Part shown: piece after piece, positions 1-64,000 of the stretch | Numbering within the stretch: position 1 is the first letter of the stretch | Layout: each line of letters begins with the position of its first letter | Assembly (NCBI RefSeq): GCF_006345805.1 | Contig: NC_043003.1 | Span: 24,676,001 to 24,740,000 of the forward strand | Source: Octopus sinensis | Lineage: Eukaryota | DNA length: 64,000 nt | Direction: 5' to 3' | Made by a program: the position numbers and the translations under genes | The notes under the pieces: model-generated | Databases searched by the model: none | What the model saw: only the letters and a program-made list of their open reading frames with translations | What the model was told of the DNA's origin: nothing

Positions 1-250
1 ATAAATATCTATATATTCATACTTAAATATTCATCATCTGAAAGTTTCCACCTTTTGCTTTTTCTCGTTTTGCATGTATACATATACACATATTTTGTAT
101 TTCATGCCCAAACTATTATATTTCATATATCTGATTTGTTTATCCATGTAACTGCCTCTCTTTCTCTCCCCCTCTTCCCCTCTCTCTCTCTCTCTCCATA
201 TATATATATATATATATATGCATATATATGCACACACACACACAAATACA

Positions 251-459
251 TAGGGTGTTCCTAAATTATCTTTACAGCTCTATATTTTATTGTATTGTAT
301 CATCTAGATGTGTTGCATGCAACCAATGGAGCCTATATGAAGTTCTCTGATATTTCTAATAAAACTTTGCTTGCTTTGCCAATAAATTCTACTGAGTTAT
401 CCTTATTTTTCATTTTTTCTAAATTGTTCAAATTGTAAAGGTAATTTATGGACACCCTG
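251..459. mobile_element. Tc1/mariner-type MITE
   Basis: Terminal inverted repeats tagggtgttcctaaattatctttaca / tgtaaaggtaatttatggacaccctg, followed by TA. Confidence 0.7.
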
Positions 460-469
460 TATGTGTCGG

Positions 470-515
470 AATATATGTACATATATATCTATATATAATA
501 TTATTTTTATGTGTA

Positions 516-569
<54 letters not shown>

Positions 570-698
570 TACTTACACTTATACACATACATATATATAT
601 AGATATATATACACATATTTATATATACATGTATATATATATATATATTACATATATATATATTATATGCATATATATATATACACATTTATATATGC

Positions 699-729
<31 letters not shown>

Positions 730-825
730 TATACACACACATATAAATATATATACATACATATATATACACATACATATATATATATACGTATATACAC
801 ATACATATATATATATACACACATA
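470..825. repeat. (TA)n/(CA)n microsatellite field, representative of dozens of SSR tracts (TA, CA, GA, ATT, GAT, GATA) in the window
   Basis: Visible directly in the sequence. Confidence 0.95.
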
Positions 826-1299
826 CATTTCCTGTGTCCTTATGTTAACAAGGGGGAGAGGAAGCATTGCTGCTTCTTGAGGCTAAATAGTAGTAGTATG
901 ATTCCCTTCATGGGACTGTCACATTAATTTGACAGTATACAACTACTTTATCATATCACTACTGCATAAATCTCTCTGAGATATTTAGAAATGAATTATT
1001 TCTATTTTTGTAATTAGCGGATTTATTTCACTAGAATTCTTATATGTTTACAAGAGCTAGATAGTCATCTCCAACTAGCAGGCCATGTTACTCCAGACTG
1101 ATGAGGAGCAAAGACTCAAACTAGTCTCTGGATGCAGGCTTAGCTGGGTGGAGGTGCTTATCTCCCCCTTGTAAACATAAGGACACAGGAAATGTGTCAA
1201 GGCCGAAAGGAAGCATTGCAGCTTCCTTGGGCTAAATTGCAGTAGTATGATTCCCTTCATGGGACTGTCAGATTAAATTGACAGTATACAACTACTTTA
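826..1299. mobile_element. Probable Penelope-like pseudo-LTR remnant (inverted plus direct repeat around a hammerhead)
   Basis: 826-859 is the reverse complement of 1161-1194; 860-950 is a direct repeat of 1209-1299; the hammerhead motif at 1092-1132 lies between them. Confidence 0.55.
1092..1132 (+). ncRNA. Degenerate minimal type I hammerhead motif
   Basis: tccaga-CTGATGA-ggagcaaagactc-aa-ACTAGT-C-tctgga. Perfect 6-bp stem I, palindromic stem III ACUAGU, GUC triplet. G12 of GAAA is missing, so likely inactive. Confidence 0.7.
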
Positions 1300-1309
1300 T
1301 ATATATATA

Positions 1310-1770
1310 AAGTGGTGTGCAAGAGAGACATTTGCGCTGGTATGGTCATGTGGCGAGAATGGATGAAGATAGTTGTGTGAAAAAATGCCACACACTAGCG
1401 GTTGAAGGAACCTGTGGAAGAGGTAGACCCAGGAAAACCTGGGACAGGGTGGTGAAACACAACCTTCGAACATTAGGCCTCACCGAGGAAATGACTAGTG
1501 ACCGAGACCTTTGGAAGTATGCTGTGTGTAAGAAGACCCGGCAGGACAAGTAAGACCAAAACCCGTGACCTCTACCTGGGATGTAGCCAGTCCACTTATG
1601 CATACCTTTCCTTCTTGGGACACAAAACTCTACTTGTGAAGACCTGTTGAGGCAAGTAAAAATAGAAATCGATCAACATCAATGGAAATTGTAGTTGTGA
1701 TGCCAGTGCCAGTGGCACGTAAGAGAACCATCCGAACATGGCCATTGCCAGCGCCACCCCGATTGGCCTC
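1310..1770 (+). mobile_element. 5'-truncated RTE-clade LINE (ORF2 C-terminus plus start of 3'UTR)
   Basis: ORF 1317-1553 contains LRWYGHVARM...GRGRPRKTW...DRDLW, typical of the RTE ORF2 C-terminus. Confidence 0.85.
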
Positions 1771-3259
1771 TGTGCTGAAATGAGAAAAAAAAACAACATT
1801 AAACAAGCAAATATACCAACACTTGTTTAATAAAAGAACAATGAAGAGAGTCATACTCTTGTAACAATTAACGACAAAGTAGGGGGTGCATAGATGAGGA
1901 CAATAATAACCAAAATGCTGGAGGAATGATGGTCTTGGTGATGGTAGTGAGGATGGCGGCAGCAATGGCAAAGAAAAAGGGTGAAAATTGATAATAGTAG
2001 TGAAGTTGCTGCTAAAAGTAAAAATTTCTGATGATGCCTGTAACATTGGAGATGATGATCATGGTGATAATGAAGATGATGATGATGGTACAGACAACAA
2101 TGACAAAACCACGTTAGCGATATATGTACCAAAATATTTCCAGTTATGCATCTTGTTAGCTAAACTTAATCAACTAGTTTAAATTTCTTCATTGTATTTC
2201 TTTTTAACTAGCACAAGTCTGGCTTTCTCGCTAAATTATTACACTTCACACTTGTTAAGTAGCACCAGAAAAGACTGTACTTTTTTTTTTTTTATAGTAT
2301 AAGTTTGTAGGAGTAATATACTCTATGTGGTCTGTGCTGTCTAGTTATTGGGTATATTTGAAAATTTGATTTATAATTCTTTTGTGACTGGCTGTTTAAG
2401 CCTTCTGTAAAGCTTTGTCCACATGTGGTATAACAGATAAAGTAATTTATTCTCAGATTTGATTCAATCAAACAGCAATCAAACGCGAATACGCAGATGA
2501 TATCAAACAAGTGGTGTGAAGATGGCTCAGTGGTTAGTGTATTGTTGCATAAATGTTTAGATCAACTTGTTTAATTCTTTTTCTGAGCGTATTTCTAGTG
2601 AAACAGCGTTGACCAATTAATTAATGTTGTTCCAATTAATTTAGAAAATAATAAAGATTTTGGGGAAGATTTAGTAAAATAACTAATTTCCTTTATTAAT
2701 AAGTTGGTTTTTAGAATCATAAATTAACAAAAATGTTTTAACAATAAATTATGATAGATTTTAATTAAAATGTGAGCACGGAAAGATTTATGTCTTTGAG
2801 CCAGAGATAGTTTCAGGTGAGTAGTTATCAAAATAGTTAATCTTTTCTATTATTAAAAGTGTGTCATACCTTTTGGCTAGAATAGGGATTGATTCAAAAA
2901 GAGACAATGCAAGGCTTGATTTGAGGGGGCCTTTTGGAATAATCTTTGTTTCATAGTTATGGAAGTTTTGCTGTTTTTGTATAGCCCCAGATCAATCTGA
3001 CTGAACAATCTTTTATCAAGAAGCATCCTGGCTTTGTGTTTTTTTTTCTTTTTGTTCTGTTTTGTTTGTTTGTTTTTATGTGAAGTATTAGCTGATGTGC
3101 TTTTCTCCTTTTAGAAAATTGTAGAAGCTGTAAGTAGGAGTGAGATTTAGCTGCTATTTCTAGCTAGTCTAGCAGCCATGTTAAAGTTCCCTTATTGGAT
3201 GAAATTGCATTTGTGATGAATCTCAACTAATTTCAACCACTAATGCCAATACACACACA

Positions 3260-3306
<47 letters not shown>

Positions 3307-3451
3307 CATTTGTCTTATACATGAAAAACAGAAGGGTTGGTGACGAGAAGAGCATCCATTTGTTAAAATCCTGTTTCAATAGCTCTTTCATTTAGACTCC
3401 TCCCTCCAGAAAAGACAGATGTTAAATGAACTGATAAACATTATTGATATA

Positions 3452-3672
3452 CGAGGGGGTACTGAAAAGTTCCTGGCTTTGAATAAAAGAAAATACAGGA
3501 GGATCAGTTAATTATGATTCCTTTCAACATATTCCTTACTTAGATTCACACACTTATGCAGTGGTCCTTCAGTTTTTTAAATCCTGTAAAAGAACTAAGA
3601 AGGTTGTGTGTCTAGTCATGCTTTTCGCAATACCCTTAAAGCCAAGAACTTTTCTGCACCACCCCCACCCTG
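3452..3672. mobile_element. Mariner-derived MITE (second partial copy ~39015-39200)
   Basis: TA-cgagggggtactgaaaagttcctggcttt ... aaagccaagaactttt inverted termini. Confidence 0.7.
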
Positions 3673-3789
3673 TAGATATGTTTGTGTGTACTTTTGTCTT
3701 GACATCATGGGATAGTTGTAAAATGATCATCATCATCATACAAGTAATGTTGTTCATTTCCAGGCTTCTGTGAAAGATATGTCTGTCCA

Positions 3790-4138
3790 TCTAATACAGA
3801 GAGATAACAGGGTAATACCGTTAGTAGGATAGTGAAGTGAGTGCTATGCTAAGAGAAGAAGAGCTAAGTTAGGAGGAATGAAGGACAGGAGGAATGAACA
3901 GGTAGATGGAAGTGATACTTGAGACATTAGCAATTAGCAATGGGGAAACCAAAAGCTAAGAACGAAAGATGACAGAATTAAACAATGAAGAGCAAAAAAA
4001 CCCTCAGAAAATGTAGAAAAATGACAAAATGAAAAAAATTTTTTAATTCCTCCCAACTTTGCTTTACTTCTCTTAGCATAGCACCCCCACCACCACCATA
4101 CTACTAATGGTGTTACCTTGTGATCTCTCTGTACTAGA
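3790..4138. mobile_element. Fold-back MITE with ~90-bp imperfect TIRs
   Basis: tctaatacagagagat...gtgctatgctaagagaag...ggaggaat is mirrored by attcctcc...cttctcttagcatagcac...atctctctgtactaga. Confidence 0.7.
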
Positions 4139-4383
4139 CTTCAACTACGTTGCCTGAGAGACACCAATAGCTTACGTCTGTTCATGGCGAAATATTAGCT
4201 TGTTTGGAAACAGGTGAGGGTTAGCAAGACGAAAGCCATCGGGTCACACAAAATGTGCCTCAACAAATTCCATCTGACCCTTTCAAGCTGGGAAAAGCAA
4301 ACACTGAATGATAATGATTATGTATGTATATATGTATGGTGGGGGGGGGGGCATATATGTGTCTGTGTATGTATGTTTGTCTC

Positions 4384-4423
<40 letters not shown>

Positions 4424-4429
4424 CAAACA

Positions 4430-4615
4430 CGTGGCACGTAAAAAGCACCCACTACACTCACGGAGTGGTTGTCGTTAGGAAGGGCATCCAGCCATAGAAA
4501 CATTGCCAGATCAGACTGGGCCTGGTGCAGCCTTCTGGCCTCCCAGACCCCAGTTGAACCGTCCAACCCATGCTAGCATGGAAAGCGGACGCTAAATGAT
4601 GATGATGATGATGAT
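4430..4615 (+). mobile_element. RTE 3'UTR end with (GAT)n tail; similar ends at ~11840-12055, 15070-15403, 36950-37185, 58810-59005 (+) and 28155-28330 (-)
   Basis: Shared block ggagtggttg..gttaggaagggcatccagc...ccaacccatgctagcatgg...aaatgatgatg; contiguous with RTE ORF2 sequence in the 15924 and 26138 copies. Confidence 0.8.
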
Positions 4616-5649
4616 AGTTTACTGTTTTAAGGTAGGATCAGTATAAAAAGTATTCCATCCAGCAAGATATATATATATAATGTTCTTCATGGAGAACAGA
4701 TGTCTCAGACATTTTCACTTCATAATGGAATGCATCTCCTTCAAACTCCTCAGAAACACTTTCAACTTAACAGTGCCAGAACATGAAGTGTGTCATAGCA
4801 AGGAGAAGTTGCTTAAAAATGTACATTATCATCATCATAAACATCAATAAGATCACTGCTTCTGATGAAAGATTTTTGACAAACCAATTTATAAATTTAT
4901 TTATCTTTTTATATATTTATTAACAAATTATCTAATTAATTGAAGCGAAATACTACTAGTGTGTGCATTTTAATTGGCAGCTTGTTTAGTGGGGTTTTTT
5001 GGGGGGAGGAGCGAGGTTTCAGAAAATTATTGTGTCTTGTTTTTAATTTACAAGTAAAAGCTTCAAAACCTATTTTGCAAAGCAATTGGGAAGAATGTAA
5101 AGGTGCATGGCCTTGTAGTTAGGGTGCTGGGCTCATAATCACAAGGTTGTATGTTCACTTCCTGGGCAGGGCGTTCAGGTGTATCCTTGGACATGGTACA
5201 TTGTTTCATGTTTCCTCAGTCTACGCAGCTGTAAATGTATACCAGTCTAATTTTAGTGCAGCCTCTCTCTCTCTCTCTCTCTCTCTCCCCGTCCCCCTCT
5301 CTCTCTCTCTTCAGTTGTCGCATTTTCAATGTTGTATTGGATCATAGGTGGCAAAGCTAAGAGGGAACCTGTGTCTAATTGTGACTACACAAATACCTAA
5401 AACAATGAGTGAAAGCATGGTACAAGTTACCAGATCATACTTGCTTACAGGTGATGGTTAAGCTATACAGCATGGGTGCAAGCATGGCTATGTGATTAAG
5501 ACGTTTGCTTTGCAACCACAGGGTCTCCTGTTCAATCCCTCTGCACAGCACCTTGGCCAAATGTCACTACCATAACCTCAGATCACTTAAGACCATGTGA
5601 AATTTAGTGTACAGAAACCGTATGGAGGCCCATCAGAGGAACCATCTGA

Positions 5650-5890
5650 GAGTTCACAGCTCTGGTACCACAGACATGTGATGAGAATGTCACAGAAGAG
5701 AATTGCAAGATGAATTCTTCAAACTGAGCCAACTGGCAGATTTAGAAGTAGACCATGAACAAGATTGGTCATGCTCGGGGATCCATCTGGTATCTGTCAT
5801 GGCTGTTACTTTTGAGAGGACCTATGGACCAGGTGCTTAAGTACTCTGTACCCTCAACCCTCCCAGGAATTATGAGTGGAAAAGAGGGAT
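5650..5890 (+). mobile_element. Old RTE-like LINE C-terminal fragment
   Basis: Translates to SQLWYHRHVMRMSQKRIAR*ILQTEPTGRFRSRP*TR, a degenerate GHVxRM...GRP motif. Confidence 0.55.
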
Positions 5891-6075
5891 AGATGACTGG
5901 ACACCACAAGCTAGCCTATAAGTTTCATTAGTAGCATCCACTTTCTTGCAGTCTTCAGAACAGCTCTGTGTCTTGAGAATAACTTCCTTTTCTCTGTTAT
6001 AGGGTCCCTAGAAACAGTTACGGATGATGCACTGGACCTACTGGGAGCCTGTATCTACTTGTGATTACACTGGCA

Positions 6076-6560
6076 TCATCATCATCATCAATGTTTAACA
6101 TCCGCTTTCCATGCTGGCATGGGTTGGATGGTCTGACTGGGGACTGGTGAGCCAGATGGCTGCACCAGGCTCCAATCTGATCTGACAGAGTTTCTACAGC
6201 TGGATGCCCTTCCTAATGCCGACCACTCCAAGAGGGTAGTGGGTGCTTTTACGTGCCACTGGCATGAGGGCCAGTCAGGCGGCACTGGCAATGGCCACGC
6301 TCAAATGGTGTTTTTTAGATGCCACCTGCACAGGAGCCAGTCCAGCGGCACTGGCAACGACCTCACTCAAATGTTGTTTTTCATGTGCCACCAGCACAAG
6401 TGCTAGTAAGGCAACGCTGGTAGTGATTACGCTCGAATGGTGCATTTTATGTGCCACCGGCATAGGAGCCAGTCAGCAGCCCTAGTAACGATCACGCTCA
6501 AATGGTGCTCTTAATGTTGCACTAGCATGGATGCCAGTCAGGCGGTGCTGTCATCGGCCC
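6076..6560 (-). mobile_element. RTE 3'UTR with ~65-bp internal minisatellite
   Basis: (CAT)n tail on +, then about 5 diverged units beginning ggtgcttttacgtgccac. Confidence 0.8.
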
Positions 6561-7404
6561 CGTCAGTAAATTAGCGAAAGCATGGTACAAGTTACCAGGT
6601 CATGCTTGCGTACAAGTGATGGCTAGGCTATGAAGCATGGTCTTCTGTTCAATTCCTCTGCACAGCACCTTGAACAAGTGTCTTTACCATAACTTGACCA
6701 TAACTTCAGGTTGATTAAGACCATGTAAATTAGCTATTTTAAAAAAATTGAAAAGACTATTTTCTAAGAATATTTTGACCAAGTGTATGTTTTTTTGTTT
6801 GTTTTTTTTTTGCCTAACTTCAAGTATTTTGCACGAATTTAATAAATGACACACGTATAGATATGGATTATGTAAGGTAAACTAATGTAAGTATTGTGGG
6901 AATGTAAAAATATTAATTATTGATTTATTTGAACAGCAGATCTTAAATATTTATACAATATATTAAAATTTTTAATGAGAAATTTTATTAAATATTCAAT
7001 TTTACTTTTCGCTAGGAAAGAAGGTAGCTGATATTCTTTTTATAATATTTACTTTCCTTTCAAAAAACAGAAAGAGACTTCAATGTGAAGCAATGAAACT
7101 AACTAGGAACTGACAAATAGTCTAAGAATTTATGGATAACCGTAGCCACAGCAGGTCCTTTCATGCAAAAATCATTTCATATACTGGCTGTGAGATAATA
7201 GTGTTGTGGTATTGATCATTTACACATATATACAAACACACATACATACACCTATATTAGTATTTTGCTTAGGCCTTGTGAGACTAATAGCCTGTTGTAG
7301 AACTCAATACATGTATGCTTCAGAACAAAGTGTTAGATGAGTATTGAGCAAGTAATAAGAAAATGAGATGACAAGAAATATATGATTATTTTATTAACTT
7401 CATT

Positions 7405-7485
7405 AGCTTAAAGCTGTTTCTGCTATGGGATGCAGTGGGGTCATAGATGGGTGCCTGAATAACACTTTATAGCTTCATCAGAGCC
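7405..7485 (-). ncRNA. Degenerate hammerhead motif with a large stem II loop
   Basis: Minus strand: ggct-CTGATGA-a-gctat...atagc-a-GAAA-cagct-tta-agct. Stem III is one substitution from the ACAGCUGU palindrome; AATAAA follows downstream on the same strand. Confidence 0.55.
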
Positions 7486-7542
7486 TTAAATATGAAGTGC
7501 AATTTATTTAGGAAAAAAAATTACATTAGCTATAAGCACCCC

Positions 7543-7680
7543 TGTATCAGAGCGAACAGGAGCATCACCCACCTGGTTTTCATTCTCAGAGAGCAGAACA
7601 AAGGGTTTTACATCACTACATCACCTTTGTTAACTTCAACAAAACATTTGACACAGAACAGAAAAGGTCTTTGGCATATA
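7543..7680 (+). mobile_element. RTE/BovB-like reverse-transcriptase fragment cut by a mariner insertion
   Basis: IRANRSITHLVFILREQNKGFYIT / FVNFNKTFDT / RKGLWHI resembles RT motifs GFRxxRST...FVDxxKAFD...RxGLW. Confidence 0.65.
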
Positions 7681-8542
7681 CAGGGTGTGAGGAATAAACT
7701 GTCATCTAAATTACACAGAAATGAAAATAACACTAACATCTCATTTTAACAGATATATCTACCAAAATTACATAAAAATATCTTGAAATACTAAAGAGTA
7801 AATTTATTCAATACAATCGCTATTGGCTTCAACCATGGCCAACGGACAACTTTGGAATCTCCTGCAACTCTTCTGGATGGTCTTTTTGTATAAGTTGGTG
7901 AATGCTGCCATAAGCCTTGCTTTCAGTTCATCTTTGATGTTACAAGGAGTTTTGTTGGTCTCTTGCTCAACTGTGCCCCACACATAATATAATCAAGAAG
8001 GTTGCAGTCTGGGGAGTTAGGTGGCCAGATGTTAGGGGTGATGTGGTCACAGAAATTATCCGACAGCCATAACTAGGTTCTCCTGCTTCTGTGACATGGT
8101 GCAGAGTCCTGTTGCCAGACTTTAGGGCCTTCCAGCAGCCACCCTCTTGACCCAGGGCAGCTCCTCCCAGGCACTTGATGTAGGCCTCCATGTTGAGTCT
8201 GAGACTGTGTGGGATGAAGGGAGGCATAACGTCACCATCACTAGTGATCACTCCAAACACCATGATATTGATAGGATGTTTGATTTTTATCACTCTGGGT
8301 ACATATCCTCATATTGACTCCCAAACACTCTGAAATGTTCGTATTGGAGCTTCCAGCGTGAATGCCAAGCAATACAGCATGTCATTTCCAAACTTCTGGC
8401 AGAGTGAATTGCATCATAATGCTGTTTTTCTCCCAGACAGTACCCATCTAACCCTACTATACTGTGTCGTCGACAAAATCAAAAACAATCCACATGCTCG
8501 AAATTAAAAACATAAAATGGCAACAATTTACCAATTGCACCC

Positions 8543-8544
<2 letters not shown>
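7681..8544 (-). mobile_element. Internally deleted Tc1/mariner transposon with transposase remnant
   Basis: TA-cagggtg...caccctg termini; minus-strand KHPINIMVFGVITSDG, QQDSAPCH and WPPNSPDCNLLDY motifs, with frameshifts. Confidence 0.9.
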
Positions 8545-8612
<68 letters not shown>

Positions 8613-9411
8613 TTTTATATGTTTCAGTCATTTGACTGCAGCCACACTGGAGTACCTGTCTTAAAGGGTTTTCGTTGAAGAAATCGATTCCAGGACTTAT
8701 TCTTTGTAAGCCTAGTTCTTATTCTATCAGTCCCTTTTGCCGAATTACTAAGTTACAGGGACATAAACACACCAGCATTGGTTGTCAAATGATGACGAGA
8801 GAACAAACACACATACGCACACATAAAAATATATATCATGACTGCCACTTTCGGCCATTTACAGACACCATCAGTATGTATGTATATATTTATTTTCCTT
8901 TTTGATGACGCATTTGAAACAGCTGCCTAATTTACATATATATATATATATATACATATTTACACACACACACTCAATGGGCTATAGTAGAAGACACTGG
9001 CCCAAGGTGCTATGCAGTGAGACTCAACCTAGAAGTATATGATTGGGAATCAGGTTTCTTACCACACACCCACGCCTGCACTTAAATGTATATATGTATC
9101 ATCTAATGTCCATGTTCCATGCTGACATGGCTGGGATGGTTTGATGAGATCCAGTGGATCCAAGGACTACATTGTGTGTGTGTGTGTGTGCATGTGTGTA
9201 ACATATTTACTAGATTCATAAACAGTGCAAATTTAGCCATTTGTCTGCAGACTGAAAAAGTGATGGACCACCTTAATCCTTCTGTCAAAAGTAATGCTTA
9301 TTTATTCACATTGTTTTAAATTAGTTCTGCATTATCTTGGAGCTCTGAGATTTAGAATGACATTTTAGGGTTGGTTTGAGAGGCCAGATCTGGCAAGTTT
9401 GAACATAAATA

Positions 9412-9822
9412 GGCGCAGGAGTGGCTGTGTGGTAAGTAGCTTGCTTACCAACCACACGGTTCCGGGTTCAGTCCCACTGTGTGGCACCTTGGGAAAGTGT
9501 CTTCTTCTTTAGCCTCGGGCCAACCAACGCCTTGTGAGTGGATTTGGTAGACGGAAACTGAAAGAAGCCTGTCGTATATGTATATATATGTGTGTGTTTG
9601 TGTGTATATGTTTGTGTGTCTGTGTTTGTCACCCCCAACATCGCTTGACAACCGATGCTGGTAGATTTACGTCACCGTTACTTAGCGGTTCGGCAAAAGA
9701 GACCGATAGAATAAGTACTAGGCTTACAAAGAATAAGTCCTGGGGTCGATTTGCTCGACTAAAAGGTGGTGCTCCAGTATGGCCGCAGTCAAATGACTGA
9801 AACAAGTAAAAGAGTAAAGAGA
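9412..9822 (+). mobile_element. tRNA-derived SINE family A (CORE-like), full copy inserted in a piggyBac-like MITE (~9272-9873)
   Basis: A box gtggctgtgtggtaag, B box ggttcagtccc, CORE-like ggcaccttgggaaagtgtctt, central (TA/TG)n and an agtaaaaga tail. Confidence 0.88.
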
Positions 9823-10777
9823 ATAAAACATGTAGAATATTTTGGCTGGGTTTGGCCAGTTTAAATGGTAAAGATTTTATGAATCTTTTAAAGATCTTAG
9901 TGGATTCTCATCAGAAGTGTCTACATTAATTTGACCAATCCTAAACAAGCAAGCAGCCTGTCTGTTTAAATACTCAACAATTTCAGTAGCTACAGGAGAC
10001 TGGGGATATTAATTTGCATACCATATAGGGTTTGTGAACAGGGATCTCAGTCCACACTCTATCAAGGCATGACATAATATATGTAACCTACACACATAAC
10101 CACATATTCAAACCTTTGCAATGCCTTTTTTTTTTTTTTGTTCTTTTATTCCCTTTGTTTTTGTCAGTTCATTTGGTCTAGAAACATCCCTTTTACATGT
10201 TCCAGCTTTTCTTGCTGAAAATATTTTTTCCCTGCCATGGTTTCAACAGAAACTATGCCAACTGAACTTGTATGGAAAAGGAAATGTTCAAAAAGAAACG
10301 GAAAAAGTAATTGTCTGTGTCTGTATATATGAATGTATACATGTGTGTGTGTCTGTATATTTCTGTACTCGTGTATATTTTTACTTGTGCTTTTCCCTCC
10401 CTTATTGTCACTTATATATGTATATATATATATATATATATATACATACATATATATATTTTTTTTTTTTTTGATATATTTCTGATTATGGATTTTTATA
10501 TATGTTTGTGGATTTGTGTGTGTAGATATATTTGTATATGTGTGTGTGTGTGTAGTCAGAAAGATAATACTACAGTCGTGCAAATTAAAAAGATAAACGA
10601 ATAAATAAACAAATAAAAAAAAAGCATTATTTCCAATGGTTGCCTCTGTTAATTCATGGTGCCTTGATCACCAGGGGGAGAAAGAAAAAGTCAGGAAGAC
10701 AAATTTGTTATCCTTACCTAATAATGGTTCAGCATTGGATAATGTTCTTGTTGATGATGCACAAAAAAAAAAGTAGG

Positions 10778-10808
<31 letters not shown>

Positions 10809-11200
10809 CCTTGAAAACAAGAAGCAAAAAGTTAAAAATAGATTTTTAAAAAAAGCTAAAAACAAAAGTATTCGCTAATTGCATTTTACTTTGCTTCTAC
10901 CACTTGATATACAATTATACCCCACTAGTCATGGTAATCGTGAAGCTACTCATTTAAACATCTTTTATCCGAAATTCTTTCTTAAATTTTATCAATAATT
11001 TATGTGATTGGCTGTCTTTTCTGTTATTATGTTCTTATTTGTCTTCTAAACTGCTATCTTTCTATTTTGTTCCGTTCCATTCTGTCTGTCTTTCTGCTCT
11101 GTTCTGCTCTTATCTGTCTGTGTAGCAATCACTCATTTTGGTAGTTAGCAGACAGAACAGTAGACCGAGGAGTTCTTGAAGTATTTATTTATGTCCCTTT

Positions 11201-11232
<32 letters not shown>

Positions 11233-11402
11233 TATATGCTCAGTCGCAAAAATCTCACTCAGTTTCGCTGCTGTCTATCTGTGTGTGTCAGTGTTTCCCA
11301 AGGTGGAGGGGTGCACATTTTTGTTTAGTGTAAGTTATTTCACAATGGAGCATAAGTAAATAAACAAGTGCATAAAACTTGCAATAAAGTTTTAATTAAA
11401 AA

Positions 11403-11795
11403 CATCATCATCGTTTAACGTCCGTTCTCCATGCTAGCATGGGTTGGACGGTTCGACCGGGGTTCTGGGAAGCCAGAAGGCTGCACCAGGCTCCAGTCTT
11501 ATCTGGCAATGTTTCTACAGCTGGATGCCCTTCCTAACGCCAACCACTCCGTGAGTGTAGTGGGTGCTTTTTACATGCCACCTGCACAGGTGCCAGGCGA
11601 GGCTGGCAACGGCCACGGTCGGATTGGTGTATTTTATGTGCCACCGGCACGGAAGCCAGTCGAGGCAGCGCTGGCATCAGCCACGAGTCGGATAGTACTT
11701 TTTACGTACCACCAGACCAGGGATCCTGGCTGGTTCAATTCGATTTCGATTTCGCTTGCCCCAACATGTCTTCGCAAGCAAAGGGGGTTGGCATG
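11403..11795 (-). mobile_element. RTE 3'UTR carrying a single partial copy of the 159-bp unit amplified at 16065-17303
   Basis: Reverse complement of ~17190-17587. Confidence 0.85.
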
Positions 11796-12411
11796 AGAAC
11801 ACCTTTTGAATATATATATATATATACATCTCAATGACTGGGTGCTCACGTGTAAAAAGCACTGGGGCTAGTGCTGCATAGAATGCTCTCACTACACTCT
11901 GTAAAGTGATTGGCTTTAGAAAGGGCATTTAGTTGTAGAAACCATGCCTGAACAGACAATGCAGCCTGATGCAGTTGAAAACCTTACTAGCTCCTGTCAA
12001 ACCGTCCAACCCATGCAAGCATGGAAAACAGACATTAAATGATGGTGATGATGATATACATATATATATACCCTTGTGAGCAATAAAGAAATAAGAAACT
12101 GAAAGAAGCCTGTTATATGTGTGTGTGTGTGTGTGTCCGTCCGCCCACCACTTGACAACCTGTGCTGGTGAATTTACATCCCCGTAGGTTAGCAGTTTAG
12201 TAAAAGAAACTGATAGAATAAGTACCAGGCTTCAAACAAATTTAGTACCGGGATCAATTCATTTGACTAAAACTTTTCAAGGCTGTACCCCAGGATGGCT
12301 GTGTATCTGCAGTCTAATGAATGAAACAAGAAAAAGATAAAGATAGCATATATGTATAACTGCTAGCTCCAAAAGATTTTTTATTCTCTCTCTGTTTATT
12401 TCCTCGTGTTC

Positions 12412-12447
12412 CTTTCTGTTGTAGAGTGCAGGCTCGAAATGTAAAAG
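12412..12447 (+). ncRNA. Highly degenerate minimal hammerhead-like motif in a probable Penelope-like remnant (~12380-12540)
   Basis: cttt-ctgttgt-a-gagt gcag gctc-GAAA-t-GTA-aaag. Stems I and II are present; the CUGANGA core carries two substitutions. Confidence 0.4.
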
Positions 12448-12560
12448 ATTTTCTCACCTTTCTGAGCTTTAAACTAATACACTTGTTTGTTGTTTATACA
12501 CCTGTCTTCATCTTTTGTTTTTCTGTCAATTTCAACTATATATATGTGCATGAATATAAG

Positions 12561-12918
12561 CAGTGTGTGGTGAATAAACTGTCATCTAAATTACACAAAA
12601 ATGAGAATAAAACTGACATTTCATATTAACACATATTTGCATAAAATTATTTGCACTAAATTACATAAAAATATCTTGAAATATTAAAGAGTAAATTTAT
12701 TCAATAAAATTGCCATTGGCTTCAACCATGGCCTCCAGACAACTTCAAAATCTCCTGCAACTCTTCTTGATGGTCACCTTGTATGAGTTGGTGAATGCTG
12801 CCATAAGCCTTACCTTCAGTTCATTGTTGGTATTATAAGGAGTTTTGTTAGTCTCTCGCTCAACTATACCCCACACATCATAATCAAGGGGTTTGCAGTC
12901 TGGGGTGTTAGGTGCCAT
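12561..12918 (-). mobile_element. Second partial copy of the same Tc1/mariner element
   Basis: Homologous to 7681-8030; encodes APNTPDCKPLDYDVWGIVERETNK. Confidence 0.85.
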
Positions 12919-12919
12919 G

Positions 12920-13070
12920 GACCTTCTTTTAAGGACTGTAATCTTTACAAACAATTTAGCATATTTATTTGTTTCTTCAACAAATTCTTGAATTAGTGAC
13001 ACTAAGGAATACTGAAAATAAACCATAGTCTTTCCTGTGACTGTATTCTGTGGCCCAGGTGTTTCCATTT
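12920..13070 (-). mobile_element. piggyBac/PGBD-like transposase N-terminal fragment
   Basis: ETPGPQ...VYFQY...LIQEFVEETNKYA matches the PGP...YF...IVEETNxYA pattern of piggyBac transposases. Confidence 0.55.
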
Positions 13071-13769
13071 AGGATAAGAACCACTGTTATTATCAAAATC
13101 TCTTACCACATAACCATTATCACCATTTTAGTGTCCACTTTTCCACATTTTCATGGGTCAGATAGAATTCATTGATGCAAACTTTCTACAGCGAATGCCC
13201 TTCCTGTTGCCAATACTCTTTTACTTGTTTCAGTCATTTGACTGTGGCCATGCTGGAGCACCGCCTTTAGTCGAGCAGATCAACCACGGAACTTATTCTT
13301 TGTAAGCCTACTACTTATTCTATTTGTCTCTTTTGCCGAACCGCTAAGTTATTGGGACATAAACACACCAGCATTGGTTGTCAAGCGATGTTGGGGGCAC
13401 AAACACTTACACACATATATATACATATACATATATACGACAGGCTTCTTTCAGTTTCCGTCTACCAAATCCACTCACAAGGCTTTGGTCGGCCCGAGGC
13501 TATAGTAGAAAACACTTGCCCAAGGTGTCACGCAGTGGGACTGAACCAAGCTTCTTATCACACAGCCATTCCTGCACCAATATTCATCTATTTCTAATAA
13601 ACAAGGTAATATTTCGCCCATGACCAGATATGTTTTTGCAGAATATTGGAAATGATTGGCACTGCTTGTATGACTGACCATGATTTGCAGCTATCATGTA
13701 ATGTGAGGGCAAGGAGACACCAGCACACACACTACATATATACACAATACATACATAAAAAATATCTGG

Positions 13770-14080
13770 CACTGTGTCAGTTACAACAGTGAGAGTTCCA
13801 CTTGATCCAATCAATGGAACAGCCTGCTCATGAAATTAACGTACAAGTGGCTGAGCATTCCACAGATACATGTACCCTTAAAGTAGTCCTCAGGGATATT
13901 CAGTATGGCATGAAATGTGACGAAGGTGGCCCTTTGAAATACAGGTACTATTCATTTTTGCCAGCTGAGTGGACTGGAGCAACGTGAAATAAAGTGTTTT
14001 GCTCAAGGACTCAACACACCATCTGGAATCGAACTCATGACCAGATGATTGTGAGCCAGATGTCTTAACCACTAAGCCAT
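13770..14080 (-). mobile_element. tRNA-derived SINE family C (Meta/V-like core); related copies ~44368-44690, 55040-55200, 55505-55775, 63700-63880
   Basis: Minus strand ggcttagtggttaag...gagttcgattcc...gtccttgagcaaaacact...tccactcagctg. Confidence 0.7.
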
Positions 14081-15923
14081 GAATCTTCACTAAACACATA
14101 CTCACACACACATACACTCTCTCACAACAAGCTTCTTTCAGTTTCTGTCTGGCATATGTACTCACAAGGCTTTGATCAATCCAAGGCTAATGTAAAAGAC
14201 ACTTGCCCAAGATGCCATGCTGTGGAACTGAATCCAAAACATTGTGCATGGGAAGCAAACTTCTTAACCACACAGCCATGCCTGCACCTCCACCCCAAAG
14301 TAATTATGTCATGGAAAGGTCATTCTTCTCATTTCATAACACACAAAACTGTTAAATTCACTTTTAGTTTATATTTCATTTTCATCACATAACTGCAACC
14401 TTGTCACTGACACATTTCTTTTGAAACTGTTTGGACGTTTATTAATAAGCCTCAGATTTCTCTCTCCCTCTCTCCCCCCCTCTCTCTCTCTCTCTCACAT
14501 GGACAAGCATGACTATGGTTTAGAAATTTGTTTTCCAACCACATGATTTAGTCCCATTGTGCAGCACCTTGGGCAAGTGTCTTCTATCGCAGACTGAGCA
14601 GTGAGTAGATTTGGTAGATGGAAACTGAAAGAAGCCCATCATGTGTGTGTGTGTGTTTATGGTATGTAAGGCAGCAAGCTGGCAAAAACGTTAGTGCGCC
14701 GGGCGAAATGCTTAACGGTATTTTGTCTGCCATTACATTCTGAGTTCAAATTCCACTGAGGTCGACTTTGCCTTTCATCCTTTCGGGGTCGATAAATTAA
14801 GTACCAGTTAAGCACTGGGGTCAATGTAATCGACTTAATCCGTTTGTCTGTCCTCTCTGTGTTTAGCCCCATGTGGGTAGTAAAGAAATAGGCATGTTTA
14901 CGTCCCTGTGACTTAGCGGTTTGGCAAAAGAGTAGAATAAGCACTAGGCTTTAAAAAAAAGTTCTGAGGTCAATTTGTTCAACTAAAACCCTTCAAGCTG
15001 GTGCTCCAGCATGGCCACAGTCAGGTGGCTGAAACTAGCCAAAGGTATAAAAGACAGAAGATATTCATATATCCGAACGTGGCCGTTGCCAGCGCCGCCC
15101 CAACTGGCCTCCGTACCAGTGGCACGTAAAAAGCACCATCCGATCGTGGCTGTTGCCAGCCTCGCCTGGCCTCCGTGCCGGTGGCACGTAAAAAGCGCCA
15201 TCTGATCATGGCCATTGCCAGCCTCGTCTGGCACGTAAAAAGCACTCACTACATTCATGGAGTGGTTGGTGTTAAGAAGGGCATCCAGCCGTAGAAACAT
15301 TGCCAGATCAGACTGGGCCTGGTGCAGCCTTCTGGCTTCCCAGACCCCAGTTGAACCATCCAACCCATGCCAGCATGGAAAGCGGACGCTAAACGATGGT
15401 GATGTGTATGTATATTTATGTGTATATGTCTTGGTGTTATTTTCTTTATATCTCCATAACCTAGCAGTTCAGCATGAGAGACTGATAGAATAAGTACCAA
15501 ACTTACAAAAGAGAAATATGTTCTGATGTCGATTCATTCAACTAAAACCATTCAAGGCAGTGCCCAAGCATGGTCACAGGCCAATGATTGAAACAAATAA
15601 AAGATGATATATATGGATTTGTTGCATTCGTGTTGATTGGCTTTGACCTCTTGACATTGGTCATTGTGCAGTCGTTATTCTCTCTCTCTTTACTCTTTTA
15701 CTTGTTTCAGTCATTTGACTGCGGCCATGCTGGAGCACTGCCTTTAATCGAGCAACTTGACCCCAGGACTTATTCTTTTGTAAGCCCAGTACTTATTCTA
15801 TCGGTCTCTTTTGCCGAACCGCTAAGTAACGGGGACATAAACACACCAGCATCGGTTGTCAAGCAATGCTAGGGGGACAAACACAGACACACAAATACAC
15901 ACACTCATATATATATATATATA

Positions 15924-17587
15924 TTCTGTACGTGAGAAGACCAGGCAATTCTGTACGTGAGAAGACCAGGCAGGACAAGTGAGCCCAGCCCACTTATGAA
16001 TGCCTTTCCTCCCTTGGACACAAAGACCGGCTGAGGCAAGCGAAGTCGATATAGAACCTCATCCGACGACAGACACCCATGCCAACCCCCCATGCTTGCG
16101 AAGACATGTTGGGGCAAACGAAACGAAATCGAAATCGAATTGAACCAGCCAGGATCCCTGGCCTGGTGGTACGTAAAAAGCACCATCCGACTCGTGGCCG
16201 TGGCACGTAAAATACTCCAATGCGACCGTACGACAGGCACCCATGCCAACCTCCTTTGCTTGTGAAGACATGTTGGGGCAAGCGAAATCGAATTGAACCA
16301 GCCAGGATCCCTGGTCTGGTGGTACGTAAAAAGCACTATCCGACTCGTGGCCGTGGCACGTAAAATACTCCAATGCGACCGTACGACAGGCACCCTTGCC
16401 AACCCCCTTTGCTTGTGAAGACATGTTGGGGCAAACGAAATCGAAATCGAATTGAACCAGCCAGGATCCCTGGTCTGGTGGTACGTAAAAAGCACTATCC
16501 GACTCGTGGCCGTGGCACGTAAAATACTCCAATGCGACCGTACGACAGGCACCCTTGCCAACCCCCTTTGCTTGTGAAGACATGTTGGGGCAACGAAATC
16601 GAAATCGAATTGAACAGCCAGGATCCCTGGTCTGGTGGTACGTAAAAAGCACTATCCGACTCGTGGCCGTGGCACGTAAAATACTCCAATGCGACCGTAC
16701 GACAGGCACCCTTGCCAACCCCCTTTGCTTGTGAAGACATGTTGGGGCAAACGAAATCGAAATCGAATTGAACCAGCCAGGATCCCTGGTCTGGTGGTAC
16801 GTAAAAAGCACTATCGACTCGTGGCCGTGGCACGTAAAATACTCCAATGCGACCGTACGACAGGCACCCTTGCCAACCCCCTTTGCTTGTGAAGACATGT
16901 TGGGGCAAACGAAATCGAAATCGAATTGAACCAGCCAGGATCCCTGGTCTGGTGGTACGTAAAAAGCACTATCCGACTCGTGGCCGTGGCACGTAAAATA
17001 CTCCAATGCGACCGTACGACAGGCACCCTTGCCAACCCCCTTTGCTTGTGAAGACATGTTGGGGCAAACGAAATCGAAATCGAATTGAACCAGCCAGGAT
17101 CCCTGGTCTGGTGGTACGTAAAAAGCACTATCCGACTCGTGGCCGTGGCACGTAAAATACTCCAATGCGACCGTACGACAGGCACCCTTGCCAACCCCCT
17201 TTGCTTGTGAAGACATGTTGGGGCAAACGAAATCGAAATCGAATTGAACCAGCCAGGATCCCTGGTCTGGTGGTACGTAAAAAGCACTATCCGACTCGTG
17301 GCCGATGCCAGCACCGCCTCGACTGGCTTCCGTGCCGGTGGCACATAAAATACACCAATCTGACCGTGGCCGTTGCCAGCCCCGCCTGGCACCTGTGCAG
17401 GTGGCACGTAAAAGCACCCACTACACTCACGGAGTGGTTGGCGTTAGGAAGGGCATCCAGCTGTAGAACATTGCCAAATTAGACTGGAGCCTGGTGCAGC
17501 CTTCTGGCTTCCCAGAACCCCGGTCGAACCGTCCAACCCATGCTAGCATGGAGAACGGACGTTAAACGACGATGATGATGATGATGA
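15924..17587 (+). mobile_element. 5'-truncated RTE insertion (last ORF2 codons, expanded 3'UTR, GAT tail) inside the (TA)n of a family-A SINE
   Basis: Start homologous to 1526-1660; ~26-bp duplication at the 5' junction; SINE halves on both sides (15689-15905 and 17600-17705). Confidence 0.85.
16065..17303 (+). repeat. Tandem array, 159-bp unit, about 8 copies
   Basis: ggggcaa(a)cgaaatcgaa recurs near 16114, 16277, 16431, 16590, 16747, 16905, 17064 and 17223; distal copies are essentially identical. Confidence 0.95.
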
Positions 17588-18590
17588 TATATATATATAC
17601 ACATATATACGACAGGCTTCTTTCAGTTTCCATTTACCAAATCCACTCACAAGGCTTTGGTTTGCCCGAGGCTATAGTAGAAGACACTTGCCCAAAGTGC
17701 CACGCATTGAATTCTGCTTTTTTTGTTTCTTTACATCGTATGTCATTGACATCATTCTACAGATTTTTTTTTTTGGTGGTGGTGGTTGCTTTTGTTTTTT
17801 TTTTTGTTTTCTTGAAAGTCAGTTTCTAATTTATACATACCCCTTGTTTGCTGCCTACAAATATATAAGGTATATTACAACAGCTCTTTGTTGTGATAGT
17901 AGACAGCTGTAAAAAAAAAAAAATAGACTCCTCTTATGTAGGTTAAATTTTATTTTAAACGTGTTGTTATAAAGGAAAGTAAAAAGGATTGGCAACAATT
18001 AATTTAGAAATAACACAGATATATATATATATGCATCTTTGTTCATAAACTTACTTTTGTAACTATGCTTTCTTAACTGTATACACACACAAATACGTGT
18101 GTGTATGTGTGTACATTTGTGCATATATCTGCATGTAAATATATATGTATGAAATAGATTAGTCTTATAGGTGGCGGGGGGCGGGAAAATATTCATTTCC
18201 TTTGTGTGGTACATTGGTGTTACTCTATTCAAAGTTATGGTTGACATAGTGTTCCTATTCTCAAATGCAAATAGTTCAGTTACCAGTCTAAGCGTTGTAT
18301 CATAGGGCCATATAACCATGTTGTCTACATAGAATTTTTCGACCAAACACTTGTGTTTATCTCCTGCATGAAGGTAAATTATTGACGTAGGTTCCCTTAC
18401 AGCATGGCTATGCTAGTGTTAACCTAATCATTTACTAATAAAGGTGTGTCTCGTTTGCAAGTTTCAAGGAGGTTAGCACGTGTTTCTTGAAGGCACCTTA
18501 TATGATATGCAGTATATCTAACTTTACAATTTATATATGGGTTTGTGATATTTTGTGACCACTTTCGCCAGTGTCCTTGTCAAAAGAGTA

Positions 18591-19101
18591 TCATAAATCC
18601 TCGAGTATAGTCCGCCCTTCAGTATAATACGCTGGGGATTTTGGGGGGGCTGTACCTCTGAAAAACATAAATCTTGTGTATAATATGCACCCCTTCTCTA
18701 ACTTGAGTCAAGGAGGTCTATATAACGTCCTTGGTTTGTAAAAATATATACGGTAATGTTCTTTATTATTATTGTATATATAACATAATGCAAACATGTA
18801 GCTTTTTTGTGCATTTTGTTTGCAGAAAATAAAGAAATAACAGTAGTAACGTTTAATAAATGTTGCTTGCTGCAAGTTATTGATGATTCTTTTATGACTT
18901 CATTGCTTTCAGGCTTAGCTTAAGGTATTTTCGCCCCCAACATCACAAAATGCGTCTAAATAAACATTGTCAGACAGCAAATCGAGACTCGGACATTGCT
19001 TAGAAAATATTTTAAATTTTTAACCTCATAAATACTACGCATTAGGGATTTTGACCTTTAAATTTTGTGGAAAAATGCGGATTATACTCGAGGATTTACG
19101 G
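18591..19101. mobile_element. Tc2/pogo-type (TcMar) non-autonomous element
   Basis: TA-tcataaatcctcgagtatagtccgc ... gcggattatactcgaggatttacgg-TA. Confidence 0.8.
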
Positions 19102-19404
19102 TAGATCTTACAGGTAAATTACAAGTAATCAGTTTAATAGATATCTGTATTTTGTTGGGGGTTTTTTTGTGATTTTAATTTAAGATTAGACTCTTGGAGG
19201 ATTCTTCTAAATTTACTCACTAATTATTTATTAGGTATTGCATTTCTAAACATTATGCTATTAAGCCTATTATTTTCAATCTATGTATAGACTTGAATAC
19301 AAGTGAGAGATGCCTTCACGAAAGGCATCTGGCTGCAGTAAATCTACCACAGTGAATTCCATTGAATGCATGTAAGCATAGAAAAGTTAATAATAAAATG
19401 ATTT

Positions 19405-19440
<36 letters not shown>

Positions 19441-20309
19441 TGTTCGTCTCTGTTGCGTTGCATTCTTTCCTTCTGGGGCTGGCCGATTCAGAGCAGATCT
19501 CAGAATTAAACAGCCGAAATCTGCGATGATGAATCGGTTTCTGACTGAAGAACGAAGGCTTTGAATGACCCGTCTGTCTCTTATGTTCGTCCCTTCGTGT
19601 ATTTCACGTTATTTATATATGTAAAGGTTTATTATATATATATATATATATGTACATACATATATATATAAATTTATTTTCTACATGTTTCAGTCATTGA
19701 ACTGCAGCCATGCGGCGGCACCTCTCTGAAGGGTTTTGTTGAATACATTGACCCCAGTGTTTATTTTTCAAGCCTGGTGCTTGCTCTATCTGTCTCTTTT
19801 GCTGAACCTCTAAGTTATAGAGATGTAAACACACTAACACCAGTTGTCAAGCAGTGATACAGGACAAACACACACACACACATGTTATGGCTCCTTTCAG
19901 TTTCTGTCTACCAAGTTCAATCTCAAAGCTTCGGTCATCCAGCCCGGGGTTTTAGTAGAAGACATTTGTCCGAGTTGCCATGAATGGGACTGAACCCAGA
20001 ACCATGTGGTTGAGAAGTAAACTTCTTACCACACATATTTTACATCCTGGTTTCCATCTATTATGAGCTGAACAATCCTTACACACCACACACACACACA
20101 CACACACATACACGCAATTATGATAGGTTTCCATGCCCCTAATTCCACAAAGAGGGATTTTACTTTTGATCAAACCAAAATCATGGTAGACAGTTACCAA
20201 AGGCACCATGCACTGAGATCAAACCCAAAATCACATAGCTTTGAAACAGACTTCCAAACCATAAGCACACACCCACACACACACGACACAATCATGCTCA
20301 TACACACAC

Positions 20310-20566
20310 ACACACACAAGTATTTATTCTTTGTATAAATCTTTCTTCTTAGCAATAAAATTCCAGATTTCCTTTCATTCTTTCTGATTTATGTGAAATA
20401 TTTGGAAGAAATATTTGCTCATGATATTAGAAAAAAGAAATTGCCGAATAAAAATACAAAGATAAAAATCATTTCTTTTAGATGTGTTAATGCATTACAA
20501 TGTGAAAGTAACTGACATAGCATTTTATATTGCATCCTCATGTGTCTGTGTGTGTGTGTGCATGCA

Positions 20567-20598
<32 letters not shown>

Positions 20599-22020
20599 TC
20601 CCCTTAATACATCTAACAGAGTACTTAATTTTCAGTTATATTTCAAAAAAATACAGCAATGTGCATAAGGCGGATTTGAACTTGCGACTTGTGTAACCGG
20701 TGTTTGTCTCCTTAGCTACCTGCCACTTAATATTCTTGTTGCCGAGATCGTATTGTCTACCTCTGTTCTTTGACTTTCTCTTTCCCTCCCTCTCTCTCTC
20801 TCTCTCTCTTTCACTGTCATATACATGTATATGTGTGTGTGTGTGTTTGTGTGTGTATGTATAGATAGATAGATAGATAGAGATGTACATAAAGGTGTGT
20901 GTGTGTGTGTGTGTGTGTGTGTCTGTTGTATGAATCTGCATATATCCATCCTTCTCACTTTCTATCTCTCTGCTGTAGCCCTCCCTCTGCTGATATCAAC
21001 TGTAAATATTAACTCCAGTTCTATTCTGTTTCTACTGCAAAATGCTGTCTCACATACATAACTACATACATACACACAGCTGTGGACCAACTACCACCTG
21101 CAAGAGAGAACTCCTCCTACCACACACAAATACACACATATACACATACATACACACACACACACACAAGTATTTATTCTTTGTATAAATCTTTCTTCTT
21201 AGCAATAAAATTCCAGATTTCCTTTCATTCTTTCTGATTTATGTGAAATATTTGGAAGAAATATTTGCTCATGATATTAGAAAAAAGAAATTGCCGATAA
21301 AAATACAAAGATAAAAATCATTTCTTTTAGATGTGTTAATGCATTACAATGTGAAAGTAACTGACATAGCATTTTATATTGCATCCTCATGTGTCTGTGT
21401 GTGTGTGTGCATGCATGTGTGTGTGTGTGTGTGTGTGTGAATGTCCCCTTAATACATCTAACAGAGTACTTAATTTTCAGTTATATTTCAAAAAAATACA
21501 GCAATGTGCATAAGGCGGATTTGAACTTGCAACTTGTGTAACCGGTGTTTGTCTCCTTAGCTACCTGCCACTTAATATTCTTGTTGCCGAGATCGTATTG
21601 TCTACCTCTGTTCTTTGACTTTCTCTTTCCCTCCCTCTCTCTCTCTCTCTCTCTTTCACTGTCATATACATGTATATGTGTGTGTGTGTGTTTGTGTGTG
21701 TATGTATAGATAGATAGATAGATAGAGATGTACATAAAGGTGTGTGTGTGTGTGGTGTGTGTGTGTGTGTGTCTGTTGTATGAATCTGCATATATCCATC
21801 CTTCTCACTTTCTATCTCTCTGCTGTAGCCCTCCCTCTGCTGATATCAACTGTAAATATTAACTCCAGTTCTATTCTGTTTCTACTGCAAAATGCTGTCT
21901 CACATACATAACTACATACATACACACAGCTGTGGACCAACTACCACCTGCAAGAGAGAACTCCTCCTACCACACACAAATACACACATATACACATACA
22001 TACACACACACACACACACA
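20310..22020 (+). repeat. 850-bp tandem duplication (2 near-identical copies)
   Basis: tatttattctttgtataaat at 20321 and 21171; ctaccacctgcaagagagaa at 21091 and 21941. Confidence 0.95.
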
Positions 22021-22382
22021 CACTATTAGCTTTTACAGTTGTCTGGTGCTACTGTTGTCAGAGTGGGCTTCCTATCCAAATATCATCCATATACCCGTAG
22101 CTTGTCTGGCAGTTCATTTACTCTTCCAGCCTCTGATTTCTGTGGATGGCCTTGTCGTTGTGGCACTTATCCATTGACTTAACTTGGAATTGATCCCCCA
22201 ACAAACAGCACTATTATTATTATTATTATTATTTGTAGTGGTAGTAGTAGTAGTAGTTGTAGTAGTAGTATTAGGATTAGTGGTGGTGGTCGTGGTGGTA
22301 GCGGTGGTGTTGCTCAACTTAAGTTATGACACAACACTTATTCAAAGATTTCTTTTACGTTCTATTTTACTCGGTCTAATCT

Positions 22383-22442
<60 letters not shown>

Positions 22443-25400
22443 TATAAAATGCGTTCTTTTTTTTCTCTCCCATTAAAGTAATTTTCTTTGGGTTTTTTTT
22501 TTATGTTGGTGGGGGAAATCCTCCTAAGACATTAATATTGTTGCTGTTGTTATGACAGTAATAAAGGGGCCTATTTAAAAAAAAAATATATTTTTTAATA
22601 TCTGGATTCAAATACACGATACATATATATACACACACACATATATATATATGCATGCACATGCATGCATTGCAGAAAACTATTATATTGTTATGAGAGC
22701 TATACACATGTTTGTCTAAAAAGAAAATATATAAATATATACATATATATATACACACACGCACAGGCATACGCACATATACAGATATACGTATATACTG
22801 ACATACACATATATATATTTATATGCACACTGACAAACATACACACACACAAAATACAAATTACGCTTACGGTCTGTATATGTCTACCGCAAGGATATTA
22901 ACTGGAAGTAAAATTATTCCCCTCTGTGGTGGTGTTTTTAATGTAAGTACATATACATATATATATATAGCATGCTTTGTATATATTTCTCTTCAACCTT
23001 ACCTTGTTTCATGATTTGTCTGTTGTACATTTACAAACGCATATTCATAGAAGACAGATCTATCTATCTCTCTGTATATCTATCCATCTCTGTATCTATC
23101 CATTGCTTTATCTCTGTTTATCCTTCTATCTGTCTCATGCAACACATTTTACTTACACTAATAACTTATTGACCACTATTATTATTGTTGTTATTGCTAT
23201 TATTATTGTTATTATTATTATCATTATTATTATTGTTATTATTATTATTTTTGTTTATCATTGTTATTATTATTATCATTATTATTATTGTTATTATTAT
23301 TATTTGTGAGCTGGTAGAATCCTTAGTGCATCAGACAAAATGATTAGTGGTATTTCTTCCAGTTCTTGGTGTTCTGAGTTCAAATCCTGCTGAGGTCAGC
23401 TTTGCCTTTCATCGTTCCAGGGTTGATAAAACGAAGTACCACTCAAGTACTTGAACTGATGCACTCAACTAAATCCTTACCCCTAAAGTTACTGGCATTG
23501 TGATTAAATTTGAAACATCATCATCATCATCATTATTATTATTATTCAGTAGTTTTATTTTTATAGTGTGCTTTCACTTCACTACCAAGCGCAGCTCTGT
23601 GTGCCTTGGGTATGTGCTGTGGTTTGCTATGATGCTCTTATGGTTACTATTGTTATAATTATTATTATTATTAAGGTAGTGGGCTGGTAGAATTGTTAGT
23701 ATGTCAGGCAAAATGCCTGGCGGCATTTTATCCATCTTTATGATCTGAGTTCAAATTCTGCCGAGGTCGACTACTTTGCCTTTCATCCTTCCAGGGTCGA
23801 TAAAATAAGTACCAGTTGGACACTGGGGGGTCGATGTAATCAACTTACACTCTCCCCCAAAATAGCTGGCCTTGTGCCAGTGCCAATATTTGAAACTGTC
23901 ATCATTATCATCATCATCATCATTATTATTATTATTATTATTTCGAAATTTGTGCTTGTGTGTTTTTGTATGCATGAAAGAAGGCGTTAAATATTTGTTC
24001 TTTACAAGCTATTGTGCAGTTTTTTTTTGTTTTGTTTTGTTGGGTTTTTTTTTAACTTTTAGTAGACACACATTGACAATGATAAATTTAACTTCAGTTT
24101 TTTTTTGTTTTGTTTTTTGCAGTGGGGATATTGTGAATATATCTCACACACACACAACACACACCTCTTGTTATATGTAAATGCATAAGTGAATATCAAT
24201 GTGTATAGATATGTGAATATGTATACAAAAATGCATGTGTAAATGCGTGCATGTGCACAAGTTTGAATGTGTGTGTGTTTGTGCGAATGTATAAATCTGC
24301 ATAAAGATGATTGTACATGTGTATGTTTGTGCGCATTTATACATGTATGTGTGCATGTGATCGTGTAAATATATAAATGCGTATACATATGTGTTTGTGT
24401 AGGAATATGCATATTTATTTGTGTGAATGAGTGTGTGTGTGTGTATGTATATATGGATGCATATATATGCACATGTACTCTACATGCATTTGCAAACACT
24501 AACCTTATTGAGTATTTGATGTTCTCATTGTGGTTTAACCCCTGGTTAGTTCTGATTGAATGGGCCTGTGACTATATCTAAGACTGCATTACTCAACGTA
24601 CCCTTTCTTTTTCCTTAAGACATCAGGATGTGATTGGAGGGGAATTTGGTCGACATTTCTAGCAAATCTATTGAGTATGTAGTGGCTACCTTGGTGGCTG
24701 ATTCGAAATTTGAACACAAATTAGTAGTTCATTATATGCTTATGCACACTGGTATAGGTGCTTATTTTACTGCCAAGTTAAGAATGTCTGTATCCATATT
24801 TATTGTTCTGAGTTGCTGATTTATTAATCACCTGTGTGTGTGCGCGCACGCGCATGTGTGTGATTACCATTGTCATGTTAATGTCCACTTTTCTGTGGTT
24901 GCATGGGTCAGATGGAACTCATCGAGGCAGCTTGTCTACAGCCGGCTGCCTTTGTATTTTTTGTCTTGTTACCAACAGTCACCTGTTTCCAAGCAATATA
25001 ATATTTCCACGTTGCATTGCTAAACGTGTTTTCGCAACAGAGTAGAAGTGAAGGCTTGTGTTTGTGTGACTGCGACACTCATTTGTAACTATCGTGCATT
25101 TTCAAAACAAAGAGACACAAACACATGCTTGTGTGCACATGCACACACACATGCAAACACGCATATGTACACACACACACACACATTTATATGTACACGA
25201 CTTCTTTCTTTCGGTTTCCATCCACGAAATCTTTTCAGAAGTCTTTGGTCAGCCTAGGTCTATTTGCCCAAGGTGTTTTGGTTGTGCAGTGGGACTGAAA
25301 GCAAAGCCATGTGCTTATGAAGGGAATTTCTCAACTACAAAGCCATGTCTGCACGCACTCTCTCTCTCGCACACACACACAATAATGTGTAGAAAATCAA

Positions 25401-26084
25401 ACAGGAACCATGTAGGGCTAAGACGACTCTTTAGTTAAGTGTTGTTGAGGACATAACAACCCCTCTGATGCTGGTGCCATGATAAAAATGCACCCAGTAC
25501 ATTCTATAAATATATGGTGTTAGGAAGGTCATTGAGCTACAGAAGCCATGCCTCAACTGAGACATGCAAACAAGACAAGGCCCTCTGGCCCATCTAAGTG
25601 GGCAGTAACTCTGAATTAGAATTGACCCAATCCATACTAGCATGGTAAACAAACACACAAGTATGATAATAATGGTATGTTGTGGTTTAAGTATTAAAGT
25701 ACTACTGAACACATGCTTTTGAAGGAAGTATATAGAATCTGTTGGGTGGGGAATAGGGATAAGGGTTACTATTTTCAATGATGTCTCTATTCCTGCTTCA
25801 CATCTACTGATTACAGTATATTTCAATGCATTCTACTGATTACAGTATATTTCAATGCATTGAATATGCTGCTCTGTGTGTGAAATCAAGGTATTTTTTC
25901 CTTTATAGTATTCAACAACTAATCAGAAATTAGTTGGGATTATGACCAATGCTCATATGTAATAAATAAACAGAAAGAATGAATTCCTTGAAAATACCTA
26001 TAAAAAGAAAATCTGCATTATATTTACCTTACAGCAGCCTTCAGGAACTTACACACACACACACCACACACACACACACACACA

Positions 26085-26137
<53 letters not shown>

Positions 26138-26138
<1 letters not shown>

Positions 26139-26825
26139 CATCATCATCATTTAACATCCATTGTCCCCGTTGGTATGGAATGGACGGTTTTGACCAAGGC
26201 TGGCAAGCTGGAAGGCTGATTTGGCATGGTTTCTATGGCTGGATGCCCTTCCTAATGCCAGCCTCTCCAAGAGTATAATGGGTGCTTTTACATGACACCA
26301 GTATCTGCCATGACTGCAATTTTACTTGGCTTGATGGGTCTTCTCAAGCACAACATAATGCCAAGGTCTCAGTCATTCATCATTGCCTCCATGAGGCCCA
26401 ACCCTCAAAAGGAGCTTTTCTTGTGACACTGGCATCAGCCACTTTGCCTTCGTGAGGCCTAACACTTGAAAGGTGGTTTTTATGTGCGAGTTATGTGACA
26501 CCAGCATCAGTCACAACTATGATTTCACTTGGCTTGATGGGTCATCTCAACCACTACAGATCACCAAAGGTCACTAGTTATTGCCTCTGTGAGGCCCAAA
26601 ATTCGAAGATCATGCTTCACCACCTCATCCCATATCTCCTTGGGTCTACCTCTATCACAGTTAGAGATCAGCACTTCTTTACACAACTGTCCTCATCCAA
26701 GCACATCACATAACCATACCAGCACAGTTGTCTCTCTTGCACACCACATTTGATGCCTCTTATGCCCAACTTTTCTATCAAGATGCTTACACTCTGTCAT
26801 ATATGCACACTGACATTGCACATCC
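26138..26825 (-). mobile_element. 5'-truncated RTE LINE
   Basis: 26610-26825 is the reverse complement of an ORF2 C-terminus homologous to 1317-1470; 3'UTR and (CAT)n tail lie to the left. Confidence 0.8.
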
Positions 26826-27677
26826 ATATATATTATGTGGGTCTGCATTTAAAAAACCTGTATGGACATAGTTTGGGTACATTTGACAAAATACTAGAAA
26901 TCTCTTTTTTCATTACTCTTTCATAATATTCATTTGTTTAACTTCATAATAGCCTTGATTGAGATCTATGACCAAGGGTGCTCCAGATGTGACCATCCTG
27001 TCTTTTTCCTTAGATTTATGACAATATTCAGTGTGTCAGTCATTTTCTTAATATGGTAGCATACAATCTAAAGCAGATTTTTGGCTGCTATTTTTAGCAG
27101 TTGAGTTACTGTTTAGTAGTTACTACTGTTTTGTTTGGTTTATTCAATTCCAGTTAATTCAGCTTATCCCTTGTATTATCACATTTTGTTGAAATCTGCT
27201 GTTGTTGTTTCAATTACTTTTGAAAATAATGAATTTACTAAAAGAATTTTGATATTATTAAACTGGTGTTTTGAACCTGAAGTAACCTGACATTTTGATA
27301 GAGGGTTTTAATTCAAATCACTCTTAAACATAGAGTTTGTATTGTAGAACAGTCTCAAGCAGGTTGCTATCAAAAGGGTTGTACATGCTCACTGTATAAA
27401 CAGGAATTTTCATGGTGTTTGATCTTTACTCTTACATATGTCACATTTCTCAGAACTTGATTGACAATTCTGCCACAGGAACATTACAATACACACACAC
27501 ACGTGCGCACACACACACACACACACACACATTGTTTCTCTGTCATTAATTAAACTTAAATACATAGCACCATCACTGCCATGATCACCAGTAACTTTGC
27601 TGTCAAACCAAAAGTGGCTTACAGCTCAACAAAGCAGCCTTTACACTAGTCTTTTCAAAGGTTTATTTTTGCTTTAA

Positions 27678-28044
27678 CCCTTTCGTTACTGTATTTATTT
27701 TGAGATGCTCTCTGTTTCTTTCAATTACTTTAAATATAACAAAGAATTTAGTAAAATAACTTAGCTATCGTTAAGTTAGTGTTAGGAACATAAATTTTGA
27801 CTAAGGTTTGGTGGGAGATTTTAATTCAAAACTGATGAAAACAAGACATTTGTACTCAGAGCCAGAGCCAGTTTCAGCCAGGTTGGTAACTGTTATGTCG
27901 CATGTTCGGATGACCTCTCCTCAACTCTCGACTCTCACCGCTACTCAACTGTTCTCCTGACATCTAGGCTTCTCCCTCTATATCTACATATTGGGCTAGC
28001 CTACTTCATCGTCTGGGGGCGTCCACACAACAGTAACGAAAGGG
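27678..28044. mobile_element. piggyBac-like MITE (TTAA target site); related copies ~2590-2840, 27165-27380, 31640-31800, 40566-40790, 62928-63135
   Basis: TTAA-ccctttcgttac ... gtaacgaaaggg-TTAA. Confidence 0.85.
27891..28032. mobile_element. 142-bp solo LTR nested in the MITE TIR
   Basis: TGTTATGT...ACACAACA termini flanked by a perfect 5-bp duplication GTAAC. Confidence 0.8.
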
Positions 28045-29396
28045 TTAAAACAATCTCCTCCTCTGTTTTGATCGTGTAAATTTCTCAATGTGTACCATCT
28101 CACCTTCAAGTGGAGCAACTTTGGGAGTTAACAAGGTGGATTTTTTTCACCCTCATCATCATCATTTAACATCCGCTTTTCCATGCTGGCATGAGTTGGA
28201 TGGTTTTACAGGAGCTGGCAAGCAGAAGAGCTGCCCCAGGTTCCATTTGTGTGTTTCAGCATGGTTTCTACAGCTTGATGCCCTTCCTAATGTCAGCCAC
28301 TTTACACAGTGTACTAGGTGCTTCTTATGTGAACCCCAGCACAGGTATTCTTTATCCGGTACCATCATATTAATGTTCTATGTAAAAGATAGAGTTCAGG
28401 TTCGAATCTTGTTGAAACTAAGTGTTGACTGGACATTACAAAATGATGTATAAACAGCCATTTGACTTGCTAGAAGTAGCAACTAAATCTCCCTCTGATT
28501 ATGCTCCACCATCATATACAAAGAAAAAGAGACATTAGACTAAGTAGTTTCAGTTTTTGATGATTAAAAAAAAAAACAAAAAAAAAACAGAATGATCTTG
28601 TTGGAATGGTTTTGGTCATAGATCTACTCAATCAGAGCTAACCCAGGGCTAAACAGCAACAAAATTGACTGAGGATTTTGTCATATATGTGGTAATAGGG
28701 ATGTTTCTGTCATAAACTGTTTCATATTTGATATATTTTGATATATAGATCATTACTCAAAACTTTCGCATTCATGTCAGGCATTAAAAGCAAATAAGCC
28801 TTATTGAGGGGATCTATTGCCAAGTTAAACCCCATCACAAGATTTCAGTCTAAGATTACTTTTTTTTCTTTTTATTCCAGTCATTGGAATACAGCCAATA
28901 CTTACTTTTAGTCTGCTACTTATTCTGTCAGACTCTTTCTTTGCCAAATTACGAGGATGTAAACAAATTTATACTGGTTGTAGAGCAGTGACACTCACAA
29001 ACACACGTGTGGGAACACGCACATATATAATGGGCTTCTTCACAGTTTCCATCTACCAAATTGACTCACAAGTTATTAGTCAGTTCAGGACCATAACTGA
29101 AGAAAATTGCCCAAAGTACCATTCAATGAGATTGAACTTGAGATCATATGGTTTGAAGTTCTTAACTCCAACTATACCTGCTCATATACTCTTTTACTCT
29201 TTTAATTTGTTTGTCATTGTGGCCATGCTAGAGCACCACCTTTAGTTGAAGAAATTGACTCCAGGATTCATTCTTTGTAAGCGTAGTACTTATTCTATCG
29301 GTCTCTTTTGCCGAACTGCTAAGTTACAGGATCTAAACACACCAGTATCAGTTGTCAAGCGATGGTGAGGGGACGAAAACAGACACACAAACACAA

Positions 29397-29431
<35 letters not shown>

Positions 29432-30889
29432 CGCAATGGGCTTCTTTCTGTTTCCGTCTACCAAATCCACTCACAAGGTTTTGGTTGACCTCAGGCTAGA
29501 GTAGAAGACACTTGCCGAAGGTGCCATGCAGTGGGACTGAATCTGGAACCATGCGGTTGGTAAGCAAGCTACTTATCACCAATACTTATTGTTTTTACTC
29601 ACTGAGCCTAGAGAAAGGGGCAGTGCATATGGCTTTTCAGGTCCTCAGAGATCAGTAAGACTGATGTCATTTATGTTCTTCTTGAGCCTTTGTAAGTCAA
29701 TACCTGCAGGAAAAACGTGAACAGGAACTGAATTTCTGGAGATCAACATTCTGAGATGGAAAGATAGTGCATATTAATTAGGGCTTTGCACGATTAGACA
29801 CATCAAAGGTAATGAATGGAATGAAATGAGTGGAAGTGGCATGGGCCCAGCCAACTCTGAGGAGTAGAGGTCATAATAGTAGCGATAGAAGACACAGAGG
29901 GAGGAGCGAGGGAGCTCACCCGTAGGCCAGTGGTAGGAGCATTTCTATTAGTAATTTAATGCCAATCAGTCAGGTTACCCTTTTTTATTTTGCAAATTAA
30001 TGAAAATTATTTTCTTTGAAATTAAGTCCTAATTTCTTAAAAACGTTTTCCTTTTCATTGTGAGTCATTAACAATTATCACCAAATATTTCTCTCTTTCT
30101 TTTTCGCCTCTCTCTTTTTCTTCTTTCTCCCATCCCCTCTCTTCTTTTTCCTCTCCTCTTCTCTGTTTCTCTCTCCACCTAAAAGACAGATTTCAATTAA
30201 GAAATTTTTGTGTACATTATTTAGAACATCACCATAATCCTAAATTAACAAAAAATAAAGTCAACCATACATCTCCTCATATAATCTGATTTCAATTAGG
30301 ATTCATACGTCTCTTTGGTACATACAGGCAGCCATGTGGCCCAAGCAATTGATAATTTAAATTTTATTTCCTAAAGACACATTCACTCTACTTAAAAACT
30401 AAATGGCAAAATCGGTGCTAGCATACTTAATGGTGTAATCCAAGAAATTTCAATAATTAGAATTGAACCTGTAAGGAGAAAAACTCACTAAAGTCTGTTT
30501 TGAGCCCCCTTCAGGCCCATTAAGCCAGAGCTTATCAAGGTTTCATGGCATCAAAGTTATTGAGACTACAAGGCTCTGCACACCTACACACATACCTAAA
30601 TAAAGCACCAGTTCATTGGGGCTTGTATTTGTTCAAGGCGCTTGTACTTGTTTTAATCTGAGTGAAATGAAGTGCCTCGCTCAAAAGCTACAGTGCACAG
30701 CCCAGTCCAAGAATCTCACTCACAAGCTAATGATTATAAGCCCAATGCCAAAGCCAATGTGACACACTCTTCATTAGTTCGAGTTTGAAGGACTTTTGTG
30801 AAATATTACCTTGCTTGGAAACAGGTGTGGGGCGGGGGTCACTCCCCTGGTTGGAAACCACCGATGTAAATGGACAGACAAGCATCATA

Positions 30890-31643
30890 TCTCATAGCTT
30901 TGAGATTTCAATGATGTAATTGTTTATTTTTAAAATAACATTGCATAGGAGTGGCCGTGTGGTAAGTAGCTTGCTTACCAACCACATGGTTCAGGGTTCA
31001 GTCCCAGTACGTGGCACCTAGGGCAAGTGTCTTCTACTATAGCCTCAGGCCGACAAAAACCTTGTGAGTGGATTTGGTAGACAGAAACTGAAAGAAGCCT
31101 GTCGTATATATGTATACATATATATATATATGTATGTGTTTACATATGTTTGTGTGTCTGTGTTTGTCCCCCAACATCGCTTGACAACCGATGCTGGTGT
31201 GTTTACGTCCCCGTAACTTAGCGGTTCGGCAAAAAAAAGACCGATAGACTAAGTACTAGGCTTACAAAGAATAAGTCCTGGGGTCGATTTGCTCGACTAA
31301 AGGCGGTGCTCCAGCATGGCCGCAGTCAAATGACTGAAACAAGTAAAAGAGTAGAGTAGGTGTGAGAGGCCAAATCTGGTCAGTTTGAAGATAAAACAGG
31401 TAGATTATTTTGGCCAATTTAAATGCTAAAGGGTTAAACCAGCCATATCCAGCCCAAATTTTCTACCTGTTTTATGTTCAAAACAGCCAGGTCTGGCCTT
31501 TCACATCTATTCTACAGTGTGATTCTAAAAATTAACAATCACATCATTGAGACCTCAAAACTATAAGATGGTGCATGACTAATTCAAAAAGTGGGAATAA
31601 ATGAGGATTACATTTGACAGAAATCTGAATGCTTAAGGATTAA
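30890..31643. mobile_element. Two oppositely oriented copies of a second piggyBac-like MITE, the first interrupted by SINE A
   Basis: ...aaacaggtagattattttggcc...aatgctaaagggTTAA followed by ...attttctacctgttttatgttcaaa; homologous to 9272-9873. Confidence 0.65.
30943..31357 (+). mobile_element. SINE family A full copy; other + copies ~12096-12345, 14505-15055, 34070-34490, 44958-45345, 56284-56660
   Basis: Near-identical to 9412-9822. Confidence 0.88.
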
Positions 31644-32008
31644 AGTCATCTGAATTAAAACCTTCCTTCAAAATTTTTTGCTAATCTGTGTTCCAAACTT
31701 GAGCTTAATGATGACAAATTTATTTTACCAAATTCTCTATTTTCAAAATTAATTGAAACAAAAGGCCTTGTATTTCAACGAAATTATGGTAACAAAAGAC
31801 CTGAAGTTTCCAGTTGTGGCTCATTGAGCCTACATGGTGTACAACATTTGCATTTTAATTATAAATCGTTAGCTGTCATCTGATCACTCTAATTCATTAA
31901 TTAATTACCAATATCAATCTCATTGAGCATCCATTATCTACCTCTGTAGGCTTTTCTCATTTAGTCTATGAATATCTTTCTTTGTGTGTGTGTGTGTGCT
32001 TGTACAAG

Positions 32009-32047
<39 letters not shown>

Positions 32048-32725
32048 CTGTACAAGTGTTTGTGCATGTGTGTGTGTGTGTTAACATATGTGAGCATATG
32101 TCCATATGTACATGGTTGTTAATATTATGTCACATAGTAAGACAGTGAGTTGACAGAAATGTTAGCACGCTGGGCGAAATGCTTAGCGGTATTTCGTCTA
32201 CTGTTACATTCTGAGTTCAAATTCCGCCGAGGTCGACTTTGCCTTTCATCCTTTCAGGGTTGATAAATTAAGTACCAGTTATGGACTGGGGTCGATGTAA
32301 TCAACTTTAATCCCTTTGTTTGTCCTTGTTTCTCCCCTCTATGTTTAGCCCCTTGTGGGCAATGAAGAAATAAGAAACATTTGCATGCTAAGCAAAATGC
32401 TTAGCAGCATTTCGTCCGACTTTGCAACCTGAGTTCAAATTCTGCCAAGGTTGACTTTGCCTTTCATCCTTTCGGGGTTGATAAAATAAGTACCAATTGA
32501 GCACCGGGATCAATGTAATCTATTTACACCCTCCCCCAAACTTGCTGACCTTGTGCCAAAGCCTGAAATTGGTATTGCATCACATGTTTGGGTGTATGTG
32601 ACTGATGTTTGGGCATGTATTGGTTGACATCTGGCTATATGCTGCTGACATCTTGTGTGTAGGTAACATTAGCAACACATGGGTGGGTTTAAATATACAT
32701 GTGGGTGATGTATTAATTGTCACTA

Positions 32726-32973
32726 AATATGACTGAGGTTTTAGAAATACCTATATTGCTAGAAATAGGAGCTAAATGCACTAATACTGTAGTCAAAGCA
32801 CATAATTGTATACATATATACTGACAAGGACTATAATTGCTTGAACAGTGTTTTCAGGTGATTATAGTCCCTGCCAGTATATATGCATACAATTATGTGT
32901 GTTGACAACAGCATTAGAGCATTTTAGTTCTTATTTCTAGCAATGTTGGTGTTTCTAACACCCTAGTCATATT
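32726..32973. repeat. Fold-back element, ~120-bp imperfect arms, minimal loop
   Basis: aatatgact...attgctagaaata...gactataat is mirrored by attatagtc...tatttctagcaat...agtcatatt. Confidence 0.85.
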
Positions 32974-33337
32974 AATTTTGTATGTGTGTGTGTATATATA
33001 TATATATATATTGCGGGAAGGACTGTTTCAATGAAGTCGCGTATTGTTCTTGCTTTCAAAACGCAGAGTAGATGAAACAGGAACAACTGATGAAGGGGAA
33101 TATTCTTTATGTTGCAGGTCTCGTTTCTCTGGGGGTTTTTTTTTTGTTAGAAAAAAAGTTCGTTTTCTATGTTTTTGTTCCTCATTGTGTTCAACGTTTT
33201 TTTTAATGTCCTGTACCCATATAAACCTGTATATGTACATATATATGTAGGTATGTACATATATGTATGTATCTATGCATATATTTATTATTTATATTAT
33301 TATTATTATTATTATATTATTATTATTTTTATTATTA

Positions 33338-33380
<43 letters not shown>

Positions 33381-34240
33381 TATATATATGTATGTATGTA
33401 TATACAAGTATTGTTAATGTCATTTTGCTTCTCAGTGGTGCTTTCTCTGCATGTGTGTGCATGTGACATACTTATTAAAATATACATGATGGCAATAATA
33501 CATGTGTAGCATCACTGTTGTTTAGGTAACATTATTAACACACGTGGGTGGTATTACAAGAATGTGTGTATGTGTATTACTAACATATTGTTAATCTCAC
33601 TGTGTTTTTCAGCAGTACTCTGTGTGCGTGCAACAGGTTTACTAATCTATACATATTGGCAGTAATATGTATGCAACTATACTACCGAGATATACATAAT
33701 GGGTATTATAGCTTCTGCATAGACCATTTGATATATGCACATGTCACATAAATCATCCTCTGGTTTTCTTTGCCTTAAGAGTCAATTTACAACTCCCACT
33801 TTTTCTTTTCCTACACATTGGATTCTAATAGATTTTCATGTATTGATATTGTTTAGCTTTTCTACTTCCAAGAAATTCTATTATTCGACAAATGAAAATA
33901 ATTTATTAATTGAAACCAGGGAACTCACTTGGCTGTAAAGTCAGAGTACTTAGTCTTGGTTCTACAATGGGGCTGAATTCAAAAATTATGTGGTTGTGAA
34001 GTAAAAGCCTTATTTCTGTAAGGGTAGGCAAGGCTGTGTTTTTTGGGGTTTTTTTTCTGTAAGGGCAGGCAAGAAGCTCACTTTGCAACCACATAGTTTT
34101 GAGTTCAGTTCCACTACATGACCATCTTGGCCAAGGGTCTTCTAGAACTACATCCCTGGGCCAACTAAAGCCTTGTGAGTGAATTTGGTTGACAGAAATT
34201 TTGTAGAAGTCCATTGACTACATCTGTACAAATGTGTGTG

Positions 34241-34317
<77 letters not shown>

Positions 34318-34972
34318 ATGTATGTATGTGTGTATTTGTATGTCTCCCCCAATACAAGCAGACCACTTGACAACCAGGGTAGACTTATTTACATCCCATA
34401 ACTTAGTGGTTCAGGAAAAGACACCAATAGAATAAGTACTAGGTTTTAAAAATAAGCATTGGGATCAATTTGTTCAACTAAACTTTTCTGAGTTCAAATT
34501 CCGCCGAGGTCGACTTTGCCTTTCATCCTTTCGGGGTCAATTAAATAAGTACTAGTTACACACTGGGGTCAATATAATCGACTTAATCTGTTTGTCTGTC
34601 CTCTCTGTATTTAGCCCCTTGTGGGTAGTAAAGAAATAGGTATCAACTAGCCCCAACTCCAACCCTCATCTCCTCTCGAAAATGCTAGCCTTGTGCTAAA
34701 ATTAGTAGTTTTATTTCTGCTTTTTTACATTCTGATTTCAAATCCTGCTGAGGTCAGATTTGGCTTTCATCCTTTTGGGAGTCAGTGAAATATGGTCGCA
34801 GCCAAGTGTTGGCTTCTATGTAATCAAGTAACCGCTTCTCCCTAAAGTTGCTGGCCTTGTGCCAAAATTAGAAAGACTTATTATTATTATTATCTATTGT
34901 TTCATGGTAAGATGATGTATTGTGCTAATGTATTGTTTTGTAAGTCTAAAACGTCCAAGATGAATTGTTACT

Positions 34973-35174
34973 AATAAGATTATAATTTTTCGGACTGTTG
35001 AACTCGTCTTTAAAGATGAAACATTTTAATATTTACGGCCACGCTACGTTTCGATCGGTTTGATTTCCTGATGACAGAGATCAGACCGATCGAAACTTAG
35101 GGCAGAATGTAAATATTAAAAATCATTTCATCTCCAGAGATGAGGTTAATAGACCACAAATTTATAATCTTGTT
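34973..35174. repeat. ~200-bp imperfect hairpin
   Basis: aagattataa...agatgaaa...aatatttac...gtttcgatcggt is mirrored by accgatcgaaac...gtaaatatt...tttcatct...ttataatctt. Confidence 0.85.
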
Positions 35175-35308
35175 GCGAATAAAAGAAAATCATCATATCT
35201 ATTATTATTATCATCATTATTATTATTATTACTATTATTTCTGTTTTAAGTCAATTCAATCAATTATATCTCTCCACTAGAAATTTGTTAATTTGTGCCC
35301 ACGTAAGA

Positions 35309-35349
<41 letters not shown>

Positions 35350-36181
35350 GGTGGCGAGCTGGCAGAATCGTTAGCACGCTGGATGAAATGCTTAGCGATA
35401 CTTCGCCTGTTGCTACGTTCTGAGTTCAAATTCCACTGAGGTTGACTTTGCCTTTCATCCTTTCGGGGTCGATAAATTAAGTATCAGTGAAATACTGAGG
35501 TCGACATAATTGACTAGTCCCCACCCGGACAAATTTGAGCCCTTGTACCTCCAGTAGAAGGGATTATCATCATCATCATCATTATTACTGTGCTGAGCAA
35601 AATGCTTAGCAGTGTTCCACCCATCTTTGTGCTCTGAGTTCAAATTCCAACAAGGTTAACTTTGCCTTTCATCCTTTTGGGGGTCGATAAAATAAGCAAC
35701 CAGTTGAGCACTGGAGTCGTTGTAATCGACTTACCCCTCCTCCAAAATTGCTGTCTCTGTGCCAAAATTTGAAACCATCATTATTATTAAGGCAATGAAC
35801 TGGCAGAATCATAGCACATTGGACAAAATGCATAATGGCATTTCTTCCAGCTTTTTAAATTTTGAGTTCGAATTCCTCTGAGATCAACTTTGCCTTTCAT
35901 CCTTACAAGGTCAATAAAGTAATATTCTATTTGAGCACTGGCGTAGATATAATCGACTTCCCCCTCCCCTCAAAATTGCTGGCCTTGTGCCAAAATTAGA
36001 AAGTATTATTATTATTATCATTATAAGTAGCAGTAGTAGTAGTAGTAGTATAACAGTGGTGGATTGCACATAAGAACATGATAAACATAGACAAACCCTA
36101 CAAACACATATTCTGATAAACAGTCAAAAACCTACAACAAACATATATAGTACACTTCCTCTCTTTCCCAATCTCTCTAGC

Positions 36182-36236
<55 letters not shown>

Positions 36237-37521
36237 TCTCCCGCATACATACAGAAATATAATTTTTTTTATTTACCCTCCTATTGTCTCTCGAACCTTT
36301 GATTTGTAAAAACACCTCCTCCTCCCTCCAATATCATCTCATTTTCTACTCTTCCTTTGCCCCTCTTTATGTTACTTGCTTTGGTTTTTGTCATTGTGGT
36401 TGCAGTCTGAACAACATAGAATCCACTGTTACGATTGTGATTGTGGGATTTGGAAATCAGTGTTGCTGAATCTGAAAAGCTGTGCACAGACACATGTACC
36501 TCTTTATTATTATCATCATATTATTTCATTCTTTTACTTTGTTTCACTCACTTGACTGCAGCCATGCTGGAGCACCGCCTTTAGTTTAACAAATCAACCC
36601 CTGGACTTATTCTATTGGTCAATTTTGCTAAACTGCTAAGTTACGGGGACATAAACACACTAACATCAGTTGACAAGCGATGGTGGGGATACAAACACAG
36701 ACACACAAATATATATATATATATATATGACAGGATTCTTTCAGCTTTGGTCGGCCTGAGGCTATAATAGAAGACACTTGCCCAAGATGCTATGCTGTGG
36801 CACTGAACCTGGAACCATGTGGTTAGGAAGCAAGCTTCTTACCACACAACCATAGTGATGTTTATTTTATTCCTCTACATTCTAAGATCAAATCCTATTA
36901 GAGTTGACTATTTCTTTTTATCTGCTTTAATTTTGGCAATATATCGTGCTTAAGAAGACCTGTCAAGGTAAGTGAGATCACAGTCGTGACCAATGGCATT
37001 TAAAAAGCACCCTCTACACTCTTGGAGTGGTTGGCATTAGTAAGGGCATCTAGCCATAGAAACCATGCCAAATCAGATTGGAACCTGGTGTGACACTCCA
37101 GCTTGCCAGTTTTCAGTCAAACCATCCAACCCATGCCAGCATGGAAAACAGATGTTAAATGATGATGATGATGATGATGATGATGACAGTTGGTGGTGGT
37201 GACAGCAGCAGCAGCAGTGGCAAGCCCCAGAGCAGTCCTGATGGGGAGAACTATGACTAGAGACGTTCCAACTATGGCCACCTAGTCTTTTCCCTCAGAC
37301 ACAGTGCTCCCAGGACTACATTATCTAATATGTTCTTCTTTTCTAAGTTAACAGGGTGAGATTAAAATGGCAAACTGGCCAATTCTTTAGAGCACCAGAT
37401 AGATTGCTTTGCAGTATTCATTTCACTACTCTACTCCCTGCCAAGATCAACCATTCCGTTCATACTTTTGAGGTAAAAACAAAAGTACCAGTCCTGTGTT
37501 GGGGACCATTCTCTTTTTTTC

Positions 37522-37557
<36 letters not shown>

Positions 37558-38947
37558 AAGGCAGATTTGGTGGTGGTCAGATCTGGAGATAGATGGGCTA
37601 AAAAAAAAACAGATTGGGGTGCTAAAAAAACAGATTGGGGTGCTTACGTTAAAACGCACTATATTGCATGAGGTTGCTCCCACCCCAACTGTTCTCATCA
37701 GCTCAAGACCCAAGGCAAGGAAAAGGTGAGGTTGAGGATAATTTGGTTGCTATTTCTAGCAAATTGAAAGGTCATAGAGAGGCTCCCATTTAGACTTATG
37801 TGGATCTCTTATTGATTCCCAGGTTTTTTGAACATCTGTTTTAATGGCTTTTTTTATGGTTCCCACATCAACAGTGATACAAGAGGGTTCACAAACATAC
37901 CCCAAAGTTCTTCTCGCTTCCTTGACCAGACCTAGAGCCCATTCTTCTTATGTTACTTTCACTTCAGTTGTGCTGCCGTGTGATTTAACAGAATCTCTAT
38001 GATTCTGCATACCTTTCTGTTTATTTGCTCCATTATGACAATAACTGGCTTCCATACCTTTATTATGTGGTCCATCAGTTTATACTGATAAATGCCACAG
38101 GATTTCAATCATTTTTTCCCCCCTGTTTTGTTTCCTTTTTGTTTTTTGTTTCTTCGTCTGAAGCTGGTTCTGTTCTTTGTTTTTGTCTTTTCCTTCTTAT
38201 CGAGATCAAAATCCACTAATCATATTGTGTATATTTTTCCTTTCTGTGTAATGTCTACTCATACCATTTTCTTTTTCTTTTCTGTATATACCTTGTATAT
38301 ATATATTCTCACATAAGATGATTCTCACTTTTGTCTACTTTGCATCATATCCGACACTTATCTGGCTTCCGTAATATAATTGTATATATGTGTGTATGTA
38401 TGTAGGTATTTATATAGTTATATACATTTATATATACATATAGTTATATTCTTTTTAACAAGGTTTGTTCAGTTTTATTATGTTTTATTTAATCTTACAT
38501 CATCTTTTAACCAAGAATGCTATCATTTCTCCTACTACATCTGTTTGCCTGACAAATACTCCATTTTTCTTCCCTCTTGTTTCTCTGTCTTTTTTGTTCT
38601 TTCTCTTTTTTTTTCATATTTACTGTAATATTTCCTGGCTTTTCATTTTTCCTCAACATAAGTTTGGTAGATCAAACAGGAGAAAGAGAACTCACTGCAT
38701 GCGTATGCGTAGGTATGTGTGTACATACATATATACACACATACATACCTGCATACATATATATATGTACTTGTGTATGTATGTGTATATATATGTATGT
38801 ATATATAAATATATATAGGCAGCGTCCAACTTGTGTTATTTGTAGCATTATCTGCATCAAGATGCATCATTCATAAAAGAATTATTTTACGTTCTCTCAG
38901 AGTTTATCAAATCTTATGATGTCAGCAACATATATGTATGCATATAG

Positions 38948-38994
<47 letters not shown>

Positions 38995-39284
38995 CACATA
39001 CACACACATGCAAGAAAGAGGGTGCTGAATAGTTCCTGGCTTTGGGTAAAAGAAAATACAGGATCAGTTAATTACGATTTTATTTGATGTATTCACCTCT
39101 TGGATTCACACACTTATTGCAGCTGTCCTTCAGTTTTTCTAAGCCCTATAAAGAACTTGGAAGGCTGGGCCTCCAACTAGGCCTTTCAGAATACTCTTAA
39201 AAAGGGCATCTAGCCATAGAAAACCTGCCGTAATAAACTCCGTCCAACCCATGCAAACATGGAAAAGTGTGCATTAAAACAATT

Positions 39285-39317
<33 letters not shown>

Positions 39318-39610
39318 GTAAAATCTTACCCAGATCCCCACCTTGGAAAAGAACTACCCCAGTGTAGATATGTGGTCAACTCTGACCACCACAGACTTTA
39401 AAGCAGTGTTTCTCAACCATGAGCCCTCTTGATTCCTATGTTACTCTACTGGACCACCTTAACCATTCAATGTTTCTAAAAAAATCCCATTAGATTTTTA
39501 TAATTAAATATTATTTAGAATTGTATAAAAATTTTTAATATTTTTTGTATTATAGAAGTATAGCCAATTTATTGCAGATACATTTTAACAACAAAACCAT
39601 TGCCTTAGAG

Positions 39611-39934
39611 CAGTTGTTCTCAAATGGAGTCCACATGGCCCCTAAGGGTCCATAGTAGATTTTTCGGCGTCACACAACAAAATAGTGAATTGGTGATCCA
39701 TAATAGTATTCAGTGGCCCCTGAAAAAATTTTGCTTCAGGTGTGTGTTGCTATGTATTGCAAGAAACAGCTAGGTTTCTTTGTCTAACAATTTACAATGT
39801 ATAAATACAAAATAGGAATTTTTTGAAGAAGTTCCGATAAAACTAGTTTTTCAACATCGAATGACTGTGGGTGTCCACCAGAATAAAATAGTAATCAAAG
39901 GGGTCCATAGATACTTGATAGTTGAGAATCCCTG
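39611..39934. mobile_element. hAT (Charlie-like) MITE
   Basis: cagttgttctcaa / ttgagaatccctg termini; perfect 8-bp TSD CCTTAGAG. Confidence 0.85.
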
Positions 39935-41598
39935 CCTTAGAGTATTATTTCTTAGAAACAAGGCACTAAACATTAATGGCTTTCTAGTGTATACATCCAG
40001 TTCATTTAATTTATTGTCTACTACAGATAGTCTTCACAGAGGGTGGGATGAGTTAACAGAAATGATGGATGACTTGACTGAATTTCTCTCAGTATCTGGT
40101 TGTTCTGATTCTGGATTTTTATTTTTTTTTATTTTATTACAATGCATTAATGCTTACTTTATCTGTTGCCTCTCATATCTCTTTGACATTGATAAATGAA
40201 CACCAGGCATGAACTGGGGTTTATCAAAAAATGCTGTACGCTTCCTTTACAAATTTCATGGAAGTGTTGGAGCTTGCAGAATTGTTAGCACATTAAACGA
40301 AATGCTTAGCAACATTTCATCCATCATTATGTTGTAGAAAGTTCATAAGTTCAAATTCTATCAGTCGACTTTGCTTTTCATCCTTTCAGGATTGATAAAG
40401 TAAGTACCAGTTGAGCACTGGGGTCCATGTAATCAACTAGCTTCCCTCCCCGCAAATTTCAGGCTTTGTGTCTGTAGCAGAAGGGATTATTGTTGTTGTT
40501 GCTGTTGTTATTGTTATTATTAAGATGGTGAACTGGCCGAATTGTTAGCTTACCTGACAAAATACTTAACCCTTTTGTTGCTATATTTCTGACCAAAATA
40601 CACCCCTCATGAGTTTCAATTAAATTCTAAAATAGTCATTAAACAACTGTAATTTGTTTTACTTATCAACATATTAATATGATATTTGGAACATAATTAA
40701 AGAAATGGTTCTTAATCAATTCTATTGCATAACTTTTATCTCAAAGTGACTTTAATTACAAGTAAATCCAGGTAAACTGAGCAAAAGGTAAAAATATTAA
40801 AATTTTGTTTAATGGCATCTCATCCCACTTTGTTCTGACTTCAAATTCCTCCAAGGCCAACATTGCCTTTCATCCTATTGGAATTGATTAAATAAGTACC
40901 AGTTGAGCACTGGGGTCAATGAAATTCACTAGCTCCCTCCCCAAAAATTACTGGTCATGTGCTTATAATAAAAAGAAATGATTATTGGATTTTTCATTGC
41001 AGTGTATTGTTGATGGTTAGTTTTCTGTTAATATAACCATATTGCAGGTGTTTTCTTTGTCAGCTGATTAAACACTGCTCTTGTTTGTAGTATAAGTTAT
41101 GTGACCATATAATTCTCAATAAAATCCTATAATTCTCCATAAAATCCTGTGAAAAATACACACAGGCAGTTAAGTACAATTATGGTTGTATGGATACAAG
41201 CTTCACTTTGTGGCCACAGGATCTCGAGTTCTATCTCACTGCCTGGTACTTTCAGCTAGAGTCCTCTAACATAACCATGGGCCATCTAATGCCTGGTGAG
41301 TGGAATTGATAGACAGAACTTGATAGAAGCCTCTTGAATGTATGTGTGTGTGGTGTATCTGTCTACCTGTATGTATGTATGTATTCTTTTATTTGTTTCA
41401 GTCATTTGACTGCAGCCATGCTAGAGCACCACCTTTAGTTGAACAAATCAACCCCAGGACTTATTCTTTGTAAACCTTGTACTTATTCTGTCAGTCTCTT
41501 TTGCTGAACCGCTAAGTTATGGGGGACATAAACACACCATCATCAGTTGTCAAGCAATGATGGTGGGGGGCAAACATTCACGTACACACACACACACG

Positions 41599-41648
<50 letters not shown>

Positions 41649-41799
41649 ACAGGCTTCTTTCAGTTTCTATCTACCAAATCCACTTGCAAGTCTTTGGTCG
41701 GCCCAAGGCTATAGTAGAAGACACTTGCCCAAGGTGGCACGCAGTGGGACTGAACCTGGAACCATGTGATTGGTGAGCAAGCTATTTACCACACAGCCA

Positions 41800-41833
<34 letters not shown>

Positions 41834-41934
41834 ATCATGTAATCATCCAATATCCATCTGCATGGATTGGACAATTTGATAGTATCCAATGAACTGGAGA
41901 ACTGTCAAACTCTCAATGTCTGTTTTGGCATTAC

Positions 41935-43004
41935 TGATATCCAACAGGTGCTTTGAAAAGGTTCAGTCTGCATCATCACCACTGAGCTGCAGTCTAATGT
42001 TGGTTGTGAACCTCAGCTTTTGCACATTGCTTCATAGTTAGGATGACTTCATGTTGGCATTTACCTCATCAGCTCTTGTTCCCTTTTGCAACCACAGGAA
42101 GGGTTTGTCTAAAGTCTCCTGCAAGCAACACTCTGGCACCTCCCACGAGCCTGCTGTTGTGTCTCAGATCCTGAAGGGCCATGTCAAGAGCGTCAAAGGA
42201 AACCTTATGGCTCATTGTCGCCTCATCCCAGATGATCAATCTTCATTCACCTAGAAGTTTGCCTTTTATAAAACCACGACTGATGTTGCAGTTTACCTTC
42301 TCTTTCTTGGACAGGTCCAAAGGGAGTTTGAAACAGGAATGAGCTGTGCGGCCACCACTTAGCAGAGTTGCAGCTATTCCACTTGACACCACTGCTATGG
42401 CAATGTTTCATTTGGCACAGTTTAGCCAGAAGAAGGTTGATCACAAATGTCTTACCAGTTCCACTTGGAGCATCGTGAAAGAAAAGACCTCCTCTTTCAC
42501 TTTCAATGCTCGAAATAATGGTCTTATAAACCTGCCCAACTTATATTGCTGAATTCCATCTGCCTGCCTGCCCTCCTGTTCAAGTCCAAAAACTGCCGTA
42601 TCTGAACCCTTATTGTTGTATTTACATATGTATTTCATACTTTTTATAGAGTTGCATGACTCAGCATTAACCCGTGCCTGCAATGTTTTAGACAGCAATG
42701 AATTGTAGGGCAGGATCCACCTGTTGTCAATTTCTATCCCTTGACAATTAACTTTGAGCTTGGTAGTGTTTAAGGTGAGCAATGGAAAATGAATTGGTTA
42801 TTTCTCTTAGCTGTTAAAGGGAAAGATATGGATGTGGGCCCTAGCCATCCAATTATAGATTTTTATTAAACTTCAATGAACCTAGTAACTGGATGTTACT
42901 TTAACATGTTTGCAAAGTTTCACAAAAATTTGTTAACAGGTGTAAACGGTAACTTGACACAAACAGACATCCAAACAGACAACTTGCGTTTATATATGTA
43001 CAGA
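41935..43004 (-). mobile_element. Internally deleted Helitron (5' end, Rep fragment and PIF1-helicase fragment)
   Basis: Minus strand: 5' TC terminus at 43004; IDNRWILPYNSLLSK...KYICKYNNKGSD (Rep); SSGIAATLLSGGRTAHSCFKLPL, IIWDEATMSHK and GGARVLLAGDFRQTLPV (helicase), with stops and frameshifts. Confidence 0.9.
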
Positions 43005-46000
43005 TATATACAGTGGTTTCAGTTTCAATCTACCAAATCCAGTCACAAGGCATTGATTGTCCTGAGGCTATAATAGAAGACACTTGCCCAAGGTTCCGCA
43101 AGGTGCAAAGAACCAGGAACAATATGGTTGGGAAGTAAACTTTTTACCACATAGTTATGCCTGCACCTGCCATGCCTGATCCTAAATGCATATTCCCATG
43201 TTGGGAATCAAACCAAACCACCCGGGTGAAATCCAAGAATCCTAACCACTCGGCCACTGACACACACACTCTCACTCACTTGCATGCACTCACTCATATG
43301 CATGCACTCATTCACTCGCATGCACACACTTGCACTCACTTGCACGCACATGCACACAATGGGCTTGTTTCAGTTTCCATCTATCAAATCCACTCCAAAG
43401 TCTCTGGTTACCCTTGGGCAATAGTAGAAGACACCCAGGATGCCACGTAGTGAGACCGAACCTGAAACAACATGGTTGAGAAGCAAGCTTCTTAACCATG
43501 CAGCCACAATACTGACAGAAATGATGCTGCAAGACAAGATTACATGCCTTTGCTTTTTTGTCCATCTACTCTCTGGATTGAAATCCAGCCAGGGTTAACT
43601 TCTTTTTCTTTCATTTATTCAATTAATGAAATAACATTAAAAAAAAAATAGTGATAGGCAGTTGCGATGGTGGGGAAGTGTTAATCAAATTAACTTGAGT
43701 CTTTTCATGAATATTAGTGAATATTGGCCTGTGTAACTTCAAAAGAATCAGTGTGCGTCTCAGTCCACTGGTCCACTGTATGTTCATTTATTTGTAAAAT
43801 ATTCTTTCATATTGTATTGATTGTGACATATACTGTAATGCTGCTTTTATTGCCATTGTGTCAATTAAAGAAAATATAGTTGTTGATATTACTGTTATAA
43901 ATCTCATTGGAGTCGAAGCGATATTAATTAATTCAGTCATCTCAGGTCTTTTATTTTTCTTTTGGTTCTCTCTGTCTCTCTCCTTCCTTCCTCTCTCTGT
44001 CTCTCTCTCTCTATCTCTTGTTCTATCATTATCAATTTAGAAATATATTGACGAGAACTAAAAGTTTCACATAATTTTGGAAAACAATTTCTATATAATT
44101 TGTTGAATTGATTTTAATTTATTCAAGTTTATTTTATCAATTTATTTTATTTATTTATTTATTTATTTATTTATTAAATGAACTGTCCTGAGACAGACGA
44201 AAAAATGTAACATTTTTTTTTTTGTTTGTTCATATAAATGTCAAATGTTCTATATCAAAATATATTTGGAAATATGAACAGATCAAATTTTGCTCTTGTT
44301 ATTCCCACTGACAGTGATAGTATCATTGCAATTGCCTTATCCAGATATTCCCGTTTAGATGATATAGAGGCCCCTTTTGGTCATGAATGACTGTGGGATT
44401 GCACCTAGAAAATGACCCTCTTAGGCACAAGTCCGAGCAAGGTTGTTTATGGAAGACCAGCAGTCGCCCATGCATACCAGCTGCCCCTCTCCACACCACC
44501 AATGCTATCTAAGAGAAAGGCAAAGGTCTTATACAGCTTGGCACCATTGATGTCACAACTCATTTCTACAGCTGAGTGAACTGGAGCAACATGAAATAAA
44601 GTACCTTGCTCAAGAACACAACACACAGCCCAGTCTGAGAATCGAACTCATTACCTCAATGCTCTAACCACTGAGCCATGCACCTTCACAAATGACATAA
44701 TAATGTTTTTAATGAGAGTTCTTAGATATGGTTGCTCTATCTATATTGTGTACTTGATGTCCAGAGAAGGGGAAGATGTTTGAAATAATCATTATCAGTA
44801 GCAGCAGCAGTATTTCAGCATCTACTTTTCCATGCTTGCATGGATTAGTTGAGACTGCATTGGATCAGGGTTTTCTATGGATGGATGCCCTTCCTGATGC
44901 CAACCTTCACTTGTTTCCAAACTAAGTAATAATATCCCCCAACTGTTGAAATATGAACAGGTGTGGCTGTGTGGTAAGAAGCTTGTTTCCCAATCACATG
45001 GTTCCAGGTCCAGTCCCACTGCATGGCACCTTGGGTAAGTGTCTTTTACTATAGCCTTGGGCTGACCAAAGCCTTGTGGGTAGATTTGGTAAACAGAAAC
45101 TGAAAGAAGCCTGTTGTGTGAGTGTGTTGTGTTATGTGTGTGTGTGTGTGTCTGTGTTTGTCCCCCTATCACCACTTGACAACTGGTGTTGGTGTGTTTA
45201 CGTCCCCATAACTTAGCAGTTTGGTAAAAAAAAGATCAATAGCTTAAGAAATAAGTCCTGGGGTTGATTTGTTCAACTAAAACCCTTCAAGGCAGTGCTC
45301 CAGCATGGCCACAGTCTAATGATTGAAACCAGTAAAAGAATAAAAAAAACCCAGACATGTTTAAACAGGGAACCGGAAACAAATGATGTTGTCTAATTGA
45401 GCATTCTGCTTAGCCTTTCCAAAGACCACACAACATCTCAAAAAGCCTAGTTTGCTTTGACAGTGGACTGCAAGCAAATGACATCACAGTCTATATAAAC
45501 TGAGATATTTTTGATTACAATCAGTGAACACACACGAAGGCAAGAGAAAATGCAAACTCATTCACTTAAACTCACACAGAACACACACATACACACACAC
45601 GCATACAGGACTTCTTCCGTTTCTATCTGCAAACCTTTACTCACTCATAAGATATTAGCTGACCTGCAGTTATAGTACAGTTATAGCACAGCTGACAGAA
45701 TCCATGCAGTAGGACTGACACCCTAACTGTGTGGTTCCAAAAAGAAAGTCAATAAGAGATTCTTAAATGAATGCTGACCACTCTCTCCCACCTCCTTTTT
45801 TTTTTCAACTTAACCATTAACAGAGACATGTGTGATGTGTTGTTCTTTACTTTTGCTTTTGATCTGGAGCAGCTTAAGTCCTGTTCTACTCAAGCAGACT
45901 GTGAATCCAGAAGTTGCTAACTAAAACAAACACTGAAGCAGCACTTCTAGTTGTGGCTCTTTGATTCTTATTGTGGACATATCTTAAGAATTAGCAATTA

Positions 46001-47138
46001 AAGATGGCAGACCTCTTTCACCTCACATTTTAGAGATTTTGTGATGTGTTGCTGCCTGCTGTTCAAACTTATGTGCTGTGTTTCCTTCCTCTCTTTGCTC
46101 TGCAAGTCTTGGAAGCCTTGCAAGAAGGCATTAGTGCCATAATTCTCAGTTTCAGTTCTTTGAGGTGAAAAAGGTTAATCAATGAATAGATTTTGATAGT
46201 TATAAATAATTAACCATGAAGTACAAGTGTTGCTATCTCATCTATTCTTCTCAATGCCAAGCACTCAAGTACAAAGTGATGTATTAATGTAAATACACAC
46301 AACTATTCATATTGGGGTGTGTATGTGTATATATGTGTGTGTATGTGCATATATATGTGTGTATGTGCACGTGTGTATATATGTGTGTGTGCGTGTGGAT
46401 AAATACCTGTTTGTTTCGATTCAACAGTTTTACATAATCAGCAATTTCACCCCAGCATCCATTCAATAGATTCATCTCTCTTTTACCAAGCATCCACAAC
46501 AATGGAATCTATTTAAATTATCACACTCAAACAATTTACAGAGAAGTCCATTCATAATAATGTTCATCCACTCAACATTGTAACACCTAAAAACTTGATA
46601 ACACCCATTTGCTCCATAATAATTGAAATCCATCATTTCTTCTGCTGTGTTCATTCAGTTGAAATAATAGTAATAATTATCAAACATAATACAATAACTA
46701 TCCCATCACTTCAATAATGGTTACAAATATAGCCGAAAGCTTTAGTCAGTCCCCCGCTTTCTTGTCTTCGCATTGGAAAAATTACTTCATCTTTTCTCTC
46801 AACTGACTTATCGAACCATTAGAAAGTATGAACTCTGAACACGTATACATTTATATCTTGGCTGTTGAATGAACAGGAGTTTTATCCTGCTAGAAATAGC
46901 CACCAAATCTCCTCCGAATTACACCTTGTCATATGAGAAAGTGATACAATGGATAAAGTAGTCCTAGGTACATTATTAGGTATGTGAGAAAGAGTGGGTA
47001 GTTATAGTAGTATTGCTTTGATCATAGGTTTGCTGGATTAGGGTTGAGTTGGGTGTAATAACATGGTTCTTTCATTTCACATCTTATTTTCTTCGTTTTT
47101 TTTTTCTTTTTTGTGAATGAACTTAGGTAGAGGTAGAG

Positions 47139-47378
47139 GGTTGGCGAAAGCGATGTGGTGGACAACAAAAAACCTTGCTGATGACAGTCAAGGCTGATCT
47201 GGAACCCTACCTAGGCCCCCATATCTACGGCGTTCTCCGCTGGAGTAAGGAGTGGCTGGAGATCACGCAGTCGTTAGCCTCAAATTGCCAGGTCTAGTCG
47301 GCGTTTGTGAGAGATGCAGCATTGAGGATGAATAAAGCCAGCTCAACCCACCCTGGGTGAATGCTGTCTCAAGACAAA
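47139..47378 (+). mobile_element. 3' end of a second RTE-clade LINE family
   Basis: GWRKRCGGQQKT...VKADLEPYLGPHIYGVLRWSKEWL...ASNCQV*, with an in-frame stop where W is expected. Confidence 0.7.
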
Positions 47379-47755
47379 AAGGAGAAGGAGATTGTAGAAG
47401 CCCATCATATATAGTCTGTTTTGGCTTGGTCTCCATAGCTGGATAGCCTTCCTAATGCCATCCATTCCACAGAGTGTAGTGGGCACTTTTTATGTGTCCC
47501 ATTGGTTAATTGAACAATTAGTTCATAATTAAAACCAAATGAGATACTTTTGCTTCATTGCTTCCCTCTTCCTCAATTTCAAATTTTAAATTCCTAATCC
47601 CATTTCATGTTATTAAGGGATGTTACCTTCCTCGTATCAACAGCCACAGGGCACCACATGAGCTAAATCACATTTTCTCAAAAAAAAAAATAATAAAATA
47701 TTATTAAAAAAAACCTAGAATGATTCTAAATGCAAGTCTTTCTTCTATTTTGTAG

Positions 47756-47845
47756 GCCACTAAAGTTGCTAGCACTGCAGCCAAACGAACCAAGGAACTT
47801 AGTTTAACTGTCAATGAATCTGTTATCAAACCTACACGAGATAAG
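47756..47845 (+). CDS. ARFGAP1: Internal coding exon of an ArfGAP1-like gene (region between the ALPS motifs)
   Basis: Strong acceptor tctttcttctattttgtag| and donor AAG|gtaaga; 90 nt, open, phase 0/0. Translation ATKVASTAAKRTKELSLTVNESVIKPTRDK resembles vertebrate ArfGAP1 ATKFGSQASQKASELGHSLNENVLKPAQEK (recalled from memory, not searched). No other ArfGAP1 exon was recognised in the window. Confidence 0.82.
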
Positions 47846-48321
47846 GTAAGATTTGCCATCTGAGTTTTCTGAGTTTTATTGCATCTTTATGCATATTTTA
47901 CATTTGTATATTTGTGCATGCATGTGTGCATATTTATGTTTTTATATAGTTGCACTGGTGCAGTTGCATGTCTGTTTTGCATTGCAGAGAACTTGAGAAC
48001 TTCACTTGCATTGTCTTGTTTTAAGTTTTATGCCTATTTCTACAGTGTGTGTGTGTATATGCACACTTACACACATATACACAAACATGTGTATGTGTAT
48101 AGATGTATATATACTAATGTATGTATACATACATATGTGTGTGGTGTGTATGCATGTATATATATATATATACACATATGTATATGTGTGTATGTATATA
48201 TATATTCTATATATATATATAATTTGCACAACAAATATTTAAAACGTACTAACAAATATATATATATATTATATATATAATATATATATATATATATTAT
48301 ATATATTTATTATATAGAAGG

Positions 48322-48371
48322 AGCTTCTACAGGACTAGTACTGTTTCATTCAAGAGAATCTTCAGGAAGCT
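48322..48371 (-). ncRNA. Type I hammerhead ribozyme motif (Penelope-like-element type), core intact
   Basis: Minus strand reads AGCUUC-CUGAAGA-UUCUCUUGAAU-GAAA-CAG UACUAGUC CUGU-A-GAAGCU. 6-bp stem I, CUGANGA and GAAA cores, short stem II, stem III ACAG/CUGU within a near-palindrome, GUA cleavage triplet. Confidence 0.8.
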
Positions 48372-48684
48372 ATTTAAACCAGAATTGTATTAGCATTTAT
48401 ACATTTAGGCATGTTTTAAAGGAGTGGTGGTGGGGGACTTTTTTGGGGGTAGGCATAGCGCAAATTATCATACTTGGGGGAGTGGTCAAGGAGTCAGAGG
48501 TAAGTTTAGGTGAAGAATAGATAAATAAAAAATAAAAAATAAAAAATAAAAAATAAAAAAAAAATAAATGTGTGCACATACATACATAAACCATATACAT
48601 ACACACACACATACGTACACATGTGTGCCTATACATACCTACACATACACGCATACACATACATACATATATATATATACACAC

Positions 48685-48715
<31 letters not shown>

Positions 48716-49077
48716 ATACTATATATAATATAATATACACAATCCAATACAGGCCCATTCCCTAATTTTAATTTTATTATCTTCATTTATTACTTTTGTT
48801 ATCTTTGATCGCTAGAGCTAAGGATCCTGGCGATGGCAGCATGTCCAAATTGTCTGTCTACTAGAAGGCAAGTACTCGTTCCCACACCACAACCACTCAT
48901 TAGCACGTACATACACCCATTCGTACACTCATACACATACACGTACGCACGCGTTATATTCATACATACAAAACATCTACATACGTTCACGTATATACAC
49001 ATACGTACTCATACCTACAGATTCATGTCTACACTTTAGGAGGCTAGTCTATATATATACACCAATAAATATACATA

Positions 49078-49109
<32 letters not shown>

Positions 49110-49236
49110 CCACATATAAACATACACACACACACACACATATATACTCCTACATACAGATACATACCTATATATATATATATATATATATATACCCACA
49201 CATACATGTACATATAATATATATACATATACATAC

Positions 49237-49267
<31 letters not shown>

Positions 49268-49499
49268 CACATATACATACATACATACACAACACCCCAT
49301 ATATATACACACACATCATACACATATATATACATACACAAACTATATACACACATATATATATATATTATATATACAATACACACATACATACACACAC
49401 CTACATACATATACACACAAACACATACATACGTAAACATACATACATACATCCATACATCCATACTTACATGCACTTATACGCATACACACACCCCCA

Positions 49500-49549
<50 letters not shown>

Positions 49550-50105
49550 CACACTCACACATACATATACAAATATACGCCCACACATACATACATACAT
49601 ACATACACGTATACGCATACACGCACATACACATATACATGCGTACCCATACACGTGCCCACACGCACATGCATCCATATGTATACACACACACACATAT
49701 ATACACGTGTGCAAGCATACATACATACTCATACACGCACACATACTTACATATACATATATGCACACACTTACACACATATATACATACACATTACATG
49801 CATACATACATATATGCATACTACAACATACACGCACATACACATATACACATGCGTACCCATACACGTGCACGCACGCACGCGCATCCATATATATACA
49901 CACGCCCACATATATAACACGTGTGCAAGCATACATACATACTTACACGCGCACATACTTACATATACATATATGCACACACACTTCCACACATATATAC
50001 ATACACATATACATGCATACATACATATATGCATACATACACACACGCGCACTCATATATACATTATATATACACCACATACACATATATACATATACAT
50101 ATATA

Positions 50106-50136
<31 letters not shown>

Positions 50137-50759
50137 ATATATTTTTATACACATATACACATACACATGTGTATAAAAATATATATATATATATATAATA
50201 TATATATGTATATGTATATATGTGTATGTGTGTGTATATATATTGTATATATGAGTGCGCGTGTGTGTATGTATGCATATATGTATGTATGCATGTATAT
50301 GTGTATGTATATGTGTGGAAGTGTGTGCATATATGTATATGTAAGTATGTGCGCGTGTATGAGTATGTATGTATGCTTGCACACGGTATATATATGTGTG
50401 CGTGTGTATATATATGGATGCGCGTGCGTGCGTGCACGTGTATGGGTACGCATGTGTATATGTGTATGTGCGTGTATGTGTATGTATGCATATATGTATG
50501 TATGCATGTATATGTGTATGTATATATGTGTGTAAGTGTGTGCATATATGTATATGTAAGTATGTGTGCTGTATGAGTATTATGTATGCTTGCACACGTG
50601 TATATATGTGTGTGTGTGTATACATTGGATGCATGTGCGTGTGGGCACGTGTTGGCGCATGTATGTATGGGTACGCATGTATATGTGATGTGCGTGTATG
50701 CGTATACGTGTATGTATGTATGTATGTGTGGGCGTACATTTGTATATGTATGTGTGAGT

Positions 50760-50801
<42 letters not shown>

Positions 50802-51037
50802 ATATATATAGATGGGGGTGTGTGTATGCGTATAAGTGCATGTAAGTATGGATGTATGGATGTATGTATGTATGTTTACGTATGTATGTGTTTGTGTGTA
50901 TATGTATGTAGGTGTGTGTATGTATGTGTGTATATATATATATATTATGTGTGTATATATGTTTGTGTATGTATATATATGTGTATGTATGTGTGTGTAT
51001 ATATATGGGTGTGTGTGTATGTATGTATGTATATGTG

Positions 51038-51068
<31 letters not shown>

Positions 51069-51922
51069 GTATGTATATGTATATATATATATGTACATGT
51101 ATGTGTGGGTATATATATATATATATATATTATATAGGTATGTATCTGTATGTAGGAGTATATATGTGTGTGTGTTGGTGTATGTGTATATGTGTAATAT
51201 ATATATGTATATATATATATATATATGTATATTTATTGGTGTATATATATAGACTAGCCTCCTAATTGTAGACATGAATCTGTAGGTATGAGTACGTATG
51301 TGTATATACGTGAACGTATGTAGATGTTTGTATGTATGAATATAACGCGTGCGTACGTGTATGTGTATGAGTGTACGAATGGGTGTATGTACGTGCTAAT
51401 GAGTGTGCGTGTGGGAACGAGTACTTGCCTTCTAGTAGACAGACAATTTGGACATGCTGCCATCGCCAGGATCCTTAGCTCTAGCGATCAAAGATAACAA
51501 AGTAATAATGAAGATAATAAAATTAAATTAGGAATGGGCCTGTATTGGATTGTGTATATATATTATATATATGTAATATATATATTATATATATTATTAT
51601 ATATATGGTTATATATATATATGATGTATGTGTATGCGTGTATGTGTAGGTATGTATAGGCCCACATGTACGTATGTGTGTGTGTATGTATATGTGTTTA
51701 TGTATGTATGTGCCACATTTATTTTTTTTATTTTTTTTATTTTTAATTTTTTTTTTTATTTTTTATTTTTTTTTTATCTATTCTTTCACCTAACTTACCT
51801 CTGACTCCTTGACCACTCCCCAAGTATGATAATTTGCGCTATGCCTACCCCCAAAAAAGTCCCCCACCACCACTCCTTTAAACTGCCTAAATGTATAAAT
51901 GCTAATACAATTCTTGTTAAAT

Positions 51923-51972
51923 AGCTCCTGAAGATTTCTCTTGAATGAAACAGTACTAGTCCTGTAGAAGCT
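51923..51972 (+). ncRNA. Type I hammerhead ribozyme motif, mirror copy at the right end of the palindrome
   Basis: agctc-ctgaaga-tttctcttgaat-gaaa-cagtactagtcctgt-a-gaagct. Differs from the left copy only by single-T indels. Predicted cleavage 3' of A51966. Confidence 0.78.
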
Positions 51973-52053
51973 CCTTCTATATATAAATTAATTTATACTG
52001 GTATGTATTGAGTACCTTACTTACTGTGGTTAACCCCGGATCAACCCGGGACC

Positions 52054-52094
<41 letters not shown>

Positions 52095-53574
52095 TCATAT
52101 ACTTACATATATATAAAATTGTCCAAATTTTGTTATCATCTAAATTTCTCTTTCTCTCTTGTGTGTGTGTGTGTGTGAATGTGTATCTATATATGAGTGA
52201 TAAAGAAATTTATATACAGACAAAATGTGGCTTTATTTTCTAACTTTTCATTATCACAAATGAGTATTTATAAGTTATGGATTTTGTTGTAAGTTCTTTT
52301 CCTCTATTTCTATCTATCTATATCTGTGTATGTGTATATATTTCTGTATACATCTATTTGTATTCTTATCTCTAAATCTCCCTCCCTCACTCTTTTCTCA
52401 CTTATTACACTTTCTTTCTATCTATCTATTTATCTGTCTTTCCTTCAGTCTATATCTTATCTCTCTTTCTCTCTCTCCCTTCCTCCCTCATTTTTTAAAG
52501 ATATAACCAACGGACTTGATTTTATTAAATTAGTATTGATTACCTATATTGGCTATTTGTACATCTGTATGTATTATTAAACAGAGAATAGAGTGCCTAA
52601 AGCTAAGACTTACATAGTGCCACACCACTCTAACCCCCTTCTCACTTCCCAAAGGGTATTTGTATAAAAGAAGCAGGTCTTTGTGCCAATCTTTCGGTAT
52701 TATTGTGTTTCTTCCATTTATTCACATTTTATTTCCTCGGTGGGTGAATAAAGAAACAGTGCCAAACAGATAACCACTTGAACAGAGCACAACAGAACAA
52801 AAGTAAGCTAAGCAGAAAATTTACCATTTATGTGCATGCACCATTCTGTGACTGTAAATGAGCACGCAGTGAATATATTTATAAACAGAAACATACATAA
52901 TACATATATATACATATATATGTTTGTATAAACACACATAGATTTGCTTGTATACTCTCTTGGTCGTGGTTTTGTTTTATATCCATTTTCAATCAAGAAT
53001 CCTTCCTTGTGTTCCAGTTCTGCTTTAAAATATTGGACCACACATAAATATGAAGATCTTCTTCACTCGGAAAAAATTGCCTTGAGCTATCTGCTCCAAC
53101 CCTTTATGTTCTGAGTTCAAATGCCTCTGAGGTTGACTTTGCCCTTCATCCTTTTAGGGTTGATGAAATAAGTACAAATTGGGCACTAGGGCTAGATGTA
53201 ATTGACTTATCTCCTACCCAAGAATGACTGATCTTATTCCAAAATTTGGAACCTCTATTATTATTATTATTACCATTATTATTAAGGCTGCAAGCTGGTA
53301 AAATTATTAGCACACTAGACGAAATGTCTAACCACGTTTCTTCCAGTTCTTTACATTCTGGGTTCAAATTCCACTGAGGAATTGATGCAATTGACTTCCC
53401 TTCCCCTCAAAAACTGCCAGCCCTTTGCCAAAATTTGGAGCCATTATTAAGGTGACAAGCTATCAGAATCATTAGTTTGTTGGACAAAATGCGTAGTGAT
53501 ATTTTTTCTGGTTCTCTATGCTTTGAGGTCAACTTTGCCTTTCATCCTTTCAGGATTGATACAATAAGGTACCT

Positions 53575-54005
53575 TTACTCTTTACTCTCTCTCTTTTACT
53601 TGTTTCAGTCATTTGACTGCAGCCATGCTGGAGCACTGCCTTTAGTCGACTAAAGGACTAATCGACTCCAGGACTAATTCTTTGTAAGCCTAGTACTTAT
53701 TCTATTGGTCCCTTTTGCCGAACTGCTAAGTTACGGGGACATAAACACACCAGCATTGGTTGTCAAGCAATGTTGTGGGGGCACAAACACAGACACACAA
53801 ATATATACACACACATACATATATATATATACACATATATACAATGGGCTTCTTTCAGTTTCCGTCTACCAAATCCACTCACAAGGCTTTGGTCGGCCCG
53901 AGGCTATAGTAGAAGACACTTGCCCAAGGTGCCATGCAGTGGGACTGAACCCGGAACCATGTGGTTGGTAAGCAAGCTATTTACCACGCAGCCACTCTTG
54001 CGCCT
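53575..54005 (-). mobile_element. SINE family A full copy, minus; other - copies ~8610-9080, 13219-13580, 15689-17705 (split), 19677-20035, 29190-29580, 36530-36853, 41385-41800
   Basis: Reverse complement of the 9412-9822 sequence. Confidence 0.88.
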
Positions 54006-56425
54006 GTTCAGAAGGTAGTGAAGAACTGGGGTCATTGTAATCAACCAGCCCCCTCCCCCAAAATATCAGGCCTTGTCCCTATAGTAGAATGAATTGTTAT
54101 TAAGGTGACAAGCTGGATAAAATGCTTGGTGGCATTTCATCCATCTTTACATTCTGAGTTCCAATGCCACTAAGGTCAACTTTGCCTTTCATCCCTTCAG
54201 GATCAATAAAATAAAGTACCTTCTGAACACTGAGGTCAATGTAATTGACTCCACCTCCTCTTAAAATTTTAAGCCTTGTGCCTGTAGCAGAAAGGATTAT
54301 TATTATTATTATTATGATTATCATCATCATCATCATCATCATTATCAAGCAAGTGACTTACCCCTCCCCAAAATTGCTAGCCCCGTGCCAAAACTTGGAA
54401 CCATTATTATGATTATTATTGTTATTGTTATTGTTGTTGTTGTTGTTAAGGTGGTGAGCTGGTAGAACCATTAGCATGCTGGGAAAAAATGCTTAGTGGC
54501 ATTTCATCCATCTTTACCTTCTGTGTTCAAATTCCACCAAGGTCAACTTTGCCTTTCATCCTTTTGGAGTTGATAAATAAAGTACCAGTCAAGCACTGAA
54601 GTCAATGTAATTGGCTAGCCATCCCCCGCAAATTTCGGGACTTGTGTCTAAAGTAGAGAGAATCAATAATATTTATATGCCATCTTGTTGTTTTTGTACG
54701 TCCATACCTGTGGTGTGTGTCACACTTACCTCAAAGGAAGAAGTGAGTGGCAGAGCAGGAGAGAGGAGGACAGAGAGGAAGTGAGAATGAGAGAGACAGT
54801 GAGTGGTGACGGCGTTCATTTTGTGTTTTTAAACATTTATCACATCACAAGATAAGTAGATACGTAGATGCATACACACATTGTTAAATTAAAAGCGGAA
54901 GAGAAGAGGGACGCAGAGGAAGTGAGAGAGAAAGTAGATACATAGATCGAAAGAAAGTTGATACATAGATACATTGTTAAATCAAAGACAACTACAGCAA
55001 ATATTGGATGTCACTTTCACTTTTCATTACCACCCAAGGATAAAATTAACTCGTAAGTGGCTGAGTACTCCACAGGCATGCATACTATTAATGTAGTTCT
55101 CAGGGAGATTCAGCCTCATACAGAATATGACAAGGCTGGCCCCTTTAAATTACAGCTTCAACTCATTTTGGCCAGCTGAGTGGACTGGAGCAAGATAAAC
55201 CTTCAAGTGATTGGAAGAGATCCTATATAGGGGCAGGAAAATCTTTTTAGTTGTTAGCGTCACTGTAGGTGTTAATCTGGTCCTAACAGCAGCATTTGTG
55301 GGTCTCACAGATCTGGAGGCCAAGCCCCCAAATAAACACCAATGCACAGGCTGTTGTTATCAAACTGAGCATGAGTCGAGGGCGAATACACAACGGAATA
55401 GCAATTATTTCCATCTTAGCTTTCACTGCTTATACTAAACACCTAAACAAATGACATTTTTGCCTTATATGGATCATTTCCTTTTCTTTCACTCTTTATA
55501 AATAATGGCACTCTGTCAGTTACGATGATGAGGTTCCTGTTTATCTGATCAACAGAACAGTCTGCTTGTAAAATTAATGTGCAAGTGGCTGAGTACTCCA
55601 CAGACATGCATACCATAAGGTAATTCTCTGGGGGATTCAACCTCACTCAGAATGTGACAAGGCTGGCCCCTTTGAATTACAGCTACAGCTCAAGAACACA
55701 GCGCACCACAGGGAATCGTACTCATGACTTTACGATCATGGACTGAATAGCCCTAACCACTGAGCCACACACCTTCACTCTCTTAACCATAGTGAAGCAA
55801 TAGAAACAGAGAAAGGAAAGCCTCAGTCATTTACAATGAAAATTAGACTGAAATACTATCGATCTTTTCCAGCTTCTTTGCTTTTAACAATGAAGAAGAG
55901 GGAAAGACATTTAGTAATGAATAAAAGGAAAGTCTTTCAGGTGTCTACGCTTTTATTTTGGAAGTTCTAGAACGATTGAATGTTAGTTCTCTCTTCTTTC
56001 CTCCCACCCCCGATACTTATTCGCCTTCTTTCATAGTTCTTCATGTCTTTTAGTTGGGGGGGGGGAAAGACCATGTTTTTTTTTCAGGCACGTTTAACAT
56101 TTTCTCTACAAACAAGCTCAGCTCCCTTCCTTTTTTTTTTTCATACAAAAACTAATGCAAGTTTCGAATGGGGTATAACTGTGAAAAGAGCCCAGAAAAA
56201 TGGGTAATAACCCCTACAAAACAGGTGGGGGAGGAAAGTTTGCCAACAGGTGGCTACACGAAATTCAACTCTATACTTCAAAGAGTGTCTTCTACTATAA
56301 TCTTGGGCCAACTAAAGCCTTGTGAGTGAATTTGGTAGACAGAAACTGAAAGAAGCCCATCATATATCATCATCATCATCATCATTTAGCGTCCGCTTTC
56401 CATGCTAGCATGGGTTGGACCTATG

Positions 56426-56456
<31 letters not shown>

Positions 56457-57285
56457 GTGGGTGTTTGTCCCCCCACCACCACCATCACTTGACATCCGAT
56501 GTTGGTGTGTTTGTGTCCCTGTAACTTTTCAGCAGAAAAGACTGATAGAATAAGCACCAGGCTTACAAGGAATAAGTCCAGGAGTTGATTCCTTTGACTA
56601 AAAGACAGTGCTCCAGCATGGACACTATCAAATGACTGAAACAAGTAAAAGAATAAAAGAATACCAGAAGAATGTTCCGTATCACCAAACCAAGAAGGTT
56701 CTTTGAATATGTATGATGTATTTTAAGGCTAAATAGTAATTCTGTTTACATTTGCGAAACTGAGATATTTTGGTTGGATTATATAGTTATCAGTTTTAGA
56801 CTTCTTTTTATATTCTGTAACTGTCACAATATAGAAACATTTCTCATGGCACCAGCATACAATTTACAGATGCTTACATTTTTTGCTTTCTGTGAATTTT
56901 TCACTGGTCCAGCTAGTTATTATTATTATTGGTGGTGGTGATGGATTAGCAGAATCTTTAGAGCATCGGTAAAAACCCCTTGCAGTAATTATTCCAGATG
57001 TTTGCATTTTGAGTTCAAATCCCACGAAAGTCAACTTTGCCATTCATTCCCCTCCAATGTTAGTAAAAGTAACAGTCAAGTTTCATCAACTGTACCCCTA
57101 CCATGATAACTGCTGGCCTTGTGCCAAAATTTGAAATAATGCTTTTATTCTCTAGGCTGCTTCTACTACTGATAACTTCCAGTTCCAACCCATATCACCT
57201 TTTAACCCATTTTTCATTACCTGTTTATAATCACATGCACTAATTTTAGTGCAGCTGGCTCTCTTAGGTTAGGGTGACCGTCATA

Positions 57286-57318
57286 CTGATGATGCCTGCT
57301 GTAACAGAAACATATGTC
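57286..57318 (+). ncRNA. Minimal hammerhead core (stem I degenerate)
   Basis: CTGATGA-tgcctgctgtaaca-GAA-ACATATGT-C. Perfect palindromic stem III and GUC triplet; stems I and II are weak. Confidence 0.55.
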
Positions 57319-58395
57319 TCAACTAAGTGAGTGAAGGAGGTGACTTTATATTATCGGATGATGAGAAGTTAAAGTAGAATAGAGGGCCATGTACAGGTGT
57401 CTTGCCGTGGAAGAGATGCATGGCTACCCAAGCTGGAAAGAGAGAAAAATATGATGATGGTGAGGAGTCAGGGCATACCTTCAAGTTTCAGTAAGGGGAA
57501 CAGATAGAGGATTGGACAGAGTGAATGGGGAGGGATGGTTAGTAGAAATATGGTAATGAAACAGCTCATGTCTTAGTGACTTCTCTGATTCTTAAATAGC
57601 TTTCTAAAAACTGGCAGAGACCAAGCCCACTTCTGTCAAGATCCTCCTTCTCCCCCCCTTTCTCCTATCTCAAGCTTTGTAAACCAGACACTGAATCAAA
57701 AACATTCTGGACATGACAATCTAGTCCTTTCATATACACTGAAGCATACTTTATTACAATAAAATATTCACTACACCAGGGTTTTTTTTTTAATTATGAT
57801 AAAGTATAATTTTCAAGAGTATTGACTGCTGTTTTAAGCAGAATGAGAGACCACATAAAGACCCTACATCAGCTCGTTTGTCAGCCTTTGTATTGACAGG
57901 TGTCAAATTAAGACCTGTAAACTTTGTATTTTTCTGTATCTAATTTGCAGTTAGGTTAAACAAGGTGAATAGGTCTAATTGTCTTGACCAAAAAGCTAAA
58001 TGCATCGTTTGTATCATAGAATGTTTAAAACATTAAATGTGTAAGCCATAAAATCAACACCTAATTAACCTGTTTGTGACTTTATTTCTAACGAGTAAAC
58101 CGACTATTAATGAGTTTAGAATTGATTTTCAATTTAATCAAGATTTTAGTGGGTGATTTCGTAAAATATGTCATATAATCATCGTTGTCATCATGACCAC
58201 TTTTCCACACAAGCATGAGGTAAATGAAACCTATTGAGATAGGTTTTCTACAGATGAATGCTCTTCCTGTTGCCAACCCTTCCTCCCTTGTTCTTCAAAT
58301 AAGGTATTTTTCATTGCACTGCTCCACAGACATCCACTGAACTATTGGACATTTCTTTATTGGAGAATATGAACAATGTCACCAATTTATTTATT

Positions 58396-58786
58396 TCTAT
58401 ATATATAAAGCTGAAGTTGTCTGCGTATGGCAGGTTTGGTAGCCTTCAACTAACACTATCTCCTCTGAGACCCTGCAGCGCAAGTTGACCAAAATTGAGA
58501 GTATGATAGAAGAAGGCTTGCTCTTCCTTCCGTAAAAGAAAACATTCAAATTGGACCATGTTAACGCCAAAAATTATTTACATCAAAAAGGTGCTTTTTT
58601 TTCTATGAAAATCCCTATTTTTAACGACTTTTTTACTGCTGTGTCGCCATTTTTCGGTGTATTTTAACCAGAAAAATGTTCACTTAAAGAGAATTACAAG
58701 CTACATAATGCAAAATTTTTACTTTTCAAAAATTCCAATTCTAAAGGGTCGAAACAAGCCCAAGCAACGCTGAGCGATACTGCTAG
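58396..58786 (+). mobile_element. Non-autonomous Helitron
   Basis: 5' TCtatatatataaagctgaagttgtc (similar to the 43004 end); degenerate 3' hairpin gcccaagcaacgctgagc, then CTAG followed by T. Confidence 0.85.
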
Positions 58787-59025
58787 TTTATTATAAAAGC
58801 CATGATGAAGCAGACCTTGCCAGTGCTGGTGCCATCTAAAAAACACTCAGGCCACTCTGTAAAGTGGTTAACATTACAAAAGAGCATCCAGCCGTAAAAA
58901 CCATTCCAAAACAAACAGTAAAGCCTAGAGTCGTCCTCTGACTTCCCAGCTCTTGTCAAACCATCTAACCCATGTCAGCATGGAAGACAGGCATTAAATA
59001 ATGATTAGGGCAAGCAGTTTCAAAA

Positions 59026-59274
59026 GGTACTACTTGAGAACAATGGTCCCGGTGCGCGCACTTGCGTAGTCGCGCATCTGGGCTAGCTAGTCATGACTAG
59101 TCAATCCTACAACAACTAGCTAGCAAATTAAATAAAACACAAAATCAATAATTTTTTAAACAAAGTAAATAACACACAAAAACACAAAGTAAGGATCGAC
59201 TAGTCATGACTAGCTAGTGCGGATGCACGAGTATGCGAGTGCGCGCACCGGGACCTCTGTTCTCAAGTAGTACC
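59026..59274. mobile_element. MITE with ~85-bp TIRs, Merlin- or MULE-like
   Basis: ggtactacttgagaaca...tgttctcaagtagtacc; flanks gtttcaaaa / atttcaaaa (9 bp, 1 mismatch). Confidence 0.75.
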
Positions 59275-60396
59275 ATTTCAAAACACACACACATACACAT
59301 GACATGCTTTTGTAAAGTCTCCATCAACCAGTTCCACTTACAAAGCATTGGTCAGTCCAAGGCCGTACATAAAAGAACCACATGCCTTCATTATTGCAAA
59401 ACAAAATTCATAAACATACAGGCATGCTTGCACTTTTAACATATTATATATTTATATATTATGCTGGGATTGACCAACAGAAATCCTTGAGATATTCCAT
59501 GTCGTTCATTGCAAAGTTTTCATCGATATTTTGATTTAAAGATAAACGCATTGGAATGGACAGTCTCAAGTGGGTTGGCATTAAAAGTGTTAAACCATTG
59601 CAATTCCATGCTGTAACAATGAAAGGTGTTGCAAATATATTTAGATAAATGGATACAATGAACTACGTAATAGACAAGCTTCTAGCTACAAGGTCATAAG
59701 TTTAAATTTCCTTTCAGTATATATTGTGTTGTTGTTCACTCCCAGTTCAGACCTGATGGAGCAGATATATGACCAAAGGCATTACAGTTGTGACCATACA
59801 GTATTTTTGTTTGATTGTTTTTGCTCTTTTTTGCTTCTTTTTTTTTTTTGTTTTTTGTTCATCACCACACACTTGAGAGAGAGAGAGAAAGATTCAGCTG
59901 TGATCAGACCTAAGAGTGATTGGTCCTGCCAGGTTTCACTTATCCAAGACATGCCATATGTCAGTTCAGTGCCTTTACAATTTCATCATGAATTTAGGGC
60001 CCTGGCCTGACATATATACTACTGACATATGTGTATTAGAGAGAGAGAGAGAGAGAGAGAATGAGAGAGAAACAATGGTTCAGATAAGCAGATAAAACCT
60101 TGGGCTTTAATGTACAAAATATATGTATACATATAAAAAGAGAGGGCATGTACATATATTTATATACATGTATATATATTTTGTGCATTAAAATCCAAGA
60201 TTTTATTTGTTTATTTGAATCATTGTCTCCATTTCTGCTCATTTGGATTTCCTTTATAGCCACTCTTCACCCTGCGGACCTGGTCCATGGGAAACTATCG
60301 GAATGCAAGTGTTCAAATCATTTGAGCACTACAAAGTGTTTTCTATATTGAGATTCTCTTGAGCTCATCTGCTGACACTCTTTCTCTCACTCACTC

Positions 60397-60443
<47 letters not shown>

Positions 60444-60445
<2 letters not shown>

Positions 60446-60777
60446 GAGTGGTTGGCATTAGGAAGGGCATCCAGCTGTAGAAACTCTGCCAGATCAGACT
60501 GGAGCCTGGTGCAGCCTCTGGCTTCCCGGTCGAACCGTCCAACCCGTGCTAGCGCGGAAAACGGATGTTAAACGACGATGATGATGATGATGATGATGAT
60601 GATATATATATATATAATATATATATATATCTGAGTGGTTGGCATTAGGAAGGGCATCCAGCTGTAGAAACTCTGCCAGATCAGACTGGAGCCTGGTGCA
60701 GCCTCTGGCTTCCCGGTCGAACCGTCCAACCCGTGCTAGCGCGGAAAACGGATGTTAAACGACGATGATGATGATGA

Positions 60778-60781
<4 letters not shown>
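60444..60781 (+). repeat. Tandem duplicate (187-bp period) of a short RTE 3' end within (TA)n
   Basis: Identical ctgagtggttggcattagg...gttaaacgacgatgatg blocks start at 60444 and 60631. Confidence 0.92.
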
Positions 60782-60812
<31 letters not shown>

Positions 60813-61381
60813 ATCTAGCACTTCATTATCCAGTGTGTCTATTTTAAGTAGGCTGTGATGTGAGGAGGATGTGGCTGCCATTTCTCACATAACAAGCAAC
60901 TGTGTATATTAATGCGTGTACATATATATACCTATCTATGTAGTAAGTCCAATAAGTGGGGCTTTGGCTTTGTAGGTTAATCAGTTCAGTGCTGTAGCTC
61001 AACGAAACCGAGATCAGTCGTGCTTCTTCACTAGCTCTAAACAGGGCAGCTTTCAATGTGTTCCTCTCTCCAGCCTGAAGATGGATGCTAAAAAAAGAAC
61101 ATATTTAGTTCTCACACTACTACTATATTGTATACCACCAAACTTGGTGGTATAACACCCAAGGTACCTTAGCTTTTAAGGTACCTTAACCGTCTGGGAG
61201 CATTGCAATCCAGACAGTAACACAAAATGCAGCAGAAGAGGGCTATCCAAAAGTCATGATCTGGATGCAGCCCTCCCCTTTTGGAGTGTAAGGAGTTAGG
61301 GCTGAAACACTTGTAAGAGAAGAGCCTCTTCTCTGATGACCTTCTACTGTTCAACTCCCCTAAGTTTCTTACTGCCTATAA

Positions 61382-61582
61382 CAGTGGTTTTCAACCAGGG
61401 TTCCACCAGTACAGTCCAGGGGTTCCATAAGAAGTTACAAAACTGCTAAAATTGGCAGTAATTTTTAATTCTCCTGTGCAGATATGTGTGCATAAGACTA
61501 TTAAATTATTGCACAGGGGTTCCTCGAGCCAGTGGAATGTTTCCTTGGGGTTCCGCTCCTGCAAAAAGTTTGAAAAGCACTG
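61382..61582. mobile_element. hAT (Charlie-like) MITE
   Basis: cagtggttttcaa / ttgaaaagcactg termini; perfect 8-bp TSD GCCTATAA. Confidence 0.88.
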
Positions 61583-62584
61583 GCCTATAATAACCTCTTC
61601 TCCTTTAGCTGGTGTCATGTCACCAGCACACCGGTCACTTTCAACCCATTCGTCTCCCCTATTGCATTCATATCTGGATCCTACACTAATCACTAACTAC
61701 AGTCAATCTTCTCTAGAATGTCAGCTCTCTGCCTTCCACTCCCTATGCATATCCTGCTTGTGACCAGTGTTGGTCTCACTGGGTGTTAGAGGATCTGTGG
61801 AAAGGCCATCAGCTCAGCTACTTCATTAAAACAGATTTGGTACTATTAAACCACTGAAATAAATAATCAAATAAATTCATATTGATTGGCTCGTTTCTTT
61901 TGTTAATTACCACCTTCAACTATTGAGGCTACCGGGCAGACTGTATATATTTCGAATATTCTACATTATTATTATATCAATAATGCTGTATAATGTTCCT
62001 TAACCTTTTATAACCCTTTTATTTTCTCTTCATTAGAAATAACGAACTTCAGGAAAATAAGAAAATAAAAAATTATGCAAATATTTAAAAATGTTCAGCA
62101 CCATTCGATTTTTGATAACTTGCGAACAAAAGAGACAGAATCACTATTTATTAAAAACATAGAAAAAAATATAATAAATATATAAAACGAAGTAAAAATG
62201 AAATAAAAAGTCCTTCATTTGGCAATATAAAGACATAGTATCTTTAAACTTCTCAAGGTTGCTATTTAAATGGAAGTACTTCTGAGGCTAGAGAAATATT
62301 GATTGAGCTGAATTATTTTATGGTACGACAACTGCTAGTTCCACCTCATTAATCAACATCAGAAAGATGTGTTAGGATAAAAAGCCTGGTTTATAAGTCT
62401 ACTTTCTATAATTGGGAATTGTGTACGTTGCCAACAAAATTGCTATCTTAACCTTACGATTTTAGCAATTTGAACTACTGCTTCTATTCTCATGTTGCTG
62501 ATTTTATGAAAAGGCTATGGGCGTTCTCACAGGCCCCTCTGATACCAGTGAGGTCAATATGTTGATGGTTATAAGAAGCCTTTA

Positions 62585-62818
62585 AGGCGGCGAGCTGGCA
62601 GAAACGTTAGCACGCCAGGCGAAATGCCTAGCCGTATTTCGTTTGCTGTTACGTCCTGAGTTCAAATTCCGCCGAGGTCGACTTTGCCTTTCATCTTTTC
62701 GGGGTCGATAAATCAAGTACCAGTTATGCACTGGGTTCGATGTAATCGACTTAATCAGTTTGTCTGTCCCTGTTTGTCCCCTCTGTATGTAGCCCCTTGT
62801 GGGTAGTAAAGAAATAGG
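62585..62818 (+). mobile_element. SINE family B full copy; clusters at ~14670, 23310-23895, 32140-32570, 34487-36000, 40265-40970, 53070-54660, 56935-57135
   Basis: ggcggcgagctggcagaaacgttagc...gagttcaaattcc (B box)...gcctttcatc.tttcggggtcgataaa; most copies abut (ATT)n tracts. Confidence 0.85.
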
Positions 62819-64000
62819 TTATAAGAAGCCTATGTGCTGGCAAGGAATGCCAGTGGGATTGGCATTCTGATGAGAAAGGAGTGGGGGTTATTGGTTACTT
62901 TTAGAATCATGTATCCTTTGGAACGTCTTAACCCTTTTACTTTCCTGAGACCAACCCTGATTCTTTGATACAAACTTCCTGATTTAAACTGATCTAAATT
63001 AAAATTCCACCATCAAAATTTCATGTTATGTTCCAAACACCACCAGAATAAGGACAGTTATTTTTATACATTTTTCATTATTAATTAATTGAAATGAGCA
63101 TAGTGTATATGAACAGAAATATGGTTAATGAAAGAGTGAAACTGTCCTGTTTTTGCTTCTTTTTTTTTTACGTTTTTGAGTTTTTTTTAATTTTTGTTTC
63201 ATATAATTTCATATTACATTAATGTCTGTGTCATTCTGTTAAATTCATCACTTCTTAGCAATACTTCTTGTTCTTTTGTTTTCTTCTTTATTTGATTTTC
63301 TTTGTTAGAACATTATTTTTGAGTTTTTTTCCCCATACGCTCCTAGTCTTAGAAACAAGGATAACACAATAGAATTATTTTTTCTCAATTAACTTGACCA
63401 TTTGAGAGTAAAGATTTGCTTTGTTTTTGCAATAATATTTCAAGCAATTTTTCATTTTGATCTCTGATCATCATCAGATGTATGGGAAAAGACATTTATT
63501 CTAAGATGCTATGGACCTCATGATTAGCATAACCGAATAGTTAAGAAGTTCATGTTGTAATTACAAGGTCACAGGTTCAAACTTATTGCATGGCATTTTT
63601 GACTTGCATTTTTTTTTTCTACTATTGCCTGAGATCAACCGAAGTTTACAACTTTGAGTAGATGAAAACTGTGAAGAAGCCTATCGACTGGATCATTACT
63701 GTAATCCAAATATACAGCCTTGTCACACACACTGTCGTGCTGATTCTACCTGAGAACTATATACTAAGTGTACATGTGTCTGGGAATACTCAACCACTTA
63801 CACATTAATTCAATGAGCAGATAATTCTATTGATCAAATAACTGAATCCTCATCACTGAATTTGACAGAGATCAGTTTCCACTTTTGTTATTTCTTGTAA
63901 ACAACTGGATGGAAGTTAGTAACATTAATGTTCAGTTTGAATTGTTGTAGGTTGTGAAAATGTGGCCAGTCACTATTCCTGGAGGTCTAGCCTAAAAGAA

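Follow-up and report, generated by a model that had tools for sequence, protein, structure and literature searches.

A palindrome in an intron of Octopus sinensis is probably a pair of head-to-head, 5'-truncated 3' ends of a Hydra-type Penelope-like retrotransposon

Hydra-clade Penelope-like elements (PLEs) are characterized, in passages of PMC8557442, by RW[KR] and DKT motifs, a CxCX5C linker, CxxC and CxH motifs, a (TA)n target and a canonical hammerhead, a length below 3 kb being typical of the clade rather than strict. Inverted, 5'-truncated PLE insertions with head-to-head arms, a palindromic junction and a one-sided tail have been described (passages of PMC3846280; Fig. 2 legend of PMC8557442). 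In vitro, the Poseidon element of Anolis nicks and extends both strands, with two start sites that bound a tail, and its hammerhead mutants insert normally, cleavage not being required (passages of PMC11167929). The steps leading to inverted insertions were left unresolved by Craig et al. 2021 (PMC8557442) and Frangieh et al. 2024 (PMC11167929), as far as the passages considered here go, and those of PMC11167929 contain no model of such insertions. Retrozymes, as non-autonomous derivatives of PLEs, are a different case (passages of bioRxiv 10.64898/2026.07.22.740005).

The locus studied here lies in the window, that is, the whole stretch of 64,000 nucleotides of Octopus sinensis DNA that was analysed. 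An internal coding exon of a host ArfGAP1-like gene is found at 47756-47845 on the plus strand, encoding amino acids 219 to 248 of P0125 (31 of 31 amino acids identical), an Octopus sinensis protein that its source calls ArfGAP1-like. The next matched exon is located ~64 kb on, at C7:24,787,512, and the insertion begins 460 bp past the donor site of the former, in this ~64-kb intron. It occupies 48305-52060, tail included, between a (TA)n target tract at 48157-48304, the same target as at other ends of the family, and another at 52061-52092; no target-site duplication was readable within this right-hand repeat. The left arm (48305-50154, minus strand) and the right arm (50167-51989, plus strand), both 5'-truncated 3' untranslated regions (UTRs) of the element and near-equal in length, meet head to head (5'-5') at a 12-nt loop (50155-50166), which closes a 29-bp stem without mismatch at the centre. 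In the assembly, the inverted arms align over 1,899 columns (1,775 matches, 22 mismatches and 102 gap columns), with a similarity of ~93%. The left arm ends at a tail-less terminus, 23 nt beyond the predicted cleavage site of its hammerhead, and the right arm is followed by a one-sided tail (51990-52060, plus strand; 73 nt in the family) that fills the interval between the two fixed termini. The outer flanks of the palindrome are not mirrored.

A preliminary description of this DNA had reported inverted arms with a 12-nt spacer, outward-facing hammerheads at both outer ends and no reverse transcriptase (RT) open reading frame (ORF) in the arms, all of which was confirmed in the assembly, the hammerheads as sequence motifs. 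It had also set the limits at 48306-51987, between unrelated flanks; this requires correction, since 51990-52060 is the conserved tail of the element. We consider it highly probable that the palindrome consists of two 5'-truncated 3' ends of a Hydra-type PLE lying head to head in (TA)n, which likely derive from one insertion; the suggested Penelope link and 5'-joined inversion are supported. Besides the palindrome, no further copies of the family were found in the window. For their part, repeats of ~200-225 bp, 82-96% alike and in both orientations, are dispersed through the window (9408-9629, 11569-11793, 17189-17413, 29379-29579, 30949-31167, 41584-41799, 44958-45161 and 53783-54008) and are probably SINE-like.

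The arms are element sequence. The ~300-bp segment considered unique in the preliminary description (48740-49060, minus strand, mirrored in the right arm) is non-repetitive 3' UTR of the element and not host DNA: it gave 1,182 first-look search candidates in the genome, and the best 41 matches listed were 97-100% identical. A 221-bp probe from the palindrome end gave 1,404 candidates, the best 39 other matches listed being 95-96% identical, and the middle and the start of the element ORF gave 206 and 62, respectively. These figures are first-look candidates and not copy numbers; their decrease towards the 5' end (1,404, 1,182, 206 and 62) describes a 5'-truncation gradient, also seen within the ORF in the contigs of four of four public runs. 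Many other loci match the full length of the window arm, longer copies extend 5' into an ORF, and the 3' UTR of these coding copies is collinear with the window arms. Truncation points differ locus by locus, with arms ranging across pairs from <100 nt to about 6 kb.

Full-length units between two hammerheads measured 4,604-6,209 nt (10 units), of which the 3' UTR takes 2.7-3.5 kb, 57-75% of it short tandem repeat (three copies measured). Among lineages such as L061, L084 and L088 the ORFs are >90% alike, the microsatellite UTRs align at 70-75%, and UTR lengths differ by >1 kb.

The ORF of the L084 copy (P0003) spans 679 amino acids, with a change of reading frame near the C terminus. P0003 and P0001 together contain YRDD, WYNPP, a CxCX5C linker (CNCHDKTTC), a GIY-YIG-like stretch whose GIY and YIG halves have only one C between them, CxxC (CDLC) and CxH (CMH); the canonical CCHH is absent. 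At residue 38, RWR stands in place of RWK and was counted as that motif. DKT (in SDKTKN) is present in L062, L077 and L081, and P0003 reads DKR ahead of a lysine run. Thus, a single ORF combines RT with a C-terminal GIY-YIG endonuclease, as in endonuclease-bearing (EN+) PLEs, the window copy being devoid of this ORF; 5' truncation, an inverted 5' copy and a one-sided tail are likewise EN+ features found here. Searches of Pfam and PDB sequences with the ORF gave no significant match; its relatives carry PF01541. At E<=1e-10, 1,694 of 8,000 scored proteins matched the ORF, mostly of ~700 amino acids, and among the matches listed identities were 39-52% and nearly all were unnamed. Other Penelope-type ORF fragments, 30-55% identical, adjoin or intersperse family copies at L065, L070, L072 and L052.

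By these motifs, compared by eye, the element classifies as an endonuclease-bearing Hydra-type PLE. In common with the Hydra clade, including Hydra-1_Obim of Octopus bimaculoides, as presented in passages of PMC8557442, it has RW[KR], DKT, CxCX5C, the C-terminal CxxC and CxH and the GIY-YIG-like domain, together with a hammerhead near the 3' end and a (TA)n target, into which the family is inserted; the RT motifs also match those of the Hydra-1_Obim protein by eye (passages of PMC8557442). However, the clade is generally <3 kb, with 2,507 bp for Hydra-1_Obim (passages of PMC8557442), whereas the ten O. sinensis units are longer (4.6-6.2 kb), the extra length coming from the repeat-rich 3' UTR. 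The family further differs from Hydra-1_Obim in its hammerhead, in a clear partial-tandem pseudo-LTR and in RWR instead of RWK (passages of PMC8557442). This hammerhead-bearing pseudo-LTR is evident from L061, where a short repeat containing a hammerhead and the tail lies upstream and leads into the ATG; across 96 loci plus the window, 21 of the 176 hammerhead ends likewise continue into the ORF start.

Several loci showed more complex arrangements. At L096:4224-6677 (C9:87,420,000-87,422,700), about six 420-nt units are arranged in tandem and inverted, each joining a hammerhead and tail to the initial ~150 nt of the ORF; the array, which is tailed at one end and tail-less at the other, resembles a retrozyme in the making. 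The same nested cluster, with five hammerhead ends, occurs at both L042 and L045, once on a small contig and once on C14, and is likely present twice because the assembly contains a haplotype duplicate; this cluster and L035 suggest that copies have nested by inserting into TA tracts of the element itself. Inverted, staggered 3.4-kb repeats, 99.5% identical, lie beside a family copy at L030:445-8436 and are not element arms.

Both outer ends of the window palindrome carry a type I-like hammerhead motif, at 48322-48371 on the minus strand (pattern match 48328-48365) and at 51923-51972 on the plus strand (pattern match 51928-51966), with a predicted cut after 51966 in the latter. In this motif, stem I has 6 bp, stem II is weak, and stem III has 4 bp and a palindromic loop; the core reads CUGAAGA and GAAA and the cleavage triplet is GUA, in agreement with the CUGANGA and GAAA core, NUH triplet and three stems of type I. 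The left motif has one T fewer than the usual family form, and the right one lacks a T in stem I, possibly a consensus error. An Rfam scan gave no hammerhead at E<=1, only microsatellite matches under gathering scores, and fold stability showed no excess over shuffles (z of -0.17, 1.21 and -0.55), so the ribozyme call is based on the core letters and the three stems. A loose pattern matched five times in the window, against 0.22 expected by chance, with three matches at the two palindrome sites; the others, at 35068-35111 (plus strand) and 5190-5219 (minus strand), are unrelated to the family. The strict pattern matched 136 of the 176 family ends. In 36 of these 136 one letter of loop III is changed, marking a second subfamily; the change breaks one of two overlapping palindromes and leaves a shorter one intact.

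As in the PLE hammerheads of Cervera and de la Pena 2014 (passages of PMC4209133), the motifs are of type I, lie in a terminal repeat, have a palindromic loop III and occur in opposite-strand pairs. The minimal motifs in those passages of PMC4209133 have a long stem II and no stem III, whereas the O. sinensis family has a 4-bp stem III and a 3-bp stem II closed by U-U.

The ends of the element occupy two fixed positions. Measured from one anchor, the tail-less ends clustered at +13 (53 of 77) and the tailed ends at +86 (69 of 72). These positions are 73 nt apart and lie 23 and 96 nt, respectively, past the site of predicted cleavage. Since both termini lie past the predicted cut, the ribozyme does not set the ends, and the template therefore carried an uncut hammerhead. 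Judged from sequence, the hammerheads would be passengers of the terminal repeat of the element rather than boundary setters. The tail between the two positions is conserved, and in full-length copies it continues into the 5' region of the ORF. Public contigs were in agreement: TA-rich loose ends appeared at the tailed site in four of four runs, and at the tail-less site exactly in three of four, the fourth being 2 nt off. At the tip of the tail, just before the tailed terminus, a GC-rich hairpin beside a short palindrome (52027-52050 in the window) is present at all tailed ends, a candidate protein-binding or start signal.

These positions bear on the proposal, made in the preliminary description, of a non-autonomous, ribozyme-delimited unit that copied host DNA into a fold-back; such a unit would be retrozyme-like. 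The arms do lack an ORF and the hammerheads do lie close to both ends, but the ends are displaced from the cut site by 23 and 96 nt, truncation points vary, and coding Hydra-type copies have a 3' UTR with which the arms are collinear, all of which makes this origin highly improbable. Likewise, the assignment to non-LTR retrozymes, which are short, hammerhead-bounded tandem units lacking any coding counterpart, was rejected, the arms being the UTR of coding copies and variable in length.

Other inverted duplications ending at this hammerhead, for which the preliminary description had advised a genome-wide search, were looked for in 96 loci, and 60 pairs were obtained with the window included. 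All outward-facing pairs had one tailed and one tail-less end, 62 of 62 in the whole set and 60 of 60 once the two pairs of L045, the duplicate of L042, were dropped. The first set had been chosen with a tail-less query, so that only the partner end was unselected; in the 32 pairs chosen on internal sequence, which are devoid of that bias, the proportion was 32 of 32. Among 20 loci chosen on the mid-UTR, 18 were paired, and no partner end was found within 10 kb at the other two. By comparison, passages of PMC3846280 and PMC8557442 call the tail "optional" or "often" present and give it 30-40 nt. This constant asymmetry also weighs on a foldback or MITE-type DNA transposon with the hammerhead in its long terminal inverted repeats by chance. 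Such an element would account for long inverted arms and a TA target, but hardly for arms of such different lengths, asymmetric ends, a copy number that drops towards the 5' end and coding copies that carry RT, and we find it scarcely credible; the symmetric fixed termini of that class were found in none of the 60 pairs.

Arm lengths were also informative. Near-equal arms, defined as within 5% or 30 nt, were found in 19 of the 60 pairs, whereas 20,000 shuffles averaged 2.15 and never exceeded 10, none reaching 19. By set, the proportions were 11/27, 7/18 and 0/14, plus the window, the last set having been chosen on the ORF, a choice that forces one long arm. The longer arm was tailed in 19 pairs and tail-less in 22; because of these 22, a single cDNA folding back from the tailed end is excluded. 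In the most unequal pair cited, L057, the arms measure 100 and 4,804 nt. Junction overlaps of 0-4 nt were observed in 30 of 60 pairs, with a noisy negative tail, and a base-level analysis of loop origin, also noisy, assigned about four loops to each arm among the pairs.

Partner arms are related to each other. The 32 of 60 pairs in which both arms cover the mid-UTR segment were compared over 510 columns, and the 36 substitutions seen exactly twice all fell in partner arms (36/36; 0.57 expected), divided 16 and 20 between the two arm-length classes. A further 26 substitutions were private to a single arm in these 32 loci and 510 columns. Arm-to-arm conversion or polishing could also explain the shared substitutions. 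In 57 of 60 pairs, three columns that mark subfamilies set apart 10 loci, always by both arms and never by one alone, and a fourth showed one exception. The nearest neighbour was the partner arm for just 43 of 70 arms, and the window arms ranked 11th and 5th of 34 as each other's partners; this test is confounded by copy accuracy, since error-rich copies lose to accurate ones.

The same data allow another history for the same element, in which snap-back makes every insertion a near-perfect palindrome at first, central deletions later render the arms unequal, and arm-to-arm gene conversion accounts for the shared variants. Central revision of long palindromes is known in mice, one third of the pairs are near-equal, and private substitutions are shared in both arm classes, all of which speak in its favour. 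Passages of PMC3846280 moreover put forward self-priming for the palindromic junctions of rotifer elements. On the other hand, up to 4.7 kb (L057) would have to be lost cleanly from one side, the one-sided tail would still call for a second primer, and the scarcity of one-arm substitutions indicates that the copies are young and have had little time to be revised. This history is a real alternative, one that we hold to be rather unlikely.

A long-read fold-back chimera or misassembly has also to be considered. The differences between the two window arms are mostly 1-nt indels, and the assembly is error-rich, as the frameshifts of the L061 copy are missing from public contigs. Against 12 related arms, the right arm showed 59 indel columns and the left arm 40, so that the errors are not confined to the right arm, where the preliminary description had seen them concentrated; indels in both arms would be as expected for an error-rich long-read consensus. 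(Substitution counts from the 12-arm comparison were inflated by misalignment within repeats, and the two-arm alignment was therefore used for those figures.) However, a fold-back would mirror one end together with its flank rather than give one tailed and one tail-less end, and here the tail is on just one side and the flanks are unmirrored. In addition, 59 other pairs share the layout and both termini are present in public contigs. The caveat of an artefact raised in the preliminary description is therefore very unlikely to apply. Among the entries listed for the public contigs over the L061 ORF, which are short and have a further 171 loose ends outside the listing, there was no strand-changing joint apart from one unclear entry, and the inverted junctions are thus known from the assembly.

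Returning to the origin of the window palindrome as a PLE insertion in (TA)n, the observations are consistent with a two-primer reaction. The element protein would nick both strands of a TA tract, and each nicked 3' end would prime reverse transcription on uncleaved element RNA, one primer starting at the tail-less site and the other at the tailed site. A premature stop of copying would give the 5' truncation. The cDNA end would then pair through 0-4 nt of microhomology, either with itself (snap-back), giving near-equal arms as in the window, or with the other cDNA, giving unequal arms, and fill-in would yield the inverted unit. We lean somewhat towards this step-by-step account, with its double nicking, two start sites and snap-back or cDNA pairing.

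The model has in common with LINE-1 twin priming that both target strands prime cDNA and that the junction involves microhomology. In LINE-1, the second primer starts inside the RNA, which results in inversion without duplication; in the O. sinensis pairs, unlike LINE-1, the element end is duplicated because both primers would start near the 3' end. With Poseidon (passages of PMC11167929) the family shares two tail-bounding start sites, an AT-rich target, the extension of both strands and the dispensability of hammerhead cleavage, although Poseidon belongs to another clade and its start sites lie within the ORF, whereas those of the O. sinensis family are upstream of the ATG. Start-site use in the Anolis system showed no difference between the strands (passages of PMC11167929), so that a strict pairing of one site per strand would go beyond the biochemical observations. 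The broader proposition that PLE integration is an obligate two-primer reaction, using each RNA start site once, on opposite target strands and from one RNA lineage, with about a third of the insertions closing by snap-back into kilobase palindromes and the family acting as a routine source of intronic long dsRNA and of its own (TA)n targets, stands in our judgement evenly poised.

Head-to-head arms, palindromic junctions, one-sided tails and opposite-strand hammerhead pairs are known already (passages of PMC3846280, PMC8557442 and PMC4209133). New within a known clade are the family, the 57-75% microsatellite content of its 3' UTR and the pair counts. An excess of equal arms and variants shared between arms are not reported in the passages of PMC3846280 and PMC8557442 considered, and a literature search, with Repbase and subscription journals outside its scope, found no paper on the O. 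sinensis family or on PLE twin priming; the supplements of PMC11167929, PMC3846280 and PMC4209133 may hold similar counts. Taken alone, the locus is an ordinary insertion from a retrotransposon class already known, and the main value lies in the family-wide counts. Both the rule of one tail per pair and the excess of equal arms are open to testing in vitro, and, if the two-primer reading is true, the hitherto unresolved second-strand step could be read from genomes by counting such features.

With regard to the host, the ArfGAP1 pre-mRNA would hold both arms and fold into a 1.8-kb duplex, with the right hammerhead in sense orientation. The predicted pairing energy of the arm ends is -136.7 kcal/mol, versus -4.9 for the hammerhead fold; the duplex is thus predicted to bury the sense hammerhead, and self-cleavage in the pre-mRNA is unlikely, as arm-end pairing far outweighs the hammerhead fold. 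The dsRNA with a self-cleaved 3' end foreseen in the preliminary description is accordingly improbable. Octopuses belong to an animal group known for heavy RNA editing. If units of this family are transcribed in introns, each would give a kilobase-long duplex, a likely substrate for RNA-editing or small-RNA pathways.

What the first reader, a model, noticed from the sequence alone, without database searches (positions are those of the whole stretch)
51923..51972. Core-intact hammerhead in the sense orientation of the ArfGAP1-like intron
Seen: CUGAAGA and GAAA cores, a GUA triplet, and stem III within the near-palindrome ACAGUACUAGUCCUGU. Combining the two copies gives a 6-bp stem I and a U.U plus 3-bp stem II. 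The + copy lies ~4 kb downstream of the exon donor. Known: palindromic stem III lets PLE hammerheads act as dimers, and intronic self-cleaving ribozymes occur in animal genes. Inference: it could cut the pre-mRNA co-transcriptionally, unless pairing with the upstream antisense arm (48322-48371) silences it, which would be a built-in structural switch.
Basis: partly seen in the sequence, partly recalled or inferred. Interest (0 to 1): 0.75.

Follow-up and report, generated by a model that had tools for sequence, protein, structure and literature searches.

The report
Octopus repeat's self-masked intronic hammerhead
The hammerhead-shaped motif belongs to a very abundant octopus repeat, likely a Penelope-type retrotransposon, that sits as a 3.7-kb mirror-image insertion just downstream of an ArfGAP1 exon, where pairing with its own mirror copy would likely keep it from cutting the gene's RNA.

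Summary
The motif is real but not gene-specific. A type I hammerhead core (CUGAAGA, U·U plus 3-bp stem II, GAAA, 4-bp stem III with a palindromic loop, GUA at 51964-51966) lies near the outer end of each arm of a head-to-head palindrome (48305-50154 / 50167-51988, 12-nt spacer). The right arm carries an extra 68-nt tail, and both ends abut (TA)n. Short-read contigs show a high-copy repeat family: 1,253 and 6,136 contigs from two runs lay on 288 bp. The only listed substitution inside the motif is at N7, and family contigs carry the T that gives a 6-bp stem I; as assembled, the + copy lacks it. The layout matches Penelope-like element (PLE) insertions, though no RT ORF was found. The upstream exon is ArfGAP1-like (30/30 residues). 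In a read-through transcript the antisense arm is made first and is predicted to zip over the ribozyme (-106 kcal/mol against about -3 to -7 for the hammerhead fold). That points to constitutive masking, not a switch, and leaves no same-strand dimer partner in cis. Cleavage is untested, Rfam gives no hammerhead hit, and no read spans the palindrome centre. Verdict: a likely PLE passenger, moderately interesting.

The parts
22880..22942 (+). Alternative first coding exon of a short ArfGAP1-like isoform (21 codons, GTAAGT donor follows)
   Evidence: Exact match to residues 1-21 of P0010/P0016
47756..47845 (+). ArfGAP1-like internal exon, 30 codons, AG...GTAAGA
   Evidence: 30/30 identity to residues 219-248 of P0002, which has Pfam ArfGap at E 3.6e-34 and is named Octopus ArfGAP1-like. 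No downstream exon found in the window
48256..48304 (.). (TA)n-rich left flank; inferred insertion target
   Evidence: TRF rows 48157-48316 and 48256-48316
48305..50154 (-). Left arm: antisense copy of the element, tail-less 3' end facing outward
   Evidence: Alignment to the right arm: 1740 matches in 1857 columns, 14 substitutions, 61 gap events; outer end from blastn
48322..48371 (-). Hammerhead copy 2 (6-bp stem I; one T fewer at the stem II entry); predicted cut after 48328
   Evidence: Only descriptor hit in the window; fold
50155..50166 (.). 12-nt spacer at the centre of the palindrome
   Evidence: Sequence
50167..51988 (+). Right arm: sense copy of the element, microsatellite-rich, no recognisable ORF
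   Evidence: four arm/tail ORFs without Pfam hit at E<=0.1
51923..51972 (+). Hammerhead copy 1 (the finding): type I, U10.1·U11.1 + 3-bp stem II, 4-bp stem III with palindromic loop, predicted cut at 51966/51967; stem I one T short as assembled
   Evidence: family variation
51963..51981 (+). Local 8-bp hairpin that buries the GUA site and the 3' strand of stem I (competing fold)
   Evidence: MFE once 8 or more downstream nt are present in the + copy
51989..52056 (+). 68-nt 'tail' on the right end only, part of the same repeat family, ending in a GC-rich stem-loop
   Evidence: Family contigs bridge ribozyme to tail: X1 record 7, X2 records 16 and 17; fold
52057..52092 (.). (AT)18 right flank; inferred insertion target
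   Evidence: TRF

Best explanation
The motif is the type I hammerhead-shaped 3' segment of a high-copy octopus repeat, likely a Penelope-like retrotransposon family, that sits in a (TA)n tract downstream of an ArfGAP1 exon as a head-to-head mirror pair predicted to keep the ribozyme paired and silent in the host pre-mRNA. Steps: (1) SHOWN: the motif, its 150-nt upstream flank and the tail belong to a family with thousands of variant contigs. (2) SHOWN in the assembly: two arms meet at a 12-nt spacer, 3' ends face outward, one end has a tail, both ends abut (TA)n. (3) INFERRED from published PLE anatomy: one integration event by a PLE RT/GIY-YIG enzyme acting in trans or on a truncated RNA, with fold-back self-priming, made both arms from one template. 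(4) INFERRED: the ribozyme serves the element's own RNA, probably slowly and helped by dimerisation or protein. (5) PREDICTED: read-through transcription in either direction makes the antisense arm first, so a hairpin of about 1.8 kb nucleates at the spacer and covers the sense ribozyme as it emerges; a local 8-bp hairpin also competes. The copy is therefore most likely a tolerated passenger.
For: (4 of 24 listed runs laid on 51775-52062): 1,253 contigs (X1) and 6,136 (X2), most 90-99% alike. Of 11 listed substitution sites, 1 lies in 51923-51972, and it is 51932 = N7, the free core position (X1 110,396 of 418,570 depth; X2 231,461 of 787,036). Loose ends with that change also differ in loop II. 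A T is put in behind 51925 (X1 56,971 of 238,274; X2 55,299 of 310,373; X9 466.8 of 470.8), restoring 6-bp stem I; no deletion is listed at 51935-37. Contigs bridge ribozyme and tail; one X9 loose end behind 51981 runs into AT repeats like the tail-less left end. The arms differ by 1 substitution in their outer 217 columns, closer than most family contigs are to the window, so they share a template. Published PLE traits match: head-to-head inverted copies with palindromic junctions (PMC3846280); inverted 5'-truncated copy, one-sided tail and (TA)n targets (PMC8557442); dual hammerheads on opposite strands (PMC4209133). The tail ends 90 nt after the cut site; in the anole PLE the RT start lies 85-92 nt after it (my arithmetic from PMC11167929). 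30 Penelope families have recently active copies in O. vulgaris (PMC13282606). Arm-arm duplex is -105.8 kcal/mol over 66 nt and -361.7 over 215 nt, against -2.6 (+) and -7.1 (-) for the hammerhead folds.
Against: No RT or GIY-YIG sequence was found in the part of the right arm examined, so PLE identity rests on architecture. The ribozyme lacks features reported for metazoan PLE hammerheads (G10.1-C11.1, long stem II, minimal stem III). The tail is 68 nt, not the usual 30-40. Rfam gives no hit. One substitution in 50 nt is not a significant depletion (about 2 of 11 expected by length). The T-containing form is only 24% and 18% of depth at 51925 in X1 and X2 as tabulated, and family contigs cannot be assigned to this locus. 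The arms differ mostly by 1-nt gaps (61 gap events, 14 substitutions), as unpolished long-read consensus or a fold-back artefact would give, and no read was laid across the centre or the outer flanks. Whether the microsatellite-rich middle belongs to the family was not tested. No downstream exon lies in the window, so 'intronic' is inferred from the donor and the 313 residues that follow in P0002.
Confidence: 0.68

Rival explanations
1. The palindrome is a long-read fold-back or repeat-mediated misjoin. The genome holds one copy here, or the right arm and flank come from another locus, so there is either an unmasked ribozyme or none in this intron.
For: Gap-dominated arm differences, 61 gap events vs 14 substitutions; 12-nt spacer; fold-back artefacts are a known class (PMC12870357, PMC6218980; search listing only); no exon downstream of the insertion lies in the window to anchor the right flank.
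Against: A simple fold-back would mirror one flank. Here the flanks are unrelated and the two ends differ by the tail, and both end types have look-alikes among independent contigs. The inversion stops about 20 nt past the ribozyme, at the element's edge. Such structures are documented as real PLE insertions.
Confidence: 0.13
2. The repeat is a hammerhead-bearing non-autonomous element of another class (retrozyme-like, SINE-like or fold-back DNA element), not a PLE fragment.
For: No ORF in the part of the arm examined; ribozyme differs from the PLE minimal consensus; one X2 contig joins 51983 back to 51926, a tandem ribozyme pair.
Against: No tandem direct unit in the window, whereas retrozymes are 220-350-nt tandem units (PMC7229834). 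Ends are asymmetric, unlike terminal inverted repeats. A preprint argues animal retrozymes are PLE derivatives anyway.
Confidence: 0.11
3. One reading: a host-adopted switch in which the ribozyme cuts ArfGAP1 pre-mRNA unless the upstream arm pairs with it.
For: Sense orientation 4.08 kb past the donor. The next exon differs among isoforms, with three alternatives. Conserved intronic hammerheads exist in vertebrates (PMC3088659).
Against: It is one copy of a very abundant family with nearly identical arms, so probably recent. The energy gap of about 100 kcal/mol leaves no switchable balance. No cis dimer partner exists. The + copy as assembled has P of about 0.001 of forming all three stems even alone. 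Alternative next exons also occur in O. bimaculoides isoforms.
Confidence: 0.05
4. The motif is a catalytically dead look-alike throughout the family.
For: No Rfam hit; weak folding; U·U instead of G10.1-C11.1; competing hairpin.
Against: All core positions are intact, and the listed family variation falls at N7 and loop II. Descriptor chance is 0 of 300 at stem I >=5 bp. Natural hammerheads with U10.1·U11.1 are reported, and that mismatch is the best tolerated (PMC3088659 section 8).
Confidence: 0.03

Closest known systems
Hammerheads in pseudo-LTRs of Penelope-like elements (Cervera and De la Pena 2014, PMC4209133)
   Same: Type I topology, intact core, palindromic loop III, dispersed high-copy occurrence, pairs on opposite strands.
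   Different: U10.1·U11.1 and 3-bp stem II instead of G-C and 6-8 bp; 4-bp stem III that can form in a monomer; the two copies are 3.6 kb apart rather than 100-700 bp; no ORF seen.
Head-to-head inverted PLE insertions with one-sided tail (PMC3846280, PMC8557442, PMC11167929)
   Same: Inverted 5'-truncated copy, palindromic junction, 3' ends outward, tail on one end, AT-rich target.
   Different: Tail 68 nt rather than 30-40; both arms apparently non-coding and microsatellite-rich; target-site duplication cannot be read in (TA)n.
Non-LTR retrozymes (PMC7229834; bioRxiv 10.64898/2026.07.22.740005)
   Same: Type I hammerhead in a non-coding animal repeat; intronic copies are common (42-44% of Xenopus copies) though depleted.
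   Different: No tandem 220-350-nt units here; inverted rather than direct arrangement.
Conserved intronic hammerheads of vertebrates, C10orf118 and RECK (PMC3088659)
   Same: Hammerhead inside an intron of a protein-coding gene.
   Different: Those are conserved across mammals (RECK also birds) and shown to cleave; this is one copy of an abundant repeat, untested, and covered by its own antisense arm.

Membership tests
Type I hammerhead ribozyme | Core C3 U4 G5 A6 N7 G8 A9, G12 A13 A14, A15.1-U16.1, H17 | tested here: met
   51928-34, 51947-50, 51965-66; identical in the - copy
Type I hammerhead ribozyme | Three stems around the core | tested here: inconclusive
   Met by the - copy (6/3/4 bp) and by family contigs with a T behind 51925; the + copy as assembled has a bulged stem I and fails the descriptor
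Type I hammerhead ribozyme | Pair 10.1-11.1 (usually G-C) | tested here: not met
   U·U in the + copy with no substitution listed there in family contigs; natural U·U cases are reported, so this is a tolerated deviation
Type I hammerhead ribozyme | Match to an Rfam hammerhead model | tested here: not met
Type I hammerhead ribozyme | Site-specific self-cleavage | not testable with these tools
   Needs an in vitro assay or RNA-end mapping; only contigs were available
Metazoan PLE minimal hammerhead (min-HHR) | G10.1-C11.1, extra nucleotide between 9 and 10.1, long stem II, minimal stem III | tested here: not met
   Short stem II with U·U; 4-bp stem III
Metazoan PLE minimal hammerhead (min-HHR) | Palindromic loop III allowing strand-swapped dimers | tested here: met
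   Cofold dimer 12.4 kcal/mol below two monomers for each copy; a prediction, in trans only at this locus
Penelope-like element | RT + GIY-YIG ORF | tested here: inconclusive
   None in 51250-52060 (four ORFs without Pfam hit); the inner arm reads as microsatellite; absence is expected of a 5'-truncated or non-autonomous copy; the autonomous partner could not be sought because no genome is held
Penelope-like element | Hammerhead near the 3' terminal repeat | tested here: met
   Ribozyme ends 16 nt inside the shared arm end
Penelope-like element | Inverted 5'-truncated copy, head to head, palindromic junction | tested here: met
   in the assembly, not confirmed by spanning reads
Penelope-like element | Tail on one end only (30-40 bp) | tested here: inconclusive
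   One-sided family-derived extension present but 68 nt long
Penelope-like element | Dispersed multi-copy family, AT-rich or microsatellite target | tested here: met
   1,253 and 6,136 variant contigs; (TA)n at both ends
Non-LTR retrozyme | Short tandem direct units each with a hammerhead | tested here: not met
   No second same-strand copy in the window; one tandem joint in one X2 contig only
Host-domesticated intronic ribozyme | Single-copy, conserved at the orthologous intron | tested here: not met
   High-copy; presence at the orthologous site in other species was not tested

The most novel reading that the evidence does not exclude
Head-to-head inversion is how a ribozyme-bearing retroelement hides from its host: whichever way a gene reads through it, the antisense arm is made first and masks the hammerhead, so palindromic copies survive in introns where solo sense copies would cut the pre-mRNA and be purged. 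In octopus, an abundant family with an active U·U-core hammerhead would make this testable genome-wide, and A-to-I editing of the 1.8-kb duplex could weaken the mask and turn some copies into editing-gated pre-mRNA cutters.
Probability: 0.12. Interest if true: 0.68.

Novelty: new member of a known kind. Interest (0 to 1): 0.3.

Why it matters
As it most likely stands, it adds an octopus hammerhead-bearing repeat family with an atypical short U·U stem II. I found no such family described in my searches: 'octopus' + 'hammerhead ribozyme' listed 4 papers, none on it by title or abstract start; PMC7229834 has no 'octop' or 'cephalop'; the O. vulgaris repeat annotation has no 'ribozyme'. Lunse et al. 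on PLE hammerhead variants was not available and may cover it. The family is invisible to Rfam. It offers many natural variants for asking whether PLE hammerheads cut in vivo, still an open question (no reads ended at the cut site in the anole study), and whether inverted insertion geometry protects host introns. For ArfGAP1 itself the likelier effect is a 1.8-kb intronic duplex, not ribozyme control.

Tried and rejected
No whole genome is held, so copy number, the full family consensus and an autonomous partner could not be obtained. Rfam gave no hammerhead hit; the low-scoring miRNA hits sit on microsatellites and were dropped. Exact-pattern scans found nothing in metagenome contigs, viral contigs or prokaryotic genomes. 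The run search reported 'no RNA holder listed'. X9 is RNA only by guess, so its 93 contigs were used for sequence variants and not as evidence of expression. X11 (organism E, 0.28 of words) laid a single 37-bp piece with 7 differences; an uncovered part proves no absence, so lineage restriction of the family is not claimed. Summed contig depth (up to about 1-2.7 million) is not a copy number and was not converted. Two other CUGAUGA...GAAAC strings on + (35068, 57286) fail the descriptor and fold otherwise. Peptide-motif and splice-site scans and tblastn or 7-mer scans found no ArfGAP1 exon downstream of 47845. Earlier-findings look-ups returned nothing. No covariance model was built, because two near-identical copies carry no covariation. 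The supplement of PMC13282606 was listed but not read; bioRxiv supplements were closed; either could name the family. Cis-dimer model rejected: the copies are on opposite strands.

Full report
OBSERVATION. The 50 nt at 51923-51972 (+) hold a complete type I hammerhead core: C3-A9 at 51928-51934, U 51935, a 3-bp stem II (51936-38/51943-45) with a 4-nt loop, U 51946, G12-A14 at 51947-49, a 4-bp stem III (51950-53/51962-65) around an 8-nt loop containing a 6-nt palindrome, and GUA at 51964-66, which puts the predicted cut at 51966/51967. A second copy lies antisense at 48322-48371. As assembled, the + copy has a bulged stem I and fails a type I descriptor even at 4 contiguous pairs; the - copy is the only hit in the window on either strand. 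In 300 surrogate windows (first-order Markov per 1-kb block) the descriptor hit once at stem I >=4 bp and never at >=5 bp. Rfam returned no hammerhead at gathering score in the window or at E<=10 on either copy. Neither copy folds better than shuffles.

HOST GENE. The exon 47756-47845 matches residues 219-248 of P0002 at 30 of 30. P0002 has a Pfam ArfGap domain (E 3.6e-34) and its cluster is named ArfGAP1-like in Octopus species. An alternative first exon at 22880-22942 matches two O. bimaculoides isoforms, so the gene runs on +. No later exon lies in the remaining 16 kb. That the motif is intronic is therefore inferred from the GT donor at 47846 and the 313 residues still to come in P0002.

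SURROUNDINGS. The 'antisense arm' is one half of a head-to-head palindrome: 48305-50154 against 50167-51988, with a 12-nt spacer. Over 1857 aligned columns there are 1740 matches, 14 substitutions and 61 gap events, mostly of 1 nt; the outer 217 columns have 1 substitution and 9 gaps. The interior is microsatellite-rich. ORFs listed for 51250-52060 show nothing recognisable, and four of them gave no Pfam hit. The left end runs straight into (TA)n. The right end has 68 more nt (51989-52056) and then (AT)18. No other copy occurs in the window.

FAMILY EVIDENCE. Twenty of 24 listed runs hold part of 51780-52900, 7 of them half or more of its words. I laid 4 of the 24 on 51775-52062 at 80% likeness. 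X1 gave 1,253 contigs and X2 6,136, most 90-99% alike, over all 29 bins, so ribozyme, upstream flank and tail all belong to a high-copy repeat. Of 11 listed substitution sites, one falls in the motif: 51932 A>T, the unconstrained N7 position (26% of depth in X1, 29% in X2). Loose ends with that change also differ in loop II. One site in 50 nt is not a significant depletion, but its position is what a constrained ribozyme predicts. A T is put in behind 51925, giving the 6-bp stem I (24% of depth in X1, 18% in X2, 99% in X9; clipped contigs at that place show the same T, so the first two figures may understate it). No deletion is listed in the TTT run, so U·U plus 3 bp appears to be the family form. 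Three listed contigs run from the ribozyme into the tail (X1 record 7, X2 records 16 and 17), and one X9 loose end leaves at 51981 into AT repeats like the tail-less left end. X11 laid one 37-bp piece; this is not read as absence. No run is on record as RNA, so nothing is said on expression.

WHAT IT IS. The layout is the one described for Penelope-like element insertions: head-to-head inverted copies with palindromic junctions, read as self-priming (PMC3846280, passages); an inverted 5'-truncated copy, a tail on one end and a bias for (TA)n or other microsatellite targets (PMC8557442, passages); dual hammerheads on opposite strands and low in vitro activity (PMC4209133, parts 1-2 of 4). In the anole PLE, reverse transcription starts 111-118 nt into the ORF and the ribozyme cuts at +26; by my arithmetic that is 85-92 nt after the cut, and here the tail ends 90 nt after it. 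That ribozyme needed protein and was dispensable for insertion in vitro (PMC11167929, parts 1-2 of 4). O. vulgaris has 30 Penelope families with 329 recently active insertions (PMC13282606, passages; Penelope also among abundant cephalopod repeats in PMC8967140, passages). Against membership: no RT or endonuclease ORF was found, the tail is longer than the usual 30-40 bp, and the ribozyme lacks the G10.1-C11.1 pair and long stem II of metazoan PLE hammerheads. Natural U10.1·U11.1 hammerheads are reported, and that mismatch is the best tolerated (PMC3088659, passages and section 8). It works like a PLE terminal hammerhead; PLE membership is likely, not shown.

HOW IT LIKELY BEHAVES HERE. All of this is prediction. 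The hammerhead fold is worth -2.6 kcal/mol for the + copy and -7.1 for the - copy. The chance that all three stems form is about 0.001 for the + copy, and 0.25, 0.18, 0.04 and 0.14 for the - copy with 0, 8, 15 and 30 downstream nt, because an 8-bp hairpin at 51963-51981 buries the GUA site. The stem III palindrome favours a trans dimer by 12.4 kcal/mol, but a + transcript holds only one sense ribozyme, so no cis dimer can form. Pairing with the upstream arm gives -105.8 kcal/mol over 66 nt and -361.7 over 215 nt. The antisense arm is transcribed first and the arms meet at a 12-nt spacer, so the duplex can nucleate at the centre and follow the polymerase. By symmetry this holds for read-through in either direction. 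The expected state is OFF by default; nothing in the sequence suggests a trigger. Protein coating or A-to-I editing could change this in vivo and was not tested.

RIVALS. An assembly fold-back or misjoin (0.13) fits the gap-dominated arm differences and the lack of a downstream exon, but not the unlike flanks, the one-sided tail or the inversion ending at the element's edge; no read was laid across the centre (fold-back papers seen as search listings only). A non-PLE carrier (0.11) fits the missing ORF; retrozymes are short tandem units (PMC7229834, passages; bioRxiv 10.64898/2026.07.22.740005, part 1 of 5 and passages), which are not seen here. A host-adopted switch (0.05) has only position in its favour. 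A dead look-alike across the family (0.03) conflicts with the intact core and the N7 variation.

NOVELTY AND VERDICT. Hammerheads in PLE ends, inverted insertions and intronic copies are all known (also reviewed in PMC6765202, passages). I found no description of this octopus family. The Lunse et al. paper on PLE hammerhead variants was not held (title seen in a reference list) and unread supplements could cover it. New member of a known kind; interest 0.30. The boldest open reading, that inverted geometry shields host introns from the element's own ribozyme and that editing can lift the shield, gets probability 0.12 and interest 0.68.

Noticed in passing
run X2 contigs laid on window 51967-51983 (loose ends): A loose-end consensus before 51983 matches the family back to G51967 and then turns into unrelated AT-rich sequence, i.e. 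a copy that seems to begin exactly at the predicted cut site. The far part rests on few contigs (14 contigs, median 11 nt), so it is only a hint that cleaved RNA was retrotransposed.
   Followed up: no
run X2 contig, joint 51983 to 51926: One contig holds two same-strand ribozymes in tandem about 63 nt apart, an arrangement that could dimerise in cis.
   Followed up: no
window 48497-48505 and 48524-48568 (+): The antisense arm brings a consensus 5' splice site (GAG/GTAAGT) and six AATAAA hexamers into the sense strand of the intron, 650-720 nt past the exon; possible cryptic splicing or early polyadenylation.
   Followed up: no
window 47846 onward: Octopus ArfGAP1 isoforms continue from this exon into three different next exons, so the insertion lies upstream of an alternatively spliced region.
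   Followed up: partly
window 22880-22942 (+): Alternative first exon giving an ArfGAP1 isoform without the GAP domain, identical over 21 residues to O. bimaculoides isoforms.
   Followed up: partly
window 42247-42797 (-): Broken PIF1-like helicase fragment (Pfam PF05970, E 4.5e-06), probably a Helitron remnant (label from my own knowledge).
   Followed up: partly
window 16066-17304 and 20266-22018: A tandem array of roughly 160-bp units at about 97% identity, and a direct duplication of about 855 bp at 97.6%; either may be recent or an assembly duplication.
   Followed up: no
window 50244-50652 and its mirror in the left arm: A 213-bp unit occurs 1.9 times inside each arm, so the internal duplication predates the inversion.
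   Followed up: no
window 35068 (+) and 57286 (+): Core-like CUGAUGA...GAAAC strings without a matching stem I; possibly decayed hammerheads of other repeats.
   Followed up: partly
run X11 record 9, on window 51941-51977: A 1,431-nt contig of organism E matches only the 3' half of the ribozyme (37 bp, 7 differences) with unrelated flanks; a related ribozyme family or chance.
   Followed up: no
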